Assembly (NCBI GenBank): GCA_965204745.1
Contig: OZ242010.1
Coordinates: forward strand, 3,072,001-3,136,000
Source of the DNA: Candidatus Latescibacterota bacterium
GTDB lineage: Bacteria > Latescibacterota > UBA2968
DNA length: 64,000 bases
Direction of reading: 5' to 3'
In this document: positions 1 to 64,000 of the stretch, one piece after another
Position numbering within the stretch: the stretch's first letter is position 1
How the letters are laid out: each line of letters opens with the position of its first letter
Program-made: the position numbers and the translations under genes
Notes under the pieces: generated by a model
The model's input: the letters and a program-made list of their open reading frames with translations, nothing else
Databases searched by the model: none
Told to the model about the DNA's origin: nothing

Positions 1-42
1 GTGCTTATTTTGCGGAGATTCGTTGGCGCACGCAAGGATGAC

Positions 43-86
43 GTGGTCAGTTGTCAGTGGTCAGTGGTCAGTAGCCAGTTGTCAGT
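43..86 (+). repeat. Heptamer tandem repeat (AGTGGTC/AGTTGTC family)
   Basis: gtggtcagttgtcagtggtcagtggtcagtagccagttgtcagt; same family at ~2222-2260, 2690-2711, 37094-37117 (reverse complement) and 56675-56702. Confidence 0.85.
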
Positions 87-204
87 CCGCACAACCCAAC
101 CCCAAAAGGCGCGAGCCATGCAAAGTGAAAATGTAGGGGCGGTGCCCCTCGACTTGGGCATTCAAGAGCAGGTGCCGTGCCCGCCCTTAAATTCGGGACG
201 AAAG

Positions 205-939
205 GTGTTGGTTTTTGACGTGGGCAATTCGCGGTTGAAGGCCGCGTTATACGATAATGGTCGCCCAGTTGTGCGGGCGTCTTTGGCTGCGAAGCGGATG
301 GAGATAGGCGCCCTGCTCATGTCGCGTTTTGCCCCGGTGGGAACGCCTGACCGGTGTTTGATCGCGTCTGTGGTGCGCGGCGCAGCAGGGGTGATTCAGC
401 GTGCGGTGCAAGAGGTGTGGGCACTCGCGCCCATCGCGGTGGATGCGGAGATGGATTTGGGGATTGAGATCGCTGTGCCGCGTCCGGATTATGTGGGCAT
501 AGATCGGTTGCTGGAGGCGAGTGAGGCGTTTCGGATCGCGCGAGGGGCCGTGGTCGTCGCGGCGTTTGGCTCTGCGATGACCGTGGATTTGGTGAGCGCG
601 GCGGGCGTTTTTTGCGGGGGAACCATCGCGCCCGGGTTGGGCATGGGATTGCGCGCTTTGCGCGGTGAAACGAGTTTGCTTCCCCGCGTGGCACTCGAAC
701 CGCCGGATTCCGCTGTTGGGACGGATACGGCGTCTTGCATCCGTGCGGGCGTGGTTTATGGCGCCGCTGGCGCGGTTGAGCGGTTGTTCCGGGAATTAGC
801 CCCCGATGGCCGTGCAAGGCTCGTTTTGACCGGCGGCGATGCCGAGTTGATATCGCCATTCATCGCATTGCCCCACCGCGTAGAGGCCGATTTGGTGTTG
901 CGCGCATTGGTTTCTTTAGACCGCAGACTTGTTGGCTAA
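205..939 (+). CDS. coaX: Type III pantothenate kinase
   Basis: DVGNSRLK, GIDR, FGSAMTVD, GGTIAPG and LTGGDA motifs. The ORF-track N-terminus (1-204) is read-through of heptamer and REP-like repeats, so the GTG at 205 is the inferred start. Confidence 0.88.
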   Translation: MLVFDVGNSRLKAALYDNGRPVVRASLAAKRMEIGALLMSRFAPVGTPDRCLIASVVRGAAGVIQRAVQEVWALAPIAVDAEMDLGIEIAVPRPDYVGIDRLLEASEAFRIARGAVVVAAFGSAMTVDLVSAAGVFCGGTIAPGLGMGLRALRGETSLLPRVALEPPDSAVGTDTASCIRAGVVYGAAGAVERLFRELAPDGRARLVLTGGDAELISPFIALPHRVEADLVLRALVSLDRRLVG

Positions 940-953
940 AATGGAGGATTCGC

Positions 954-1991
954 ATGGAAAAACGACAAACCGCCGCGACGACGCGCAAGAAGGACGATCT
1001 GATCGTGATTTGCGGCGCAGGGGGGTTTATCGCCGGCGCCTTGACGCGATACTTTTTCGAGCGGGGATTTACGCGCCTGCGTGCCGTGGATAAGAAACCC
1101 CTGCCCGAATGGTACCAGCGCGTGCCTGGCGTGGAAAATCTGTCTTTGGATTTGAGCGACGAAGCGAATTGCAAACGCGCGGTTGAAGGCGCGGTCGAAG
1201 TCTATAATCTCGCAGCCGATATGGGCGGCATGGGCTTTATCGAGCGGTTTCGGGTCGAATGTTTACGCAGTGTCCTCATCAATACCCACCTGATCGAAGC
1301 GGCTTATTGGGCGGGCGTTGATCGGTATTTTTTTGCGTCATCTGCATGCGCGTACAATACCGAGTTGCAGAAGGACCCGCATGTGCGCGCGCTCAAGGAA
1401 TCGGACGCCTATCCCGCGATGGCCGAGCGCGGGTACGGGTGGGAAAAATTGATCTCGGAGATGTTTTGCCAAGAGTACTGTGAAGAACGCGGCATGAAAA
1501 CCGCAATAGCGCGATTCCACAATGTGTATGGGCCTTATGGCACATGGGATGGCGGACGGGAAAAAGCACCGGCCGCGCTTTGCCGCAAAGCGATTGAAGC
1601 CAAAGACAGCGGCAAACTCGAGATCGACATTTGGGGCGACGGCAACCAAACCCGCAGCTTTATGTACATTGACGATTGCATCAAGGGCGTGGATATGATC
1701 ATGCACAGCGACGATCTGATCGCAACGCCCATCAACCTCGGCTCCAGCGAACTCGTTTCCATCAATGACCTGGTCAGCGTGATCGAAGACATCGCCGATG
1801 TGAAACTCAACCGCACGTATGACCTGACCGCGCCGCAGGGCGTTGCCGGGCGCAACAGCGACAACGCGATGATCGAGAAAGCCCTCAACTGGGAGCCAGA
1901 CACGCCCCTGCGCGACGGCATGGGCAAAACATATACCTGGATCGCCCAACAGTACGCGGACCGCAAAGCGGGCAAGCGCACGGTGAGTTAG
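954..1991 (+). CDS. NAD-dependent sugar-nucleotide epimerase, GDP-mannose 3',5'-epimerase-like
   Basis: GAGGFIA Rossmann motif, LAADMGGMGFI, YGWEK (YxxxK), GREKAPAALCRK, WGDGNQTRSF; GGAGG RBS. Confidence 0.85.
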   Translation: MEKRQTAATTRKKDDLIVICGAGGFIAGALTRYFFERGFTRLRAVDKKPLPEWYQRVPGVENLSLDLSDEANCKRAVEGAVEVYNLAADMGGMGFIERFRVECLRSVLINTHLIEAAYWAGVDRYFFASSACAYNTELQKDPHVRALKESDAYPAMAERGYGWEKLISEMFCQEYCEERGMKTAIARFHNVYGPYGTWDGGREKAPAALCRKAIEAKDSGKLEIDIWGDGNQTRSFMYIDDCIKGVDMIMHSDDLIATPINLGSSELVSINDLVSVIEDIADVKLNRTYDLTAPQGVAGRNSDNAMIEKALNWEPDTPLRDGMGKTYTWIAQQYADRKAGKRTVS

Positions 1992-2002
1992 GCGCGAGAG
2001 GG

Positions 2003-2197
2003 GAGAGGCAAGAGGCGAGAGGTGAAAGGCGGGAGAGGCAAGAGGCGAGAGGCAAGAGGCGAGAGGCAAGAGGCGAGAGGCAAGAGGCGAGAGGCAAGAG
2101 GCGAGAGGCAAGAGGCGAGAGGCAAGAGGCGAGAGGCAAGAGGCGAGAGGCAAGAGGCGAGAGGCAAGAGGCGAGAGGCAAGAGGTAAGAGGCGAGA
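2003..2197 (+). repeat. Tandem repeat (GAGAGGC-AAGAGGC)n: 14-bp unit of two alternating heptamers
   Basis: Near-perfect array seen directly; reverse-complement relatives at ~37138-37238 and ~55225-55265. Confidence 0.95.
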
Positions 2198-2263
2198 AGG
2201 CCACTGCGCTATCCCTCTCAAGTCGTCAGTGGTCAGTAGTCAGTGGTCAGTGGTCAGTTGTTA

Positions 2264-2684
2264 GGTTCTGTTGACATTTACGAGCAAAGCAACTGGCTTG
2301 AGCGGTTTATCAAGAAAATCAAGCCCTATCGCAGAATATGCTCTTGGTTTGAGAAACTGAAACAGTCGCTCCTTATTGGGACCTACCCCCCTAACCCCCC
2401 TTCCTGTGAGGAAGGGGGGAACTGTGAGCGGTTTTGCGAGGGGATTGATGAGGGATATTTAATCGCTTTATGCCCTCGCACAACGCCATCTGAGCAACCA
2501 GAGCGAGAAGCCATCAAAGGGACTTTACTCCCCTTTCCTCGTAGGAAAGGGGCCGGGGGATAGGTCCCCTCGGTCAACGCCATCAGAGCAACCTAAGCCA
2601 TCAAAGGACCAAACGCATTAAATGAGTAAGCAACACAGTTGCTACTCTGTGCGTAACGTCAAAAAATAAAATGTCAACACAACC
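2264..2684 (+). mobile_element. Composite MITE, IS5-family-derived (copy 1)
   Basis: 16-bp TIRs GGTTCTGTTGACATTT / AAATGTCAACACAACC with TTA on both sides. Internal LERFIKKIKPYRRICSWFEKL resembles an IS5/IS427 transposase C-terminus. Internal GC hairpins. Inverted copy at 17387-17821. Confidence 0.8.
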
Positions 2685-2830
2685 TTAGGTGTCAGTCGTC
2701 AGTGGTCAGTCCTCCCAACCCCATTCGTAGGGGCGGTGCCCCCGTGCCCGCTCATCGTCAACCCGGTAGCACAGGCGTAGCCAACGCCGGAGTCCAGTGG
2801 CTTTTTGGTTTTTATTTTTTGGAGTCATTT

Positions 2831-3619
2831 ATGCACACGAACCTAACGAGCGTGATCGGCGAGATGCCCTTTCGCATGGCCTTTGCCGGCGGGTGGATCG
2901 ATCAGCCCTTTGTCTCGCGGCACAACCCATCGCCGCCCGGATCTATGGTGGTGGTCTCGCTCGAACCCACTTGTCGGTTTATGAATCGCTGTGGCATGGC
3001 GACCAGCACCCGAGAGATCGCCATGCGGCTTTGGGGAGACGACGTTCCTCAAGGCAAACCATCTGATCTCGTCAAAGAACTGTACACAGCCGAAAATCAG
3101 GGCAAGGTCGAACCGTCCGGGTCGCAGGACATGATCGGGTTGCTCTATCCGGGGGTGAGCAGGCTCGACTACGATTGTGACTATGAGGGCGGCTATTTCC
3201 CGGTGCATATCGAATCCAACAATGACCCCGAGATCGCGCACTGGCTCGAAGAGGTGATCCACCTGGTGCCCATCGCGCCGCGGCCAGATGGGTACGCGCC
3301 ATTGGGCAAAAAAAATCTCAATCCAAAGTGGATTGAAAACTTGGGGCAGTCCGGCAAAAATTGTTACCGCGCGATCCTCGCCCAAGACGCCCAGGGCTTG
3401 GGCGCGTCTTTGAACGAGTGCATGCGGTGTTGGGAAATCCTGTTGCCACACACGATGCGACACCCCACTATCGAAATCGATCTCATGGGCATTTTGGAAT
3501 ACTACCAATCCCGATACATCGGCGCGATGTATTCGGGTTGCGGCGGCGGCTATATCTACGTCGTTTCCGATGAACCCGTGCCCGGCGCACTCCGCGTCAC
3601 TGTCCGCTATGGGACATAA
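2831..3619 (+). CDS. GHMP-superfamily sugar kinase-like protein
   Basis: PFRMAFAGGWIDQP (motif 1), GSQDM, YSGCGGGY; GGAG RBS before ATG 2831. Confidence 0.65.
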   Translation: MHTNLTSVIGEMPFRMAFAGGWIDQPFVSRHNPSPPGSMVVVSLEPTCRFMNRCGMATSTREIAMRLWGDDVPQGKPSDLVKELYTAENQGKVEPSGSQDMIGLLYPGVSRLDYDCDYEGGYFPVHIESNNDPEIAHWLEEVIHLVPIAPRPDGYAPLGKKNLNPKWIENLGQSGKNCYRAILAQDAQGLGASLNECMRCWEILLPHTMRHPTIEIDLMGILEYYQSRYIGAMYSGCGGGYIYVVSDEPVPGALRVTVRYGT

Positions 3620-3658
3620 CCCTCAATAGGACAAGTCCAAGAAATGTAGGGAAAAGCA

Positions 3659-4783
3659 ATGCCTTATGATATATCACAGGACAGACGAGATTGGTACCGA
3701 AAAATCTCTGCGCGATCCAGACAAAGAAAAAAAGCCGCAATCAACGGTGAATTGCAATACGATCTAAACGGGATCAATGAGCCTAGCCTCAAGCCAAAGA
3801 AACTGATGCCACGACAAAAGCCTCACGGCTTGAGAGCACTTTCTCTTTTTTCTGGTGGTGGCGGTCTTGACCTCGGTTTTGAACGCGCTGGGTTTGAACA
3901 TATTGCCAGTTTTGACATCATGGAAATTTGCGGCACGACACTGCGTCAAAACCGTCCGCAATGGCAGGTTCTCTGCGGCTCAAACGGCGATGTAACAAAA
4001 GCTGATTGGTCAGCATATCGAGGGCGCGTTGATCTCGTTCACGGTGGCCCTCCGTGCCAGCCTTTTTCCATTGCTGGAAAACAGAATGGGAATAAGGATG
4101 ATCGGGATATGTGGCCAGCGTTTATTCACGCTTTGCTGACGCTTCTGCCCGAGGTATTTGTCGCTGAAAATGTTCCCGGCCTGCTCGGGCCAAAATTCAG
4201 GCAATACGTCAATGAGGTCATTCTTGCACCGCTGACACCGCATTACCACATCATAACGTTCAAAGTCGTCGCATCTGACTTCGGCGTGCCGCAAATTAGG
4301 AAACGAGTTATTTTTGTAGGTTTTAGATCACCCAAAGTAGCCAATTTCTACAATATTCCGGAACCGACCCATCTGTCTATGGACAACTTGTTCCATTCTG
4401 GCAACCATACGATGGGGGCGAGGGCTGCATTGGGATTAGAAAACATCGGGTTTGATTGCTTCGCGCCTACCCTGCGATCTGGCTTCACCGGCCCTAGAAA
4501 ATCGACGAGTATCCTCAATAGCAAAGCAAGTCAAAAGGTGTGGGAAGAACTCCAGATTTGGCCTAACGGCGTGCAGAAGTCCAGAGAAGAGGCAATTAGA
4601 TTTCCGCCAGAGAACGGCCATTTCAGGCTTTCTGTCCAAGATTGCGCCCTTCTCCAGGGGTTTCCAAACGATTGGGTCTTTCATGGCGCGACTTACCAAA
4701 TACTCGGGCAAATTGGCAATTCCGTCTGTCCACCCGTAGGTTATGCCATTGCAAAATCCGTATCAGAAGCATTGGAGGTCTAA
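3659..4783 (+). CDS. DNA (cytosine-5) methyltransferase, type II R-M
   Basis: LFSGGGG (I), GGPPCQPFS (IV), ENV (VI), QIRKRV (VIII), QIGNSV (X). Confidence 0.95.
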   Translation: MPYDISQDRRDWYRKISARSRQRKKAAINGELQYDLNGINEPSLKPKKLMPRQKPHGLRALSLFSGGGGLDLGFERAGFEHIASFDIMEICGTTLRQNRPQWQVLCGSNGDVTKADWSAYRGRVDLVHGGPPCQPFSIAGKQNGNKDDRDMWPAFIHALLTLLPEVFVAENVPGLLGPKFRQYVNEVILAPLTPHYHIITFKVVASDFGVPQIRKRVIFVGFRSPKVANFYNIPEPTHLSMDNLFHSGNHTMGARAALGLENIGFDCFAPTLRSGFTGPRKSTSILNSKASQKVWEELQIWPNGVQKSREEAIRFPPENGHFRLSVQDCALLQGFPNDWVFHGATYQILGQIGNSVCPPVGYAIAKSVSEALEV

Positions 4784-5506
4784 ATGGCTGTCCAAGATGA
4801 TCGGCGGGAAAGAGAAATGTGTCAGATCATAGGGCTTAGAAAAGGAAAAGGCCGTTCTGATGTCGATGCTTTTTTTGATTTTGAGTTGCGTGGAAAAGTC
4901 TATTCCGCACCGATAGAACTCAAATCGACGACGAGTCATTCGGTTTCAACAGCGAGAGATGTGGGTCCCTCTCATATATCGAAATGGCGCGCTCGAATAT
5001 GGGTGTTCGGATTTTACAACCCATCTGGCAGAAAGCTACAAAAATTGCTCACACTTGGGCCTGATGATATGGAAGCGTGGATCGGAAAAATCGAGCGTTA
5101 TATGGCACCTGATCTTGCGATAGGAGAACGTATTGCAACCAAACTCACCATTGAAGATCTGCATATTATTTGCGGAGAGAAGCGCGAATACAGCCTGAGT
5201 GATGCACGGGCATTGCACAAGCGACAATGGCGGCAGGCCAAGTATGTTGAGGAGATGGATAATGCAACTGGCTACACGCCATTGAAAATGCTCGAGATAC
5301 TCAAATTGCGAGCCATTTATCTCAACCAACGCGGTTCGACTTTGAACAATCCGCATATACCTAGTTCGTTTTTTCAGCGGTTTAGTGACCGAATGATTGA
5401 CGTAATCCAGAGCGATGTTGCCGAAGTTGCAGACGCGGCACAAAAAAATATCCGCGGCATAGCTAATATTTTTGCACGGTCTCTTATTTTTAAGGATAGC
5501 ACATGA
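4784..5506 (+). CDS. Putative type II restriction endonuclease (PD-(D/E)XK)
   Basis: Directly abuts the MTase stop; SDVDA...IELKS fits PD-(D/E)XK; lower GC like the MTase. Confidence 0.6.
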   Translation: MAVQDDRREREMCQIIGLRKGKGRSDVDAFFDFELRGKVYSAPIELKSTTSHSVSTARDVGPSHISKWRARIWVFGFYNPSGRKLQKLLTLGPDDMEAWIGKIERYMAPDLAIGERIATKLTIEDLHIICGEKREYSLSDARALHKRQWRQAKYVEEMDNATGYTPLKMLEILKLRAIYLNQRGSTLNNPHIPSSFFQRFSDRMIDVIQSDVAEVADAAQKNIRGIANIFARSLIFKDST

Positions 5507-6312
5507 AAACCGTCATTATCTCGGGGCGTTTCGACGACATGCGTGCGTGCGATGTGCGTTTTTTGGAAGAAGCCTCCAAATGCGGATGCGTTCACGCGCT
5601 CGTATGGGGCGATGACCTCATCAAAGCGCGCACCGGAAAAGGTCCCAAGTTTCCCGAAGCAGAACGCCTGTATATGGTCGAGGCGAGTCGCTATGTGCAT
5701 CGCGGAATGCGCGTTGCGGAATGGGCAGACGAGGACGGGTTGCCCCGCGAGGTCCATGCCGATATGTGGGTGGTGCATGAACGCGATCACACCCCGCAAA
5801 AACGCCGCTTTTGCGATTCGCACGACATCGCGTACCGCGTTTTGACCGCGAGCGAGACAATGGGATTTCCCGTTGCTGAAACAGGGATGCCCAAGTCCAA
5901 AAACAAAAAGGTCATCGTCACGGGTTGTTTTGATTGGTTTCACTCTGGGCACATCCGATTTTTTGAGGAAGTGTCCGAGTTGGGCGATCTGTACGTGGTT
6001 GTGGGGCACGATGCCAATGTCCGCTTGCTCAAAGGCGAGGGCCATCCCATGTTCAGCGCGCGAGAACGTTGTTATGTGGTGCAGTCCATCCGCTTTGTGC
6101 GACAGGGCCTCATTTCCTCTGGGCACGGTTGGATGGATGCGGCGCCGGAAATTGCGATAGTCAAACCCGATATTTACGCGGTGAATGAAGATGGCGACAA
6201 GCCGGAAAAACGCGCCTTTTGCCGCGACCACGGCTTGGAATACGTCGTCCTAAAACGCGCGCCCAAAGAGGGCCTGCCCCGCAGGGAAAGCACGATACTG
6301 CGGGGATTTTGA
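5503..6312 (+). CDS. Tandem-domain cytidylyl/adenylyltransferase (RfaE-II/TagD-like)
   Basis: C-terminal domain VTGCFDWFHSGH (HxGH) and REST; degenerate N-terminal copy ISGRFDDMRACD. Confidence 0.8.
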   Translation: MKTVIISGRFDDMRACDVRFLEEASKCGCVHALVWGDDLIKARTGKGPKFPEAERLYMVEASRYVHRGMRVAEWADEDGLPREVHADMWVVHERDHTPQKRRFCDSHDIAYRVLTASETMGFPVAETGMPKSKNKKVIVTGCFDWFHSGHIRFFEEVSELGDLYVVVGHDANVRLLKGEGHPMFSARERCYVVQSIRFVRQGLISSGHGWMDAAPEIAIVKPDIYAVNEDGDKPEKRAFCRDHGLEYVVLKRAPKEGLPRRESTILRGF

Positions 6313-6426
6313 CAGCCTGATGGCAACAGTTCATGCACGTCGCAACCGCGCTATTAACCCTAAAAATGCCCGAGTTCACTGCGAACCCGGGCTTGTGTTT
6401 TGGGCAGTCTATGGAGGCGCACCGCG

Positions 6427-6615
6427 TCAGATATCTCGCCGTACTGGAGGAGCCAAAATTGTTCTGGCACTTTTATTTTGTTTTTGTTTGGCATCTTTCA
6501 GGATGCGATCAATGTCAAAATCCATGGCCTTCGCCAGAGCAACCTTGATCCGTCGCGTTTCTCGGATAACCTCGTCTGTGGTTTGTTCTTTTGTCATCTG
6601 TCTCATAGCAGTCAA
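6427..6615 (-). CDS. Small protein coupled to a PIN gene (putative antitoxin/partner)
   Basis: DEVIRETRRIK-type small ORF overlapping the PIN stop (ATGA). Confidence 0.5.
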   Translation of the reverse strand: MTAMRQMTKEQTTDEVIRETRRIKVALAKAMDFDIDRILKDAKQKQNKSARTILAPPVRRDI

Positions 6616-6840
6616 TCTCCAAATAATTCTTCAGGCGTACAGAGAACTGGCAATTCGCAACCGCAATTGACCACGATTGCCCTGAGTTCTTTCATGAGGG
6701 TTGCATTGGCAATATGTCGGCAATTCCAAGTCAATAGAATGTCGATATTGTGAACAGCAGATACGGCAATATGAACTGCATCACGGATTGCCCTCTGCGG
6801 AAGTAAGCCGGAATCCATGATGGCCTTCGCAATATCAAGG
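6612..6840 (-). pseudogene. PIN-domain (VapC-like) toxin, 5'-truncated
   Basis: DAVHIAVSAVHNIDILLTWNCRHIANA...CTPEEL is a PIN C-terminal half; the N-terminal half is replaced by the divergent PcfJ-like gene. Confidence 0.75.
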
Positions 6841-6848
6841 ATCGCGCA

Positions 6849-8390
6849 ATGGCAACCGTTCTTTCCAATGAGATCGAATCGCATTTCAAAGCACTCGGCG
6901 TGGATTCGGTGGTGGCGTACAAATTGTGGTGCTATCGCCATGGGCTGGACACCGGGCTGGACAAGACCCCGGATCAGCGCGGGACGGAACTCGCCCTCGT
7001 GAAAGCCGAGCGACCCGATCCCGACATCGGCCCGCGACACAATGCCCACCGCGCCGAATTTATCGCGCGCATCTTCAAGGGCGAGCTCAAAAACGAAACG
7101 GTTTCGGATTTGCTCTTTCGCATTCGCGCGATGTACAACAACCTCGACGGGGATCCAGATGCACAGCAGGCACTCGGTCGCCTCGTGCTTCACGTTGAGA
7201 AATACGGCGACTTGATGCGGCCCGCACGCGCTTGCAAACGCTTTGGGCACACGGTTGTCAACACGTACATCGCGGCCCTCGAGCAACTCGCGCGCAACCA
7301 CGCCGATTGGATTCGGCCCGTGGAGGACTGGCGGCCTTATCGTTGGACATATCGGCGGCGCAGCAACAAACCCGCGCGCCAATTCAGACACCTCGCGCGG
7401 CACCTCTTGGCAAAATACGACGTGCCCGAGTTTTTTGACACCGCGTTCCTTCAGGGCAATACCCCACAGGCGCGGCAACAACAAGCGTGGTTCAAACACA
7501 TTGGCCTGGGTCAAAACATCCGCACAGCCGACGTGCCCATGCGGATTACAAAACGCATGGCCCATCTGCTCTTGCAACAGCGCGGCGCGCATCACACTAT
7601 CGTTCAAGCTCTTCGCAAGGTTCAGTACGAAACTTATGGCGGCAACCCGTCATCGGCGCGGGAACTCGCGCACGGGCCTTTGGGCGAGACACTCGATAAC
7701 GAAGATTTTTGGGCAACGGTCGTGCAATTCCTCGCCAATCAGCCCTTTCTCGACCACAGCTACCTCAACCCCATCATCGACTATATTCGCAATCAAAAAT
7801 TCACCCCTCAGCGCGTGCCGCAACCGGATGGCACAGAGGTCGAGGCGCCGCCGCTGCATCCCAATTTTTGCATGAAAGGCCGCAGCATCAACAAGCTCAT
7901 CCGGCAAGTTGACCTGTGGCATCAGGAACTCACGGGCATGGAGGATGTCGAGTTTGAGACGTGGCAATCCTCCGGCTTTCGAGAATTTGAACACGTCTCA
8001 TTGGATCCCGAAATAAGACGCAATATCCAGTGGACGGTTCACGAACTCATCACATCGCAACAACTCTACGCCGAAGGGCGCATCATGCACCATTGCGCGG
8101 GGTCTTATACCAAACGCTGCGCCGCGGGCGAAAAATCCCTCTGGTCACTCCGCGCGCTCGACCTCGACGCGGCAGAAGAACATCAGGTGCGGGAACACGT
8201 TCTCACCATCGAGGTCGATAACAAAAAAAAGGCCGTCGTTCAAAACGCCGGCAAATTCAATCTCAAACCCTTTGGCAAAAAACACATGGCCCAACAACGC
8301 AGGACGGGCAACATCTACCTGCACCTCCTCCGCCAAGCCCCCACCGTCATGCGCCTGTGGATGGACAGAGAAGGCTTGTCGCATGGGTGA
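6849..8390 (+). CDS. PcfJ-like domain protein
   Basis: C-terminal ELITSQQLYAEGRIMHHCAGSY...LWSLR...LTIEV signature. Confidence 0.75.
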   Translation: MATVLSNEIESHFKALGVDSVVAYKLWCYRHGLDTGLDKTPDQRGTELALVKAERPDPDIGPRHNAHRAEFIARIFKGELKNETVSDLLFRIRAMYNNLDGDPDAQQALGRLVLHVEKYGDLMRPARACKRFGHTVVNTYIAALEQLARNHADWIRPVEDWRPYRWTYRRRSNKPARQFRHLARHLLAKYDVPEFFDTAFLQGNTPQARQQQAWFKHIGLGQNIRTADVPMRITKRMAHLLLQQRGAHHTIVQALRKVQYETYGGNPSSARELAHGPLGETLDNEDFWATVVQFLANQPFLDHSYLNPIIDYIRNQKFTPQRVPQPDGTEVEAPPLHPNFCMKGRSINKLIRQVDLWHQELTGMEDVEFETWQSSGFREFEHVSLDPEIRRNIQWTVHELITSQQLYAEGRIMHHCAGSYTKRCAAGEKSLWSLRALDLDAAEEHQVREHVLTIEVDNKKKAVVQNAGKFNLKPFGKKHMAQQRRTGNIYLHLLRQAPTVMRLWMDREGLSHG

Positions 8391-8534
8391 TACGCTTCCC
8401 CCGCTCCACCACTAACCCTGCCGGGTGCGTTCCCAACCCATCGCCGCTCCGCCATGGGCGTGCCCAACCCACCGCTAACCCCGCCGGGTGCGACCTATTA
8501 GAGCGGTTTCATATCTTCTCGCAGAGATGACCGT

Positions 8535-9041
8535 TTAGCCCAAATAAGCATGCGGTTCCTTGTCTGGTTCTCTGGCTTTTAGCTTTTCGTCCTTGGTCCA
8601 AATATGCACTCGCCATGCCGATTCCCGATAGGTGGTGGTGCGTTTTTTGAGTCTGTCGGCTTCGTCAATCAAGGTGCTGTCGCTTAAACCAATGCCTTCG
8701 ATAACATGGTTATCGACAAAACGCACTATCAGTTTTTTGAGGGCACTGAGTTCTTGGGAGGGGATAATCGTCCACGGTACTGCTTTGTCGAGGCTAGACA
8801 GGATGTCATTTCGCAATTTCTTGGCCAATGACCGCCGTGCATTGCCATTAGAGACACCAGCGATGTGGTTGGCTAGTTCGTAGATGGACGGCACAGTAAC
8901 GTACAGCCGTGCGCCCTGTTTGACTGCGTCTTTGAAGCGGCTTCTTATCTCATCAACTGCTTCTTGGGTGGAGTGACCCGGAACAGCGTACAGTTCCAGC
9001 AAGTAGCTCGTATCGATCACGTAAACCGGCTGTGCTTTCAT
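8535..9041 (-). CDS. PIN-domain protein
   Basis: VIDTSYLLE, YELANH, GLSDSTLI, IWTKD acidic PIN residues; ATGA overlap with the upstream ATPase. Confidence 0.7.
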   Translation of the reverse strand: MKAQPVYVIDTSYLLELYAVPGHSTQEAVDEIRSRFKDAVKQGARLYVTVPSIYELANHIAGVSNGNARRSLAKKLRNDILSSLDKAVPWTIIPSQELSALKKLIVRFVDNHVIEGIGLSDSTLIDEADRLKKRTTTYRESAWRVHIWTKDEKLKAREPDKEPHAYLG

Positions 9042-10318
9042 GGCATGGCCTCAATCCACGCCAGCATCTTTTTTTGTCTCTGTTCCTCGAACTCTGGCGC
9101 GACATATTGTTCAAGGACGCGGCGCGACACGAGATCTCCCAACTGCCCGCGCTCGAGAAGTTCATCGGACCTCGGCACCTGCATCAACTCCACCAAATCA
9201 GCGGCTTCCTTTTCCTTGCTCCAAGTGCAGAGAACGACCCCCTCTATCTGTTCGGCAGTCAAATTGTTCATGGTCGCAGGATTATGCGTTGTGACGAGCA
9301 CGCGCAGGTTGCGGCGTTTGATGGCTTTCTCGATTGCGGAGGTCAAAACGCCGACTCGACTTGGATGCAGGCCATTGTCAAACTCTTCCACAATCACACG
9401 CGAACCTTCTTGGGCCGTCTCCAAAGCCGTCAAAATAGCGAGGGTTCGCAAAGTGCCATCCGACAATGATCGGGCATCCACAGTATAACCCGTTCTTTCG
9501 CGCAACCCGAAAATCACATCGTCGAGATCGGTGACTGTAAAGATGAATTTTTCGTACGGTTCGTCCGGAAGTTGACGGATTTGAGACAGTAGCCTAGCCA
9601 ACGATTTTCGCTCGGCTTCATCGCCAACGGAAAGCGCGTAAAGCACTGCCGACAGATTCGCCCCATCCCGCGAGAGAACGCTGTTGCCGATGCGCTCGTA
9701 GCTGTGCATCAATTTCGGATTGGGATCAAAGACAAACGAAGCCTGCAAGTGGTTCATGACGATCTGCACCAACCGCATGCACTCTTTGAAGTTCTGATTC
9801 TTCTGCGCGATTTCTCGATACTGCGACAGAACGGAACGCTCTGACGAAGCCGCTATTTGGGGTTTCCTGCCGCCGCGGGCAAAGTTGTCGTATTTCACCA
9901 CCAAGTCACGCGATGCTTCCCAAGGGTTCTTGGGCAATGTTTCGTAGATTATGCGGTCACCGAATTCCAACCGCTCACGAAGTATTTGAGGATGCGGTTC
10001 GGTGCAAATGTGTAGGACGTAGTTAACGGGCTTGAACGCTCTGTGGAGCCTTATGCGAGCCGTAAAATTTAACGCGAAGGGTTCCTCGCCCATTCGCCCA
10101 CAACCTTGAAGTCCACCGCGAATTTGGATGCCCGTCGCGGCGCGCCCCACGTCGGCAATCTCGTAGAGGGGTTGTCCGCGTGCGACAAAGGAGAGCAACT
10201 CGATTGCTTCAATGACGTTGGTCTTTCCCGATCCATTTGGCCCGATTAGAAGCGTGAACGGTCGCAACAGATCAATGCTGGCCGCGTTGAATCCTTTGAA
10301 GTCAATGAGGTTGTGCAT
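9038..10318 (-). CDS. AAA_21/AAA_15-type (ABC/SMC-like) ATPase
   Basis: Walker A GPNGSGKT, LSDGT signature, VIVEEFDNGLHP Walker B/D-loop, TTHN. Confidence 0.9.
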   Translation of the reverse strand: MHNLIDFKGFNAASIDLLRPFTLLIGPNGSGKTNVIEAIELLSFVARGQPLYEIADVGRAATGIQIRGGLQGCGRMGEEPFALNFTARIRLHRAFKPVNYVLHICTEPHPQILRERLEFGDRIIYETLPKNPWEASRDLVVKYDNFARGGRKPQIAASSERSVLSQYREIAQKNQNFKECMRLVQIVMNHLQASFVFDPNPKLMHSYERIGNSVLSRDGANLSAVLYALSVGDEAERKSLARLLSQIRQLPDEPYEKFIFTVTDLDDVIFGLRERTGYTVDARSLSDGTLRTLAILTALETAQEGSRVIVEEFDNGLHPSRVGVLTSAIEKAIKRRNLRVLVTTHNPATMNNLTAEQIEGVVLCTWSKEKEAADLVELMQVPRSDELLERGQLGDLVSRRVLEQYVAPEFEEQRQKKMLAWIEAMP

Positions 10319-10542
10319 GGGATAGCCTTATTTTTTTAATGGCTGATGGCTGAAAATTGGCTTTCAATATATACAAATGCACAGCGCGGAACAACTGCCT
10401 TGACGCAACAAAAAAGGCCGTAAGCGGGCAAACCCTCACGACCTTTCTTTTTCGGACTTCCAATTTTACCTGAAGAACACGGACATGCCCACGGTTACAA
10501 AATGGCGCGTGCTTTTTGACCTTTGATCGAAAATGCGAGCAT

Positions 10543-11475
10543 TTACTCCTGACTAAATAAATTCCGAGGCCCCATGCCCATAAGGGCCTCGATTCTGTTT
10601 TTCAATCGTTTAGCGAGTTCAGTTGGTTCGGTCCAGTCAATGCAGTTGTATTGGCGAATGTCGAAATGAAGGTTCTCGATGTCGTCCTTACGACAGGTCC
10701 AAATAACCTGTATGTTGAGCCCGAACGCAAATCCCGCCTCAAAATACACGCCTCCACGATGTCCGGTAAAATCGGCGACCAAGAATTTTGAACGCCGAAT
10801 CTCGGCAATGATCCGATCGTCGATCTTTCCAGCATGCTCTACCTCATCAATCCGCACAGGATCGTATCCCGCCTTTAGAATCCCCGCTTCAAATCCCTTT
10901 TCGTAGGCGTCTTGCATTGAATCGTCAAACCACATGGCGACAAACGCCTGAGTAGAAGCCGCTTCGCGTGCGTGCAATTCTTCGTACCTCTTATGGCCCT
11001 GAGACGTGATTCTATAGCTATGGCCTATAAGGTTTGCATCTAAGCAACCCTGATCGACAAGTAACCTGGCCAAGTAGTCTAAATCACCCAGATTTTTTGA
11101 ATAGGAAATCGCTTGAAGATCTAGACTGAGGGGGTTGATGATAACTTCATTGAGCGATTTATGATGGCGCACAGAGTAGATCAAAATGCGGTCTGCCCGT
11201 TCCAAAGGGCTTGGAATCGGCATTGTAGCAATGCGTTTGATCTGATCGCCATCTATTTCTGGAATCTCATTGAGCATGTTCCGCTCGCGAATCCAGGCGG
11301 CCAGCTTGACTTCGATTTCTGGCAAAGGTTCAGAATCGACCGGTTCAAGCCAAAATCGCCCGCAATGTGGACAGTCCTGGCGAATGCGGACGAGGCGCCC
11401 GTAGTCTTCAACTGGTTTACCTATTGTCTTCGCTTGCTCATTGCCACAGATTACACAAGGATGGTTTTCAGCCAT
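10543..11475 (-). CDS. Zn-ribbon plus TIR/nucleoside 2-deoxyribosyltransferase-like protein
   Basis: N-terminal CVIC...CPHC; C-terminal AFVAMWF...IRRSKFLVADFT..RGGVYFEAGFA...LHFDI; AAGGAG RBS. Confidence 0.7.
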   Translation of the reverse strand: MAENHPCVICGNEQAKTIGKPVEDYGRLVRIRQDCPHCGRFWLEPVDSEPLPEIEVKLAAWIRERNMLNEIPEIDGDQIKRIATMPIPSPLERADRILIYSVRHHKSLNEVIINPLSLDLQAISYSKNLGDLDYLARLLVDQGCLDANLIGHSYRITSQGHKRYEELHAREAASTQAFVAMWFDDSMQDAYEKGFEAGILKAGYDPVRIDEVEHAGKIDDRIIAEIRRSKFLVADFTGHRGGVYFEAGFAFGLNIQVIWTCRKDDIENLHFDIRQYNCIDWTEPTELAKRLKNRIEALMGMGPRNLFSQE

Positions 11476-11485
11476 CGTATTCTCC

Positions 11486-13798
11486 TTATTTGATTGGTTC
11501 AAGGCGGTTCACATCCGGCTCCAGTGCCGCATGCAACAGGGCGTCGAGCAGGCGTTGCTTGGTATCGTTTCCGGCAACGAGACTCGCCTCCAGCCGATCA
11601 CACAATGCCATCAGTTCATCCACTTTGGCGACGATGCGGTGTTGTTCGGCGAGGGGCGGGCAGGGGATCGAGATATTTGAAATTGATTCTCGATTTAGGG
11701 TTGCGCCCTTTATTGCTCCCTTCGTGTCACCTTGTCGCGCAAAAAAGGGCAATATCTTAAAGAGATAAGGATCGAGCTCCGAAACATACGGACGTATAGA
11801 GATGATTGCTTCGTTGTGGTAAGCGGGAATGCCAAGCCGCGCTATTTTTCCGATAGTCAACTTGAAACTCATAATCATCGTGCCGACTTGTTTGGGGGCG
11901 GAACGAAAAATTTGTTTGGCTGCTTTCTCGCTGACCGTCTCTTTTGTCGTCATGAGTGTCTCGCCATCGCCCATGTCTGAGATACTGATCCATGGGTAAT
12001 CGCCTGTGTTCCAAAAAGACAACTCATTTCGAGTTGGAGTACGACCCGCCGAGAAGTCCGCGATGTTTCCAAACTTTACCCAACGCCACTTCGCAGGAAT
12101 GCCAAAAGGACGCTCATCAATCTCGATAGCGGGAAGTACTTTGCCCTTCCGAATCTCTCCTCTCTTCACCAACCGCGCTTTTTCTTTTTTAATCCGCTTC
12201 AACAGTTCCGCCGCCGGTTCGTCATTTGGGTCTTGTAGCACGAGTTTGCCGCGCACTGCGAGGTCGAGGATGAAGTGGCGCAGGCGTGGGATGGCGTCAG
12301 GCGCGTCTGCGACTTGTGTAAAGTGGGCGAGCAGTTGATCGGTGTTCATCGCAGCAGTGCCCAAAACTGTCTTTAACTGATCGCGCAAGGTCGCGGTTTC
12401 CGATTCGGTCGCGGTCAGATAGGTCAGAAGTTCCTCGGGATCGCCGGGGGCGTCTTCGGCTGTGTGTGGGTTCTTGATGTCGAGGTTGTAGCCACGCGCC
12501 TTGACTTCTTCCGCGGTGACTTGCCAAGCGCGTTCTGTTTTCCTGCGGCCCGTGCGTTCTGGCCCGCCCCACCAATCCATGCAGTCTCGTAGGTGTTCTA
12601 TTCGGATCGGCTTGGTCTTGGAATAGGATTTCTGGCCTTTGGGCACCAGATGTTCGTAAAACCATATCCGCTCGGTTGGCGCGCCCTTTTCAAAGAACAG
12701 CAAGTTGGTGCCGATAGAGGCATAGGGCTGGAACACGGAATTGGGCAAGCGGACAATGGTGTGGAGATTGCATTCCGCCATCAGGTGTTCCTTGAGCCGG
12801 GTTTTGACGCCTTCGCCAAACAGCGAGCCATCGGGCAGAACCACTGCGGCGCGACCGCCCGGCTTCAAGACGCGGATGATGAGGGCGAGGAACAAGTCCG
12901 CGGTTTCCTTTGTGCGGAAATGCTGTGGAAAATTGCTCTCGATCCCATCTTCTTCCTTGCCCCCAAAGGGCGGATTGGTGAGCACGATATCTACCCGATC
13001 CCGCTTTTCCCAACTGATATAGGGCCGCGCCAAGGTGTTGTCGTGGGTGACAAAGCTCGGGTTTTTAATTTTGTGCAACAGCATGTTGGTAACGCAAAGC
13101 ATGTGCGGCAGTTGTTTCTTGTCCACGGCGCGGAGCGAGGTCTGTATCCTTTCCACGTCTTCGGGCCGTTTGACGTACCGGGCGCGCATGTGGCGCAATG
13201 AACACGTCAGAAAGCCGCCCGTGCCGCAGGCCGGGTCAAACAGGATTTCCCCCGGCTTGGGATCGATGCGGTCGACCATGAAGGCGGTGACGGCGCGTGG
13301 GGTGTAGTATTCACCGGCATTGCCCGCGGATTGCAGGTCGTTCAAGATCTGTTCGTAGATGTCGCCAAAATGCTGGATTTCGGCCAGGTCGTTGAAGTCG
13401 ATCTCGTTGATCTTGTTCACCACTTGGCGCATCAACTGCCCGGACTTCATGTAGTTGTAGGCGTCCTCAAACACACTTCGCACCACGCGGCGGCGGTCGT
13501 CGGATGGGCCGGTCGCGTGGAGATTTTTCAGTGCCGGGAACAAATCGTCGTCGATAAAGGCGATCAGTTTTTCGCCGGTGATGCCCTCGGCATCGCCCGC
13601 CCATGTGCGCCACTGAAACCGCTTTGGGATTGGGGATGTGTAGTTTTCCTCGGTCAGTTCTAATTCTTTGTCCTGATCGTCGATGATTTTGAGAAAGAAC
13701 ATCCAGCACAGTTGACCGATGCGCTGCGCGTCGCCATCGACGCCGGTATCTCGGCGCATGATGTCTTGGATGGATTTGACCAACGTGTTGACGGACAT
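11486..13798 (-). CDS. hsdM: Type I R-M HsdM fused in frame to a half (single-TRD) HsdS, EcoAI/type IB-like
   Basis: GEYYTPR, DPACGTGGF, NPPF. After ~483 aa it continues into HsdS (LRHFILDLAVRGKLVLQDPNDEPA, one TRD, PPLAEQHRIVAKVDELMALCDRLE). Confidence 0.9.
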   Translation of the reverse strand: MSVNTLVKSIQDIMRRDTGVDGDAQRIGQLCWMFFLKIIDDQDKELELTEENYTSPIPKRFQWRTWAGDAEGITGEKLIAFIDDDLFPALKNLHATGPSDDRRRVVRSVFEDAYNYMKSGQLMRQVVNKINEIDFNDLAEIQHFGDIYEQILNDLQSAGNAGEYYTPRAVTAFMVDRIDPKPGEILFDPACGTGGFLTCSLRHMRARYVKRPEDVERIQTSLRAVDKKQLPHMLCVTNMLLHKIKNPSFVTHDNTLARPYISWEKRDRVDIVLTNPPFGGKEEDGIESNFPQHFRTKETADLFLALIIRVLKPGGRAAVVLPDGSLFGEGVKTRLKEHLMAECNLHTIVRLPNSVFQPYASIGTNLLFFEKGAPTERIWFYEHLVPKGQKSYSKTKPIRIEHLRDCMDWWGGPERTGRRKTERAWQVTAEEVKARGYNLDIKNPHTAEDAPGDPEELLTYLTATESETATLRDQLKTVLGTAAMNTDQLLAHFTQVADAPDAIPRLRHFILDLAVRGKLVLQDPNDEPAAELLKRIKKEKARLVKRGEIRKGKVLPAIEIDERPFGIPAKWRWVKFGNIADFSAGRTPTRNELSFWNTGDYPWISISDMGDGETLMTTKETVSEKAAKQIFRSAPKQVGTMIMSFKLTIGKIARLGIPAYHNEAIISIRPYVSELDPYLFKILPFFARQGDTKGAIKGATLNRESISNISIPCPPLAEQHRIVAKVDELMALCDRLEASLVAGNDTKQRLLDALLHAALEPDVNRLEPIK

Positions 13799-13799
13799 G

Positions 13800-16178
13800 T
13801 TAAGCGACCTCCAGGTAAAGTGCGGATTGCAAATCGCGGGCGGCTTCAAGAAATTCGTCCCTGCCGCCAAAGGCATTGATCAACTGCACGGGGGTGCCGA
13901 GTTCGGTGAACGGCGGAATTTGTAGCACCTTGGTATCGAAATCGATCACGCCCTCGTCGGCGTACTTGTCCAAGAGGGCGTTGAGCACGGCACGGGCCTG
14001 CTTCCCGTACTTGGTGAACGCATCTCGCTTTCGGACATTCGCGGCGCGCTCGCGGCGGGTCAGGGGCGTGGCGTCAAAGGCGAGATGGCAAATGAGGTCA
14101 AAGGGATCGAGATCCTCGCCCTCGGCGAGCATGTCGAGTGCCAGTCCTCTATCTCTCAATTCTTCAACAATCGCTCGCTTGCGCTCTGCCGCGTTCCATC
14201 GCCCGAGAAAGTCGTCGAGGCTGGCGAAGTGCTTTTTGAGTTCCTTTTTGGTAAAGTCGCGCAAGGACTCGGCGGTCAATCTGCCATACTTGTCGAGGTA
14301 TTCCACGCGCTCGGCAATGATTTCTACCCCGACCCCATCCACGTACACTTTTTGCGCGCCGCTGAGATGTGGTCGTTGATCGGGGAATATGGGATCCGTG
14401 CCGTCCTCTGGATACGGCTCATCGTCGGGCGGAATCATGGGATCGCCATCGCCCGGCTCGTAAATCTGCACGGGTTCGCCATCGAAATCCGGTTCCGCGA
14501 AATGGCTCGTCGCGCCCCGGAAATCCATCAAAGTAAAGTAAAATTTGTGCGTGTCCTCGTGTACGCGCGTGCCCCGCCCGACGATCTGTTTGAACTCGGT
14601 CATGGAACCGACGATGCGGTCGAGCACAATCAAGCGGCAGGTTTGGACATCGACGCCGGTGGAAAGCAGGCGCGAGGTCGTGACCAATACGGGATATGTG
14701 GATTCCGGGTCCATAAAGTTGTCGAGTTGGGCCTGACCTTCGGGGTCGTTGCCGGTGATACGCATGACATAGTGGTGGTTCTGATCTACCAAATCGGCGT
14801 TCTCATTGACGAGGGCTTGTCTCATGCGGCCGGCGTGTTCTTGGTCGACGCAAAAGATGATCGTTTTCTGGAACCGGTCGCCGCTTTCCTTCAGAAATTG
14901 CGTCACCTTGCGGGCGACCAACTCGGTGCGTTCGTCCAACACCAGGGTGTGGTCAAAGTCCCTGGCGTTGTAGATGCGGTCTTCGATCTCATTGCCGTAT
15001 CGGTCGCGTTGGTCTCTTTCCGGGCGATAGCCTTCCACATCCCGGTCAATATGAACTTTGATGACTTTGTAGGGCGCGAGAAAGCCATCTTGGATGCCTT
15101 GTTTCAAGGAGTAGGAATAGATCGGATCCCCAAAGTAATGGATGTTGGAGTCGTACTTGGTTTCCTTGGGTGTGGCGGTTAGGCCGATCTGCGTGGCGGC
15201 AGAGAAATACTCCAGAATTTCCCGCCAAGCCGAATCCTCGGCAACACTGCCCCGATGGCACTCGTCAACCACGATCAAATCAAAAAAGGTGGGCGATAAC
15301 TCGCGGAAAACTTTCTGGCGCTCCTCCGGGCCGGTGATCGCTTGATAGAGGCCGAGATAGATCTCATAAGCCGTATCGACGCGGCTATTTTTTGTGCTGC
15401 CCTCCCCGCGTTCAATGGTGCCTGAACGGGTCGAGAGTTTGGTCATTGCCGGGCCGAAGGGTCGGAAATCGTTGCTTTGGGTCTGATCGATCAGCACATT
15501 GCGGTCAGCCAAAAACAAGACGCGCTTTTTGATGCCCGCCTTCCACAGCCGATAGATGATTTGAAAGGCGGTGTAGGTTTTGCCGGTGCCCGTTGCCATC
15601 ACGAGCAGAATGCGGTCATGTCCGCGGGCAATGGCTTCGGTGACAGCGTTGATGGCCTTGACTTGGTAATAGCGCGGCTCTTTGCCCCTGGGATCGTGGA
15701 AGTAGTCTTGGAGGACGATTTTCTCGGCTTCGGGCGTCCAGCCCTTCCAAGTTCGATAGCGCGTCCAGAGCGCATCGGGCGATGGGAACGCGTCGAGACT
15801 GAGGATCGTTTCTCGTTTTGAGCCGAGGCCGGTTCGGTCATGAAACACAAAGCCATCGCCATTGGAGGAAAACACAAAGGGAATGTCCAGGGCAGCGGCG
15901 TAGTTGAGGGCTTGTTGCATGCCGTCACCGATGGCGAGGGTGTTCTTCTTGGCTTCGATGAGCGCGATGTGGAGGTTGGGTTTGTTTTTGTAATGCAGGA
16001 TGTAGTCGGCCCGTTTGCTCTCGCCTCGACAGACCAACTTGCCGCGCACGTTGATCTGCCCCTTGGCGAATGGGTACTCCTCGCGGATTTGCGACATGAG
16101 GTCCCACCCGGCACGGCACAAGGCCGGCGTGATGACCTTGGTGCAAATGTCGCGCTCGCTCAACCGCTTTTTGTCCAT
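13800..16178 (-). CDS. hsdR: Type I restriction endonuclease subunit R, EcoAI/EcoEI-like
   Basis: LSERDICTK, IEAKK, MATGTGKT, DECHRG, TATP, QIVGRGTR and EcoEI-type C-terminus. Confidence 0.93.
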   Translation of the reverse strand: MDKKRLSERDICTKVITPALCRAGWDLMSQIREEYPFAKGQINVRGKLVCRGESKRADYILHYKNKPNLHIALIEAKKNTLAIGDGMQQALNYAAALDIPFVFSSNGDGFVFHDRTGLGSKRETILSLDAFPSPDALWTRYRTWKGWTPEAEKIVLQDYFHDPRGKEPRYYQVKAINAVTEAIARGHDRILLVMATGTGKTYTAFQIIYRLWKAGIKKRVLFLADRNVLIDQTQSNDFRPFGPAMTKLSTRSGTIERGEGSTKNSRVDTAYEIYLGLYQAITGPEERQKVFRELSPTFFDLIVVDECHRGSVAEDSAWREILEYFSAATQIGLTATPKETKYDSNIHYFGDPIYSYSLKQGIQDGFLAPYKVIKVHIDRDVEGYRPERDQRDRYGNEIEDRIYNARDFDHTLVLDERTELVARKVTQFLKESGDRFQKTIIFCVDQEHAGRMRQALVNENADLVDQNHHYVMRITGNDPEGQAQLDNFMDPESTYPVLVTTSRLLSTGVDVQTCRLIVLDRIVGSMTEFKQIVGRGTRVHEDTHKFYFTLMDFRGATSHFAEPDFDGEPVQIYEPGDGDPMIPPDDEPYPEDGTDPIFPDQRPHLSGAQKVYVDGVGVEIIAERVEYLDKYGRLTAESLRDFTKKELKKHFASLDDFLGRWNAAERKRAIVEELRDRGLALDMLAEGEDLDPFDLICHLAFDATPLTRRERAANVRKRDAFTKYGKQARAVLNALLDKYADEGVIDFDTKVLQIPPFTELGTPVQLINAFGGRDEFLEAARDLQSALYLEVA

Positions 16179-16189
16179 AGCGCGTCCTT

Positions 16190-17158
16190 TCATACATACC
16201 GAATATTCTTCCCCAGCGTTGCCACCATTTCGCCGGTCGCCACCATGGGGCGGGCGTTTTCCGACCAGAAGATCGATTCCTCTGGGGCGCGCAGGGTTTC
16301 GAGCACATTGCCGAATGGATCCGTGATGTCTGCGATGGGGTCGCCTTTTTGCAAGTGGTCGTAGCGTTGTGCGTGAAATTCTATGAAGCCGCCCCGATTG
16401 GACAGCAGGGTTAAAAATCCATCCACCACCACTTGTCTTTTGGGAATGTGCGGTTCGCCCGGGATGACGCCGTAGTACTTCAGCGCGTTCTCCACGCCCC
16501 GAATGCCCTTTTGAATGCTCGCCCTGTCCCAGCCTGGGCAACCGCCGAGTTCCGGATCGATGGTCGGGATGCCTTCATCCGGGGCCGCGCGCGCCAGTTG
16601 CCCTTCGGGGCCGCGCTGGTCGAGGATGTACCCGATGCCAAATACCTGTGCCATTTCCATGCAGGCGCGATGAATGCGTTTGCGCCGGTCCACGCGCACG
16701 CGCACTTCGTCGATCATGGGGCGTTGCCCGCCTTGGTGCAAGTCGATGCAGTAATCGGCCTGCCGCACGGCATTGTGGAACAACCGATGGGCGATGCGCT
16801 CGCTCGAGGTGCCGTCTGTGCGCCCGGGGAAACACCGATTCATCTTTTTTTTGTCGATGGGGCTGAATGCCCGATGCGCGTGAAAGGCGTGGAAATTGGC
16901 GATCAGCACCGCGATGATCTGCCCGCTCATCGCGGTTGGATCCAGCCGCTTCAACACCTGCCGAATCACGGCCACGCCATTTAACTCGTCCCCGTCGCTG
17001 ATGGCCTGCAAGTAAAAGGTCGGGCCTTCCCGAACCCCATTGATCAGGGAGACCGGCACGCGCGCAGGCGATCCGTCCTGCATCTCGGCCACTTTCAAAT
17101 AGCCATCCACGCGCTGCCCCGGCTCGGCCCTGAGATGTTCAACGCGAAGCATGTTCAT
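16190..17158 (-). CDS. Succinylglutamate desuccinylase/aspartoacylase family protein
   Basis: DGDELNG, MNRCFPG, IDLHQG, ELGG; CAGGAG RBS. Confidence 0.85.
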   Translation of the reverse strand: MNMLRVEHLRAEPGQRVDGYLKVAEMQDGSPARVPVSLINGVREGPTFYLQAISDGDELNGVAVIRQVLKRLDPTAMSGQIIAVLIANFHAFHAHRAFSPIDKKKMNRCFPGRTDGTSSERIAHRLFHNAVRQADYCIDLHQGGQRPMIDEVRVRVDRRKRIHRACMEMAQVFGIGYILDQRGPEGQLARAAPDEGIPTIDPELGGCPGWDRASIQKGIRGVENALKYYGVIPGEPHIPKRQVVVDGFLTLLSNRGGFIEFHAQRYDHLQKGDPIADITDPFGNVLETLRAPEESIFWSENARPMVATGEMVATLGKNIRYV

Positions 17159-17276
17159 CGCTCCTGAAAAAAGCCACTTGCCATTTGATTTCCCCAAAAA
17201 AATAGGGGAATGCCTGTGGTGTCAACGCAAACTCGGTGGCAGTCATGTCAGGCGGTACATTATCCGCTTGAAAAAA

Positions 17277-17308
17277 AAAGAGCCGACCCATTTCTGGATC
17301 GGCTTTTG
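17277..17308. terminator. Probable bidirectional intrinsic terminator
   Basis: A-run-gagccgacccatttctggatcggc-tttt hairpin. Confidence 0.45.
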
Positions 17309-17386
17309 TCATGGTGCCAACGAGAGGCTTTGTGTGCGGTTTGGTATTATACCAATTTGATTTTATACTAAATTGATTTTCTATTA

Positions 17387-17821
17387 GGTTGTGTTGACAT
17401 TTCATTTTTTTTTGCGTTACGCACAGATTAGCAAATGTGTTGCTTGCTCATTTAATGCGCTTCCTTTGATGGCGTTGCGAGAGGGGACCTATCCCCCGGC
17501 CCCGTTATTCGCTTCGCTCATTGTAGGCTACGCCTGTGCCTACGAGGAAAGGGGAGTAAAGCTCCTTTGATGGCTTAGAGCTCTAGTTGCTCTGATGGCG
17601 TTGACCGAAGGCATAAAGCGATTAAAAATCCCTCATCAATCCCCTCGCAAAACCGCTCACAGTTCCCCCCCTTCCTCAAAGGAAGGGGGGCCAGGGGGGT
17701 AGGTCCCGATAAGGAGCGACTATTTCAGTTTCTCAAACCGAGAGCATATTCTGCGATAGGGCTTGATTTTCTCGATAAACCGCTCAAGCCAGTTGCTTTG
17801 CTCCTAAATGTCAACAGAACC
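17387..17821 (-). mobile_element. Composite MITE, IS5-family-derived (copy 2, inverted)
   Basis: Same TIRs and internal sequence as 2264-2684; flanks TTA and TAA. Confidence 0.8.
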
Positions 17822-17837
17822 TAACCACTTGTTTTTT

Positions 17838-18518
17838 ATGACCCTATTTTTCTTCCAATCCCTCGCCATCCTGCAAAAGGACCTGAAAATCGAATGGCGC
17901 ACGCGAGAGCGGCTCAGCGCGATGGTTTTCTTTGCCTTTTTGGTCGTGCTCATTTTCAACTTTGCATTTGAACCCGCATCGCCTATACTGAACAGGGCCG
18001 CGCCCGGCATCTTTTGGATCGCCACGGTCTTTGCCGGCCTGTTGGGCCTGAGCCGATCCTTTGCCATAGAAAAACAGAACGACTGCCTGATGGGGTTGCG
18101 CCTCACCCCTGCGGATCCGGGCGCGATATTTTTGGGCAAAATGTTGGGGAACGCGATCACCATGCTCATCTTGGACGCGCTCATCCTGCCCGTTCTCGTG
18201 GTTTTTCTCAACGTGGAGATCGCGCCTGCACTGCCGGGGTTGGCGTTGCCCATTTTGTTTGGCACCCTGGGCTTTGCCGCTGTGGGCACCCTGTTCGCGG
18301 CGATGTCGCTCAACACCCGATTGCAAGAAGCCCTGTTGCCCCTGCTCACCTTGCCCCTGCTCGTACCGGCATTGCTCGCCGCGATGGAATCATTTCGCGC
18401 TGTTCTCGCGGGCCATCCCCTATCGGAAATTTCGGACTGGCTCGCGCTCGGCGGCGCGTTTGTCGCGCTCTTTGTCGCGGCGTGTCTGCTCTTGTTCGAA
18501 TACGTGTTGGAGGACTGA
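17838..18518 (+). CDS. ccmB: Heme exporter protein B
   Basis: KDLKIEWR, FLGK, LLPLLTLPLLVP; multi-TM; upstream of ccmC. Confidence 0.85.
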   Translation: MTLFFFQSLAILQKDLKIEWRTRERLSAMVFFAFLVVLIFNFAFEPASPILNRAAPGIFWIATVFAGLLGLSRSFAIEKQNDCLMGLRLTPADPGAIFLGKMLGNAITMLILDALILPVLVVFLNVEIAPALPGLALPILFGTLGFAAVGTLFAAMSLNTRLQEALLPLLTLPLLVPALLAAMESFRAVLAGHPLSEISDWLALGGAFVALFVAACLLLFEYVLED

Positions 18519-18520
18519 CC

Positions 18521-19231
18521 ATGCATCGGCGGCCCTACATCTTGCCTTTTGTCTTTGGCCTGCTCGCGCTCATCGGCTTGGCTATCGCGCCCTATTTGGT
18601 CTTTCTCCATGCCGGAATCGAAAAAGAAATGGGCTTGGCACAGAAAATTTTTTACTACCACGTCTCCTCGGCCTACGCCATGTACATCGGCTTCTTTCTC
18701 TGCTTTGTGTTTGGCATCCGCTATTTGTGGACGCGGGACAAACGCTGCGATATCTGGGCATCGTGTTCTGCGGAAGTCGGGTTGCTCTTTGCCACGCTGG
18801 TCTTGATCACCGGGCCGATTTGGGCCAAGCCCGTGTGGGGCGCGTGGTGGGTGTGGGATGCACAACTCACCTTGACCCTCGTGCTCTGGCTCATCTTTGC
18901 GGCGTACTTCATGCTGCGTTCCCAGATTGAAGACCCGGCGCAAAACGCGCGTTTTCGCGCTGTGGTCGGCATCGTGGGTTTTCTCAACGTGCCCTTTATT
19001 CACTATGCCACAAAGTTGTGGCGCACGCACCATCCCGAAGTGGTGCGCGGGGAAAAAATCGGCCTGCCCCCGGACATGAAAACGGCGTTCTTTTTTTCGC
19101 TTTTCACCTTTACCCTGCTCTTTCTCGCCCTGCTCTTCAAGCGCGTCTCGCTCGAAAAAGCACGCGCCGAACTCGAATCCCTCAAAGCCGAACTACCACC
19201 CCTCCCGGATTCGGAGAAGGGGCCCCGATAA
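18521..19231 (+). CDS. ccmC: Heme exporter / cytochrome c biogenesis protein C
   Basis: IFYYHV, GPIWAKPVWGAWWVWDAQLT (WWD domain), WRTHHP. Confidence 0.9.
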   Translation: MHRRPYILPFVFGLLALIGLAIAPYLVFLHAGIEKEMGLAQKIFYYHVSSAYAMYIGFFLCFVFGIRYLWTRDKRCDIWASCSAEVGLLFATLVLITGPIWAKPVWGAWWVWDAQLTLTLVLWLIFAAYFMLRSQIEDPAQNARFRAVVGIVGFLNVPFIHYATKLWRTHHPEVVRGEKIGLPPDMKTAFFFSLFTFTLLFLALLFKRVSLEKARAELESLKAELPPLPDSEKGPR

Positions 19232-19252
19232 AATCACTTTCAGGAGACACGG

Positions 19253-19402
19253 ATGCAACACCTCGAATACATGACCGCGGCTTACATCGCAATCTGGGTC
19301 GTCATCTCGATCTACTTTTTGAGCTTGTCCAAACGCGAAAAAGCGATCTGGAAAGCCTTGCAAGACTTGCGCGCCACCCTCGGCAAAGACGACACCCCCT
19401 AG
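19253..19402 (+). CDS. ccmD: CcmD-like small membrane protein (not in the ORF track)
   Basis: MQHLEYMTAAYIAIWVVISIYFLSLSKREKAIW..., 49 aa, CAGGAG RBS, follows ccmC. Confidence 0.75.
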   Translation: MQHLEYMTAAYIAIWVVISIYFLSLSKREKAIWKALQDLRATLGKDDTP

Positions 19403-19406
19403 CCCC

Positions 19407-20225
19407 ATGGCCGTCAAAAACGCGAAACGAATCCTGAGCCTCAAACGCCGAAAAGGGCGGCAGGCCGCACGAAAATACCTCATCGAAGGCTTTCGCCTGT
19501 GCGAAGAAGCCCTCGCGCATTGCGCCACGCTCGAGCAACTCGTCTTTTGCCGCGAGAGCATCGCCCGCAACCAACGCCTCGCAAACCTCTACCAATCGGC
19601 GGTTGCCCAAGGCATCCCCATTCAGCAAACCAACTGGCGCGCCTTCAAAGGCATGTCGGACACGCACACTCCTCAAGGCGTGCTCGGTAGCGTTGCCATG
19701 CAGACATGGGACCGCGAATCCGTTCTCAACACCGACGGCCCGTTCCTCATCCTCGACCGCATCTCGGACCCCGGCAACTTGGGCATGATCGTGCGGACAG
19801 CCGAAGCCGCTGCTTGCGCGGGCATCTTTCTCACTCGCGGCTCGGTCGAACTCCACAACCCCAAAGTCGTGCGCGCGACAATGGGCGCCATCTTTCGCAT
19901 GCCCATCTTTCCCCTGCAAAACGGTTGCGACTTGTTGCGCGACCTGCGCCGCCGCAACATCGCCATCATCGCCGCGCACGTCGACGGTATGGCCTTCCAC
20001 GATCTAAGCGAAAAACCCCCGGTCGCCCTCGTGCTCGGCAACGAGGCGTTTGGCATCGATCCCGCGTACCTCGGGCTTGCCGATCACACCGTCACCATTC
20101 CCATGGCGGCCCCGGTCGAATCGCTCAACATCGCGGTCGCGAGCGGCATTCTCCTGTACAAACTTTGCGAACGGACTGAAATCGCCCCCGGCGTTCTGCG
20201 CGGTCACAATGCAGCCTCCACATGA
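19407..20225 (+). CDS. TrmH/SpoU family RNA methyltransferase
   Basis: DPGNLGMIVRTA, LGNEAFG, ESLNIAVA SPOUT motifs. Confidence 0.9.
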   Translation: MAVKNAKRILSLKRRKGRQAARKYLIEGFRLCEEALAHCATLEQLVFCRESIARNQRLANLYQSAVAQGIPIQQTNWRAFKGMSDTHTPQGVLGSVAMQTWDRESVLNTDGPFLILDRISDPGNLGMIVRTAEAAACAGIFLTRGSVELHNPKVVRATMGAIFRMPIFPLQNGCDLLRDLRRRNIAIIAAHVDGMAFHDLSEKPPVALVLGNEAFGIDPAYLGLADHTVTIPMAAPVESLNIAVASGILLYKLCERTEIAPGVLRGHNAAST

Positions 20226-20269
20226 GATTTATGTCTCGGAGCGACCACTGACCACCTGTGAGGAATGCC

Positions 20270-21460
20270 ATGCAAAACGACTTCCACCCATCCACATTCG
20301 CGCCGCCGCTCGTGTGGGCGCGTCTCATTTTGGCGAATCGCGGTGTGCCCAAGCCGTATTGGGGCAAACTCGCGCGGATTTTGATCGCCACCGCCATGGC
20401 CACGCCCTTGCGCCTTGCGGAATGGTTGCTGTATTCCCGGCAAATCGCCAACACAAAGATCGAGCAAGACCCTTTGTTCATCTTGGGGTTCGGGCGTTCC
20501 GGCACGACGCACTTGCAGAATCTGCTCGCGCAAGACCCGACGTACGGATACCTGACGACCTTCCAGATGGTCATGCCGACCTTTTCGCTGGTCGGGCGGG
20601 GGTGGTTGAAACGCCGGATGGAAAAAGACATGGGCGAGCAGACCCGTCGGATGGATAACGTGAAAGTCACTCTAGACACGCCGCAAGAGGAAGATGTAGC
20701 ACTCGCCAATTTGAGCGACATGTCCTTTGTCCACCAACTTTCCTTTCCGCAGCAGGGCCGACGGTTGTTAGAAAAGTACGTGCTGATGGGCGCGGACCCC
20801 GATGGCGAGCGTCTGACGGCAAGCGAACTGCGCCGGTGGGAGCGGACGTACCTGCGCGTCTTGCGGAAAATGACGCTCCATGCCGATGGGCGACAACTCT
20901 TGTTGCGAAATACCATCAATATTGGCCGGGTCGATCACCTGTCGCGCCTCTTCCCCGACGCGAAGTTCATTCACATCATTCGCAATCCATACGACGTGTA
21001 TCCGTCGCTCATGAAGTTGTACCGCACCATGCTTCCCCTGTATCAGCTAGACGACTACAAGTGGCCGGAAGTGGAGGAGTTCCTCGTCGAGATTTATCCG
21101 CGCTTGATGCAGAAGTACTTGGCGGACCGCGCTCTGATTCCGGCCGGCCACCTGGCGGAAGTGCGCTTTGAGGATCTCGAGCGCGACCCCCTCGGCGAAC
21201 TGGCGCGGCTCTACGCCGAGCTCGACCTGCCCGACTGGGAAAACGCCCAGACGCATATCGCCGCGTACCTCGAGACCATCGCCGGTTATCGCAAGAACGC
21301 GTTCCGAATCGATCCAGCGATTATTGAGCGGGTAGATGAGAAATGGCGGTTCGCCGTAGAAGAGTGGAACTATCGGCCGCCGAGCGGCGATTCCCAAAGA
21401 GCTGCTCACCGGCGTTCTGCCCGGTCACAACGCAATTTTCACCTGAGAGCTAGGGCTTGA
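20270..21460 (+). CDS. PAPS-dependent sulfotransferase (Stf3-like), copy 1
   Basis: GFGRSGTTHL 5'-PSB loop, IIRNPYDVYPS 3'-PB motif. Confidence 0.85.
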   Translation: MQNDFHPSTFAPPLVWARLILANRGVPKPYWGKLARILIATAMATPLRLAEWLLYSRQIANTKIEQDPLFILGFGRSGTTHLQNLLAQDPTYGYLTTFQMVMPTFSLVGRGWLKRRMEKDMGEQTRRMDNVKVTLDTPQEEDVALANLSDMSFVHQLSFPQQGRRLLEKYVLMGADPDGERLTASELRRWERTYLRVLRKMTLHADGRQLLLRNTINIGRVDHLSRLFPDAKFIHIIRNPYDVYPSLMKLYRTMLPLYQLDDYKWPEVEEFLVEIYPRLMQKYLADRALIPAGHLAEVRFEDLERDPLGELARLYAELDLPDWENAQTHIAAYLETIAGYRKNAFRIDPAIIERVDEKWRFAVEEWNYRPPSGDSQRAAHRRSARSQRNFHLRARA

Positions 21461-21536
21461 TTTATCTCTGCAAACCCTCTATATACGCAAGGTGCTGTTC
21501 CGCTGTTCTTCTGTCGCTTCCAAGCGAAGAATGCCC

Positions 21537-22673
21537 ATGAAAGACGACTTCCACCCATCCACGTTCGCGCCGCCGCTCGTGTGGGCGCGTCTCATTCTGG
21601 CGAACGGAGGTGTGCCCAAGCCGTATTGGGGCAGACTCGCGCGGATTCTGATCGCCACCACCCTGGCCACGCCGTTGCGCCTTGCGGAATGGCTATTGTA
21701 TGCCCGGCAAATCGCCAACACAAAAATCGAGCACGCGCCCTTGTTCGTCGTTGGGTTCGGGCGCTCCGGCACGACGCACTTGCAAAATCTGCTCGCGCAA
21801 GACCCCACGTACGGATACGTATCTACCTATCAGATTATGACATCGACCTTTTCGCTGGTCGGGCAGGGATGGTTGAAACGCCTGATGGAAAAGGGTCTGA
21901 CGGAGATGGGCGCGCAAACTCGGCCAATGGACAACGTGAAAGTCGATCTGGATTCGCCGCAAGAAGAAGATGCGGCACTCGCTAGCTCCAGCATTCAGTC
22001 CGCTATCCACCACCTCACTTTTCCGCAACAGCGTTGGCGGTTGTATGAAAAGTACGTGCTGATGGGCGCGGCCCCCGAGGGCGAGCGTCTGACGGCAAGG
22101 GAACTGCGCCGGTGGGAGCGGGCGTACCTGCGCGTCTTGCAGAAGACGACGATCCACAACGGCGGCAAGCGACTCCTATTAAAAAGTGTGGTCAACATCG
22201 GCCGGGTCGATCACCTGCTGCGCCTCTTTCCCGACGCCAAGTTCATTCACATCATTCGCAATCCATACAACTTGTACCCGTCGCTCCTGCATCTGTACCG
22301 CGAGTTGCTGCACTTGTATCAACTCGATGACTACGACTGGTCGGAAATAGAGTCGTTTGTCACCGAGACCTATCCGCGCTTGATGCAGAAGTACTTGGCG
22401 GACCGCACTCTGATTCCGGCCGGCCACCTTGCGGAAGTGCGCTTCGAGGATCTCGAGCGCGACCCCCTCGGCGAACTAGCGCGGCTCTACGCCGAGCTCG
22501 ACCTGCCCGACTGGGAAAACGCCGAGCCGCATATCGCCGCGTACCTCGAGACCATCGCCGATTATCGCAAGAACGAATTTCGGATCGAGCAATCGATCAT
22601 CGAGCGGGTAGGGGAGAAATGGCGGTTCGCCGTAGAAGAGTGGAACTATCGACCACCGAGCGGCGATTCCTAA
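21537..22673 (+). CDS. PAPS-dependent sulfotransferase, copy 2
   Basis: Close paralog of copy 1; same motifs. Confidence 0.85.
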   Translation: MKDDFHPSTFAPPLVWARLILANGGVPKPYWGRLARILIATTLATPLRLAEWLLYARQIANTKIEHAPLFVVGFGRSGTTHLQNLLAQDPTYGYVSTYQIMTSTFSLVGQGWLKRLMEKGLTEMGAQTRPMDNVKVDLDSPQEEDAALASSSIQSAIHHLTFPQQRWRLYEKYVLMGAAPEGERLTARELRRWERAYLRVLQKTTIHNGGKRLLLKSVVNIGRVDHLLRLFPDAKFIHIIRNPYNLYPSLLHLYRELLHLYQLDDYDWSEIESFVTETYPRLMQKYLADRTLIPAGHLAEVRFEDLERDPLGELARLYAELDLPDWENAEPHIAAYLETIADYRKNEFRIEQSIIERVGEKWRFAVEEWNYRPPSGDS

Positions 22674-22874
22674 ACCGACCAGAGGAGTGCAATGGCCCTG
22701 CGGTTTGCCTAAGCGTTGCTCTGCGGATCAGCCCTCGCGTTTGTTCCCGAGTCGCATCTGAGCGTGCTCATCGAAAAGGACTGAAATCGCCCCCGGCGTT
22801 CTGCGCGGTCACCATGCGACCTCCACATGAGATTTATGTATCAGCGCGACCACTGATCACCTGTGAGGAATGCC

Positions 22875-24011
22875 ATGCAAAACGACTTCCACCCATTCAC
22901 GTTCGCGCCGCCGCTCGTGTGGGCGCGTCTCGTTCTGGCGAATCGCGGTGTGCCCAAGCCGTATTGGGGCAAACTCGCGCGGATTTTGATCGCCACCGCC
23001 ATGGCCACGCCCTTGCGCCTTGCGGAATGGCTATTGTATGCCCGACAAATCGCCAACACAAAAATCGAGCACGCCCCCTTGTTCATCTTGGGTTATGCGC
23101 GTTCCGGCACGACGCACTTGCAGAATCTGCTCGCGCAGGATCACGCGTACGGATGCGTATCTACTTATCAGGCTGTGACGGCGACCTTTTCGCTGGTCGG
23201 GCAGGGACGGTTGAAACGCCTGATGGAAAAGGGCATGGAAGACATGGGCGAGCAAACCCGTCCGATGGACAACATGAAAGTCGGTCTGGACGCGCCGCAG
23301 GAAGAAGACGTGGCACTCGCCAACTCGAGTATTATGTCCGTTATCCACCAACTTTCCTTTCCGAAACAGTGTTGGCGGTTGTTTGAAAAGTACTCGCTGA
23401 TGGGCGCGGACCCCGATGGCGAGCGTTTGACGGCAAGCGAATTGCGCCGGTGGGAGCGGGCGTACTTGCGCGTCTTGCAGAAGACGACGATCCACACCGG
23501 CGGCCGGCAACTCCTCCTAAAAAATGTGGCCAACCTCGGCCGGGTTGACCACCTGTTGCGCCTCTTCCCCGACGCCAAGTTCATCTACATCGTTCGCAAT
23601 CCATACGACGTGTACCCATCGCTCATGAAGTTGCACCACTCCCTGCTTCCCCTGTATCAGCTAGACGACTACAACTGGTCGGAAGTGGAGGAGTTCCTCG
23701 TCGAGAGTTATGCGTGCGTGATGCAGAAGTACTTGGCGGACCGCGCTCTGATTCCGGCCGGCCACCTGGCGGAAGTGCGCTTTGAGGATCTCGAGCGCGA
23801 CCCCCTCGGCGAACTGGCGCGGCTCTACGCCGAGCTCGACCTGCCCGACTGGGAAAACGCCCAGACGCAGATCGCCGCGTACCTCGAGACCATCGCCGAT
23901 TATCGCAAGAACGAGTTCCAACTCGATCAATCGATTATTGACCGAGTAGAGGAGAAATGGCGGTTCGTCGTAGAAGAGTGGAACTATCAACGGCCGAGCG
24001 GCGACGCCTAA
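22875..24011 (+). CDS. PAPS-dependent sulfotransferase, copy 3
   Basis: Close paralog; GYARSGTTHL. Confidence 0.85.
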   Translation: MQNDFHPFTFAPPLVWARLVLANRGVPKPYWGKLARILIATAMATPLRLAEWLLYARQIANTKIEHAPLFILGYARSGTTHLQNLLAQDHAYGCVSTYQAVTATFSLVGQGRLKRLMEKGMEDMGEQTRPMDNMKVGLDAPQEEDVALANSSIMSVIHQLSFPKQCWRLFEKYSLMGADPDGERLTASELRRWERAYLRVLQKTTIHTGGRQLLLKNVANLGRVDHLLRLFPDAKFIYIVRNPYDVYPSLMKLHHSLLPLYQLDDYNWSEVEEFLVESYACVMQKYLADRALIPAGHLAEVRFEDLERDPLGELARLYAELDLPDWENAQTQIAAYLETIADYRKNEFQLDQSIIDRVEEKWRFVVEEWNYQRPSGDA

Positions 24012-24029
24012 ACCAACGGGAGGTTTGCA

Positions 24030-26012
24030 ATGGCCCTGCGATTTGCCGAAGAGTTACTGTTGCTGATTCTAAACGAGGATTACGGTGACCTTGCACCTGT
24101 TCCCGAGCCGCATCTGAACCACGCGCTCGCCGGGGCGGTGCTCATGGACTTGGCCCTCGAAAATCGGATCGACACGGACCCCGAAAAGTTGATTCTGGTC
24201 GATTCCACGCCGGTCAAAGACGATCTCCTGGACCCAGTGCTGGCCGACATCGCGCAGACCGCGGAAACGCACAACGCACAATACTGGGTGCGCCGCATCG
24301 CACAAACCGGCGAGCAAATTCGCAACCACACGCTCGCCCGCCTGCTGAAAGCCGGCATTCTGGACTCCGCGGAGGAAGGGGCCATCTCTTTGGCGCGTAG
24401 CGTGGCGCGCTCCCGTCGGTATCCGAACTATAGTATAGATGCCGAACAGGAAGTGCGGTTGCGGATCATGCGCGTTTTGTTCAGCGACGACATCCCCGAA
24501 CCGCGCGACATCGCGATCATCTGCTTGGCCGACGCCTGTGGCATGTTCGAGAAAATCCTGTCGAAAGAAGAGTTGCAGGAGGCGAGCGAGCGCATCGATA
24601 TCGTTTCGCGGCTGGATCTAATCGGGCGAGCCATCCCCGAGGCGGTGCGCGAATCCGCACAGGAGGCGACCGCTCCGGGCGCGGCGGTCGCGCCCAAGCA
24701 GATCCCCATGGTCAAGGGATTGCCCATAGTCGGCAGCGCGCTAAAAGCCGCCAAGGACATCCGCGCTTTTATGACACAGCAGTACCTAGAACTGGGGCCG
24801 GTGTTTGAAATCCGGCTCCTCAATCAGAAGATACTGGTTCTCGCCGGCCCGGAAGCCAATCAGTTCGTCAATCGGAAGGGGCGGTTCTTTTTCCGATCGT
24901 ACGAGCCTTATCGAGGGGTTAGCGATGGTCTCAACGCATCTCGGATGATCCTCAACATGGATGGGCCGGAACACGTGCGATACCGTCAGGCTTTCGCCTC
25001 TGCCTTCTCGCGGGCGCGGCTCCAGAAGCATCTCGACATCGCCAGCGACATCGCTCGGAGCCAAGTCAAGACCTGGCCGCTCAATCGACCTATCCAGCCG
25101 CTCCATGCATTACAACACATCATCGCGGATCAGATGGGCACGATTTTGTCCGGCACACCTGCGGGCGACTATTTGGAAGATTTGGTCTTCCTGCTCGAAA
25201 CGTTGCTGAAGACCACGCTGACGCAGCTTCCCGCGTTTTTGTTCAGGCGCAGATTTGAGAAAGCGCGCCAGCGGCTCAAAGGCCTGGCTCAAAAGACGCT
25301 GAAGGCCCATGAGCCCGGAGGGCCGTATTGCGACGCCGCCGACTTGATAAACGACATAATCGACCTCCACCGCTCGGACCCACAGTTCCTGCCCGAGACC
25401 GACATGATGGCTGTGGTGCTAGCCCCCTATCTGGTGGGGATTGAGACCGTCGGCACCACCTGCGCGTTCACGCTCTATGCCATCCTCAAGCACCCGGATT
25501 TGATGGCGCGGATGACGGCCGAGGCCGACGCCCTGTTCGCCCATGGGGAGTATCCGACCGCAGAAAGTCTGCGCCAGCTCGATGTCACCCACCGGGTAGT
25601 GTTGGAATCGCTGCGGATGTATCCGGCCGCGCCCACTGTTTTCCGTACCGTATCAAACTCATTCGATTTTGCTGGCTACCACATTCCCGCTGGCCGGATG
25701 CTGTTTGTAGCCACGACGGTGACGCATCGCTTGCCGGAGTATTTTCCCGATCCAGACCGCTTTGACATCGACCGCTACTCGCCCGAGCGCGCCGAGCACA
25801 GACAGCCCAACGCCTATGTGCCTTTCGGCGTGGGCACCCACCGGTGTTTGGGGGCCGGGTTTGCCGAGATGCAGACCTTGCTAACGCTGGCGGCGATCAT
25901 GCGCGAGGCCGAACTCGTCCTAGATCCGCCCGGCTATGAATTGAAAATGACGAATGTGCCGACGCCGCGCCCGGCGAAGAATTTCAAATTCAAGGTGGCG
26001 AGATGGCGGTGA
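24030..26012 (+). CDS. GPP34 (GOLPH3-like) domain - cytochrome P450 fusion
   Basis: N-terminal AEELLLL...LAGAVLMDLALENRI (GPP34-like); C-terminal VGIETV, ESLR (ExxR), FDIDRY, FGVGTHRCLG heme-Cys motif. Confidence 0.85.
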   Translation: MALRFAEELLLLILNEDYGDLAPVPEPHLNHALAGAVLMDLALENRIDTDPEKLILVDSTPVKDDLLDPVLADIAQTAETHNAQYWVRRIAQTGEQIRNHTLARLLKAGILDSAEEGAISLARSVARSRRYPNYSIDAEQEVRLRIMRVLFSDDIPEPRDIAIICLADACGMFEKILSKEELQEASERIDIVSRLDLIGRAIPEAVRESAQEATAPGAAVAPKQIPMVKGLPIVGSALKAAKDIRAFMTQQYLELGPVFEIRLLNQKILVLAGPEANQFVNRKGRFFFRSYEPYRGVSDGLNASRMILNMDGPEHVRYRQAFASAFSRARLQKHLDIASDIARSQVKTWPLNRPIQPLHALQHIIADQMGTILSGTPAGDYLEDLVFLLETLLKTTLTQLPAFLFRRRFEKARQRLKGLAQKTLKAHEPGGPYCDAADLINDIIDLHRSDPQFLPETDMMAVVLAPYLVGIETVGTTCAFTLYAILKHPDLMARMTAEADALFAHGEYPTAESLRQLDVTHRVVLESLRMYPAAPTVFRTVSNSFDFAGYHIPAGRMLFVATTVTHRLPEYFPDPDRFDIDRYSPERAEHRQPNAYVPFGVGTHRCLGAGFAEMQTLLTLAAIMREAELVLDPPGYELKMTNVPTPRPAKNFKFKVARWR

Positions 26013-26055
26013 AGAATCCCGTGCGAAAGCCAATGACCCAAGAGGAGGAAAAGCA

Positions 26056-26634
26056 ATGGCACAGTTGAATACCGCGCGCCTGTCCCCTGAAGAAGAAGCG
26101 GATGGGTTCGCGCTTTTGTTTAATGGCAAAGACCTGAACGGCTGGAAAATCATCGGGCCAGCAGAGGGGTGGGAAGTCCAAGCGGGGTTGCTGGTGTGCA
26201 ATGGCGAGGGCAGGGGATGGATTCGCCCGGAAGATACGTACTCGGATTTTGTGTTGCGCTTGGCGTATCGGATCAGCGCGGGGGGCAACAGCGGGATTTT
26301 TGTGCGGACGAGCGAGGAGGGGCGACCCGCGTACCAAGGGATGGAGATCCAACTTTACGACGTGCCACACGATCCGCTGACCGACAAATCAAATGGCGCG
26401 ATCTACGACGCGGTCGCGCCCACGAGCGATCCGGCGCGACCGGCCGGGCACTGGAACGCGGTCGAAGTGTCCTGCCAAGGCCCGATGGTGCGCGTGATCA
26501 TCAATGGTTGCGAGGTCGTCGCCTGCAATGTGGACGACCATCCCGACTTAAAAGACCGCTTGACGTCCGGGTACATCGGCCTTCAAAACCACCGCAGCCC
26601 CATCTCATTTCGCAATGTGCGACTAAAAAAATAG
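26056..26634 (+). CDS. DUF1080 / 3-keto-disaccharide hydrolase family protein
   Basis: LFNGKDLNGW, GNSGIF, EIQL, GYIGLQNH, FRNV. Confidence 0.85.
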   Translation: MAQLNTARLSPEEEADGFALLFNGKDLNGWKIIGPAEGWEVQAGLLVCNGEGRGWIRPEDTYSDFVLRLAYRISAGGNSGIFVRTSEEGRPAYQGMEIQLYDVPHDPLTDKSNGAIYDAVAPTSDPARPAGHWNAVEVSCQGPMVRVIINGCEVVACNVDDHPDLKDRLTSGYIGLQNHRSPISFRNVRLKK

Positions 26635-26636
26635 AT

Positions 26637-27989
26637 TCACGCTTTCCATGCGGCGAGGACGCGGTCAAAGGCGCGGGCGGTTTGTTCGAGATCGGCGGGC
26701 GTGTGAACCGCGGAGATCACGCCGCCGGGCCAGGGCATGATATCCACGCCCTCGGCGAGCAGACCACAGCGCAGTTCGTGGATTTGCGCGCTCGACGTCC
26801 CGCCCTTGAGCACCGCAGACGGCACTTTTCCAGCGTAAATATCCGAGCGTGTATAAGTCTGATCCTCGGCCAAGGGCAAGAGGTGAAAGCCGGAAAATTC
26901 GCCATACACGAGCCAGTTCAGGCCGCGTTTTTGAATGGCGTCATCGAGCGCGTTTCGCAGGAGTTCGCCGTTTTGATTGGCGCGCTCCGCGATCCCATTT
27001 TCCGCGACGATCTCGAGCGTGGTCAACCCGGCGCATGCCGAAATGGGGTTGGCATTAAACGTGCCCTGGTGGGGCACGCGGCGTTTCTCATTCCACAAAG
27101 CGTCGTCGCGAAAAGTCAGGATGTCGAGCAGATCGGCGCGCCCGGCAATCGCGCCGCCGGGAAAACCGCCCGCTACGATTTTGGCAAACAGAGCTAGGTC
27201 GGGCGTCACGTTGTAGTATTCCTGAGCGCCCCCGGGCGCGACTCGGAACCCGGTTATGACTTCGTCGAAAATGAGCAACACATCGCGGTCGCGGGTCAGT
27301 GCGCGCAACTGACGCAAAAACGCGCCCTGCGTGGGCACGCGCCCAAAACTCGCGCCCGTCGGTTCTAAAATCACCGCTGCAATGTCGTCTCGGCTGTCGA
27401 GTGCTCGCGCGACTTGCTCGATGTCGTTGGGTTCGCACAGCACGGTATTTTCGATATTGTCGTCCGTAATCCCCCTCGGCGGCGTGCCGTCAAAGCCGGA
27501 CGAGGCCGCAAAAGCGACCTGATCGTGCCAACCGTGGAAATTGGTCGCAAAGCGCAGGATTTTGGGTTTGTCTTTGTACGCACGGGCCACGCGCAAAGCC
27601 AACAGGCTGGCCTCTGTGCCCGATGCGGTAAAGCGCGCTTTGTCCGCGCAAGGCACCATCCGAATGATTTGCTCTGCCCATTCGAGTTCGAGTTCGTGAG
27701 ACGCGCCGTAATGCGTGCCCTTGCCGAGTTGCTCGCGCACGGCTTCGGTCACTCGGGGGTGGTTGTGACCCAAAATCAACGCGCCGTGCCCGCCGAAATA
27801 GTCGATGTATTCGCGCCCATCCACATCCCATTTGCGCGCGCCCTGTGCGCGGTCGACAAAGAGCGGATAGGGAATCAGATGGCGCGTATCGTGCGTGACC
27901 CCACTGGGAAATGTCTCGCGTGCCCGCTGGTACAAAGCGCGTGACTTGGGCGTTCGCGCCACGTATTTTTGAATCGACAGATCGCTCAT
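26637..27989 (-). CDS. Class III aminotransferase (GSA aminomutase-like)
   Basis: WDVDGREYID, SGTEA, IFDEVITGFR, AKIVAGG, GTFNANP. Confidence 0.88.
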   Translation of the reverse strand: MSDLSIQKYVARTPKSRALYQRARETFPSGVTHDTRHLIPYPLFVDRAQGARKWDVDGREYIDYFGGHGALILGHNHPRVTEAVREQLGKGTHYGASHELELEWAEQIIRMVPCADKARFTASGTEASLLALRVARAYKDKPKILRFATNFHGWHDQVAFAASSGFDGTPPRGITDDNIENTVLCEPNDIEQVARALDSRDDIAAVILEPTGASFGRVPTQGAFLRQLRALTRDRDVLLIFDEVITGFRVAPGGAQEYYNVTPDLALFAKIVAGGFPGGAIAGRADLLDILTFRDDALWNEKRRVPHQGTFNANPISACAGLTTLEIVAENGIAERANQNGELLRNALDDAIQKRGLNWLVYGEFSGFHLLPLAEDQTYTRSDIYAGKVPSAVLKGGTSSAQIHELRCGLLAEGVDIMPWPGGVISAVHTPADLEQTARAFDRVLAAWKA

Positions 27990-28158
27990 GTCTTCTCCTT
28001 TCTCCTGTCGCGTGTTTCCATCGCCTGATCTATGGATTGTTGACTTGCATGGATTCACACAGTATCGTATCTTGATCAGCGATGCCCGTCGAGTTGCTGT
28101 TTCAACCGGGCAACCACATCCGGGCTGAGGCTATTCACCTCTCAATCGGGATAACGCT

Positions 28159-28992
28159 ATGTCGCAAGCCATTCTCAAGCCAGAAGAAACAAAACATCTC
28201 ACGCGGGCGCAAGTGGCGCAGTTTGTGGAGAACGGGTTTGTCGTGGTTCCGGGATTGATCGATCCGGACCGCGTCAATGCGGGGCTGAAGGAGTTGAAAG
28301 ACAAAACCGGGATCGTGCCCGATGATGCGAAGACGTGGCCCTCGGATAAGGCGGGTATGCACGTCGGACAAGAGGGCATTGCGTTTGATCGCACCGCGTG
28401 CATCTCGCCGCGCATGGAAGCCGTGGTGCGCGAACTGGCCGGGGCCGCTGTGACCTGCGAGCGCGGGTTGGGGTACATGTTGCGATTTCCGCAACCGGGG
28501 CCCAAGCAATTTGAACCGGGCGGGGCGCATATTGACGGCACGCGCCAAGGGAATGGCCTCACGATGTACCCGACCCATTTTCACCTCTTGGCCATGGCCT
28601 ATCTGACGGATACAGAGGCGTGCGACGGGGCGTTCACCGTTTGGCCGGGCAGCCCGCGGCAGGTGTTTTCATGGGCGTATTGCAATGGCGTCGATTTGGG
28701 CGAGAAGTGGCGGACAACGGGCAGCACGGGCGCGCCGGATATTCCGCTCAACGATCCCATGCCGGTCGTCGCACGCGCCGGCGACGTGGCGATTTGCCAC
28801 TACTTGATGGTGCATGCCAGTTCCGCCAACCGCGGCGACCATGTGCGCGTCGGGCTTCACGGGTGGCTAAAGGCCGTACCCGATCACCGCTATGTGCCCA
28901 AAGCCGGCCCCCCGCAACGCGATTGGACCCCGTTGGACTGGGTTTTGAGAACGGACGACTTAACTGGAGAAAGGAGATCTTTGGGATACTGA
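28159..28992 (+). CDS. Phytanoyl-CoA dioxygenase (PhyH) family protein
   Basis: HID, WPGS, GDVAICHYLMVH, distal R. Confidence 0.8.
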   Translation: MSQAILKPEETKHLTRAQVAQFVENGFVVVPGLIDPDRVNAGLKELKDKTGIVPDDAKTWPSDKAGMHVGQEGIAFDRTACISPRMEAVVRELAGAAVTCERGLGYMLRFPQPGPKQFEPGGAHIDGTRQGNGLTMYPTHFHLLAMAYLTDTEACDGAFTVWPGSPRQVFSWAYCNGVDLGEKWRTTGSTGAPDIPLNDPMPVVARAGDVAICHYLMVHASSANRGDHVRVGLHGWLKAVPDHRYVPKAGPPQRDWTPLDWVLRTDDLTGERRSLGY

Positions 28993-29068
28993 GATTTTGG
29001 TTAGATGCAGTTCGCCGCGGGGGATTCGTCCCCACGCAAAGTCGCAATCACACACAAGGAGTTGACGC

Positions 29069-32000
29069 ATGAAGCGAATGTATTTGCTCTGTATGCTTTC
29101 CCTTTTCGCGGTATCGCAAGCGTTTGCAGGTACCACCGGAAAGGTCGCAGGCGTGATTAAAGACGCCCAAACCGGCGAGGTGTTGCCCGGTGCAAATGTC
29201 GTCGTGATCGGCACCCGCTTGGGCGCGACAACCGACGTCGATGGCGCGTACTTTATCCTCAATGTGCCGCCCGGCATCATGGAAGTGCAGGCGTCGATGG
29301 TGGGATATGCAACGGTCACGCAGACCGATGTGCGCGTGAAAATCGATCAAACCGCAAAGCTCAATTTTGAGTTGCGCGAAGAGGCACTTCAAGGAGATGA
29401 GATTTTGGTAGTGGCCGTGCGTCCGCCCGTGGAGATCGACCTGACCGCGAGCAAGCAGACCATGACCACCTCGGAATTGCAGTTGAGTTGGGCCAACACG
29501 GTGGAGGAGGCCGTGGAAACCCAATCTGGAGTGGGGGTTCGGGGAAGTATCCGCGGAGGATACGGCATCAACGCCGCCTATATTATAGATGGGGTGGATA
29601 TCCGCGACAGCAATACCCAGTCCAGCTTTGTCGTGACCAATACGGCGGCGATTCAGGAGATGGAGGTTTTGTCCGGCGGGTACAACGCGGAATACGGCCA
29701 GGCCAACGATGCGATCATCAACATCGTGACCCGGTCCGCGCGCGACAAATGGCACTGGAATGCCAAGACGCGCATGCGCCCGCGCGGCAAGTACCACTGG
29801 GGCCGGAATATTTACAGCGCGGAAAATGTCGAAAACCAAGTGATCACCAAAGCGTTCTTCGACAACAACGACATGGGGGCTTCGTGGAACGAATACTGGC
29901 GGGAGCAAGGCATTGAACCCACCGCCCAGTTCAACTGGGAAAAGTACCAAGAGTTCACAACGCCACCGGCAAATATGGGCAATTACGCAGATCTGGATCA
30001 GTGGGAGTGGGAAGGCGCTGCGTTCGGGCCTCTCTCCTCCAACATGGATCTGCTGTTGAGCGGCAAGTATTTGCGAGGCGTTACCAAGTGGCCGAGCGTT
30101 TTCAAATATAGCCCGGAATGGAGTGTGCTCACCAAATTGAATTACAACCTGGCCCAGAACACCAAACTCACGGCGTCGTTCAACCACCAAGGCACGGATA
30201 ACAGCGGTCAGCCCAGGTTGACTTATATGTCGACCGACGACATGGGCGGTTCGATGGGGAATCTTCCGTCCGGAGGGATCCGATCTCCCTACCAGACAGA
30301 GAAATGGAATTCGAATGGCAACACCGTAATTACCGGCAACAACTCGCGCGTGCCGCCGCCGCAGTATATCCGGACGAATGCGGCCATGTTGAAGCTGACG
30401 CACCTGTTTAGTTCGCGCACGTTTATGGATTTCCGCATTCAGCACTACCGAATGGATTACGACGCGCATTACGAGAACTTGACTGATACGAATCCCGTCT
30501 TATTCCAGGATCAAGTTGATCGAACCCCGGCATTTTTGGAACCCACTTGGTTTCCCAGCAGCCCGGTCAGCACGGGCGGGCGGCGGTGGCAATGGCCGCG
30601 AGATAACGCCAAGATGTTCGCCAATACATGGCGCACGACATTCCGGTTCGATCTGACCAGTCAAGTCAATGAACACCATCTGGTCAAGACGGGCCTGTCT
30701 TATGAGCCGCAGTATATCGACACCTGGTACGGCGGGCAGTTTGGATCGGCTTCACAACCGTTTAACAAGGTGCCAAACCGGCATTATCGGCCCTGGGATT
30801 TCACCGCTTATGTCCAGGATCAAATCGAGGCGGAAGGCATGATCGTCAACCTGGGCTTGCGCCTGGACATGTTCAACGCCAACCGGAATATCAATTACAC
30901 GCTTTGGGATCCCTACGCGCTGTCGCGCATCACCGATGGCAATACAGCCGGGGGCATTCTATCCTTTGACCCGGATGGTCCGCATGCCGTCAAGACGCCG
31001 CTTCAGGTCGCGCTGTCGCCCCGCGTGGGCATCGCGCATCCCATTACGGCGAGCACGGTGTTGCACTTTATGTACGGGCATTTCAACCAACGTCCGCCGT
31101 GGGTGAAAATCGCCGGTAATAAGGCCATCTGGAACCGCGGGGCGCCCTCTGATCCGAGCGTTCCCCTGCCGCCCAACTACGATCCAAATCCCAACGAGGA
31201 TTACAACTATATCCACTGGTGGGGCGTCGGCGGCAATCCGGCCATTGGGTTTGAGAAGATGATCCAGTACGAGGTGGGGTTCGACCAAGATATCGCCGGT
31301 GTGCTCGGCATGGATGTGACGATGTATTACAAAGATGCCAAGGATCTGACAAAGCTCGGTTTCCGCCAGGGGCGAGAGGAAGAAACCGGCAACAATGAAC
31401 GCCTTCAAGTCAATTTGTTCATGGATCCGGCCAACCCGCAAAAACAGACACCCCAAGACCAGTTCACGAACCGGGGAGCCTGGAACGTTCAAGGCGCGCG
31501 CCTCGACGCTCGCGGCCTGGAATTGGAATTGAGCACCAAACGCTGGCAAAACGTACAGCTCCAAGTCAAGTACGACCTGTCGTATTCCAGCACCGGCGCT
31601 TATGGGCCGACCAACCTCTACATTCCCATCGAGCAACCCGACGGTTCGATCAAGAAACTCGGCCTGGATAGATATCACGGCGCGGGCGAGAACAATTTGG
31701 AGATATGGAACCCGCACAATACGTTGAAGATCAACGGGCTGTTCAGCACGCCGGCGGGGTTCGGCCCTGCAATGGGCGCGTTCAAACCCCTGAGCAACTG
31801 GTTCTTGAATGTACACTACACCTACGCTTCAGCACAGCGATACACCTATCATCCGCCCGGCGATACGAGCACCGAGCCGCTGAATCGGTCGTGGAAGCCT
31901 TATCACCGCACCAATCTGCGCCTCTCGAAGCGTTTCGGACTGGCGAGGGGGATGAGAGGCGAATTTGCCCTTGACGTCCACAATGTCCTCAACAACAAAA

Positions 32001-32188
32001 TCCTCAAGTTGTTTGGGGGGCAGGATTTGTTCAACTTTATCGAAAAGGGCGAGATGCCCGTGGTGAAAGCCACCTATCTGACGTCCGATGGCGCTTCTGC
32101 CGAATGGGTGGAGGAAAACCAGTGGACGATTTACCGCCCGGATCTGACGCCCCGAGAGTTGTTCTTCTCGCTGTCGATTGAATATTGA
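29069..32188 (+). CDS. TonB-dependent receptor with N-terminal carboxypeptidase-regulatory-like domain
   Basis: Signal peptide, GTTGKVAG, IRGG, SGGYNAEYG plug, LSPRVG, aromatic C-terminus. Confidence 0.9.
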   Translation: MKRMYLLCMLSLFAVSQAFAGTTGKVAGVIKDAQTGEVLPGANVVVIGTRLGATTDVDGAYFILNVPPGIMEVQASMVGYATVTQTDVRVKIDQTAKLNFELREEALQGDEILVVAVRPPVEIDLTASKQTMTTSELQLSWANTVEEAVETQSGVGVRGSIRGGYGINAAYIIDGVDIRDSNTQSSFVVTNTAAIQEMEVLSGGYNAEYGQANDAIINIVTRSARDKWHWNAKTRMRPRGKYHWGRNIYSAENVENQVITKAFFDNNDMGASWNEYWREQGIEPTAQFNWEKYQEFTTPPANMGNYADLDQWEWEGAAFGPLSSNMDLLLSGKYLRGVTKWPSVFKYSPEWSVLTKLNYNLAQNTKLTASFNHQGTDNSGQPRLTYMSTDDMGGSMGNLPSGGIRSPYQTEKWNSNGNTVITGNNSRVPPPQYIRTNAAMLKLTHLFSSRTFMDFRIQHYRMDYDAHYENLTDTNPVLFQDQVDRTPAFLEPTWFPSSPVSTGGRRWQWPRDNAKMFANTWRTTFRFDLTSQVNEHHLVKTGLSYEPQYIDTWYGGQFGSASQPFNKVPNRHYRPWDFTAYVQDQIEAEGMIVNLGLRLDMFNANRNINYTLWDPYALSRITDGNTAGGILSFDPDGPHAVKTPLQVALSPRVGIAHPITASTVLHFMYGHFNQRPPWVKIAGNKAIWNRGAPSDPSVPLPPNYDPNPNEDYNYIHWWGVGGNPAIGFEKMIQYEVGFDQDIAGVLGMDVTMYYKDAKDLTKLGFRQGREEETGNNERLQVNLFMDPANPQKQTPQDQFTNRGAWNVQGARLDARGLELELSTKRWQNVQLQVKYDLSYSSTGAYGPTNLYIPIEQPDGSIKKLGLDRYHGAGENNLEIWNPHNTLKINGLFSTPAGFGPAMGAFKPLSNWFLNVHYTYASAQRYTYHPPGDTSTEPLNRSWKPYHRTNLRLSKRFGLARGMRGEFALDVHNVLNNKILKLFGGQDLFNFIEKGEMPVVKATYLTSDGASAEWVEENQWTIYRPDLTPRELFFSLSIEY

Positions 32189-32273
32189 GAAGTCGTTTTC
32201 CGTGACCTATCCCCCAACCTCCCGCGACGAAGCGGGGCCGGGGGAGGGCTTTCATTCATTCCAAAGGAGTTTC

Positions 32274-34343
32274 ATGATGAGTGCAAAACGCGCATCTCTC
32301 TGGTGCTATGTGATCGCGCTGGTTCTGATCTTGCCAGAGGTTGTGACTGCCCAAGTGCCCGAAAGCCAACTCGTGGGCAACAACTCAATTGAGTTCACCG
32401 CCGGAAGGTTGTGGTGGGGTACGAGCACTGCGGCAAATTACGCAGAGACGGCGATTCCCAATGTCGTTTCTTATCCCGGCTATTACCAAGCCCCCGACCA
32501 CATGGATATGATCGCGCCCTGGATATGGGTCGACAATCAGGGCAGGCGGGTTAAGATCAACCTGACAGAACGGAGCATCGTGTCTTTTGGCGGCGCTGTC
32601 CAGCCCATGAGCAACAATTACAATTACAATTTTACAGGGCCGGGCGGCACCGGCGAGGCCGAGCAGTGGGGCGAAGGGATTTTCCAGACGTTCAAAAGGG
32701 ATCCCGTCACGGGCGAGGCGATGGGGGCGATGCAGATCACCACCAAGACGATGGTGTGGAGCGTGCCCAAGTACGACGATTTCGTCATCCACAAGATCAA
32801 GATCAGGCAGGTGGATGACGTGGTACTCGAAGATTTTTACATGTGTTTTCCCGCTCAAGTGCAGTACAACAACGGTCAGCTCGTGAACAACGCTTTCAAG
32901 TTCAAGAACGACATGCAATTCGACTGGGATCCAGAGCGGGAAATTTTCATTTTTTACGACGACGTGCAATGGCCGACCACAGACAGCGCGCCCATTGGGT
33001 TTGACATTTTCGAACCGCCGGGCGATGTGACGGGCGATGGGGGTGACCCCGGCAATATCACCGAGGCGGGATCGCTGGATCGCAGGCTGTACGAACCGGA
33101 AGCCCGGGCCTGGGGCATTGTCGATCTGACTTACAATGGCGAACCCGACGAACCCCATTACAATATCCTCGCTGCGGCTGAATCTGCCACGCGAACGGGC
33201 AACTTCGCGGGTCGAGCGAGCGACGATCGCGTGCCATCGCGCGAGTTTGGCCGCCTGTGGGCCGGCGCGAGTTGGGAGCAAGATTTGCAGGCATTTTCGC
33301 ACGATCAAGAGCGGGCGAGTTGGCTCGATTTGTGGAATGATCCGAGCCGCCCAAAGGACGGGTCCGTGGATGGCAACCTGTTTGAGCGGTCGCCGATGCT
33401 GTATTCCTATCTTGGCCCCTACACGTTTGCGCCCGGCGATGAAATTGAACTGATCATCATCTATTGCTTTGGCGAGATGGACCGCAATGTGTCGCAACGC
33501 GGCGGGTTGGAAGCCACGCAACGATACCAGGCAGAGGGCATTGCTGCGTTGAAGCAGAACTGGGATTCGGCTTTGCAACTGATCGAAAATGATTTCGCAT
33601 TGCCCGCAGATCAGTATCCGCCCCCGCTCGTGGGCACCCAGCCATTCGTCGAAGACGGATACGCCAAGTTGATGGCTGAACCATTTGCCGACGCCAGCAC
33701 TGAAACGCAGGGTTTTACGCTGACTTGGCAGGCCGTGCCGGATAATTACTCAGATCCGGGTACGGGAGAAAATGACTTTGCCGGCTATCGGATTTACCGG
33801 TCGGAGATTCACATCACCGGCCCGTGGGAATTGGTGACTGAAATTTCCGCTGCGGATGCCGCTGCTTATCGGCAAGGTGGCGAGATCGTTTTTCAAGCCG
33901 AGATGGACCCCGGCATTCCCTTCCGCTTTGGCGTGACTTCTTTCGATACCCACGGCTTGGAAAGTGGCTTGACGGCCTATACGTTTTTCCCCCAAGAAGC
34001 TCCGAGAGCGCCTTCCGACGATATGACGCAGATCCGCGTGGTGCCCAACCCGTTCCGGCAACGGAGCGGGTTCCTGGACGCATCTCAGAACAACCGCTTG
34101 GCCTTTGTGAATATCCCGGCCAAATGCACCATCCGCATTTACACGCTGGCGGGCGATCTGGTGAAAATTATCGAACACGACGCTTTTGGAGAGACGACCT
34201 GGGGTAGCCAAGACACCGGCAATTACTTGCAGACGGACTTTTCCGAAAGCCCGGCGGCCGGGCTGTACATCTATCACGTCACCTCTCAGGTGGCGGGAGA
34301 AGAAGGCAAGTCTCACGTCGGGAAATTCATGATCATTCGCTAA
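32274..34343 (+). CDS. Secreted protein with FN3-like domain and T9SS-like C-terminal sorting domain
   Basis: Signal peptide; DFAGYRIYRS; IRVVPNPF...IRIYTLAGDLVK...AAGLYIYHV...GKFMIIR. Confidence 0.75.
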   Translation: MMSAKRASLWCYVIALVLILPEVVTAQVPESQLVGNNSIEFTAGRLWWGTSTAANYAETAIPNVVSYPGYYQAPDHMDMIAPWIWVDNQGRRVKINLTERSIVSFGGAVQPMSNNYNYNFTGPGGTGEAEQWGEGIFQTFKRDPVTGEAMGAMQITTKTMVWSVPKYDDFVIHKIKIRQVDDVVLEDFYMCFPAQVQYNNGQLVNNAFKFKNDMQFDWDPEREIFIFYDDVQWPTTDSAPIGFDIFEPPGDVTGDGGDPGNITEAGSLDRRLYEPEARAWGIVDLTYNGEPDEPHYNILAAAESATRTGNFAGRASDDRVPSREFGRLWAGASWEQDLQAFSHDQERASWLDLWNDPSRPKDGSVDGNLFERSPMLYSYLGPYTFAPGDEIELIIIYCFGEMDRNVSQRGGLEATQRYQAEGIAALKQNWDSALQLIENDFALPADQYPPPLVGTQPFVEDGYAKLMAEPFADASTETQGFTLTWQAVPDNYSDPGTGENDFAGYRIYRSEIHITGPWELVTEISAADAAAYRQGGEIVFQAEMDPGIPFRFGVTSFDTHGLESGLTAYTFFPQEAPRAPSDDMTQIRVVPNPFRQRSGFLDASQNNRLAFVNIPAKCTIRIYTLAGDLVKIIEHDAFGETTWGSQDTGNYLQTDFSESPAAGLYIYHVTSQVAGEEGKSHVGKFMIIR

Positions 34344-34355
34344 GTGGAGGGTAAA

Positions 34356-35420
34356 ATGAAACGCAAATGGACGATGATCCCGATCATGTTGCTCGTGGTC
34401 GGGTTTGCAAGCGATGGGTTCGCCCAGCGCCGCTTCGAGGCAGAAGTGGAAGAGGGCATCGCGCCACTGCCCTATAGCCGCGTGGGGCGGTCGGGCTGGC
34501 AATTTGCCAAATTGCCCACGTCGGCGCGCATGGCGAGTTTGGGTGGGATTGCGACCGTGCTGGGGCGGGGCGATGCCAACGCCGCGCTGACCAACCCGGC
34601 GTCGATGTCCGACGTGGCATCCCTGAGCATTTCGGGCAGCAGCATGAACTGGATCGCCGATATCACCTATTATTCCGGCGCGGTGGTCAAGAGTTTTGAC
34701 CAGTGGGGCGTTTTTGGTCTCAGCATCAACACCCTCGATTACGGGGACATGGTGCGAACCGAGAACCAGGAACAGTTCGGCCCCGACGGCGAAACCCTGG
34801 GCCGCACCCAACCCGTGCTGGATGGCCTGGGCACGTTTTCTGGCGGCGACCTGGCCGTGGGGCTAAACTACGCCCGGCGCATTACGGACCGCTTACAGGT
34901 GGGCGGCACGGTGAAGTATTTTCAGGAAACCTTGGACGATGCCAAGACCGGGAACTGGGCGATTGATATCGGCACTTATTACCACACCGGGATCAAGACG
35001 TTTCGCATTGCGATGCTCGGGCAGAATTTTGGCCCGGATACCGAGTTCACCAAGTACGACGAGCAGATTCAAATTCCGCCCTCGCAAGTGCGGATGCCCA
35101 TGGTGTTCAAACTGGGCGCGGCGGTCGATCTGATCGAAAAGTCAGCGGATCATCCGCATCTGCTCACGCTGGCAACCGAATTTACGCACCCCAATGACGG
35201 AGACGAAAAAGTGCATGTGGCAGCCGAATACGGATTTGGCAACCTGGCCTATCTCCGCGGTGGCTACCGCTTCAATTACGACGAGGAGGGCCTCACCGCT
35301 GGCGGTGGCCTCCACCTGAAGCGCGACCGCTATGGGATCAGCGTGGATTACGCCTACATCGACTTTGGACGCCTAAGTGCGGTGCATGTGGTGACGGTTG
35401 GATTTGAATTTGGAGAGTGA
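34356..35420 (+). CDS. PorV/PorQ-like (UPF0164) outer-membrane beta-barrel
   Basis: SARMASLG, NPA, LRGGY, VDYAY; follows the CTD protein. Confidence 0.75.
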   Translation: MKRKWTMIPIMLLVVGFASDGFAQRRFEAEVEEGIAPLPYSRVGRSGWQFAKLPTSARMASLGGIATVLGRGDANAALTNPASMSDVASLSISGSSMNWIADITYYSGAVVKSFDQWGVFGLSINTLDYGDMVRTENQEQFGPDGETLGRTQPVLDGLGTFSGGDLAVGLNYARRITDRLQVGGTVKYFQETLDDAKTGNWAIDIGTYYHTGIKTFRIAMLGQNFGPDTEFTKYDEQIQIPPSQVRMPMVFKLGAAVDLIEKSADHPHLLTLATEFTHPNDGDEKVHVAAEYGFGNLAYLRGGYRFNYDEEGLTAGGGLHLKRDRYGISVDYAYIDFGRLSAVHVVTVGFEFGE

Positions 35421-35441
35421 CCCGCCTCGCTCTCAATCCCT

Positions 35442-35485
35442 GGGCGCCTGACGGCATCTTGCCCGTCCGGCGCCTATTTTTTTTG
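35442..35485 (+). terminator. Intrinsic terminator
   Basis: GC-rich hairpin followed by a T-run after the PorV-like gene. Confidence 0.55.
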
Positions 35486-35496
35486 GAGGTGTTGGG

Positions 35497-36873
35497 ATGA
35501 ACGATGCCGAGTTGGATAACTACGGTGGCTGGACGGGTATTCAAGGTGAAAGGACCGGGTTTTTTCATCTGGAAAAAATTGATGGGCGAAACTGGTTTGT
35601 CACCCCGCAAGGCAATGTCTTCTTTCCGGTGGCACTCAGCCATCTCTTGTCCGCAGAAAGCGATGCGGCTTGCGAGAATATCTACAAGGGCGACCGAGAA
35701 GCCTGGGTGCGTGACTCGCTCGCAACTGCCCGTGCAATGGGGTTTAATTGCGCCCTGGGCGGCGCCACGAGCCCGGAACGCAACTTGACTGGGTTTGTCG
35801 ATATCGCAGAGGCAGAAGCCATCTTTCGGGAGGAGAATTTCCCCTTTGTGGTCGGCGTGATTTTGCTGAAGCACCCCCGGGAATTTATCGAAGGGGAAAC
35901 ACTTCCCGATATTTTTGATCCGGCGTTTGAACAGGTGATCGAATCCAAAGCCGAAGCGATTTGTCCCGCCGTTGCAGATGACCCGTTCGTGATGGGGTAT
36001 TACTACGGTTTCGGCGCGTTTAACCAATCGGAACATTGGGTAAATCACCATCTGTCCTTGCCCGCAGACAGCCCCGGGCGCAATGCCATCATCGACTTGC
36101 TCGCGCAACGGTATGACGGCGATGTTCGGCAATTCAACCGGATCTACGGCACCTCTTTGGGGCGGATTGCCGATTTGAAACAGACAGCCGTGCTGACCTA
36201 CGACAAAGCCTTCGAGCGGCGCAATTATCGGGCAATACGCAAAACGCTGAATCCGAGGCAACTCAATGATTTTGAAGCCATCCTGTCCCACATGTGCGTC
36301 ACGCTCTACAAAATTGCCCATACCGCGATTCGGCGGTGGGATAGGGCGCATCTCATTTTCGGTTCTTTTATCAAAGAATGGGCTTTGACCGGCGAATCGT
36401 GGAAAGCAGCGGCCCCGTACATCGACATGATCGCCCCTCAACATTTTAACCGCGAGATTTCAGTCAACGAGTTGGCCGATGCCGCAGATTTGCCCATCCT
36501 CATGTCCGATGACTATTTCGGGTTCCACTATCCCGGGGAAAAAGGCAAGCGTCACGCTGGCGTGACCTCTCACGACGCGCGCGGCGAAATATACCGCGCA
36601 AGCCTGATGCGACATTACAAAGACCCACAGGTTCTGGGCGTCACGTATTGCGCCTGTATGTACGATCAAGCAGGGGACTCGTTGGAGAGGAACCTCCAGA
36701 ATGGCTATTACGACATGCAGGGCAACCCACGCGACAAGCTGATCGCGGCAGTGACGGACATCAATCGGGCCGTCTATACACATACCCCGCATCCCGGTAC
36801 CGCCGAGGAGCTTCGAGCATTGGAGCAGACCCTGTTTAATACTTGGGATAAATACAACCGCGGGGATTGGTAG
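35497..36873 (+). CDS. Glycoside hydrolase, beta-agarase (GH50)-like
   Basis: TGFFHLEKIDGRNWFVTPQGNVFF, GFN, DIFDPAF, HLIFG; usual catalytic Glu motifs not evident. Confidence 0.55.
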   Translation: MNDAELDNYGGWTGIQGERTGFFHLEKIDGRNWFVTPQGNVFFPVALSHLLSAESDAACENIYKGDREAWVRDSLATARAMGFNCALGGATSPERNLTGFVDIAEAEAIFREENFPFVVGVILLKHPREFIEGETLPDIFDPAFEQVIESKAEAICPAVADDPFVMGYYYGFGAFNQSEHWVNHHLSLPADSPGRNAIIDLLAQRYDGDVRQFNRIYGTSLGRIADLKQTAVLTYDKAFERRNYRAIRKTLNPRQLNDFEAILSHMCVTLYKIAHTAIRRWDRAHLIFGSFIKEWALTGESWKAAAPYIDMIAPQHFNREISVNELADAADLPILMSDDYFGFHYPGEKGKRHAGVTSHDARGEIYRASLMRHYKDPQVLGVTYCACMYDQAGDSLERNLQNGYYDMQGNPRDKLIAAVTDINRAVYTHTPHPGTAEELRALEQTLFNTWDKYNRGDW

Positions 36874-37137
36874 GTCGCGCTTAGATTACTGACCTGCCAA
36901 ATAGAGGACAGGCACGGGGGCCTATCCCTACGGTTGATGGGGATAACGCATACGGCGGAGCAGGGATGGGATGGGAACACACTTGGGTAGCGGGGGTGGG
37001 GAGACCGCGCTAAAAAGATCGATGGGGTATGACCACTTGGGCGGTAGCATCTCCCCTACGGTCTCACGTCTCGGTTTTGGGCGGCTGGGTGGGGACTGAC
37101 CACTGACTACTGACTACTTGGGCCGTGGCGGGGGGTT

Positions 37138-37238
37138 GCCTCACGTCTCACCTCTTACGCCTCTCACCTCTTGCCTCTTACCTCTTACCTCTTGCCTCTT
37201 ACCTCTTGCCTCTCACCTCTTACGCCTCTCACTCTCAC
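37138..37238 (+). repeat. Heptamer tandem repeat (CCTCTTA/CCTCTTG/CCTCTCA)
   Basis: Reverse-complement family of 2003-2197. Confidence 0.85.
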
Positions 37239-37253
37239 TTGAAAGGACTCACC

Positions 37254-37991
37254 ATGACCATTGAAAAACTTCCCCTGACAGCGGATCGCGTTGCCCAATA
37301 CCACCGCGATGGCTTCTTGCTCGCCTCCGGCCTGATTCCCGAAGCGATTGCGCGAAAGGGCGAAGCCGCCATGTGGGCCGTGATGGGGATGGATGCGGAT
37401 GATCCGGGAACATGGGACCATTTCTCGGACGAAGCACTTGCTTCGACGGTTCAGGCCGGGTTTAAGCCCCAGTCGAAATTGTTCCAATTTTTTGACAATC
37501 GACATCCGGATTTGTTGGCCTGCTACACGCCTGCGATGATGGTTGCCATGGCGCAACTGACCGGCAAAGCGCGGGATTTCTTTCAGCCCCCAAGCGGAAC
37601 CCTAATTCAAAATGTCTTTCCATCAGAAGGCGAATGGGCATGGCGCGGGGCGCATTTTGACGGCGCGGTGAAATCCAAACAGCACGAGACATTCCCCGGC
37701 CCGTTTGTGATCAACTCGATCATTTATCTCAACGATATCGAAAAACACGGCGGGGGCACGGTCGCCTGGCCGGGATCGCACGAGCCTATACGCGCATTGG
37801 CAGAATCCGATCCCGAAAAATACAAATACATGTGGCGATTGGCACAAGACCTGAATCAGGTCGAGATCGGCGAGCCTGTGGAATTGCAACCCAAATGTGG
37901 CGACATTCTGTTTTTCGCCCACTTCTCTGTCCACGCCGCCTGTAAAAACATACGCGACACCCCGCGCTTGGCTTTGCGAAGCCGATGGTAA
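37254..37991 (+). CDS. PhyH family dioxygenase
   Basis: YHRDGF, HFD, WPGSH, GDILF...H...R; AAGGA RBS. Confidence 0.8.
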   Translation: MTIEKLPLTADRVAQYHRDGFLLASGLIPEAIARKGEAAMWAVMGMDADDPGTWDHFSDEALASTVQAGFKPQSKLFQFFDNRHPDLLACYTPAMMVAMAQLTGKARDFFQPPSGTLIQNVFPSEGEWAWRGAHFDGAVKSKQHETFPGPFVINSIIYLNDIEKHGGGTVAWPGSHEPIRALAESDPEKYKYMWRLAQDLNQVEIGEPVELQPKCGDILFFAHFSVHAACKNIRDTPRLALRSRW

Positions 37992-38096
37992 AAGCGCGGA
38001 TGACGCGGATTGGGGGCGCAGAGGGCGAAGGGCGCAACAAGGCAACGGGCAGAGCAGGTGAGGATATGTAGGAAGGAAGGCGAAGATAACGCGTCG

Positions 38097-38534
38097 TCAT
38101 TCTGACGTTCGCCGGAAAAGAGGTAATTGTGTCTCTGATGCCTGGAGTAAGGATTCTGCCCATTGGACAACGGCTTGGGCGAGTGTCACCGCTTTTAGAT
38201 ATTCTTCCTCATTAACCGGTTCGGATACATCGCCGGGATAACGTAAAACGGTTGTATAAACAGACAAGTTTGCTACCTGAGAGAGTTCGCGGATTTTGAA
38301 AACATCTTTGGGAAGCATATCGACCAACCGTTCGAGAATATGCGTTTTGGGAAAAGCAATCCCTCTATGTATAAGCACAGCTTTGATGCTCTTTTCCGCT
38401 GCCTGCTGTGCGTGAAAACAGAGAAGTTCGTAAAAGCTGGCTTCCGGTAAAGGGACTTGGGCAAGTGCCAAGTCTCCTTTGGCATACCGAATCCAATCGG
38501 CGGGTGAGCCAGGGGCCGGGGCATCAGAGGGCAT
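38097..38534 (-). CDS. HEPN-domain protein (MNT-HEPN toxin)
   Basis: CFHAQQAAEKSIKA, KTH, RYPG. Confidence 0.88.
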   Translation of the reverse strand: MPSDAPAPGSPADWIRYAKGDLALAQVPLPEASFYELLCFHAQQAAEKSIKAVLIHRGIAFPKTHILERLVDMLPKDVFKIRELSQVANLSVYTTVLRYPGDVSEPVNEEEYLKAVTLAQAVVQWAESLLQASETQLPLFRRTSE

Positions 38535-38841
38535 AAATTTCTCTCCCTTCTTCCAAAATGGCATAGTAGATCAACCCGATATTATCTCTGTGTTTTTCGA
38601 GACTTTCGGGGGTCGTCACCAAGATGTCAACAGGCAGGGGAATACCCGACATTTTTGTGTGGAGATACTGCGCGGTTTTTCGCCTGTGGACGCCTTCGGG
38701 CATGACGATGAGCACGTCCAAATCGCTGTCCGGGCCCATCTCGCCGCGTGCCGCCGAGCCAAAGAGGATGATTTTGAGCGGATTGACGAGTGCGACAACG
38801 CGCTCGACGAGTTGATCGATAACATGCGAGTCGGGTTTCAT
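38524..38841 (-). CDS. Minimal nucleotidyltransferase (MNT antitoxin)
   Basis: LFGSAARG...DSDLDVL, VDI. Confidence 0.9.
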   Translation of the reverse strand: MKPDSHVIDQLVERVVALVNPLKIILFGSAARGEMGPDSDLDVLIVMPEGVHRRKTAQYLHTKMSGIPLPVDILVTTPESLEKHRDNIGLIYYAILEEGREIYAL

Positions 38842-38936
38842 GGTCGAGTTCCAAGACGTGAAAAAAGAATCTATCGCCGCTGAAACATAACTTGCGATGT
38901 CTTAAAAGTCAATGCAGGAGTTACAACGACCCATTT

Positions 38937-40922
38937 ATGGCGCAATCCCAATACATTCCCGACCTGCCGAGTGCAGAAGACCCGATCAGGAAAACGGCGG
39001 TGCTGGCGATAGTGGGCACGCTGGTATTTACCTGCGTGATGTCCACGTACATCGAACTGAGCACGCGGTCGGCCCTGCTGGCCATGTCGAATTTGCCGAT
39101 GACCGTGCTCCTGCCATTTGTGTTCTGGTTGCTGGGCAATGCGGTCTTGAAGCGGTTCTGCCCGCGCTTGTCCCTCTCGTCTTCAGAAATGCGCGTGTTG
39201 TTTTGCCTCGTGTGGATCGGCGGGTTATTTGCCGGGTTCAACTGGGCAACGCAATGGGCCGGCATGATGGCGGCGCCGCGGTATTTTGCGTCGCCCGAAA
39301 ACCGCTGGGAAGAATTGTATTTTGACGACTTGCCCGCCTGGATGCTACCGCTCAACAGCCCGGGCGTGGTGAATGGCTTTTACCAAGGGGTGTGGTCTGG
39401 CGTGCCATGGGGCGCGTGGCTCGCCCCGCTTTTTTGGGCGGGGTCCATCGCGCTGGCGATCACGGCCGTGGGCTTGGGATTGACCGCGTTGTTTCAAAAA
39501 CAATGGGCGCAGCACGAGCGGTTGGTCTATCCCCTGGCCGAAGTCTCGTTGGAACTCACCGAGGGCTTTGACCGCAAACCCGGCTGGCCGCCGTTTGTGC
39601 AAACCAAGGTCTTCTGGGTGGGATTTTTGGTGGCCGCGCTTCCCCTGCTGTGGAACATCGGGGCGTACTTCATCCCGGATTTTCCGCGCATCGCAATTTT
39701 CGATCCGATGTTTGGCCCCCAAGGCAGGCGCGGCGTGCAGTTGTCGCGTTATCTGCCGCCCTTTGCGTTTTCGTATCGCATATTGCCCACGCTCTCCGGC
39801 TTCACGTTTTTGTGCGACCTGAACATCTTGTTCAGCATCTGGTCCGTGTTTTTCACCGGCCTCGTCGCGCAATACGGCATGAACCGCGTCGGATTTACCA
39901 TCGGGTTGGAAGGACAGACCGCAGACGGGGGTAGCATCCTGAGCTTGTTCTCCAACGGAGCCATGGCCGGGCTGGCCGCGTGGGGCGTGTGGGCCGCGCG
40001 CGGGCACATCGAGCGGGTCTGGGAACAAGTGAAAAAACCCGTCGCACACGAGGTAGCCGAAACCGCGATCCTCTCGCCCCGCAACACGGTAGTCGCCTTG
40101 GCGGGTGGCCTGCTCTACATGGCGTTCTGGCTGTACCAGTCGGGAAATGGCGCGGTGACGCTCATCTTGTGGATGGCGGCGTTCTGGATCGGCCTGTTTG
40201 TGTCGATGAAATTACTGGCCGCCATTGGCTTTGCGTACTTGTTCCCCTTTTGGGCCGGGGGAACGCCGATCCTGGGCGACATGTTCGTGGGTACGCGCAA
40301 TATGTCCACCGCCACGCTGGTCAGCACGCACATGGTCAATCACCGGTTGCTGGCCGGGTGGCGCGTACCAACGGCCCTGCCCAACATCGACCGGGTGATG
40401 GCGCGGTCGTCCAAGACGAACGGCCTGATCTGGGGCGGCGTGTTGCTCGGCGTGCTGATTGCCGGACTCTATACGATCTGGCTCTGCTACACCTGGGGCG
40501 GTGCCAGTTTTCACTCGTGGGCATTGGAGGGGTCCGCACGCGAGCGGTACAACATCATCGCAGGCGAGGTTGCGAACGCGGACCGCTCGGTGCCAGATCC
40601 AGAAAAAATCGGCGTGTACGCGCTCGGCGCGGTGGGCGCGTTGGTATTTGCCGTGCTCCAAGCGCGGCTACCCTGGTGGCCCATCCATCCGATAGGGCTG
40701 ATGGTGATGTATAGCTGGCAGTTGCGGATTTACGTCTTTAATATCTTTTTGGTCTGGTTGGCCAAGTTGCTCGTGCTGAAATTTGGCGGCATCCTGCTCT
40801 ACCGCCGGGTGCGCCCGTGTTGCTACGGCCTGATCGTGGGATTCGCATTCGCCATCGGCATCGCCTTCCTCGTCGATGTGATCTGGTTCCCGGACCAAGG
40901 GCACGGGGTTCACGGGTGGTGA
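38937..40922 (+). CDS. Polytopic membrane protein (DUF6785/DUF6784-like putative transporter), copy 1
   Basis: YFASPENRW, QWAQHERLVYPL, WPIHPIG; many TM segments. Confidence 0.65.
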   Translation: MAQSQYIPDLPSAEDPIRKTAVLAIVGTLVFTCVMSTYIELSTRSALLAMSNLPMTVLLPFVFWLLGNAVLKRFCPRLSLSSSEMRVLFCLVWIGGLFAGFNWATQWAGMMAAPRYFASPENRWEELYFDDLPAWMLPLNSPGVVNGFYQGVWSGVPWGAWLAPLFWAGSIALAITAVGLGLTALFQKQWAQHERLVYPLAEVSLELTEGFDRKPGWPPFVQTKVFWVGFLVAALPLLWNIGAYFIPDFPRIAIFDPMFGPQGRRGVQLSRYLPPFAFSYRILPTLSGFTFLCDLNILFSIWSVFFTGLVAQYGMNRVGFTIGLEGQTADGGSILSLFSNGAMAGLAAWGVWAARGHIERVWEQVKKPVAHEVAETAILSPRNTVVALAGGLLYMAFWLYQSGNGAVTLILWMAAFWIGLFVSMKLLAAIGFAYLFPFWAGGTPILGDMFVGTRNMSTATLVSTHMVNHRLLAGWRVPTALPNIDRVMARSSKTNGLIWGGVLLGVLIAGLYTIWLCYTWGGASFHSWALEGSARERYNIIAGEVANADRSVPDPEKIGVYALGAVGALVFAVLQARLPWWPIHPIGLMVMYSWQLRIYVFNIFLVWLAKLLVLKFGGILLYRRVRPCCYGLIVGFAFAIGIAFLVDVIWFPDQGHGVHGW

Positions 40923-40964
40923 GACGAATAGACAGGGGACCGAGGTCATTTTTGGAGATTTCAC

Positions 40965-42935
40965 TTGGCTCTTTCTCTTTCCCAACAAGCGATCCACGCG
41001 GCGCCTGAACCCAAGGCGGTATCGTGGCGGGCCGTGGTCGCGGGATTGCTGTTGATCGTGGCGTCTGACTACTACATCAACTGGTCCACGGTCATCTTGA
41101 GCGCGTCCAAGAACAACAAGGCCCTGTTTCCGATGGGCCTGTTTTTTCCGTTCGTGGTGCTCGTGGCGGTCAACCTGGTGCTCGAGCGGGCAAACCCGCA
41201 GTGGGTGCTGAATCGCGGTGAATTGTGCGTCGCCCTGGGCATGGGGCTGATTGGATCGCTGTTCCCGTTCTACGGATTGGCGTCTTACGTGGTCGGCGCC
41301 ATTGCCGCGCCCTATTATTTTGCCACCCCGGAAAATGGCTGGGCAGAATTGCTGCATCCCAACATGGTCTCCTGGCTGGTGATGAACAACGAAGACAGCG
41401 CGGTGACGTGGTTCTACGACGGACTCCCTGCCGGGCAGGGCATCCCCTGGCAAGCGTGGGCCGTGCCCGTGTTTTGGTGGATGACCTTTGTCGGCGCGGC
41501 AGCGTGCGTGGCCCTGTGCCTGATGGTGCTCTTGCGAAAACAGTGGGTCGAAAACGAACGCTTGGAATTTCCCCTGATGGAAGTGGGCCTGCGCGTGGCG
41601 AATTTGGGCGAACGCGAAGCGGGCACGCCAGCCTTGCTCGGGCAACGGCTTTTCCGAATCGCATTCTGGTTCGGGTTTTTCGCCGTGGTTTGGAACATCG
41701 TCTCGTTCTTTTTTCCCGTGATGCCGGGCCTGCCCACCACGCACACCGAGGGCGAGTGGTTTCTGTGGCTCGAGGGGGCCAAGCCCTTCTGGGTTCAAAT
41801 CAGCATCTACGTGGTGGGCTTTGCCTATTTCGCGCGCGTGGAAACCCTGTTCAGTTTCTGGCTGTTCTTTTTGTTCACCGAGATCGAAGTGGCGACGTTT
41901 GACCGGCTGGGCATTGCGGCCGGGCACGGCGGCGGCGAGGCCGTGCGGTCGCAGAATTTCGGGGTCCTGTGCGCCTATGTCATGTTCGGGCTGTGGATGG
42001 CGCGGGCGCATTTGAAAGCCGTGTTCCGCAAGGGCTTCAAGGGCGCGTCCGATGTGGATGACACCCGCGAGGCGATGTCCTACCGCGCGGCGATGATCGC
42101 GCTGGTGGCGGCCCTGCTGTACATGGTGGCGTGGTTGCACGCGGCGGGCATGGAAGTCCGCGTGGCTACGTTGTACTTGTTTTTTACGGTGATGGCCTAC
42201 ATTGGCATGGCGCGGTTCGCAGCAGAACTCGGCCTGCCCTACGGCGATATTGCCTACAATGCGATAACGTGGACGCCCCTCCACCTCATGGGCGGGCAAA
42301 CCGTGGCCGCCTCCACCTTGACGTGCCAAGGCTATCTGTGGGCCATGTTCGGGAAGACCCGCGGATTTCTGGGGCCGCCCATCGCGCAAATGCTGAAATT
42401 GACCACCCCATTCCGCGTCGAGCGCGGGCGCCTGTTCGGCGCGATTGTGCTGGCCGTGGTGGCGGGCGCGACGTTCGCGGTGCTGCACGCGATATCCATG
42501 GGCTATTCCTCGGGGGGGTTCAACCTGCGAGCCGCGTGGAATTTGTTGATAGGCCCGCAACGATCCTACGATATGGCCATCACTTGGATGCGAAACCCCG
42601 AGGCGCCAGACGTGGAGCGGATGCTGTTCATGGGATCCGGCGTGCTCATCACAGCCGTGCTCACCTATTTGAAATACCGCTTCGTCCGCCTGCCGCTCCA
42701 TCCGGTCGCGCTGATGCTGCAAGGCACGTATATGGCGCAAAAGACCGTGTTTTCGGTCTTTTTGATTTGGGCGTACAAATCCATTATCCTAAAGGTGGGC
42801 GGCGCACGCCTGTACAAAAAAGGGCAACCGTTTTTCATCGGCTTGCTCATCGGCTATGCCACAGCGACATTTTTAGCCTGCATCGTGGATAGCCTGTTCT
42901 TTTTTGGACACGGGCACTTGGTGCATGGGTTTTGA
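40965..42935 (+). CDS. Polytopic membrane protein (DUF6785/DUF6784-like), copy 2
   Basis: YFATPENGW, QWVENERLEFPL, LPLHPVA; paralog of copy 1. Confidence 0.65.
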   Translation: MALSLSQQAIHAAPEPKAVSWRAVVAGLLLIVASDYYINWSTVILSASKNNKALFPMGLFFPFVVLVAVNLVLERANPQWVLNRGELCVALGMGLIGSLFPFYGLASYVVGAIAAPYYFATPENGWAELLHPNMVSWLVMNNEDSAVTWFYDGLPAGQGIPWQAWAVPVFWWMTFVGAAACVALCLMVLLRKQWVENERLEFPLMEVGLRVANLGEREAGTPALLGQRLFRIAFWFGFFAVVWNIVSFFFPVMPGLPTTHTEGEWFLWLEGAKPFWVQISIYVVGFAYFARVETLFSFWLFFLFTEIEVATFDRLGIAAGHGGGEAVRSQNFGVLCAYVMFGLWMARAHLKAVFRKGFKGASDVDDTREAMSYRAAMIALVAALLYMVAWLHAAGMEVRVATLYLFFTVMAYIGMARFAAELGLPYGDIAYNAITWTPLHLMGGQTVAASTLTCQGYLWAMFGKTRGFLGPPIAQMLKLTTPFRVERGRLFGAIVLAVVAGATFAVLHAISMGYSSGGFNLRAAWNLLIGPQRSYDMAITWMRNPEAPDVERMLFMGSGVLITAVLTYLKYRFVRLPLHPVALMLQGTYMAQKTVFSVFLIWAYKSIILKVGGARLYKKGQPFFIGLLIGYATATFLACIVDSLFFFGHGHLVHGF

Positions 42936-43001
42936 ACAGGCGATTTAATTTTTCCGTGTCCGTTTTGTAACTTCGCACATTCGCCAAAAGGAGGCGCATT
43001 C

Positions 43002-43967
43002 ATGGTTGAAAACAGAACGCATGGCTTGACCGAGGGCGAGCGCGATCAGTATGCAAAGGACGGGTTTTTTATTCGTCCGAATGCGTTCAGCACCGATGAG
43101 ATCGATGCGTTGCGCGACCGAGTCGAAGACCTCGTCGAACTCATCGAGACCGCTGAGGTGTTGACGGAAAAACAGAAGCAGGTGATTTTGAAGCGCGATG
43201 TCAAAACCGATGCGACTTCTGGCCCTGCATCCTTGAACAGCATCTGGCGGTTGCACACGTTCAGCGCGTTGGTGCGATCCCATATCCGCGATCCGCGGCG
43301 GTTGGATGTGGTCGCAGAGTTCGTGGGGACGGACCTGTTCTGCCCAAACGACCTGTATTTCTTCAAACCCCCGGGCACGGGACGGCCTATTGCGTGGCAT
43401 CAGGATTCGTGGTATTTCCGAAATACGTACAGCAGCAGCATCGGCGACGCCATCCAACGCGCCACTATTGGAACTTGGTTGGCATTGGATGATGCGGATG
43501 AAGAGAACGGGTGTTTGTGGGTCATTCCCGGCAGCCACCGCTTGGGCGTGGTGGATCACAGCCAGGTCGAGAGCGATGACTATTTGCTGGAAAAAAGAGT
43601 GACCGTGTCGGACGAGATGGAAGCGCGCGCCGAGCCGGTGGAAGTGCCAAAAGGCGCGCTGGTGTTCTTCAACAACGCCCTGTTGCACCGCAGCACGCCC
43701 AACCGATCTAATCGGTTCCGCCGGGCCTACATCGTGCATTATATGAAAGCCACGATTCGGCATATCAAAAACAGGCGATGGGCCCCCGAAGGCACGCAGT
43801 GCTGGAGTACCCCTGAAATGTACATCTGCGGCCAACAATTTCCCGGATGCGTGCAGACGACGCCGGAGAAAGCGTGCATGGACTGGGACAAGGCTTTGGG
43901 ACGAACATTGACAGAACGAGAAATTCGGATTGCCGCGCAACATCGAGGAGACAGCCATGGCAGCTAG
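43002..43967 (+). CDS. PhyH family dioxygenase
   Basis: FKPP, WHQD, ENGCLWVIPGSH, LLHRS..N.S..FRRA. Confidence 0.88.
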   Translation: MVENRTHGLTEGERDQYAKDGFFIRPNAFSTDEIDALRDRVEDLVELIETAEVLTEKQKQVILKRDVKTDATSGPASLNSIWRLHTFSALVRSHIRDPRRLDVVAEFVGTDLFCPNDLYFFKPPGTGRPIAWHQDSWYFRNTYSSSIGDAIQRATIGTWLALDDADEENGCLWVIPGSHRLGVVDHSQVESDDYLLEKRVTVSDEMEARAEPVEVPKGALVFFNNALLHRSTPNRSNRFRRAYIVHYMKATIRHIKNRRWAPEGTQCWSTPEMYICGQQFPGCVQTTPEKACMDWDKALGRTLTEREIRIAAQHRGDSHGS

Positions 43968-45429
43968 GCGGCCCAACATCCTGTACATCATGACCGACGA
44001 CCACGGCACCGGGGCATTGCGTTGCTACGGCAGTCGGATCAACCAAACCCCCAATCTGGACCGCATCGCCCACGGAGGCACGCGCCTGGACAAGTGTTAC
44101 GTCACCTACTCCCTGTGTTCGCCAAGCCGCGCATCCATCTTGACCGGGAAATACGCCCACCTGCACGGGCAGACGTCGATTGGCGGGAATATCTTCGACG
44201 GGTCCCAGCAAACCTTTCCCCAGTTGTTGCAGGCGGCGGGCTACCAGACCGCGATTGTCGGCAAGTGGCACTTGCACAGCATCCCGACCGGGTTTGACCA
44301 TTACAGCGTGATGTGGGGGCAAGGCGCGTATTTTGACCCGAAGTTCATCGAACCCAGCGCGCATGGCCCGGTGTGGAAAGAGAGCCGCGGGTATTCGACG
44401 GACTTGGTGGTTGACAAGTGCTTGGATTGGCTGGCGGGATGCGCGCTTGACAAACCCTTTCTGCTGTTGTGCCATTTCAAGTCGCCCCACTACAACTGGG
44501 AGCCGGACGAAAAGCACGAGGCGATGTTTCAGGACGAGACGATCCCGGAACCCGAGACCTTTGACCACGCGTTTGGAGACAGTCCGGTTCCGCCCGAGGC
44601 ATTGCAGGTCAAGCTGGAAACCGTGCATGAACAATGGAATATCACGCATTGGGACGAGATGCCCGCAGGGTTGTCGATAGCAGAGCAGAAACGCCGGAAC
44701 TACCAGTACTTCATCAAGGACTACCTGCGCTGTGTGGCATCCGTGGATGATAATGTCGGGCGGCTTTTGGATTATTTGGATGAGCGAGGGTTGACCGACA
44801 ATACGGTTGTGGTCTATACCTCTGACAATGGGATGTTTCAGGGCGAACACGGTTGGGTGGATAAGAAGATGATGTTCGAGGAGAGCCTGCGCGTTCCGTT
44901 TTTGATCCGGTATCCCGGTGAAATCGTAGCCGGGTCGCATGCGGATGCTCTGGCGATCAACCTCGACTACGCGCCGACATTGTTGGAGTACGCGGGGCAA
45001 TCCGTGCCGGCGGATATCCAAGGGCGGAGCCTGTTGCCCGTGCTGAGCGGGAACGCGCCAGCGGATTGGCGCACCGCGTTCTACTACCAGCATTTTGACA
45101 TCCACTCAGATGGCGAGTTGGCAAATTGCGGCGTCCGCACCGAGGAGTTCAAGTTGATCTGGTACAACCACAATTACGACCACTACCAACTGTTCGATTT
45201 GAAAAACGATCCCAGCGAGACGCGAGACGTATCCGAAGACCCCGAATACGCCTCAACCGCGCGCGACATGAAAGCCTTGCTGCAATCAGAACGCGCCAAG
45301 GCGGGCTTGACGGACGCGCTGGAAGATCGAATTTTCAACAGCGAAAACATCCCCCAAACCCGCAACCAGATGAACGCGCTGTTGGCGATGATAGACGCGA
45401 ATACCCGGAAGGCGGAAGGGAGACAGTGA
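43957..45429 (+). CDS. Formylglycine-dependent sulfatase
   Basis: PNILYIMTDD, CSPSRASILTG, GKWHL, YTSDNG, FEESLRVP. Confidence 0.92.
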   Translation: MAARRPNILYIMTDDHGTGALRCYGSRINQTPNLDRIAHGGTRLDKCYVTYSLCSPSRASILTGKYAHLHGQTSIGGNIFDGSQQTFPQLLQAAGYQTAIVGKWHLHSIPTGFDHYSVMWGQGAYFDPKFIEPSAHGPVWKESRGYSTDLVVDKCLDWLAGCALDKPFLLLCHFKSPHYNWEPDEKHEAMFQDETIPEPETFDHAFGDSPVPPEALQVKLETVHEQWNITHWDEMPAGLSIAEQKRRNYQYFIKDYLRCVASVDDNVGRLLDYLDERGLTDNTVVVYTSDNGMFQGEHGWVDKKMMFEESLRVPFLIRYPGEIVAGSHADALAINLDYAPTLLEYAGQSVPADIQGRSLLPVLSGNAPADWRTAFYYQHFDIHSDGELANCGVRTEEFKLIWYNHNYDHYQLFDLKNDPSETRDVSEDPEYASTARDMKALLQSERAKAGLTDALEDRIFNSENIPQTRNQMNALLAMIDANTRKAEGRQ

Positions 45430-45450
45430 TGACGCAGATAAACCGATAAG

Positions 45451-46003
45451 GCGTTTGGTCATTTGATGGCTTAGGTTGCTCTGATGGCATTGACCGAGGG
45501 GACCTATCCCCCGGCCCCTTTCCTACGAGGAAAGGGGAGTAAAGCTCCTTTGATGGCTTATATCTCTGGTTGCTCGGATGGCATTGACCGAGGGCATAAA
45601 GCGATTAAAAATCCCTCATCAATACCCTCGCAAAACCGCTCACCGTTCCCCCCTTCCTCGCAGGAAGGGGGGTTAGGGGGGTAGGTCCCGATATGGCGTT
45701 GACCGAGGGCATAAAGCGATTAAAAATCCCTCATCAATACCCTCGCAAAACCGCTCACAGTTCCCCCCTTCCTCACAGGAAGGGGGGTTAGGGGGGTAGG
45801 TCCCGATATGGCATTGACCGAGGGCATAAAGCGATTAAAAATCCCTCACACCATCCCTCGCAAAACCCATTCGCGTTCCCCCCTTCCTCAAAGGCACAGG
45901 CGTAGCCTACAACGAAGCGAAGCGAGTAACGGGGGTTAGGGGGGCAGGTCCCGATAAGGAGCGACTATTCCAGTTTCTCAAACCGAGAGCATATTCTGCG
46001 ATA
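45451..46003 (-). repeat. TIR-less MITE interior with 115-bp unit triplicated (45578, 45693, 45808)
   Basis: Homologous to the MITE interiors at 2264-2684 and 17387-17821; unit begins atggc(a/g)ttgaccgagggcataaagcg. Confidence 0.85.
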
Positions 46004-46008
46004 AGGAG

Positions 46009-46983
46009 ATGACGATGCTCACCCCCAAGCAGTGCGAATCGTATCGGCGAGATGGCTACCTCTTGGCCCCTGACCTTTTCTCAAAAGACCGACTTCTGCC
46101 AGCCCTTGAAGTCGCAGAACAAAATGCTTATGGCAAATGCTTTGAAGCCTTTAATGCGGAATTGGACGCCGATCCAGAACTCGAGGAGACCTTGACCCGA
46201 CCGACGGGGCGGCGCAGCTTTGGCGGGCCTCGGGCGCGGTTTCACGACATTCCGACCGGTGTCGATGCCATTGATCGGATCATCGAACACGAACCGTTTT
46301 TAGACGCGCTAGCGCAACTCTTGGACACCCCGGACATGCACTACCACCACGGCTTTGTGTACGTCCGCAGCGGGCGTTTGGACCGAGGAACGCCCAAAGA
46401 GCCTTGGGCCGGCTTCCACATCGACTGGGCCAAACCCTTGCTCCCTCCGCATCCAGAATGGCAACGCTACGGTCATATCCAAGCCTGGGTTTATCTGACC
46501 GACAACGACGCGGATTGCGCCCCCGTGCGCGTGTTGCCCGGCGCGCATCGCAAAATGGGCGACCTCATCCGCGACCCAATCGGCACCGAGCACAACTCAT
46601 ATCGCTTTGCCGACATTCGCAATCTTCCGCACAAATTTGAACCGGTTACCGCAACCGGAAAAGCGGGCACCGTACTCTTTTACAGTTCGCACACCCCGCA
46701 TTCGCCACAGCCATTTGCCAACCCGCGCAAACAACGCGCCGTACTCTTTTTCGCAGTGGGACGCAGAGACACCAGCACTTGGACGCTCACGGAAAAGAGA
46801 GACATTCGAGAACGCCAACGCCTGCGCCCCTTCTTGACAAAAACCACAGCGCGAGTTCGCAGCCTCTTTGGCTGGCCCAAACCCGGCGACGCCTTTTACA
46901 CCTCGGAGGCCCTGCACCTCATTCAAAACGCCTATCCAGAAATGGACCTCAGTCCATATCACAAGGAAAGGATTGCCAAGTGA
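46009..46983 (+). CDS. PhyH family dioxygenase
   Basis: YRRDGY, FHID, VLPGAH, GTVLFY...H...R. Confidence 0.8.
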   Translation: MTMLTPKQCESYRRDGYLLAPDLFSKDRLLPALEVAEQNAYGKCFEAFNAELDADPELEETLTRPTGRRSFGGPRARFHDIPTGVDAIDRIIEHEPFLDALAQLLDTPDMHYHHGFVYVRSGRLDRGTPKEPWAGFHIDWAKPLLPPHPEWQRYGHIQAWVYLTDNDADCAPVRVLPGAHRKMGDLIRDPIGTEHNSYRFADIRNLPHKFEPVTATGKAGTVLFYSSHTPHSPQPFANPRKQRAVLFFAVGRRDTSTWTLTEKRDIRERQRLRPFLTKTTARVRSLFGWPKPGDAFYTSEALHLIQNAYPEMDLSPYHKERIAK

Positions 46984-47070
46984 AAAATGCCAACCTCCGG
47001 TACAGACAAGTTCATCTAAATTTTCACACCTCGGAACACTGCCCAAATGTCGGCGGGAAGTTTGACGAGG
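46899..47070 (+). repeat. 172-bp direct repeat, left copy
   Basis: Near-identical to 52818-52989; spans the phyH 3' end and the glycosidase 5' end. Confidence 0.95.
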
Positions 47071-47222
47071 CGTGGGATTTTTCAGAAGGGTTGGCGCCTG
47101 TGAAAATCGGTGGCAAGTGGGGGTTTGGATGGGTTGAAGGTGGCAAGTATGGGTTTATCAACCGAGCGGGTGATGTCGTTATCAATCCGCAATTTGACTC
47201 TGCGGGGTCTTTTTCCAAATGA
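46980..47222 (+). pseudogene. Chimeric ORF: first ~30 codons of the GH151-like gene fused to a WG-repeat tail
   Basis: MKNANLRYRQVHLNFHTSEH...KFDE|AWDFSEGLAPVKIGGKWGF...YGFIN...NPQFDSAGSFSK. Confidence 0.75.
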
Positions 47223-47234
47223 TCGCGGGTTTCT

Positions 47235-47260
47235 GGGCGACGCCTATTCTAAAGTCGCCC
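47235..47260 (+). repeat. Array hairpin R1, GGGCGACGCCTATTCTAAAGTCGCCC
   Basis: 7-bp stem; other copies at 49387, 50844, 52262 and 52502. Confidence 0.9.
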
Positions 47261-47525
47261 CTATTTTTAAGAAAGGAGTGGGTGTGGCGGAAAAGCAGAA
47301 GGATTTGAGGTCTGATATAAAATTAGACCAGTGGAAAAAAGTTGTTGATTTTTATGATTTATGCAACAATATTTTCTTTATCGCACTTGCTTTTGTTTTT
47401 GGACTCAGTAAAGCATCAGGTTGGTCAGTGTTATGGACGGGATGGACTCCTGAGATAGTGGGTAAAGATTGGGAGGAATTGGTAGCATTTGTAGGGTATT
47501 GGTTTGGTGTTTCTCATTTTGGAGG

Positions 47526-48987
47526 AGATGTCGTGTATTTGATGTTTCGTTGACTATTGTTAAACATTGTTGGCTATGCTTGATTGGAAGGAGGTGGGCT
47601 TTGTTGCCCTATTGGAGCAGTTACGTAGCCGGGAAGAGTCGTGCGTTGTGGTTGCCTGGCGATTCGTCGTTGGCGGTGTTAGAGGGCTGGCAGAGCAAGA
47701 CGGGTGCGGCGTCGTGGTTTTCTGTGGCGCAGAGCATGGTGCGGAAGCACCGTGCGAAAAGTCTGTTCTGTCCTTTTGCCATCGGTTCTCTCGTTAGCAC
47801 GGCGAGCAACAAAGCCCTTGTGACGAAGGCGCGGAAGGTGCGTATCTCTCTGTCGGCTGATCAGCGTGCGCTGGTGAAGCATTGGATGGCTGGCAGTCGG
47901 TGGTGGTATAACAAGGCCGTCGAGCTGTACCGTGCAGGCTTCAAAGTGTCGGAGTATGACCTGCGTCGTATTGTCCGTGCGGTCAGTCCCAAGTGGTTTG
48001 CGGATGTTCCGAGCAAGATTCTGTGCGGTGCGATAGCCGATGCTCACCGGGCCAATCAAGCCGTATGGCGTAAGCGAAAGACAGGAGAAAAAGCAGCGTT
48101 GCATTATCGTAGCCGTAAGAATCCTATTCAATCCTTGTCGTTGTGCAATGTGGCGTGGAACAAGGATCGGTCAACGATCTATCCACTCAGTCTGGGACAA
48201 ATCCGCTTATCCCGCCCGGTTCCGGAAGCCCCGAAGGATGGGCGGCTTGTTGTTCATCAGGGCCGGTACTATGTGACCGTGCCCTATTCGAGTCCACGGC
48301 GCGTAGCCGAGAGCCAAGGGCGCGTCGTGGCACTCGATCCTGGTATTCGTCGTTTCTTGACGTTCTATTCTGAAACGGATTGTGGTAAAATTGGCGAAGG
48401 TGATTTTGGTCGCATCCAGCGGTTGTGTGCTCACCTGGATAGTTTGATTGGTCGTATGGTGAAAGCGTGCGGCTTTCTCAAGGTGCGCCTGAAGCGCGCC
48501 ATCGAGCGCCTGCGCTGGCGCATCCGCGACCTCATCGATGAACTTCACAAGCAGGCCGCACGCTGGCTTGTGGACAACTACGATGTCATCCTACTGCCGA
48601 CCTTCGAGACGAGCAAGATGGTGCAACGCGGCAAGCGTCGCCTTCGCCGCAAGTCTGTCCGCTCAATGTTGACTTTCGCCCATTATCGCTTCAAGCAATT
48701 CCTCAAGCACAAGGCTTTCGAGACCGGCAAGTTGGTCTTAGATGTGAATGAGGCATACACGTCCAAAACAGTCAGTTGGACAGGCGAGATTGTGAAGAAC
48801 TTGGGCGGAGCGAAAGTCATCCGTAGCAGAATGGATGGCCATACCATGGATCGAGATATCAATGGCGCACGGGGTATTTTTCTCCGTGCTTTGGGCGATA
48901 CACCCAAGTTGCGTGATTGCCTGGCGTAACTTGCACTGGTTGAACCACTATTGAAAGGTCAATAATGGTCAACAGAAAGGTATCAGG
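47526..48987 (+). mobile_element. Non-autonomous IS607-family element (tnpA mostly deleted, tnpB intact)
   Basis: GG at both junctions, right end ...aaaggtatcaGG; tnpA relic (LDWKEVGFVALLEQL); highly similar to the element at 62257-64000. Confidence 0.8.
47601..48929 (+). CDS. tnpB: RNA-guided endonuclease TnpB (IS607, rearranged-RuvC clade)
   Basis: ALDPG, VILLPTF, VNEAYTSK, DRDINGARGI; AAGGAGGT SD before TTG 47601/47604 (start inferred). Confidence 0.88.
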   Translation: MLPYWSSYVAGKSRALWLPGDSSLAVLEGWQSKTGAASWFSVAQSMVRKHRAKSLFCPFAIGSLVSTASNKALVTKARKVRISLSADQRALVKHWMAGSRWWYNKAVELYRAGFKVSEYDLRRIVRAVSPKWFADVPSKILCGAIADAHRANQAVWRKRKTGEKAALHYRSRKNPIQSLSLCNVAWNKDRSTIYPLSLGQIRLSRPVPEAPKDGRLVVHQGRYYVTVPYSSPRRVAESQGRVVALDPGIRRFLTFYSETDCGKIGEGDFGRIQRLCAHLDSLIGRMVKACGFLKVRLKRAIERLRWRIRDLIDELHKQAARWLVDNYDVILLPTFETSKMVQRGKRRLRRKSVRSMLTFAHYRFKQFLKHKAFETGKLVLDVNEAYTSKTVSWTGEIVKNLGGAKVIRSRMDGHTMDRDINGARGIFLRALGDTPKLRDCLA

Positions 48988-49242
48988 TGGAATTATGTAT
49001 TTTTTTGACTTCTTGTCTAACCGGCGAGAAAACCGTGTAGAGAGACTGCGCGAAGAGGCGCGAGAGGCGGAGCGTCAGGATTTGCGACGGGGGTTGGAGA
49101 AGGAGTTTGCGGGTGATCAGGGAGGTATGGAAAAGATCGAGAAGGTTTTTAATGGACGTTAACAGGTTGTAATGATGTGTATTTAGAGAATATCCTCTCA
49201 GGTGGGTTTTCTGTTGTCCATCTGGGGGGTATTTTTTAATAG

Positions 49243-49373
49243 GGGATTATTCCTGGTTTTGGAGAAGAAGCCTTGGCGCGGGTGAAAATCGGTGCCATCT
49301 TTGGGCATATCAACCCGAAAGACGAGATCATTATCAACCCCCAATTTGACGATGCGGGGGATTTTTCCAAATG
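49243..49373 (+). pseudogene. WG-repeat peptide remnant (paralog of 52307-52489)
   Basis: FGEEALARVKIGAIFGHINPKDEIIINPQFDDAGDFSK*. Confidence 0.65.
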
Positions 49374-49386
49374 ATCGCGGGTTTCT

Positions 49387-49412
49387 GGGCGACGCCTATT
49401 CTAAAGTCGCCC
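49387..49412 (+). repeat. Array hairpin R2
   Basis: Identical to R1 including upstream aatgatcgcgggtttct. Confidence 0.9.
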
Positions 49413-49752
49413 ACAATTTCACAGGATTAGGGAGATATTTTTATGGCAATAACGACAAGAGGGAGTAAGATCGAATTTGATAGGGCTATCGGAGAAGTGA
49501 AAAATGACGAGTCTCTGTATATTGCCCAAGAGAAATCCGCTGAGTCAGGTTTTGATGGATATAGACTTGTGCATAAGGATTATGATAGGAAGTCTGATGG
49601 TTTGTTGTTTCTCACTGATGGCAAGAATTTTAGGACATGGGTCAATGATCCTAGTGAAGTGGAGTTGTTGGTGTATGAGATGTTTATGAGGGATAATAGA
49701 GAAATTATTAGAACTCCACAGATTAGCATCCCTTCAAAGACTATTCCTGTTA

Positions 49753-50736
49753 ATGCGAATTAAGAGTAGAAAGCGAGTAAGAAGCAAGCCGCGGTCAATC
49801 GCCCAAAGACATGAACGAGTAAGCCCTCATAGGATCGTACCCGAGACGCCATCGAGATGTTCGTCTTTCGTTCAATCCAACTGAACAAGGCCTCAATCGG
49901 CTGTCGTATGCTCGAAACCGCCCGAGAATAGTCTTTTTCGGCTTCGGTCAGGCTTTCTTGTCCCTTCTTGCGCTTCACCGGCGTCTCGAAGATCAGGTTC
50001 TGCTGTTTGCTAAGCGTGTCTTTTAAGGGCTGATCGGCGTAGATTTTATCGCCGTAGAGGTGTCCATCACGCAAAACGGGTAAGACTTGTCGCAAAGCGG
50101 TCAGGTCATGCTCTGCTGCACCTGTCAAGCCGATGTACTCTGCTTTCGGGAGGCCGTTCTCACGGTCTTGTGCGACAATGTGCAGTTTGGTGCCGTAATA
50201 CCACATCTTTTTGGAAGCGCAGCGGCCTTTGTTGGCCAGTTGTTCTTCGGCCACACACGCCTGACCGCTGCGTGCCGATTGTGCCATGACAATCGGCATG
50301 GAATCCACCAAGTAGGTGTGTTCAGAGAGATCGGTTGCGGGACTGTCCTTTTGGATTTGTTCAATCAATGGCGCGAAGACCACACACAAGCGGTTCAACC
50401 GCTGGATATAGCCTGCATAAGTGGGCAGATGGGGAAACCAGTCGGAAAGATGATCCTTGGTATAGGTATAAATCGCCTTGATCTGCGTGTGCTGTTGCAT
50501 GATCCCAAACAAATAGATCGTCAGCACTTCTTCATCTGTGAAGGTCGGCGTATCGTTATTGCTCATGCGTTCCGTATAAAACCACAGATGCTTTTGGTCA
50601 TACTGCTGACAAATATAGACATACAAGTGAATGAGTTTATCTTGCCAATCCATCGCGTGCTCCTTCCTTTAAGGGTGAAATGACTGAGCCCTCAAGAAAA
50701 GACAAGTACGCGATGGATTCAACTCTTAATTCGCAT
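49753..50736 (-). mobile_element. IS982-family insertion sequence
   Basis: 15-bp perfect TIR ATGCGAATTAAGAGT / ACTCTTAATTCGCAT; 5-bp TSD TGTTA. Confidence 0.9.
49760..50653 (-). CDS. IS982-family DDE transposase
   Basis: VDSMPI, YYGTKLH, GDKIY, RQPIEALFS. Confidence 0.9.
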   Translation of the reverse strand: MDWQDKLIHLYVYICQQYDQKHLWFYTERMSNNDTPTFTDEEVLTIYLFGIMQQHTQIKAIYTYTKDHLSDWFPHLPTYAGYIQRLNRLCVVFAPLIEQIQKDSPATDLSEHTYLVDSMPIVMAQSARSGQACVAEEQLANKGRCASKKMWYYGTKLHIVAQDRENGLPKAEYIGLTGAAEHDLTALRQVLPVLRDGHLYGDKIYADQPLKDTLSKQQNLIFETPVKRKKGQESLTEAEKDYSRAVSSIRQPIEALFSWIERKTNISMASRVRSYEGLLVHVFGRLTAACFLLAFYS

Positions 50737-50843
50737 TGTTAATAAGAAAGGAAAAATTGTAAGTGTTTTCAAAGCCATTTTTAAGGTTTTCCCTTCTTTG
50801 TTTCGTTTTTTAGGTGTAGGGAAATAGTGTACGGTAAGGCCAC

Positions 50844-50869
50844 GGGCGACGCCTCTTTCAAAGTCGCCC
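50844..50869 (+). repeat. Array hairpin R3 (variant loop)
   Basis: gggcgacgcctctttcaaagtcgccc plus T-run; preceded by gtaaggccac as at R4. Confidence 0.85.
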
Positions 50870-51031
50870 CATTTTTTTATTTTGCAGTAAGCGTTGTAAG
50901 CGTTGATTCTGTCGCCTGGTGTTATCCGTATTGGGCGATCTCGTTTGCTATGGGTTTGGTGCGTCTTTGATGCAGAATAAGGGCTTGTGGGGCGTGCCTG
51001 ACAAACGCCCCAATTTCACAAGGAGAGGGAT

Positions 51032-52066
51032 ATGAGATTTTTTACAGTGGTGGCAATCGCAGTGTTCGCAGTGTTGGCAACAGCGGGTATCTCACACGGT
51101 TACGTGAACGGGTGGGAGAAGTGCATGGTCAATGAAGAAGAGTGGTATATTGATTGTGTTTTGATCGTTCCGATTCCTTTGAGTATGTATGACAGGAGTC
51201 CTTTCGATTATGGGGCTTTACATTATGAGGGGTTTGTTCATATACGTGAAGCGTATGATGGAGGCGAGAGACTACCTTCATACAGACCGTTGGAAGTTGT
51301 TAAAGGTCTTCGTTTTTATGAACATCAAGACCACACAGGTTCTGGACATCGTCGGTATTTAACTTTCAAGCCTGTGTTCAACAGTGACGGATACACTTCC
51401 GTGACAGACTACGAAGGAAATTACCATCGAGATATCAAGTGCGTTGAGATCGAAGAAGTGTCGGAGGTGGTCAGACCAGGACCAGGCGAAGACCTTGAGT
51501 TTTATTGTAAGAAAGACCGCCTTGTTGACAAGTTCAAGCCTTTGTATGAACAGAGAACTCCAGATACCGTTCATAATACGAACAACGTCTATGAAGGAAT
51601 GGTTTATTTAAGTCGCATTCAACGAGGTTTCACGCCTGACACTGTTGGGCGAAATCCTGTCATCAAGATTCTGACAAATAACAGGAACGGGAAATCTCTT
51701 GTCGCTATTGATCCAACCGTTTTTTACAAACGAGAAGCTGTCGGCGATAAATACGGTATGATGAGTCTATTCTCGCGGTTTAATGGAGGAGACAACCCTC
51801 AACACAATGTTTATACTCTGGAGAGTTTTATCGAGATGTCTGAAGCGGAGTATATGAGATTCAGAATGGTGTTCAGGCTCTACGACAAACGCGCTTGGCA
51901 CATGGTCGGTCAGACCGCCGCGCCCATACCAGAACCAACTCCGATAGATACAACTCTCACTGGAGATTTGAACGGCGACGGAGTTGTCAACATTGCGGAC
52001 TTCCTGATCCTTGCCGAGTGGTTTGGTTGCGAAACAGGTCAAAGTCCACCCAACTGCGAAAAATGA
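51032..52066 (+). CDS. Secreted protein with C-terminal dockerin/EF-hand-like motif
   Basis: Signal peptide, Pro/Thr linker, GDLNGDGVVNIADFLILAEWFG; AAGGAG RBS. Confidence 0.75.
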   Translation: MRFFTVVAIAVFAVLATAGISHGYVNGWEKCMVNEEEWYIDCVLIVPIPLSMYDRSPFDYGALHYEGFVHIREAYDGGERLPSYRPLEVVKGLRFYEHQDHTGSGHRRYLTFKPVFNSDGYTSVTDYEGNYHRDIKCVEIEEVSEVVRPGPGEDLEFYCKKDRLVDKFKPLYEQRTPDTVHNTNNVYEGMVYLSRIQRGFTPDTVGRNPVIKILTNNRNGKSLVAIDPTVFYKREAVGDKYGMMSLFSRFNGGDNPQHNVYTLESFIEMSEAEYMRFRMVFRLYDKRAWHMVGQTAAPIPEPTPIDTTLTGDLNGDGVVNIADFLILAEWFGCETGQSPPNCEK

Positions 52067-52261
52067 AAATGACACACAATCCTCCCCGTTCTCCGCTCGG
52101 TGATGCAACACGGGATTGACCTGTCGGCTGTTTACAGTTGCTACGGCCGGTGTTGAACCCGACGATACGAAAATTTTTGGTCAATTGACAAAAAATTCGT
52201 CCATTTTACGGCTTTATGTTTTGAGCGCGTGCTGATCGAGGGGTGAGTCAGTAAAGGCCAC

Positions 52262-52287
52262 GGGCGACGCCTATTCTAAATTCGCCC
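52262..52287 (+). repeat. Array hairpin R4
   Basis: gggcgacgcctattctaaattcgccc plus T-run. Confidence 0.85.
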
Positions 52288-52306
52288 CATTTTTTTTGAG
52301 GCAGCT

Positions 52307-52489
52307 ATGTTGAAGTATCTGTTGGCAGTGGTGATTTTGATGCTCGCAACACTCCTCGCTCCGCGTCCTATTTTTGGAGAAGCCGCATTGCCGCGGGTGA
52401 AAATCGGTGGCAAGTATGGGTTTATCAATAAGGTCGGCGAGATCGTTATCAAACCGCAATTTGACGATGCGGGGTCTTTTTCCAAATGA
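52307..52489 (+). CDS. Small secreted peptide with a single WG (KWG) repeat
   Basis: Signal peptide plus VKIGGKYGFINKVGEIVIKPQFDDAGSFSK. Confidence 0.6.
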   Translation: MLKYLLAVVILMLATLLAPRPIFGEAALPRVKIGGKYGFINKVGEIVIKPQFDDAGSFSK

Positions 52490-52501
52490 TCGCGGGTTTC
52501 T

Positions 52502-52527
52502 GGGCGACGCCTATTCTAAAGTCGCCC
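52502..52527 (+). repeat. Array hairpin R5
   Basis: Identical to R1 and R2 with the same upstream context. Confidence 0.9.
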
Positions 52528-52548
52528 ATTTTTTACAAGGAGCAGAAT

Positions 52549-52797
52549 ATGCGTCACCGAATTTTGTCAACAGGCTTGTGTATGACCGCGCTCACCGTGC
52601 TTGTCTTTGTGGTCTATCGGGTCGCGGTGCAACCCCATGCCCAAGGTAGCGCGACCACAGGGAAATTTCCCCGATTGCTGGACAGCGTGCGAAATATACA
52701 CAAGGTTGGGTTGACAACCTTTGAAGGAAAGACCGTAAGACGCCTGTTGGGGCGAATAATCATTCTCCCCAACATGAGGGCGCAGTCTTGTCGATAG
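52549..52797 (+). CDS. Small hypothetical protein with N-terminal hydrophobic segment (possibly truncated)
   Basis: AAGGAG RBS directly after R5. Confidence 0.45.
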   Translation: MRHRILSTGLCMTALTVLVFVVYRVAVQPHAQGSATTGKFPRLLDSVRNIHKVGLTTFEGKTVRRLLGRIIILPNMRAQSCR

Positions 52798-52817
52798 CAC
52801 GACCTACGCTGAAGTGT

Positions 52818-52989
52818 CACCTCGGAGGCCCTGCACCTCATTCAAAACGCTTACCCAGAAATGGACCTCAGTCCATATCACAACGAAAGGATTGCCAAGT
52901 GAAAAATGCCAACCTCCGGTACAGACAAGTTCATCTGGATTTTCACACCTCGGAACACTGCCCGAATGTCGGCGGGAAGTTCGACGAGG
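52818..52989 (+). repeat. 172-bp direct repeat, right copy
   Basis: Matches 46899-47070 with a few substitutions. Confidence 0.95.
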
Positions 52990-54887
52990 ATCAGTTCATC
53001 GGCACCCTGCGAAAAGGGCATGTGGATTCCGTGACGATCTTTGCCCAGTGCCATCACGGGTGGTGCTATTACCCCACGAAAACGGATATGCAGCACCCCA
53101 ACTTGCAAACCGATCTGGTCGGTCGGATGCTGGCCGCCGCGAAACAGGCCGACATCAACATGCCCGTGTACATCACCGTGCAATGGCACGAAAAAGCCGC
53201 ACGCGAACACCCCGAATGGCGCGCACGAAGGCCCGATGGCGGGTACCTGGGGCGGCCCGACAAACACCCCCATACGCCTTTGCCCCACGGCGGCTGGTAT
53301 CGCTTGTGTTGCAACACGCCCTACCTGGACGCGAGCGTGTTGCCCGTGTTGACCGAAGTGATGGAACTGTACGCGCCCTCGGGCATTTTTCTCGACATTA
53401 CCGGCGAATACGAATGCACATGCGATTGGTGCGTGGCGAGTATGAAAGAGAAAGGGCTGGATCCAAACCGCGCTGCGGATCGGGCGATTCACGCACGGGA
53501 TGTGTACAAGGAGTATTTGACCAAGACCACGGACATCGTTTGGAGTCGCAATCCGGATGCGACGATTTATCACAATGGGAGCGACAAAAAGGGCCGCCAC
53601 GACTTGTATCCCTACTGGTCGCACCACGAGATCGAATCGCTGCCGACCGGGATGTGGGGCTACAATCACTTTCCGACCAATGCGCGGTATTTCACCCATT
53701 TGCCCGATTGCAATGTGATCGCGCAAACCGGCAAGTTCCACCGGATGTGGGGCGAGTTTGGCGGCTTCAAAAATCCGGTCGCCTTGGAATACGAGGTCGG
53801 GCAGATCATTTCATTGAATTGCCGCTGCATGGTGGGCGATCAACTCCATCCAGAAGGCGAGATGGATGAAGAGACCTATCGCATCATCGGTTCGGCGTAT
53901 CAGCGCGTTGAAGAACGCGAGCCATGGCTGGTGGGGGCCGAGCATGTGGTGGATGTGGGCATTTTGGCCCCTTCGGCCGTGCATAAGAACCCGGCGTTGG
54001 AAGACAGCGAAGTGGGCGCGGGCCTGATGCTGATGGAAAACCAAATTCCGTTTTTGATGCTGGACGAGACGATGGATTTATCGCCCTATCAACTGCTGAT
54101 TTTGCCCGATAGCGTGCGCGTGGATGTCGCGCTGAAAGCAAAGCTCGATGCGTTTTTGGCGGATGGCGGCAAGTTGTTGTCCTCTGGCGAGAGCGGCTTG
54201 GATCCCGATGGCATGGGTTTTGTGTACGATATCGGCGCGGATTATGTCGGGCCATCTCCCCATGATGTGGAATACGTGGTGGTCGGGGACGAGATCGCCG
54301 CGAATTTGGTGCGGACCCCGTTCTTGGTGTACGAATCTGGCGTGGCGACAAAGGCGACGGATGGCGACGTGTTGGCGGAAGCGTGGAAACCGTATTTTAA
54401 CCGGACCTACGGCGCGTTCTGCTCCCACCGGAACACGCCGTTTGAGGGCGCTGCGGGTTGGCCCGCGGCGATTCGCAAGGGCAATGTCATTCACATTGCA
54501 CAACCGATTTTTCGAGTCTATGACGATCAGGGCATGCAGTTGCACCGCGATTTGGTGAAGAATTGTCTGGACTTGCTCTACGATGATCCCTTGTTGCAGG
54601 TGTCCCTGCCGTCGTGTGGCCGCGCAACTGTGACGCGGCAACCGCGAGCGGGAAATCGGCTGATCGTGCATTTGATGTACGCCAACCCCATCAAGCGGGG
54701 CGATACAGAGGTGATCGAAGATATCATTCCCCTGTATGGCGTTGCGGTCTCCGTAAAAACGGATCGCGCCGTGTCTCGCGTGTCTCTCGCGCCGGAAAAT
54801 GAGGACCTCGATTTTGAGATTGCCAACGGCCGCGTGTCCTTTGTCGTACCCAAGGTCGAGATGAATCAACTCGTGGCGATTGAATAG
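52899..54887 (+). CDS. Glycoside hydrolase, GH151 alpha-L-fucosidase-like, with beta-galactosidase trimerisation-like domain
   Basis: RQVHLDFHTS, FAQCHHGWCYYP, IFLD, EIESLPTG.WGY, TGKFH..WGEFGGFK, GDQLHP. Confidence 0.78.
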   Translation: MKNANLRYRQVHLDFHTSEHCPNVGGKFDEDQFIGTLRKGHVDSVTIFAQCHHGWCYYPTKTDMQHPNLQTDLVGRMLAAAKQADINMPVYITVQWHEKAAREHPEWRARRPDGGYLGRPDKHPHTPLPHGGWYRLCCNTPYLDASVLPVLTEVMELYAPSGIFLDITGEYECTCDWCVASMKEKGLDPNRAADRAIHARDVYKEYLTKTTDIVWSRNPDATIYHNGSDKKGRHDLYPYWSHHEIESLPTGMWGYNHFPTNARYFTHLPDCNVIAQTGKFHRMWGEFGGFKNPVALEYEVGQIISLNCRCMVGDQLHPEGEMDEETYRIIGSAYQRVEEREPWLVGAEHVVDVGILAPSAVHKNPALEDSEVGAGLMLMENQIPFLMLDETMDLSPYQLLILPDSVRVDVALKAKLDAFLADGGKLLSSGESGLDPDGMGFVYDIGADYVGPSPHDVEYVVVGDEIAANLVRTPFLVYESGVATKATDGDVLAEAWKPYFNRTYGAFCSHRNTPFEGAAGWPAAIRKGNVIHIAQPIFRVYDDQGMQLHRDLVKNCLDLLYDDPLLQVSLPSCGRATVTRQPRAGNRLIVHLMYANPIKRGDTEVIEDIIPLYGVAVSVKTDRAVSRVSLAPENEDLDFEIANGRVSFVVPKVEMNQLVAIE

Positions 54888-54966
54888 GGCTTCTTCCCTT
54901 TTGTGTTTCTGTGCCGCTCGTGGCTTTTGTGTTTCTGTGCCTTTTGTGGCTAAAAAGGAGATCACC

Positions 54967-55176
54967 ATGCAGACCAAACTCACGTTGCAGATGGATGATG
55001 AATTGATCGCACGGGCCAAAGCCCATGCAAAGAAGCGCGGAAAGTCGGTCTCGCAACTCGTTGCAGATTATTTTCGCATTCTGGAAAAAGTGGAACAAAA
55101 ACCGCCACCGAAAAAAAAATACGGCCCGATTACAGAGTCCTTGAGGGGGGCATTGCGCGGGGCAAAATCGGTTTGA
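54967..55176 (+). pseudogene. RHH antitoxin (DUF6364-like), 3' end cut by a MITE fragment; toxin absent
   Basis: MQTKLTLQMDDELIARAK...SVSQLVADYF; stop lies inside the MITE-derived ggtttgagaaa. Confidence 0.65.
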
Positions 55177-55265
55177 GAAATTGGAATAGTCACTCCTTAT
55201 CGGGACCTACCCCCCTAACCCCCCTTGCCTCTTACGCCTCTCACCTCTTACGTCTCACCTCTTAC
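55170..55265 (+). repeat. MITE fragment followed by heptamer repeats
   Basis: ggtttgagaaa...ctccttatcgggacctaccccctaaccccc matches ~2347-2400. Confidence 0.75.
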
Positions 55266-56667
55266 CGCCTTTTACCGGCACTTTGAGCACGGCGTAAAAA
55301 TTGGCGTATTGCCGACGCATTTCTCGGCGAATGATCAGGCCGACTTCGTCGCCGGGTTTCACCCCGGCCCATGCGTCTTCGTATTCTTCTATCGACCGGA
55401 TGGGTCTGCGGTTGATCTGGCGAATCACATCCCACCTCCGCAGGCCCGCCGCTTCGGCCGGGCTTCCCGATCTCACATCGGTGATGAGCATGCCGGTTTG
55501 CGCGTGATACCCCAGTTGCCGCGCAATTGCGGAGGTCAGTTCTTGAACATCCATGCCGAGGTCGGGTGCTCCCATCCCCTTTAGGGCATTAAAATCCCCC
55601 ACTGTCACGCGCAGGGTTTCGCGTTGCCCATTCCGAATCACTTCAATCGCCACCTCCGCGCCTGGCGGGGTTCGCGCAATGCGCGTGAGAAATTCATCGG
55701 CATTGGCGATCTCGCGGTTGTTTAACCCCACGATCACATCCCCGGGCTGTAGGCCCGATCGCTCGGCAAACGCGCCCACCTCTCCGATCAGCGCGCCCTT
55801 GTTCACGCTGAGGCGAAGGGCTTCGACAAGCCCTTTGCCGAGGTCTTGCACCGCCACGTCCAAATACCCGCGCTTCACCGTTCCGCGCGCGATGATTTGT
55901 TGCATGATATTGCGCGCCATGTTGATCGGCACGGCCAAGCCAATGCCCTGATTGCCCCCACTGCGCGACAAAATCGCCGTGTTGATTCCCACCAGTTCCC
56001 CGCGCAAATTCACCATTGCCCCGCCGCTGTTGCCCGGGTTGATCGCCGCGTCGGTTTGAATAAAATCCTCGTAATCCAACAGATCCAAATTGCCCCGCCC
56101 TATCGCGCTCACAATGCCGTAGGTCACGGTATGGCGCAAGCCGTAAGGATTGCCGATTGCCAGCACCCAGGCGCCGACTTTCAACTCGTCCGAATCGCCC
56201 ATCTCGAGCGCGGGCAGGTCGCGCCCGTCAATTTTGAGGACCGCGACATCGCTTTGCGGATCCGTGCCGACCAGCGTTGCGCCAAAGGTTCTGCCGTCGC
56301 TCAGTTCCACTTCAATGGCATCGGCTCGTGCGATGACGTGATCATTGGTCAAGATATACCCATCCCGCGAAACCAGGACGCCTGATCCCAAACCCTGTTC
56401 CCGCTGTTCTCGCCGATATTGCAGGCGGCCCCCAAAGAAATGATCGAAAAACGGATCGCCCGTCGATCTTCGCACCCCGACGACCACATCTCGTTTGTTG
56501 ACTATCGCCACCACGCCCGGATTGACTTCGGACGCCACCGCGGCAAAGGCTTCGCTGAATTTTTCCATTTGCGCGAGTGTGGCTCGATGGTCAGGGTCAA
56601 TGGCTGCCTCGACCTGCAAAACCATCAGCCCGACGAGCAATGTCCATGTCCATCGCAACATACTCAC
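55255..56667 (-). CDS. Do/DegQ-family serine protease with two PDZ domains
   Basis: GLGSG, TNDHV, SDVAV, QTDAAINPGNSGG. Confidence 0.92.
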   Translation of the reverse strand: MSMLRWTWTLLVGLMVLQVEAAIDPDHRATLAQMEKFSEAFAAVASEVNPGVVAIVNKRDVVVGVRRSTGDPFFDHFFGGRLQYRREQREQGLGSGVLVSRDGYILTNDHVIARADAIEVELSDGRTFGATLVGTDPQSDVAVLKIDGRDLPALEMGDSDELKVGAWVLAIGNPYGLRHTVTYGIVSAIGRGNLDLLDYEDFIQTDAAINPGNSGGAMVNLRGELVGINTAILSRSGGNQGIGLAVPINMARNIMQQIIARGTVKRGYLDVAVQDLGKGLVEALRLSVNKGALIGEVGAFAERSGLQPGDVIVGLNNREIANADEFLTRIARTPPGAEVAIEVIRNGQRETLRVTVGDFNALKGMGAPDLGMDVQELTSAIARQLGYHAQTGMLITDVRSGSPAEAAGLRRWDVIRQINRRPIRSIEEYEDAWAGVKPGDEVGLIIRREMRRQYANFYAVLKVPVKGGKR

Positions 56668-56828
56668 CTCTGTTTGTCAGTGGTCAGTAGTCAGTAGTCA
56701 GTCCCCGCCCAATCCCAATCACTGCGGACTTCGATTCACCAATTCCACCGCTTCAAATCGGATCCCTTGAAAACTATCGCCTGGCGTTGAAAGTTCCTGA
56801 ATTTATCCCGCTCCGTCAACTCAAAAGC

Positions 56829-56864
56829 AAAAGGTCGAGGTTCGCAGGGAATCTCGACCTTTTT
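56829..56864. terminator. Bidirectional intrinsic terminator
   Basis: aaaaggtcgag...ctcgacctttt inverted repeat. Confidence 0.6.
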
Positions 56865-57065
56865 GGGTCGGTCAAAGTTGAAGTTGAAACACCACACCCC
56901 CTCGTGATCGCGCCCGGTTATGACCGATAGGCAGGCATTGAGGCATTCTCGCGGTACAACCTATTTCTGACCCGTTGGCGTCACGCTTTCTATCGCCGTT
57001 TTCCATGGCGTCCTTGTCGCCCGCGAACACTTGGTCATACTTTTGCTCACGAGTTCCAAATGGGT

Positions 57066-58103
57066 TCAATCGAATTCCGAAAGTTTGACCACGCGCCCTT
57101 GGGATGCCGAGAGATCGGCTGCGAAGTTGACGCGGTGGGTTTCAAACGCGATGTCAAAATTGGTGCGCGGCATGGGTTCATTCGCCCGGATGCCATCGAC
57201 AAAGGCTTGGAACTGCGGCTCGTAGGGGTGATCGGCCACGTCGCCCGAATCGATCAGCGAGGTTTCCAGGGTGCTCCATTTGTCTTTGCTCATGCCGTGC
57301 AATTTGTGGGAGTAGATGCGGTTGTCGAGCAGGCTGCCTTCAGAGCCGACGAGGTGAATGTGGAAGTAATAGGGTTGCAAACAATCCACGCAAGAAGTGA
57401 CTTTTGCCGCATTGCCATTGGCGAATTTGAGGAGGGAGACCGTGGTGGTGTCGTACTCGTAGGGCTGGAAAATGGCGGACTTGGATTTGGTGGCCAGGCT
57501 GGTCACTTCCTCGACCTCGCCATCCATGAAGAACAGGCACGCATCGAGGGCGTGGCAACCGGCGGTGAGCAGGCTGGAGCCGGCAAAGTCTTTTTTGACA
57601 TTCCATTCAAATTGCCCGTACCAAGGGCCAATGCCGTGGTAGTAATCGACTTCGCCGTAGTGCAATTCCCCGAGCAGGCCCTCGTCGATGATGGCGCGGA
57701 TCATGGAAAAGTGCGCGCTAAAGCGGCATTCAAAGCAGACGCAGGATTGCACGCCCGCGGCGCGAATGGCATCGCGCACCCGTTTGAGGTCGTCGTAAGA
57801 CAGGCAGATGGGTTTTTCGATGATCAAGTGCTTGCCCGCTTCGGCAGCCGCGACCGCTTGGTCCGCGTGAAATTTGTGGGGCGTGCAGATGTCGATGATG
57901 TGAATGTCGGGATCCGCGATCATGTCCTCGTAATTCTTGTACGCTTTGAGGGGCAGACCGTATTGCGCGGCGAGGGCGTCTTCGCGGTGGTCGCGACGAG
58001 AACAGATCGCCGTCACACTCGCGCCATCGACCGCTTTGAACGTGTCGATGTGCGCCCCAGCTACCCAGCCGAGCCCGACGATGCCGACGTTGAGATCACT
58101 CAT
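57066..58103 (-). CDS. Gfo/Idh/MocA oxidoreductase
   Basis: GIVGLG, ICTP..H, IEKP, GCHALD; GGAGG RBS. Confidence 0.88.
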
Positions 58104-58233
58104 AACTACCTCCGGGAATGGATTGCAGAAACATCGATGGCTACACGGGACATGAATTTGCAATTTGTGGAAAATGTCAATACAAATGAACGGCTATCAC
58201 ATTAGGATTCAAATTTTGACCAGTGCGATGGTT

Positions 58234-58395
58234 TCAGGTGTGGGTTTTGTCATAGAGCGTTTTGCCTTCTTGGAGAGCGGGATATAATACTGTGCCCACT
58301 GTGCTTCCGAATTTTTCAATCTCTTCAGGTGATGCGACAATGATGTCTTTGGGAACGTCGATGTCGTGCAGGGCCACGCAGATGGCGACGCGCCC
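58234..58395 (-). pseudogene. MNT nucleotidyltransferase C-terminal remnant (not in the ORF track)
   Basis: VALHDIDVPKDIIVASPEEIEKFGSTVGTVLYPALQEGKTLYD aligns with the C-terminus of 38524-38841. Confidence 0.65.
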
Positions 58396-58421
58396 TAAAA
58401 AACAAAGACATCAACCCCTCC

Positions 58422-58799
58422 TTATTTTGCGTTGTCGAGTTCAATGGTAACAGGTGAAAGTGATCGCCTCGCTGTCCATCGCATGATCTCAGAAGCGAGT
58501 TCGCGTTTTTCCATTTCTGAAAGTTGGCTGAATGAATCCAAGATGTTTGCGATGCTAATGTCAAGATCTCCTCGCCCAAGATCTGTTCGACTCGGTGGAG
58601 ATGGGACATCCGGCTCCTTGCCTTGCTCTCGGCAAAACGCGAGGTATTCCTCAACCGACTTTTGCATCTCTTCCCGCAGTTCCGTTACAGATGATCCGTA
58701 GAACGAAATCACGTCATGCGTATTGACCACTGTCCCGTGAAATGCGTCAATTTCCGGATCAAACGCAACCACCCCGAGATACCCCTTGTATTCAATCAT
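58422..58799 (-). CDS. hicB: HicB antitoxin N-domain with atypical (chimeric) C-terminus
   Basis: MIEYKGY...FHG.V...DVISFYG...SVEEYL..C; the usual RHH tail is replaced. Confidence 0.75.
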   Translation of the reverse strand: MIEYKGYLGVVAFDPEIDAFHGTVVNTHDVISFYGSSVTELREEMQKSVEEYLAFCREQGKEPDVPSPPSRTDLGRGDLDISIANILDSFSQLSEMEKRELASEIMRWTARRSLSPVTIELDNAK

Positions 58800-59050
58800 G
58801 GCATAACCCCTGCATGTTCGAGAAATTTTCGCAAATCTCTCACCGCCCCCTTATCCATACTTGGACTCGGATGTGGACGATGAAACACAGCCACGCGATC
58901 ATTGAGCGACACGGCAACTCTCGACCCCGCACGTTCACTCAGAACGGATCCCAAGGCTTGTAACAAGACTTCAACATCTCGCCATTTGATATTGCCCGAG
59001 ATAGGTTGCGTAAAAATTGCGTTGAGTGTTCTCCTGTGACGTTTATTCAT
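58796..59050 (-). CDS. hicA: HicA-family toxin
   Basis: IKWRDVE, GSRV, FHRPHP; ATGA overlap with hicB. Confidence 0.88.
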   Translation of the reverse strand: MNKRHRRTLNAIFTQPISGNIKWRDVEVLLQALGSVLSERAGSRVAVSLNDRVAVFHRPHPSPSMDKGAVRDLRKFLEHAGVMP

Positions 59051-59181
59051 CTGCGTACTCTATAGTGCGCCCATCCCTACGAAAATGACCGGAGCACATC
59101 TCCTCTCTCCGAATCGAGCGTCTGTTCCTCACTCACCCCTGATGTGAGACAGGATACGGACAACTCGAATGCAAGTAGCTC

Positions 59182-60471
59182 TCAGGGATGCAGGATGCGG
59201 ATGACTTGGGGTTTTGCGGTGACGGCTTGCAACGCGCCGATGCGCGTGATGGCGCGGCGCATGGCGGCTTCGGGGGCTTCGTGCGTGATCATGATCAGGG
59301 GAACGCCATCTGTTTCGGAACGGCCGTGCTGGATGACGGTTTCGATGCTGATGTTTTCATCCGCAAACAGGGCCGCAATCTGTGCCAAGACGCCGGGTTT
59401 GTCGTGAACGGTCAAGCGACAGTAACTCCCGGTTTGAATGTCGTCGGCTGGAATGAGGTCGGCTTTGGGCAGTGGTGCAAGGGGCGCGCCTGCGGGTCCC
59501 AAGTTGGCTTTGCGCCGTTCGGCGATGGCGACGAGATCGGCGACAATCGCGCTGGCCGTGGGCAATTCGCCGGCCCCTTTGCCGTAGAAGACTTGGGCAT
59601 CGACTGCGCTGCCGACAATTTCGACCGCGTTAAATTCATTGCGAATATCCGCGAGGAGCGCATCGTGAGGCACGAGGGCGGGATGTACGCGGGCTTCGAT
59701 GCGGTTGTCGATGGCGCGGGCGATGCCGAGCAATTTGATGGTGTAGCCGAGTTCGCGGGCAAAGTCGATGTCCAAAGCGGCGATGTGAGAGATGCCCTCT
59801 TTGAGCATGTCGCCGGATGAGACGCGCTGGCGGAAGGCCAAGCGACAGAGCAGGGCGAGTTTTTGGGCCGCGTCCGTGCCATCGATGTCCATCGTTGGGT
59901 CGGCTTCGGCAAACCCCTTGTCCTGTGCTTCTTTGAGCATGGGGTCAAAGTCCGCGCCGGCTTCTGTCATGCGGGTGAGGATGTAGTTGGTGGTGCCGTT
60001 GAGGATGCCGTAGAGCGATTGAATATCGTTGGCGACCAGGCCTTGGCTGAGGGTTTGGATGATGGGGATGCCGCCGCATACGCTGGCTTCAAACCCGAGT
60101 CCAACCTCGTTTTGCACGGCGGCTTCAAAGAGGCTGTCCCCGCGCTCGGCGAGCAGGGCTTTGTTCGCGGTGACGACGTCTTTGCCGGTTTGCAGGGCGG
60201 TCAGGACGAGCTCGTGGGCAGGGTCAACCCCGCCTATGACTTCGATTGCGATTTGGATGGTGGGGTCCGTGACCACGTCCATGGGGTCGGTGGTGAAACG
60301 GTCGAGAGCGATGTCGATTGCGCGGGGTTTGGACGGGTCGCGGATGGCGATTTTGCGAATGTCGAAGTCCAGTCCCCGAACGGTTTTGAGTTCGCGTTCC
60401 CGGTCGCAGAGGATGCGCGCCACGCCGCCGCCGACAACGCCCATGCCAATTAAGCCGATACCAATTGCCAC
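59182..60471 (-). CDS. hom: Homoserine dehydrogenase with ACT domain
   Basis: GMGVVG, VVTANK, FEASVCGGIP, GILNGTTNYIL, AEADP, DKPGVL. Confidence 0.95.
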   Translation of the reverse strand: MAIGIGLIGMGVVGGGVARILCDRERELKTVRGLDFDIRKIAIRDPSKPRAIDIALDRFTTDPMDVVTDPTIQIAIEVIGGVDPAHELVLTALQTGKDVVTANKALLAERGDSLFEAAVQNEVGLGFEASVCGGIPIIQTLSQGLVANDIQSLYGILNGTTNYILTRMTEAGADFDPMLKEAQDKGFAEADPTMDIDGTDAAQKLALLCRLAFRQRVSSGDMLKEGISHIAALDIDFARELGYTIKLLGIARAIDNRIEARVHPALVPHDALLADIRNEFNAVEIVGSAVDAQVFYGKGAGELPTASAIVADLVAIAERRKANLGPAGAPLAPLPKADLIPADDIQTGSYCRLTVHDKPGVLAQIAALFADENISIETVIQHGRSETDGVPLIMITHEAPEAAMRRAITRIGALQAVTAKPQVIRILHP

Positions 60472-60581
60472 GTTTACCTCGGATGGTGAAAGATAAGAAT
60501 TGTCGTGCCATTTTTTCTCGTTATATTGTTAAAGTGTATCGTAAGGGCATGCAATTGTCAAGAAAAGGATGCGAGGCCGAG

Positions 60582-61664
60582 ATGGGAAATCTGCCAAAAA
60601 CGATGCCCGCGGTGATGTGCTACGCGCCCGAGGATTATCGTTTGGAAGACTGTGCCGTGCCCCGCCTTGGCGATGGCGAGGTTTTGATTCGCGTGCAGGC
60701 GGTGGGGATCTGTGCGAGCGATTTGAAGTGTTATCAGGGGGCGCCGATGTTTTGGGGCGATGCCCACCGCGAGGGGTATTGCCAAGCCCCGATTATTCCC
60801 GGGCACGAGTTTGTGGGGGAGGTCGTCGCGCTGGGCAATGGCGCGGGTGAGAACTGCGGGTTGGCGATTGGCGACTTGGCCGTGTCCGAGCAGATTGTGC
60901 CGTGCGGCGCGTGCCGTTACTGTTTGCGCGGGCAATACTGGATGTGCATGGTACACGATATTTACGGCTTTCGCAGGGCCACGTTTGGCGCGATGGCCGA
61001 GTATTGCAAGTTGCCGGCCAAAGCGTTGAATTACCGCGTGCCAAATTCAATCCCCGTCGAGCATGCGGCGTACGTAGAACCCCTGGCCTGTGCGATCCAC
61101 GCGGTGGAACGCGGGGAGATTCAACTCCACGATACGGTGGTGATCGCAGGCGCAGGCCCGCTCGGCTTGGGCATGGTGGCTGCTGCGCGGATGAAGAGTC
61201 CGGCATTGCTGATCGCGCTGGATTTGGATGACGGGCGGTTGGAAATCGCCCGCGCATGTGGGGCGGATTTGGGGTTGAATCCGCAGGCGGTAGATGTGGT
61301 TGACGAGGTGCAGAAGTTGACCGAGGGGTACGGTTGCGATGTGTATATCGAGGCGACGGGGCATCCGGCGGCAGTGGAACAAGGGCTGCGGATGATTTGC
61401 AAATTAGGCACGTTTGTCGAGTTTAGTGTGATGCGCGAGCCGGTGACGACCGATTGGACCGTGATCGGCGATTCCAAAGAGTTGAATATCCACGGCGCGC
61501 ATTTGAGTCCGCATTGTTACCCGATTGCGATTCGAATGCTAAAACAAGGCCGCTTGCCAATGGATCAGATCGTGACGCATCAGTTGCCGCTCGCGGATTT
61601 TCACAAGGGGATCGATCTGGTGGCGGATGGCACGCAGTCGGTGAAGGTGATGTTGAGGCCGTGA
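60582..61664 (+). CDS. Zn-dependent polyol dehydrogenase (erythritol/L-threitol dehydrogenase-like)
   Basis: GICASD, GHEFVG, CxxCxxC, GAGPLG. Confidence 0.85.
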   Translation: MGNLPKTMPAVMCYAPEDYRLEDCAVPRLGDGEVLIRVQAVGICASDLKCYQGAPMFWGDAHREGYCQAPIIPGHEFVGEVVALGNGAGENCGLAIGDLAVSEQIVPCGACRYCLRGQYWMCMVHDIYGFRRATFGAMAEYCKLPAKALNYRVPNSIPVEHAAYVEPLACAIHAVERGEIQLHDTVVIAGAGPLGLGMVAAARMKSPALLIALDLDDGRLEIARACGADLGLNPQAVDVVDEVQKLTEGYGCDVYIEATGHPAAVEQGLRMICKLGTFVEFSVMREPVTTDWTVIGDSKELNIHGAHLSPHCYPIAIRMLKQGRLPMDQIVTHQLPLADFHKGIDLVADGTQSVKVMLRP

Positions 61665-61769
61665 GGAGAGAGGGGATTTTAGCCACAAAAGGCACAAAAG
61701 GCACAAAAGGTGAGCCGTGTGTAGGGGCGATGCCGTGCGGGGTTGGTCAAAACTACAAGGAGCGGGACG

Positions 61770-62228
61770 ATGATCGAAAAAATCAATGAATCGGAAATTG
61801 AGGAGAACACACGTTTGTCGCGCACGGGCAAATACGGTTCGTCCCACAAGGATATTTCCGGCGCGCTGGAAACCGAAGGGCAACCGTTTGAGGTCGAATG
61901 GGTGCGGTTGCCGCCGGGAAAGATCAATTTTCCGTGTCACGCCCATCAGGTGCAGTGGGAGTTTTATTTGGTGATCCGCGGTCAGGGCATTGTGCGGCGA
62001 GATGATCACACGTTTGAGGTCGGCGCGGGCGACGCGTTTGTCCAGCCGCCCGGCACAGCGCATCAGATTCGCAATGCGAGTGCGACAGAGGAGTTGATTT
62101 ATTATGTCATTGCCGATAATCCCGCGAGTGACCCGATCTATTATCCGGATTCGGACAAATGGTTGATTCGCCCCCCGGGCAAATTGGGGCGCGTGACCGA
62201 GGCGGCGTATTTTGATGGGGAGGAATAG
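61770..62228 (+). CDS. Cupin-domain protein
   Basis: HAH...EFY, PGTAHQ, YYPDSDK; AAGGAG RBS. Confidence 0.85.
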   Translation: MIEKINESEIEENTRLSRTGKYGSSHKDISGALETEGQPFEVEWVRLPPGKINFPCHAHQVQWEFYLVIRGQGIVRRDDHTFEVGAGDAFVQPPGTAHQIRNASATEELIYYVIADNPASDPIYYPDSDKWLIRPPGKLGRVTEAAYFDGEE

Positions 62229-62315
62229 AGGGATAGCTTTTGTTTTTTTATCGAGGAGATAGCGGCTTGGAAATAAATTGCTGACACTTGTTCACAAAAG
62301 CCGTAAGTTGTTGCT

Positions 62316-62891
62316 ATGCCTTATGTAAATACTCGCAAAGCGGTTGCTTTGCTCGGTGTTCATCCGAATACGTTGCGTAAGTGGGCGAATGACGGTCGGA
62401 TTGAGCATATTCGCAGTCTAGGCGGACGGAGACTTTACAATGTCGATGCGTTCTTGCGGGAAGAAGTTGGCGTTGCCGTTGTGTGCTATGCACGGGTTAG
62501 CAGTGATGCCCAAAAAGACGACTTGCGAGGGCAAGTTGCACTCTTGCGATCCCGTTATCCCGGCGCAGAGATCGTCAAAGACATTGGCGGGGGCCTCAAC
62601 TAAAAGCGGAAGGGACTTGTCGCCCTACTGGAACGCTTACACAGCGGAGAAAAGTTGCGAATTGTGGTTGCCCACAAAGACCGCCTTGCACGGTTCGGCT
62701 TTGAACTTGTTGACTGGCTGGCAAAGCAAAACGGGGGCGAGGTCGTGGTTCTCGACGAGTCAAAGTGTCGTCCAGAACAAGAACTCACACAGGATATTTT
62801 ATCCCTTCTCGATACGTTCTCTTGCAGGCTGTCCGGCCTCCGCAAGTACCGTGACAAAATCAAGGAAGATAAGAATCTATCCGAACGCTGA
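62316..62891 (+). pseudogene. tnpA: IS607 serine-recombinase TnpA with in-frame TAA at 62601-62603
   Basis: MerR-like HTH, YARVSS, GGGLN*KRKGL, HKDRLARFGF, DILSLLDTFSCRLSGLRKY, all in one frame. Confidence 0.88.
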
Positions 62892-63993
62892 TCAGCGCGC
62901 AAAGTTCAGGCATTGGATGGTCGCTACCCGCTGGTGGTATAACGAGGCTGTGTCATTGTACCGTGCGGGATTTTCTTTGTCTGAATACGATATGCGACGT
63001 GTTGTCCGTGCGGTGAGTCCTGCATGGTTTGCCGATGTGCCGAGCAAGATTCTTTGCGGTGCGGTCGCCGATGCTTACAAGGCAAACCAGGCGGTCTGGC
63101 GTAAGCGTAAAGCATTCGAGAAGAAAGGGATAAAGCGGAAAGTGCTCTTGCAGTTCCGTAGTCGTAAAGCACCTATCCAGTCCTTGTATTTGTGCCATGT
63201 GGCTTGGAATAAGGCATTGACGACCTTTTATCCTCTTAGCCTTGGCAATGTGCGTTTGTCTGAGCCCTTGTCAGTTGTTCCGAAGGATGGCCGTTTGGTC
63301 AGTTACAATGGCCGGTACTCTGTGACCGTGCCTCATTCAAGTCCACGGCACGTAGCCGAGAACCAAGGGCGTGTCGTGGCGCTTGATCCTGGTATTCGCA
63401 GTTTCTTGACGTTCTTTTCTGAAACAGATTGCGGTAAGATTGGCGAAGGTGATTTTGGTCGTATTCAGCGTTTGTGTATTCATCTTGACAGCTTGATCGG
63501 TCGCATGACAAAGGCCATCGGCTTTCGCAAGGTGCGTTTGAAGCGTGCCTGCCATCGCATGCGGTGGCGCATCCGAGACTTGATCGATGAACTGCACAAA
63601 CAGACTGCGCGCTGGCTGGTGGACAACTACGATGTGATTCTGTTGCCCACGTTTGAGACGACCGAGATGGTTGTGCGCGGTAAGCGGTGCCTTCGCCGTA
63701 AGTCTGTCCGCTCAATGTTGACTTTTGCCCATTATCGCTTCAAGCAGTTTCTCAAGCACAAGGCGTTTGAAACTGGCAAGTTGGTCTTGGATGTGAACGA
63801 GGCTTACACATCCAAGACAGTCAGTTGGACAGGTGAGATTGTAAAAAACTTGGGCGGAGCGAAAGTCATTCGTAGCAGAAAAGATGGTCATACCATGGAT
63901 CGAGATATAAACGGCGCACGGGGTATTTTTCTCCGTGCTTTGGTGGATACACCCAAGTTGCGGAACTGTTTGGATGCAACTTGCACTGGTTGA
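62617..63993 (+). CDS. tnpB: RNA-guided endonuclease TnpB (IS607, rearranged-RuvC clade)
   Basis: KIRIYP, ALDPG, VILLPTF, VNEAYTSK, DRDINGARGI; start uncertain (TTG 62617 or GTG 62851). Confidence 0.88.
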   Translation: MSPYWNAYTAEKSCELWLPTKTALHGSALNLLTGWQSKTGARSWFSTSQSVVQNKNSHRIFYPFSIRSLAGCPASASTVTKSRKIRIYPNADQRAKFRHWMVATRWWYNEAVSLYRAGFSLSEYDMRRVVRAVSPAWFADVPSKILCGAVADAYKANQAVWRKRKAFEKKGIKRKVLLQFRSRKAPIQSLYLCHVAWNKALTTFYPLSLGNVRLSEPLSVVPKDGRLVSYNGRYSVTVPHSSPRHVAENQGRVVALDPGIRSFLTFFSETDCGKIGEGDFGRIQRLCIHLDSLIGRMTKAIGFRKVRLKRACHRMRWRIRDLIDELHKQTARWLVDNYDVILLPTFETTEMVVRGKRCLRRKSVRSMLTFAHYRFKQFLKHKAFETGKLVLDVNEAYTSKTVSWTGEIVKNLGGAKVIRSRKDGHTMDRDINGARGIFLRALVDTPKLRNCLDATCTG

Positions 63994-64000
63994 ACACTTA

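Follow-up and report, generated by a model that had tools for sequence, protein, structure and literature searches.

A natural hsdM~half-hsdS fusion adjoining an EcoAI/FtnUII-family hsdR gene in a Latescibacterota genome

Type I restriction-modification (R-M) enzymes in which HsdM is joined to half a specificity subunit have precedents, one natural enzyme with a solved structure and engineered proteins. The natural HsdM1-HsdS1/2 fusion of Vibrio vulnificus reportedly forms a two-chain assembly (Seo et al. 2022, cited in PMC12429846). An engineered HsdM~half-HsdS protein of Staphylococcus aureus CC398-1 ('M1/2Sfus') is described as dimerising, methylating and, together with HsdR, restricting DNA (Bower et al. 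2018, PMC6158711). Roberts et al. (2012, PMC3510504) describe a 'Type IMS' layout, an M-S fusion with one or two target recognition domains (TRDs) and a separate HsdR, obtained by removal of the frameshift between hsdM and hsdS. Half S subunits are also reported unfused, in NgoAV, in truncations of EcoR124I and EcoDXXI, and in M.AhdI with its 2M+2S composition; according to the review that covers them, a homodimer of single-TRD S subunits recognises an interrupted palindrome, and the passage concerned gives such homodimers as unreported outside family IC (Loenen et al. 2014, PMC3874165). The same review presents M.XmnI, M.DrdI as well as M.XcmI as two gammaM~[TRD] chains presumed to form pairs at interrupted palindromes. 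Among the papers listed in our literature search, none dealt with natural EcoAI-type HsdM~HsdS fusions.

The window analysed here, a 64,000-nt stretch of a Candidatus Latescibacterota genome, carries a fused hsdM~half-hsdS gene at 11486..13798 on the minus strand. An uninterrupted frame runs from the ATG at 13798 to a TAA at 11488-11486 and encodes 770 aa plus the stop, the same as the public gene call P0274. Upstream of the start, a Shine-Dalgarno-like GGAGG can be read from the sequence (13808..13812, minus strand). Residues 1-483 (12350..13798, minus strand) make up the HsdM part, with the Pfam domains HsdM_N (6-130, 5e-11) and N6_Mtase (142-448, 1.9e-70); the SAM-binding motif I DPACGTGG (188) and the catalytic NPPF (275) of a gamma-class m6A methyltransferase are both kept. 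An in-frame ATG (12349-12347) provides codon 484, from which the protein reads MNTDQLL into an S part of 287 aa, and the only Methylase_S stretch of the 770-aa protein lies at 568-738 (5.9e-15). The initial annotation had proposed that an HsdM of about 483 aa reads stop-free into MNTDQLL at ATG 12349, and that an EcoAI-type half HsdS of about 287 aa with one TRD follows; our results confirmed both points.

The S part shows the regions of a half specificity subunit, all on the minus strand. Residues 484-560 (12119..12349) align with 26 canonical IB-type HsdS N-termini and form the N-terminal conserved helical region, within which the former hsdS start codon is retained. The single TRD occupies about residues 561-712 (11663..12118), inside the Methylase_S stretch. 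It is followed by the C-terminal conserved helix (residues 713-770, 11489..11662), which bears the conserved motif PPLAEQ.RIV (alignment A1) and presumably serves dimerisation. An AlphaFold2 model of the fused protein gives one helix in this region (716-759, block pLDDT mostly 84-94) but is weak in the methyltransferase domain (mean pLDDT 65.8). A dimer prediction for two copies of the S part (residues 484-770, alignment A1), run without controls, scored 0.00 against a mark of 0.42, a value that we weigh neither for nor against pairing.

The fused gene begins directly behind hsdR (13800..16169, minus strand), whose TAA stop (13802-13800) lies 1 nt ahead of the hsdM~S start codon. hsdR encodes a 789-aa type I restriction subunit of the EcoAI/FtnUII family that matches NCBIfam NF046051 over residues 3-785 with 1114.7 bits (cut-off 550). 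It contains the Pfam domains ResIII, EcoEI_R_C, HSDR_N and Helicase_C and the motor motifs GTGKT (194), DECH (302), TATP (331) and GRGTR (531). The gene also ends beside the fused gene in the related genomes G016 and G018. No separate hsdS was found at the hsdR/hsdM~S locus of the window, and the two-gene type I system proposed at the outset is borne out in its layout, with an intact HsdR gene next to the fusion. Where the EcoAI/FtnUII (IB) family is defined by a separate two-TRD HsdS, this locus has one TRD, fused to M. A promoter and terminator scan of 8300-17400 returned 4 promoter-like signals (5.5 expected) and 16 terminator-like signals (12.4 expected), which is not above chance, and we therefore claim no operon boundaries. 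No RNA data set appeared among the sequencing runs found to contain the sequence.

Other class assignments were considered and rejected. The MAD2 methyltransferase profile of MADS (NF047738) reached 106.8 bits, far below its cut-off of 720, and PADLOC scored the fused protein at 714.7 bits as MTase_I versus 203 bits as mad2. A single-chain Type ISP or Type IIG enzyme was discarded because the 770-aa protein has no nuclease or helicase domain in Pfam and R is a separate gene. Elsewhere, the genome contains a second EcoAI-type R-M-S locus (C1:447937-453239) whose M is 50% identical, and 23 Methylase_S matches were counted across the genome.

Comparison with relatives reveals how the fusion was assembled. 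G001, G016 and G018 carry the locus at the orthologous position, and the flanking DNA is 81-92% identical. In canonical relatives, a 485-aa hsdM ends in a TGA that shares bases with the start codon ATG of a two-TRD hsdS, as in G001, where the ATGA overlap links hsdM (485 aa) to an hsdS of 567 aa. The M part of the window is 88% identical to the separate HsdM of G001. Furthermore, G001 hsdS contains direct repeats, of 130 nt with 94% identity at a distance of 849 nt and of 79 nt with 100% identity at 858 nt, and the half S of the window corresponds to the N-terminus of G001 HsdS joined to the central repeat and everything after it; residues 484-560 are accordingly a mosaic of that N-terminus and the central repeat. 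Against the second half of G001 HsdS, the half S shows 78% identity (blastp, 85% over 262 residues); the TRDs of G016 and G018 are just 20-30% identical to that of the window. In DNA alignments with the canonical relatives, a 5-nt deletion at the fusion junction (12350..12364, minus strand, ..L-G-T-A-A ahead of M484) brings M and S into one frame. These comparisons show that a TRD was lost between direct repeats of a two-TRD hsdS and that 5 nt were then deleted at the 3' end of hsdM. The 5 nt that were lost do not belong to a simple repeat, and phase variation was therefore rejected as an explanation of the indel.

The junction takes other forms within the genus. The window and G016 share the 5-nt deletion; a 4-nt insertion (ALLRRM) marks G018 and P0275, and a third form (ALLRM) is seen in P0002 and P0278. 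P0275 and P0278 encode the TRD of the window (150/152 residues identical). Different indels produced the fusion on at least two occasions within one genus.

These inferences presuppose a genuine junction, and a false 5-nt deletion introduced by sequencing or assembly into an ordinary hsdM/hsdS pair has to be weighed. The genome is a single 5.48-Mb contig, at a guess a long-read assembly, and our checks of the junction used contigs rather than raw reads. Logan contigs from X1, which may be the source sample itself, span the junction gap-free (12276-12667, depth 71.9), as does a contig from another study, X3 (12279-12419, depth 5.8). The identical junction is present in three protein records from other ENA contigs (P0001, P0276 and P0277) and in G016, which belongs to another species of the genus and has accumulated later substitutions around it. 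Moreover, the 5-nt loss lies outside any homopolymer, which is atypical of long-read errors. Because the junction recurs in independent contigs and in a second species, we consider assembly error ruled out and give an artefact a negligible probability.

The homolog search called for in the initial annotation uncovered the same layout repeatedly: a one-TRD fusion is kept in 33 separate 50%-identity clusters. Among representatives of at least 640 aa, 33/52 combine N6_Mtase with one Methylase_S stretch and 0/52 with two. Similarly, 33 of the 34 matches of at least 600 aa measure 637-830 aa, which leaves room for one TRD, and the remaining one measures 1010 aa. The S-seeded sample of unfused S genes comprised 8 half-size versus 43 full-size genes (61 complete S genes in all). 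The contrast between half and full size gives a Fisher p of 1e-14, a value that overstates the case because the two samples were drawn differently and the sequences are related. Taken as a pattern among these sequences, M-S fusion goes with a half S. Half-size S genes also occur unfused beside relatives of the window's M (278 aa in G019, 280 aa in G020). The fused layout is already described and common in databases, where public labels for such genes read just 'N-6 DNA methylase' or 'M protein'.

Scans of loci addressed frequency from another side. A genome scan seeded with the fused proteins (A1) found 0/80 fused among the best 80 of at least 588 confirmed loci, the longest first ORF of these 80 being 594 aa (L052); it used M-part patterns and says simply that the fusion is uncommon. 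Fused forms were likewise absent from 80 metagenome loci (0/80). Among 168 genomes of the phylum, 25 had a close homolog of M, and in 3 of these, all from one genus, the gene was fused. One candidate, L175, was rejected as a fusion, its 560-aa open frame upstream of S having no methyltransferase domain. No fused example was present in the 2 plasmid records examined of 142, both of which carry canonical R-M-S loci. In the plasmid record H15, a stop alone divides M from S, both being in the same frame.

The fused gene is under purifying selection. For the M part, dN/dS between fused lineages is 0.08-0.12 at dS 0.23-0.30, and for the half S compared with G001 it is 0.20. Several observations could still accommodate a recent frameshift allele that is selectively neutral or slightly harmful, at a locus drifting to loss whose fused protein would be poorly active or inactive. 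In X2, X3 and X10, the contigs of closely related strains have 5 extra bases at 12361-12365, the unfused form, and P0005 is a separate 485-aa HsdM that is 99% identical; the fused allele is therefore polymorphic among close strains and may be neutral. Furthermore, the fused gene of G016 has acquired a nonsense codon (W32 to TAG), so the lineage can decay. The intact hsdR does not speak for activity, since an inactive M~S would also harmlessly silence HsdR, and the scarcity of fused forms among the scanned genome and metagenome loci fits the same account. Against it, at least two independent indels yielded the same frame relation, the junction is common to species separated by a dS of about 0.24 with dN/dS 0.12, and every catalytic motif is intact. 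Random frameshifts in the common two-TRD loci would mostly give proteins of about 1050 aa, yet all but one of the 34 long matches fit a single TRD, and the layout has been retained across the 33 clusters. Engineered equivalents are also reported to be active (PMC6158711). We therefore regard a decaying or neutral allele as unlikely.

Instead, we favour, with a probability of about 75%, a working two-gene R-M system of the EcoAI/IB family in which the fusion pairs as an M2S1-like core on a palindromic target. Two copies of the fusion probably act together on a symmetric DNA site, by analogy with the engineered HsdM~half-HsdS protein and the natural V. vulnificus M1S1/2, from which we infer dimerisation, the palindromic target and restriction activity. 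Two fusion chains would pair via the conserved helices flanking the TRD, giving the equivalent of a classical M2S1 core in which the two TRDs are identical and inverted relative to each other. The expected target is a symmetric bipartite site made of a half-site, a spacer of roughly 6-8 bp and the inverted half-site, where the core would methylate one adenine per strand. Together with two HsdR subunits, the core would translocate and then cut unmodified DNA.

The fusion might instead need additional subunits, either free half-S or HsdM released from the internal start at 12349 or by proteolysis, or subunits borrowed from the second EcoAI-type system. An engineered two-TRD EcoKI M-S fusion reportedly depended on a supplement of free HsdM in vitro (PMC3510504), the window still has the former hsdS ATG, and the locus at C1:447937-453239 could supply an M that is 50% identical. 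However, one TRD per chain already gives the right 1:1 M:TRD ratio, and the engineered half-S fusion was reportedly active with HsdR alone (PMC6158711). The internal ATG has no preceding Shine-Dalgarno-like sequence, and I, L or V replaces M at position 484 in many fused relatives. Exchange between the two systems also seems doubtful at 50% M identity. A dependence on extra subunits thus appears very improbable, and a self-sufficient pair of fusion chains remains the preferred reading.

Whether the repeated convergent fusions in the genus, all on half-S backgrounds, are adaptive rather than tolerated is a more tentative matter, and we consider adaptation possible but doubtful. If adaptive, joining a one-TRD S to HsdM would lock M and TRD at a 1:1 ratio and insulate the half S from mis-pairing with the many other specificity subunits of the genome. 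The locus would then represent a natural, datable series of the Type I/Type II-like interconversion steps proposed by Roberts 2012 and Bower 2018. A single genus displays each small step from a three-gene Type I locus to a two-gene one, namely repeat-mediated TRD loss and an indel of a few bases at the ATGA overlap. It thereby offers a natural counterpart of laboratory constructs and field evidence for the frameshift-removal model of new restriction-enzyme layouts. This origin also yields a prediction, that the palindromic half-site of the window enzyme equals the half-site of the second TRD of the G001 enzyme. Given that public labels mention the methylase or M protein alone, annotation pipelines may overlook the specificity function and the completeness of such systems.

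Among known systems, the closest is V. vulnificus YJ016 'intact MTase' M1S1/2 (PDB 7EEW), which, like the fusion in the window, is a natural single chain with HsdM followed by a one-TRD half HsdS. It belongs to a type I operon, and two of its chains reportedly reproduce M2S1 (PMC12429846). In a fold search, 7eew_A alone among ranks 1-24 aligned across both parts of our model (783 columns, E 5e-13), at 17% identity and with poor superposition (TM 0.35/0.43), the query being a low-confidence model (pLDDT 65.8). By sequence, 7EEW resembles the fusion in the M part alone (residues 3-440 of its 638-residue chain, E 7.6e-33), and PDB sequence searches with the S part or profile A1 did not reach its C-terminal part. 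The 770-aa protein differs in that a long conserved region of the IB type separates M from the TRD. It also belongs to another lineage, in which the fusion is traceable and recent, from a canonical EcoAI-type pair. The M-only match and the recent origin within one genus point away from common descent of the two fusions.

The remaining systems differ in chain organisation, in R-M type or in origin. NgoAV, the truncated forms of EcoR124I and EcoDXXI, and M.AhdI keep M and S on separate chains, whereas the window encodes them as one. M.XmnI and M.DrdI, as well as M.XcmI, resemble our fusion as M~single-TRD chains, but they are described as serving Type II R-M (PMC3874165), whereas the fusion adjoins an EcoAI-family HsdR, of the ATP-driven kind. 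The 'Type IMS' and M1/2Sfus proteins share with it the domain order and a separate HsdR, and the 5-nt deletion in the window likewise removes a frameshift. Those proteins were built in the laboratory, from EcoKI (family IA) and S. aureus CC398-1, whereas the fusion in the window is natural and of the EcoAI (IB) kind.

The initial annotation described a type I methyltransferase gene (hsdM) running in frame into a specificity gene (hsdS) with a single target recognition domain (TRD), and this observation is confirmed. The fused gene (11486..13798, reverse strand) is a single stop-free ORF of 770 aa that extends from ATG 13798 to a TAA stop at 11488-11486, and the MNTDQLL segment opens at codon 484 with an in-frame ATG (12349-12347). 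Pfam searches identified HsdM_N (residues 6-130), N6_Mtase (142-448, 1.9e-70) and one Methylase_S stretch (568-738, 5.9e-15), and the methyltransferase motifs DPACGTGG and NPPF are both intact. Directly upstream lies hsdR (16169..13800, reverse strand, 789 aa), whose TAA stop is followed after 1 nt by the start of the fused gene, with a GGAGG sequence ahead of this start at 13812-13808. HsdR scored 1114.7 bits against the EcoAI/FtnUII equivalog of NCBIfam (cut-off 550) and retains the motor motifs GTGKT, DECH, TATP and GRGTR. No separate hsdS was found at this locus, in agreement with the proposed two-gene type I layout.

The next gene downstream (10543-11475, reverse strand, 310 aa) begins at ATG 11475, 10 nt past the stop of the fused gene. 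Its product combines a Cys-rich, zinc-ribbon-like N-terminal region with a C-terminal part matching the PADLOC TIR 'Effector' model (7e-12); the match to Pfam Nuc_deoxyrib_tr was below threshold (19.9 versus a cut-off of 28.8 bits). Three further species of the genus (G001, G016 and G018) lack a counterpart at their orthologous loci. Between the restriction-modification unit and a conserved PcfJ-like gene (6849-8390, forward strand), PADLOC detected the candidate defence pair PDC-M07 (8535-10318, reverse strand), in which a 426-aa AAA_21 ATPase (PDC-M07A, 3e-100) overlaps a 168-aa protein (PDC-M07B, 3.4e-53). The content of this slot varies among species of the genus.

The public gene call on the contig (P0274) is the identical 770-aa protein. 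The junction was further checked on Logan contigs rather than raw reads. A contig from run X1, the best holder and possibly the source sample of the window, covers 12276-12667 gap-free at a depth of 71.9, and one contig from run X3, from a separate study, is gap-free over 12279-12419 (depth 5.8). In contrast, a second X3 contig (depth 6.64) has 5 extra bases at 12361-12362, and the sole form in runs X2 and X10 is likewise 5 bases longer. Therefore, the fused allele is present beyond the window's assembly and is polymorphic among close strains. Three proteins encoded on other ENA contigs, P0001, P0276 and P0277 (a fragment), share the window's junction.

Canonical relatives occupied all of the best 80 genome loci, where the first ORF was complete at 471-515 aa in 75 cases, ran off the contig end in 3, measured 594 aa in one and was broken at 92 aa in another. 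Typically, an hsdM of about 485 aa, with ..AEALLR as its last residues, has a TGA stop overlapping the hsdS ATG (ATGA), and this hsdS is 520-600 aa long. The window's locus is orthologous to loci in three further species of the genus, with flanking DNA 81-92% identical. G001 carries hsdR, a 485-aa hsdM and a 567-aa two-TRD hsdS, and G018 carries a fused gene of 769 aa. The fused gene of G016 (9513-11813, reverse strand, in L089, G016:C1:2338001-2358000) has a TAG nonsense codon in place of the invariant W32, explained either by true inactivation or by a base error in that assembly; the adjoining hsdR is 87% identical to the window's along its entire length.

Comparison with G001 traces both steps of the fusion. 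Within the G001 hsdS, direct repeats were found with a length of 130 nt (94% identity, spaced by 849 nt) and of 79 nt (100% identity, spaced by 858 nt). The window's half S corresponds to the G001 HsdS N-terminus continued, from the first repeat, by the gene's second half, to which it is 78% identical (dN/dS 0.20). Exactly this half S is expected if the 130-nt repeats of a two-TRD hsdS mediated an in-frame deletion. At the junction, 5 nt present in G001 and 7 other canonical loci are missing from the window and G016, a loss that puts hsdM into the hsdS frame immediately ahead of the TGA. In G018 and P0275, by contrast, the junction is 4 nt longer (..ALLRRM..); in P0002 and P0278 its sequence is ..ALLRM... 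These differing junction sequences show that the same frame relation was reached by at least two independent indels. The window's TRD is carried by P0275 and P0278 (150/152 residues identical). An unfused half-S state occurs in two further species of the genus, at L091 (G020) and L092 (G019), where a separate hsdS of 280 and 278 aa, respectively, has an ATGA overlap with hsdM; these units are more distant from the window's (53-58% identical).

Among the three fused lineages (the window's genome, G016 and G018), dN/dS was 0.08-0.12 in the M part at dS 0.23-0.30, and 0.2-0.5 in the TRD-flanking helices. Their TRDs are unrelated (20-30% identical), indicating TRD exchange.

The homolog search revealed that the fused layout is widespread. 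The best 120 matches in a search of 5.8 billion proteins included 34 of at least 600 aa, of which 33 measured 637-830 aa, leaving space for one TRD; the sole exception was P0004 (1010 aa, M plus two-TRD S). Of the 150 best-matching 50%-identity cluster representatives, 19 aligned to the query as one stretch (~1-730 or more). N6_Mtase with one Methylase_S stretch was found in 33 of the 52 representatives of at least 640 aa, two stretches in none, and NPP[FY] in 48. By comparison, 80 metagenome loci seeded with the S N-terminus alone contained no fusion; the S gene ran off the contig end in 19, and the 61 complete S genes comprised 43 full-size, 8 half-size, 4 intermediate, 3 longer and 3 short. 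By these sizes, fusion is strongly linked to the half S, although the Fisher p of 1e-14 is indicative only, given that sampling differed between the two sets and related sequences are not independent. Fusion was also absent from the 80 genome loci, and of 168 genomes of the phylum, 25 had a close M homolog and 3 of these, belonging to a single genus, carried a fusion. This rarity in loci-based samples, the polymorphism among close strains and the broken G016 gene weigh against any firm claim of selection.

The window's genome carries three more M-S fusion genes of other lineages, again showing that the layout is not rare. One, of 880 aa (L182:3437-6079, reverse strand, within G000:C1:1175437-1181612), has N6_Mtase and two Methylase_S stretches and lies ~950 nt downstream of an 861-aa HsdR-like gene (L182:7027-9612, reverse strand; ResIII, HSDR_N). 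This fusion of M with a full S looks like the natural equivalent of the two-TRD 'Type IMS' that was engineered; many genomes of the order contain open frames of 831-887 aa showing the same partial match. The others have N6_Mtase and a single TRD: a 781-aa protein (L180:3140-5485, reverse strand) flanked by UPF0182 and sigma-70 genes, for which the scanned ORFs included no HsdR, and a 942-aa protein (L181:3406-6234, reverse strand) that includes HsdM_N, beside an AbiC-like gene. The same genome, with 23 Methylase_S matches in all, also holds a second EcoAI-type locus, of canonical R-M-S layout (L001, G000:C1:440001-456000, genes 7925-13239, reverse strand), with an 845-aa hsdR ORF, a 477-aa hsdM (50% identity to M of the window) and a 444-aa two-TRD hsdS in ATGA overlap. 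Proteins closely related to the window's HsdM are also found fused to GmrSD_N (P0142, 1059 aa), to an AAA_21/AAA_15 ATPase (P0254, 899 aa) or to an N-terminal ResIII helicase (P0242, 995 aa), the last being an R-M fusion.

The initial annotation proposed that a homodimer mimics M2S1 on a palindromic target, a reading that our analysis supports at the level of the sequence and, for the pairing itself, as a probable mechanism. Two fusion chains would pair via the conserved helices; the AlphaFold2 model contains a long helix (716-759) in a block with pLDDT mostly 84-94, the model as a whole being weak (65.8). Such a pair would hold two copies of the same TRD, inverted relative to each other and each with its own M, predicting an interrupted palindrome as the target, and HsdR would bind in the manner of classical enzymes.

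The literature searched yielded no description of a natural EcoAI-type fusion. The kind of layout is known. Roberts et al. (2012; PMC3510504) removed the hsdM/hsdS frameshift of EcoKI, introduced the name 'Type IMS' for M-S fusions that have one or two TRDs and act with a separate HsdR, and set these forms on a path linking families IA/IC with IB. Bower et al. (2018; PMC6158711) engineered an HsdM-half-HsdS from an S. aureus system that dimerised, methylated and, with HsdR, restricted. NgoAV is the sole natural palindromic Type I system in the list of Loenen et al. (2014), and M1S1/2 of V. vulnificus YJ016 (PDB 7EEW) is cited in PMC12429846 as a natural fusion of which two chains reportedly recapitulate M2S1. 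In a fold search with the fused-protein model, 7eew_A ('intact MTase from Vibrio vulnificus YJ016') was the sole chain among ranks 1-24 aligned across both parts (783 columns). Its sequence match to the window's protein is restricted to the M part, which places the V. vulnificus enzyme in a separate lineage. What the present fusion adds to these systems is a traceable and repeated origin inside one genus.

Follow-up and report, generated by a model that had tools for sequence, protein, structure and literature searches.

Results

A patchwork insertion between PhyH and GHL6

The window, a stretch of 64,000 nucleotides from the genome of a sponge-associated Candidatus Latescibacterota bacterium (a single 5.48-Mb contig, GC 0.565), contains a hairpin-bearing region that is a 5.7-kb insertion pieced together from orphan genes, fragments of genes and insertion sequences. 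Sequence comparison identifies this block as a lineage-specific insertion at a putative hot spot between the genes for PhyH and GHL6: The two genes directly adjoin each other in the two closest relatives, G016 and G018, and the block splits the pair here; in 15 other genomes of the genus the neighbour of GHL6 is a sulfatase gene. A 172-bp direct duplication with 96% identity between its two copies brackets the block. The left copy (46899-47070, + strand) runs from the 3' end of PhyH through the GTGA overlap of stop and start codon into GHL6, of which it includes the first 57 codons, and the right copy (52818-52989, + strand) continues into the intact GHL6 gene (52899-54887). The copies differ at seven sites, and the alignment with G016 and G018 gives a pattern that fits divergence in place.

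Seven units lie inside the block, i. e. three whole genes (141, 131 and 344 aa) and four fragments, all on the + strand. At the left border, the duplicated GHL6 N-terminus reads in frame into the tail of a WG-repeat gene (47071-47222), with the microhomology TTTGACGAGG as the fusion point. This tail is followed by the gene for a 141-aa small membrane protein (47278-47525 and 48985-49162, GC 0.395), which is split by a TnpB element and has a separate terminator-like hairpin with a T-run behind it (49194-49229, + strand), and by a second WG-gene tail (49251-49376) that has neither a start codon nor a signal peptide. The 131-aa orphan gene (49443-49747 and 50737-50827 including the stop codon, GC 0.39) is split by an IS5-like element; P0004 is its uninterrupted form. 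Further downstream are a gene for a 344-aa secreted orphan protein with a dockerin-like C-terminus (51032-52066), a 60-aa mini WG gene (52307-52489) that consists of the head and the tail of the 361-aa WG lipoprotein gene type and lacks the internal repeats, and an 82-aa chimeric ORF (52549-52797) that begins with the N-terminal signal region of a giant-protein family (homology to 52694) and runs into a TnpB remnant. This remnant, the 3' end of a decayed TnpB gene with its downstream right-end sequence (52680-52816, + strand), stops at the border of the duplication. All three whole genes are orphans of low GC content and are intact in the wider population, and the GC content of the genes in the block (0.29-0.49 versus 0.565 for the genome) is low, as the initial annotation of the region had it. 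The same annotation described an array of small genes, of which only the three orphans are whole. The fragment nature of several genes, the 172-bp duplication and the TnpB remnant at the right end are features that it did not contain.

The two insertion sequences that had been recognized earlier are real, and the empty sites are present in contigs of other public metagenomes. The first (about 47526-48984, + strand) is a TnpB-only element with OrfB_IS605 and Cas12f1-like TNB domains, for which there is an empty-site joint and a 97% identical copy elsewhere in the genome; it is missing in contigs of the sequencing runs X1, X3 and X5. The second (about 49748-50736, - strand) is an IS5-like DDE element with inverted repeats at 49752-49771 and 50718-50737; the genome has 14 full copies including this one, and the element is missing in contigs of X1 and X3. 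Both elements entered the patchwork later. They are the only robust polymorphisms between runs, the contigs of which break at the hairpins. Contigs without a mismatch, from runs of different studies, cover 47231-47525 joined to 48985-49193, 49384-49747 joined to 50737-50865, 50988-52278, and 51720-52506. The right junction is bridged by contigs spanning 52649-53300 and 52743-53300, and no contig among the matches listed bridges the left junction at 47070. The hairpins were also considered as ends of IS200/IS605/IS607 elements, and this was rejected: Both neighbouring copies are outside the TnpB element, the one at 47235 by 266 nt and the one at 49387 by 403 nt.

A species-specific hairpin family

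A motif search of the window that allowed up to three mismatches returned exactly five matches to the 26-nt hairpin, all on the + strand and in agreement with the copies annotated initially, and no match in any of 100 shuffled sequences. R1 (47235-47260), with a 7-bp stem and a 12-nt loop, R2 (49387-49412) and R5 (52502-52527) have no mismatch, R4 (52262-52287) has one in the 3' arm, and R3 (50844-50869) has three and carries the loop variant CTCTTTCAAA. The two upstream contexts described before were found again, the WG tail plus a shared stretch of 15 nt at R1, R2 and R5, and AAGGCCAC at R3 and R4. Extending the search beyond the window, as the initial annotation had proposed, gave 13 copies in the genome and none in 40 relatives, 20 of which belong to its own genus; three public collections (viral, metagenome and genome) contained no copy either. 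All 13 copies are singletons without inverted doublets, and their 5' flanks are AAAGGCCAC or GGGTTTCT.

The perfect 7-bp stem gives a fold of -12.6 kcal/mol. Three stem variants occur in the family, two of which break a pair and one of which forms a G-U pair, and there are no compensatory double changes among the 13 copies. The 12-nt loop is identical in eight of the 13, and a subfamily of three copies is altered at the same three loop positions. This conservation argues for sequence-specific recognition or very recent copying rather than for a plain terminator.

The looser hairpin that had been noted near 50989 is real (50989-51011) and is a member of a second type with six copies in the genome. 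Together with a Shine-Dalgarno site, it forms the end of a long leader of about 160 nt (50870-51031, + strand) that is present in five copies and one partial copy. The two types have the GGGCG...CGCCC stem ends, the GCCT loop start and the downstream Shine-Dalgarno stretch in common and are similar in the 5' flank, but they differ in the inner stem pairs. The composite pattern of a hairpin and a Shine-Dalgarno module occurs six times in this genome and in none of the 40 relatives.

Position of the hairpin between genes

In the eight copies that have an ORF or ORF remnant ending close by, the hairpin is located 9-26 nt after the stop codon, and at all four WG tails the distance is 12 nt. The downstream start codon follows after 17-31 nt in ten of the 13 copies. 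In the window, the ribosome-binding sites and starts described initially were recovered as an AGGAG-like site with a start 17-30 nt past R1, R2, R4 and R5, and 162 nt past R3. A T-run, defined as at least five T in eight positions, follows eight of the 13 copies (0.045 of 200,000 random positions) and is missing in five; the T-rich stretch annotated after most copies of the window is present in four of them, the exception being R2. The hairpin is also found between ordinary co-directional genes, as in the order oxidoreductase, R, WG, R, kinase, second-type hairpin, helicase. At the sequence level, the family shows the features that define an intrinsic terminator: a GC-rich stem, with a T-run behind it in eight copies and a co-directional stop codon closely upstream in eight. 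A terminator scan that accepted loops of 3-8 nt did not list the 26-nt hairpin. No promoter overlapping the hairpin was detected in a scan with a sigma-70-like consensus, which may not be the promoter type of this phylum; the sole matches (9/12) lie in the WG coding tail upstream of R1, R2 and R5. In three giant genes, the ancestral promoter-bearing leader has been swapped for the R module exactly up to the ATG.

The idea of the initial annotation that the repeat might be a portable terminator, processing or translation signal fits the stop and start spacing, the enrichment of T-runs and the presence between ordinary genes: The hairpin looks like a portable, species-specific terminator/leader signal.

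Reassorted flanks and inserted blocks

The 13 copies show 11 combinations of left and right flanks, and for many pairs of copies the homology reaches only about 8-10 nt beyond the hairpin to the left and to the right. The reassortment of the flanks indicates that the hairpin marks junctions. Four copies have one and the same WG tail before them and others share a different gene tail, so that hairpins were copied together with gene ends. A second block, R-WG-R-kinase, has no counterpart in G016, in which the two neighbouring genes are separated by 95 bp. Both inserted blocks begin and finish near hairpin modules. The upstream breakpoints of the inserted blocks are within gene tails, 45-165 nt before the hairpin and not at the hairpin itself. 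No exchange at a hairpin between strains was seen in the contigs of other runs, and contigs of four other runs contained no robust hairpin-to-hairpin joint and no supported excision joint, such as the excised circles considered in the initial annotation would leave. The hairpin-hairpin joints in short contigs have sides of at most 36 nt and are explicable by paralogous copies.

Recombinases and repeat systems in the genome

The absence of integrase, cas and RT genes from the window that had been reported was borne out for a tyrosine integrase, RT and Cas1; the window does have a gene for an IS607-type serine recombinase that contains an in-frame stop (about 62478-62846). The genome encodes two tyrosine recombinases (PF00589; 676610 and 2802802), both more than 300 kb away from any hairpin copy, and six serine recombinases, all beside TnpB genes, so that the search for a recombinase co-occurring with the arrays yielded no dedicated enzyme. 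The single RT and Cas1 of the genome are far from the hairpin copies, and no Y1 transposase (PF01797) was detected, the control being positive in six of 14 known genomes. No RYYYAAC or GTTRRRY boxes occur within 70 nt of the five window copies, in line with the earlier statement that attC boxes are absent. A CRISPR array was considered and rejected: The spacings of 2152, 1457, 1418 and 240 nt are irregular, and the CRISPR repeat of the genome (at about 1458780) is unrelated.

Discussion

We favour, with a probability of about 0.55, the view that the hairpin is a species-specific terminator/leader module whose copies also provide short stretches of homology at which recombination or template switching takes place. 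The core module would consist of about 9 nt, the hairpin and a T-run or the ribosome-binding stretch AAnTTTCACAAGGAG, about 45-60 nt in all, and would be placed right after the stop codon of one gene and right before the start of the next co-directional one. At the RNA level, the hairpin would function much like an intrinsic terminator or as an intercistronic stem-loop: With a T-run it may serve as a terminator or attenuator, and where it abuts the Shine-Dalgarno stretch as a 5'-UTR hairpin. The fragments in the block probably derive from genes that bear the same hairpin elsewhere, i. e. the tails and head of WG lipoproteins and the head of a giant protein, and the hairpin copies would have come in along with these gene pieces. 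Being the only sequence in common, over 26-44 nt, the copies may have been used as homology patches for an exchange of the flanks on either side. For RecA-type recombination, 26-44 bp is a short patch, near the lower end of the range. The exchange might proceed by ectopic homologous recombination or by template switching at a hairpin that stalls the replication fork, and would rely on the machinery of the host, without a dedicated recombinase. Template switching would be in line with the left-junction microhomology and with the flanking 172-bp duplication.

The closest analogue, as judged by likeness of arrangement, appears to be the promoter-early stem-loops (PeSLs) of phages, characterized as 'mobile regulatory cassettes' of T4-type phages (PMC2839356). 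For PeSLs no dedicated recombinase is known and exchange is proposed to occur via short homology; according to the 2010 paper, no evidence of such shuffling in cellular organisms existed at that time (PMC2839356). PeSLs resemble the hairpin studied here in being short conserved intergenic motifs with a GC-rich stem-loop that serves as a terminator, a role that is predicted for the present hairpin, and in flanking small orphan genes in hyperplastic regions with indels or replacements among close relatives at the motif. Indeed, our stem-loop flanks orphan genes, the 5.7-kb block is missing in the close relatives G016 and G018 and the second block in G016, and the flanks are reassorted. In contrast to PeSLs, the hairpin has no detectable strong sigma-70 promoter (a consensus that may not be that of the host phylum), it resides in a bacterial chromosome rather than in phage genomes with very active recombination, nothing comparable to the mini-circles demonstrated for PeSLs was seen in the short contigs, whose hairpin joints have sides of at most 36 nt, and many units of the block are gene fragments. 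It is conceivable, if rather doubtful, that the hairpin, together with its Shine-Dalgarno/terminator module, is a PeSL-like mobile regulatory cassette of a bacterial chromosome that is pasted before unrelated accessory genes, replacing their leaders, and that serves as a linker for excising, stacking and moving orphan genes and gene pieces between hot spots without a dedicated recombinase. Such a module would have arisen, or been acquired, recently and in this one species.

A different function of the hairpin was also considered. If the 7-12-7 inverted repeat were the binding site of a regulator, either a DNA operator or an RNA element in the 5' UTR, its spread would reflect selection for joining a regulon of secreted and surface accessory genes. 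The loop identity in eight of 13 copies despite unrelated flanks, the position 17-31 nt before ten start codons of mostly secreted or membrane proteins, the replaced native leader of the three giant-protein genes and the five copies without a T-run are all consistent with this idea. We consider it unlikely, however: An operator leaves the T-runs of the other eight copies and the constant 12-nt distance from the WG stop unexplained, several of the sequences downstream are fragments or, like the kinase gene, code for proteins that are not secreted, and there is neither a candidate regulator nor, except for the 9/12 match in the WG tail, a promoter consensus over the hairpin. Species-specific extragenic hairpins past stop codons are also known as REP, BIME, REPIN and Neisseria NIME-type repeats, which can stabilise or terminate mRNA and can be substrates for rearrangements. 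High copy number, a conserved 5' tetranucleotide and inverted doublets are the hallmarks of REP/RAYT systems. The core of about 45 nt might itself be a tiny non-autonomous REP- or MITE-like element that inserts intergenically and delimits genes only in appearance. This is suggested by the many pairs of copies with just about 9 + 26 + 9 nt in common, by the restriction to one species and by the abundance in the genome of other short hairpin repeats, whose families number hundreds of copies. It is improbable given that the genome has no Y1/RAYT transposase, that the low number of 13 copies comes without a GTAG-type head, doublets or a target-site duplication, that the 12-nt loop is unusually conserved, that copies travel with the WG tail (four) or the second shared gene tail, and that no empty site lacking the hairpin alone was found. 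The abundant REP-like families of the genome are sequences other than this hairpin.

The initial annotation had favoured a cassette system in the manner of integrons. The block does resemble integron cassettes in its same-strand, small and unrelated, often orphan genes with a structured repeat after each, and a true site-specific system, in which an unrecognised recombinase moves hairpin-bounded genes as circles, would account for the repeat-gene-repeat layout, the low GC content of the orphan genes, the two inserted blocks with their ends near modules, and the reassorted flanks. However, integrons have IntI, R'' and R' boxes and an imperfect palindrome of 57-141 nt, none of which is present here, where the repeat measures 26 nt; their units are precise modules of ORF plus site, whereas four of the seven units here are fragments and the borders of the blocks fall into gene tails. 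With the tyrosine recombinases, RT and Cas1 distant, the serine recombinases linked to TnpB, no Y1 enzyme and no robust joints, we regard such a system as very improbable, and this part of the earlier proposal was not supported. Least credible of all is an assembly chimera of collapsed or mis-joined repeats. The block is indeed rich in repeats (hairpins, WG tails, two insertion sequences and the 172-bp duplication), and short-read contigs break there, but mismatch-free contigs come from different studies, the right junction is bridged, the duplication copies differ in a pattern that fits divergence in place and the genome is a single contig.

The terminator/leader module that we prefer is itself no ordinary intrinsic terminator. 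It shares with intrinsic terminators the GC-rich 7-bp stem, the T-run in eight of 13 copies and the location 9-26 nt past co-directional stop codons, but its 12-nt loop is long, conservation between unrelated contexts extends to the entire sequence including the loop, and a T-run is missing from five copies. If the module is a true exchange point, the modular shuffling of genes via short regulatory signals as linkers would not be confined to the T4-type phages but would extend to a cellular genome, which would hint at the way in which uncultured sponge symbionts assemble and renew their sets of secreted and surface proteins. Should it be just a terminator that came along when gene ends were duplicated, the locus would be an ordinary decaying insertion hot spot. 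Either way, it would be a compact natural unit of terminator and ribosome-binding site that is amenable to reporter tests. The closest relative, G016, has a different terminator-plus-leader module of its own on its paralogs of the giant genes.

Anatomy of the patchwork between PhyH and GHL6

The five same-strand hairpins reported in the initial annotation are confirmed: GGGCGAC-N12-GTCGCCC is found on the forward strand at 47235, 49387, 50844, 52262 and 52502 (R1 to R5) with 0, 0, 3, 1 and 0 mismatches, and 100 shuffles gave no match. In the source genome, a single contig of 5.48 Mb, the hairpin is present in 13 copies at up to four mismatches, and five of these are located within a 5.3-kb stretch of the window. 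The motif was absent from 40 relatives, 20 of them from the same genus, at up to three mismatches (the close relatives carry the label Candidatus Latescibacterota MAGs), its degenerate form was not found in viral, metagenome and species-representative genome collections, and an Rfam scan of 44000-56000 (E<=1) returned no family.

The hairpins are part of a block of about 5.7 kb (around 47071-52817) that is completely enclosed by a direct duplication of 172 bp (46899-47070 and 52818-52989, 96% identical). The duplicated sequence runs from the last 28 codons of a PhyH-family gene across the GTGA stop/start overlap into the first 57 codons of a GHL6-family glycosidase gene. The two copies differ at seven positions, most of which fall in the half that has lost its function in the respective copy, as would fit an old event with subsequent divergence in place.

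Three of the seven units in the block are whole genes, with a GC content of 0.29-0.49 as compared to 0.565 for the genome, and four are fragments or chimeras: (i) The N-terminus of the duplicated GHL6 continues in frame into a WG-repeat tail, with a TTTGACGAGG microhomology at the fusion point, and R1 follows. (ii) A gene for a small membrane protein of 141 aa carries an inserted TnpB-only IS (about 47526-48984), of which a second, 97% identical copy is present at genome position 754665. (iii) A further WG tail, lacking a start, precedes R2. (iv) An orphan gene of 131 aa is split by an IS5-like element and has its 3' end just before R3. (v) A leader of about 160 nt, closing with a second hairpin type (50989-51011) and a Shine-Dalgarno site, precedes a gene for a secreted orphan protein of 344 aa with a dockerin-like end. 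(vi) R4 is followed by a mini WG gene of 60 aa, whose head and tail match those of a gene for a 361-aa WG lipoprotein elsewhere in the genome. (vii) R5 is followed by an ORF of 82 aa; its first 48 codons or so match the signal region of giant secreted proteins (1530-1993 aa), and the remainder runs into a decayed TnpB 3' end and the downstream right-end sequence, stopping at the right copy of the duplication. Three full loci (92800, 2052896, 4481037) are homologous to this TnpB remnant (52680-52816), in which about 40 nt before the end are missing; the right-end part of the remnant is a possible omega-RNA and terminates exactly at the border of the 172-bp duplication.

The three whole genes are orphans. 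Neither the 344-aa nor the 131-aa protein had a match in the 20 other genomes of the genus. In a set of 5.8 billion proteins, a single relative of the former (45%) was detected, and the only other match of the latter was its own uninterrupted form, P0004, encoded on another contig of 14,558 bp. A search of the ESM Atlas with the 344-aa protein yielded nothing beyond weak dockerin-type leads at 0.85, and scans of the cassette proteins against PHROGs and PADLOC gave no matches.

A lineage-specific insertion that is present in other metagenomes

In the closest relatives G018 and G016, PhyH directly adjoins GHL6 without any insert (GHL6 is 93% and 91% identical, respectively), and in 15 other loci of the genus a sulfatase gene adjoins GHL6 and PhyH is missing. 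These 17 loci represent the full-length matches obtained in a search of 20 other genomes of the genus. These arrangements show that the PhyH/GHL6 intergenic site was hit at least two times and that, within the set of genomes searched, only this lineage has the block. At a second locus, the order is oxidoreductase, R, WG gene, R, kinase, second-type hairpin, helicase. Since the oxidoreductase and helicase genes are 95 bp apart in G016, this R-bounded block of about 3 kb is an insertion as well. Its left edge is found in the remnant of another gene's tail, about 45 nt before the hairpin, and its right edge just past a module of hairpin and Shine-Dalgarno sequence.

The kinase of the second locus matches generic kinase defence models in the PHROGs and PADLOC scans. 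The Ser/Thr kinase family represented at L013:4788-6368 (genome 4212788-4214368) has a conserved domain of about 300 aa at the N-terminus and variable C-termini, matches the PADLOC kinase models mad6 and PD-T4-6, and has a patchy distribution among relatives (12 of 25 genomes searched) with tandem arrays such as six genes in 15 kb in the relative G010 (3684836-3699106).

The block was compared with contigs from four other public runs of four studies; sponge and marine metagenomes are among the public runs that contain this stretch, others carry coded organism labels, and there was no RNA run among the 24 runs listed. Other-run contigs match 49384-49747 joined to 50737-50865, 50988-52278 and 51720-52506 without mismatches and 47231-47525 joined to 48985-49193 with two mismatches, and they bridge the right junction of the block. 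Thus, the interior of the block is not an assembly chimera. The TnpB IS is precisely missing in contigs of the runs X1, X3 and X5 (47525 joined to 48985), and so is the IS5-like element in X1 and X3 (49747 joined to 50737), and we can conclude that both ISs are recent insertions. The contigs from the other runs end at hairpins, and the order of the units across R1, R2, R3 and R5 is thus read in this assembly only.

No hairpin-to-hairpin joint with good support was seen among the short contigs of the four runs, which break at hairpins. The candidate joints 49413 to 50876, 49423 to 50844, 52514 to 50860, 52528 to 50871 and 52297 to 50896 have sides of at most 25 nt where given and look as expected from paralogous copies of the hairpin elsewhere in the genome. 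X5 has no contig over 51040-51947 and one joint from 49367 to 52417 (side 36, content between the sides not read); this may hint at a strain without the middle units, but no conclusion is drawn from it, as the joint is out of the WG-repeat register, lies in repeated sequence and comes from an alignment at 90% likeness.

The hairpin as a portable leader and as a probable junction

Outside the window, the hairpin is found upstream of three giant-protein genes, one gene each for a WG lipoprotein, a Ser/Thr kinase and a dockerin-repeat protein, and two copies of the long leader, always in the orientation of the downstream gene. The distance from the WG stop codon to the hairpin is 12 nt in all four copies with a WG tail, and in four other copies an upstream ORF, or the remnant of one, ends 9-26 nt before the hairpin. 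The downstream start codon follows at 17-31 nt in 10 of the 13 copies. The stem folds with -12.6 kcal/mol and is followed by a T-run in eight copies, as compared to 4.5% of random positions; the other five lead straight into AAnTTTCACAAGGAG. Several giant paralogs of this genome retain an ancestral leader including a TTGACA/TATATT-type promoter: it is kept at 3254277, 3306435 and 4562484 as well as in the giant-gene paralogs of G016, whose terminator-hairpin leader differs from the R module. At three paralogs (3240777, 3245766, 4298486), the R module replaces this leader exactly up to the ATG, and the module thus behaves as a portable leader. A portable terminator, processing or translation signal had indeed been proposed; the position close to stops and starts, the T-runs and the leader swap fit it, and the function of the RNA itself is what we infer from them.

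The second hairpin type (six copies) resembles R in its 5' flank and has the outer stem bases, a loop beginning with GCCT and the Shine-Dalgarno stretch in common with it; the inner stem pairs differ. This genome contains the composite pattern six times, the 40 relatives not at all. A single covariance model for both types was rejected because the MAFFT alignment sets the stems in different registers, and neither pairing of the loop with the Shine-Dalgarno sequence nor a -10 box in the loop was consistent across the copies. Conserved leaders of about 140-160 nt that close with a hairpin beside the Shine-Dalgarno site (window 50870-51031; genome 2877530, 2877778, 2880725, 3970635) are found upstream of several secreted-protein genes, in none of the 20 other genus genomes and without an Rfam match; they are candidates for a cis-regulatory 5' UTR.

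Grouping the 13 copies by homology of each flank revealed, on the left, the WG tail (four copies), a second gene tail (three), two further common contexts (two each) and two unique sequences, and on the right, the giant head (four), the long leader (three), the WG head (two) and four unique sequences. These flanks are combined in 11 different ways, and in many pairs of copies the homology extends only about 8-10 nt to each side of the hairpin. This reassortment suggests that exchanges took place in or right beside the core. The inserted blocks themselves have their outer boundaries in gene tails (the microhomology at 47070 and the site 45 nt upstream at the second locus), not in the hairpin.

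Exchange of gene ends and the integron hypothesis

The idea of an integron-like cassette system did not stand up to the defining tests: there are no attC boxes near the hairpins of the window, no recombinase is located nearby, and four units out of seven are fragments or chimeric. The genome encodes two tyrosine recombinases, both far from every copy of the hairpin, and no Y1 transposase. All six serine recombinases adjoin TnpB genes and are therefore of the IS607 type, one reverse transcriptase and one Cas1 are encoded far away, and the CRISPR repeat of the genome is unrelated to the hairpin. The most economical account is that R is a species-specific terminator/leader stem-loop module, with an RNA function and a mechanism of exchange that we infer: Copies of the module would have travelled together with gene ends and gene heads and, as the sole common sequence (a patch of 26-44 nt), may have provided the homology for ectopic recombination or for template switching during replication. 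Repeated exchange over time could then have turned an insertion hot spot into a hyperplastic patchwork. The strongly conserved loop of 12 nt is not explained by a plain terminator and may have a role in protein binding.

The closest described analogue is the promoter-early stem-loop (PeSL) of T4-type phages. In the PeSL report (PMC2839356), stem-loop terminator motifs with promoters flank orphan genes and undergo exchanges between motifs with formation of mini-circles and without a dedicated recombinase. The promoter is a component of the PeSL described there, whereas none was found with the R hairpin; the exchanges and mini-circles are PeSL features, and the likeness of the R module lies in the assembled sequence.

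Other repeats and mobile elements

A very large CRISPR array begins at about 1458780, near the Cas1 gene at 1473440; one repeat 24-mer is present 192 times with a spacing of about 71-72 nt. Three tandem units of 115 nt between the sulfatase and PhyH genes (45578-45922) each contain the hairpin CCCCCCTTCCTCGCAGGAAGGGGGG, which, together with its variants, is present in hundreds of copies genome-wide and is thus a REP-like family; the genome lacks a Y1/RAYT gene.

The 141-aa gene (IS at 47526-48984) and its paralog (genome 2874955-2876806) are interrupted at the identical codon, between HFGG and GGIMYFF, which suggests strict target choice or TnpB-guided homing. The paralog carries an IS607-type element with a serine recombinase and a TnpB of only about 79% identity. 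Uninterrupted forms of both genes occur in other assemblies (P0006 and P0007, the latter on a 168-kb contig). The IS5-like element has 14 full copies in the genome, including that of the window; its left end alone (49752-49820; about 70-90 nt) has 69 short matches and its right end alone (50697-50738) has 18, and these end-only matches are solo ends or MITE-like derivatives. Finally, 62478-64000 contains an IS607-type element with a TAA stop within the serine-recombinase frame, followed by a TnpB gene that is about 80% identical to the TnpB of the block.
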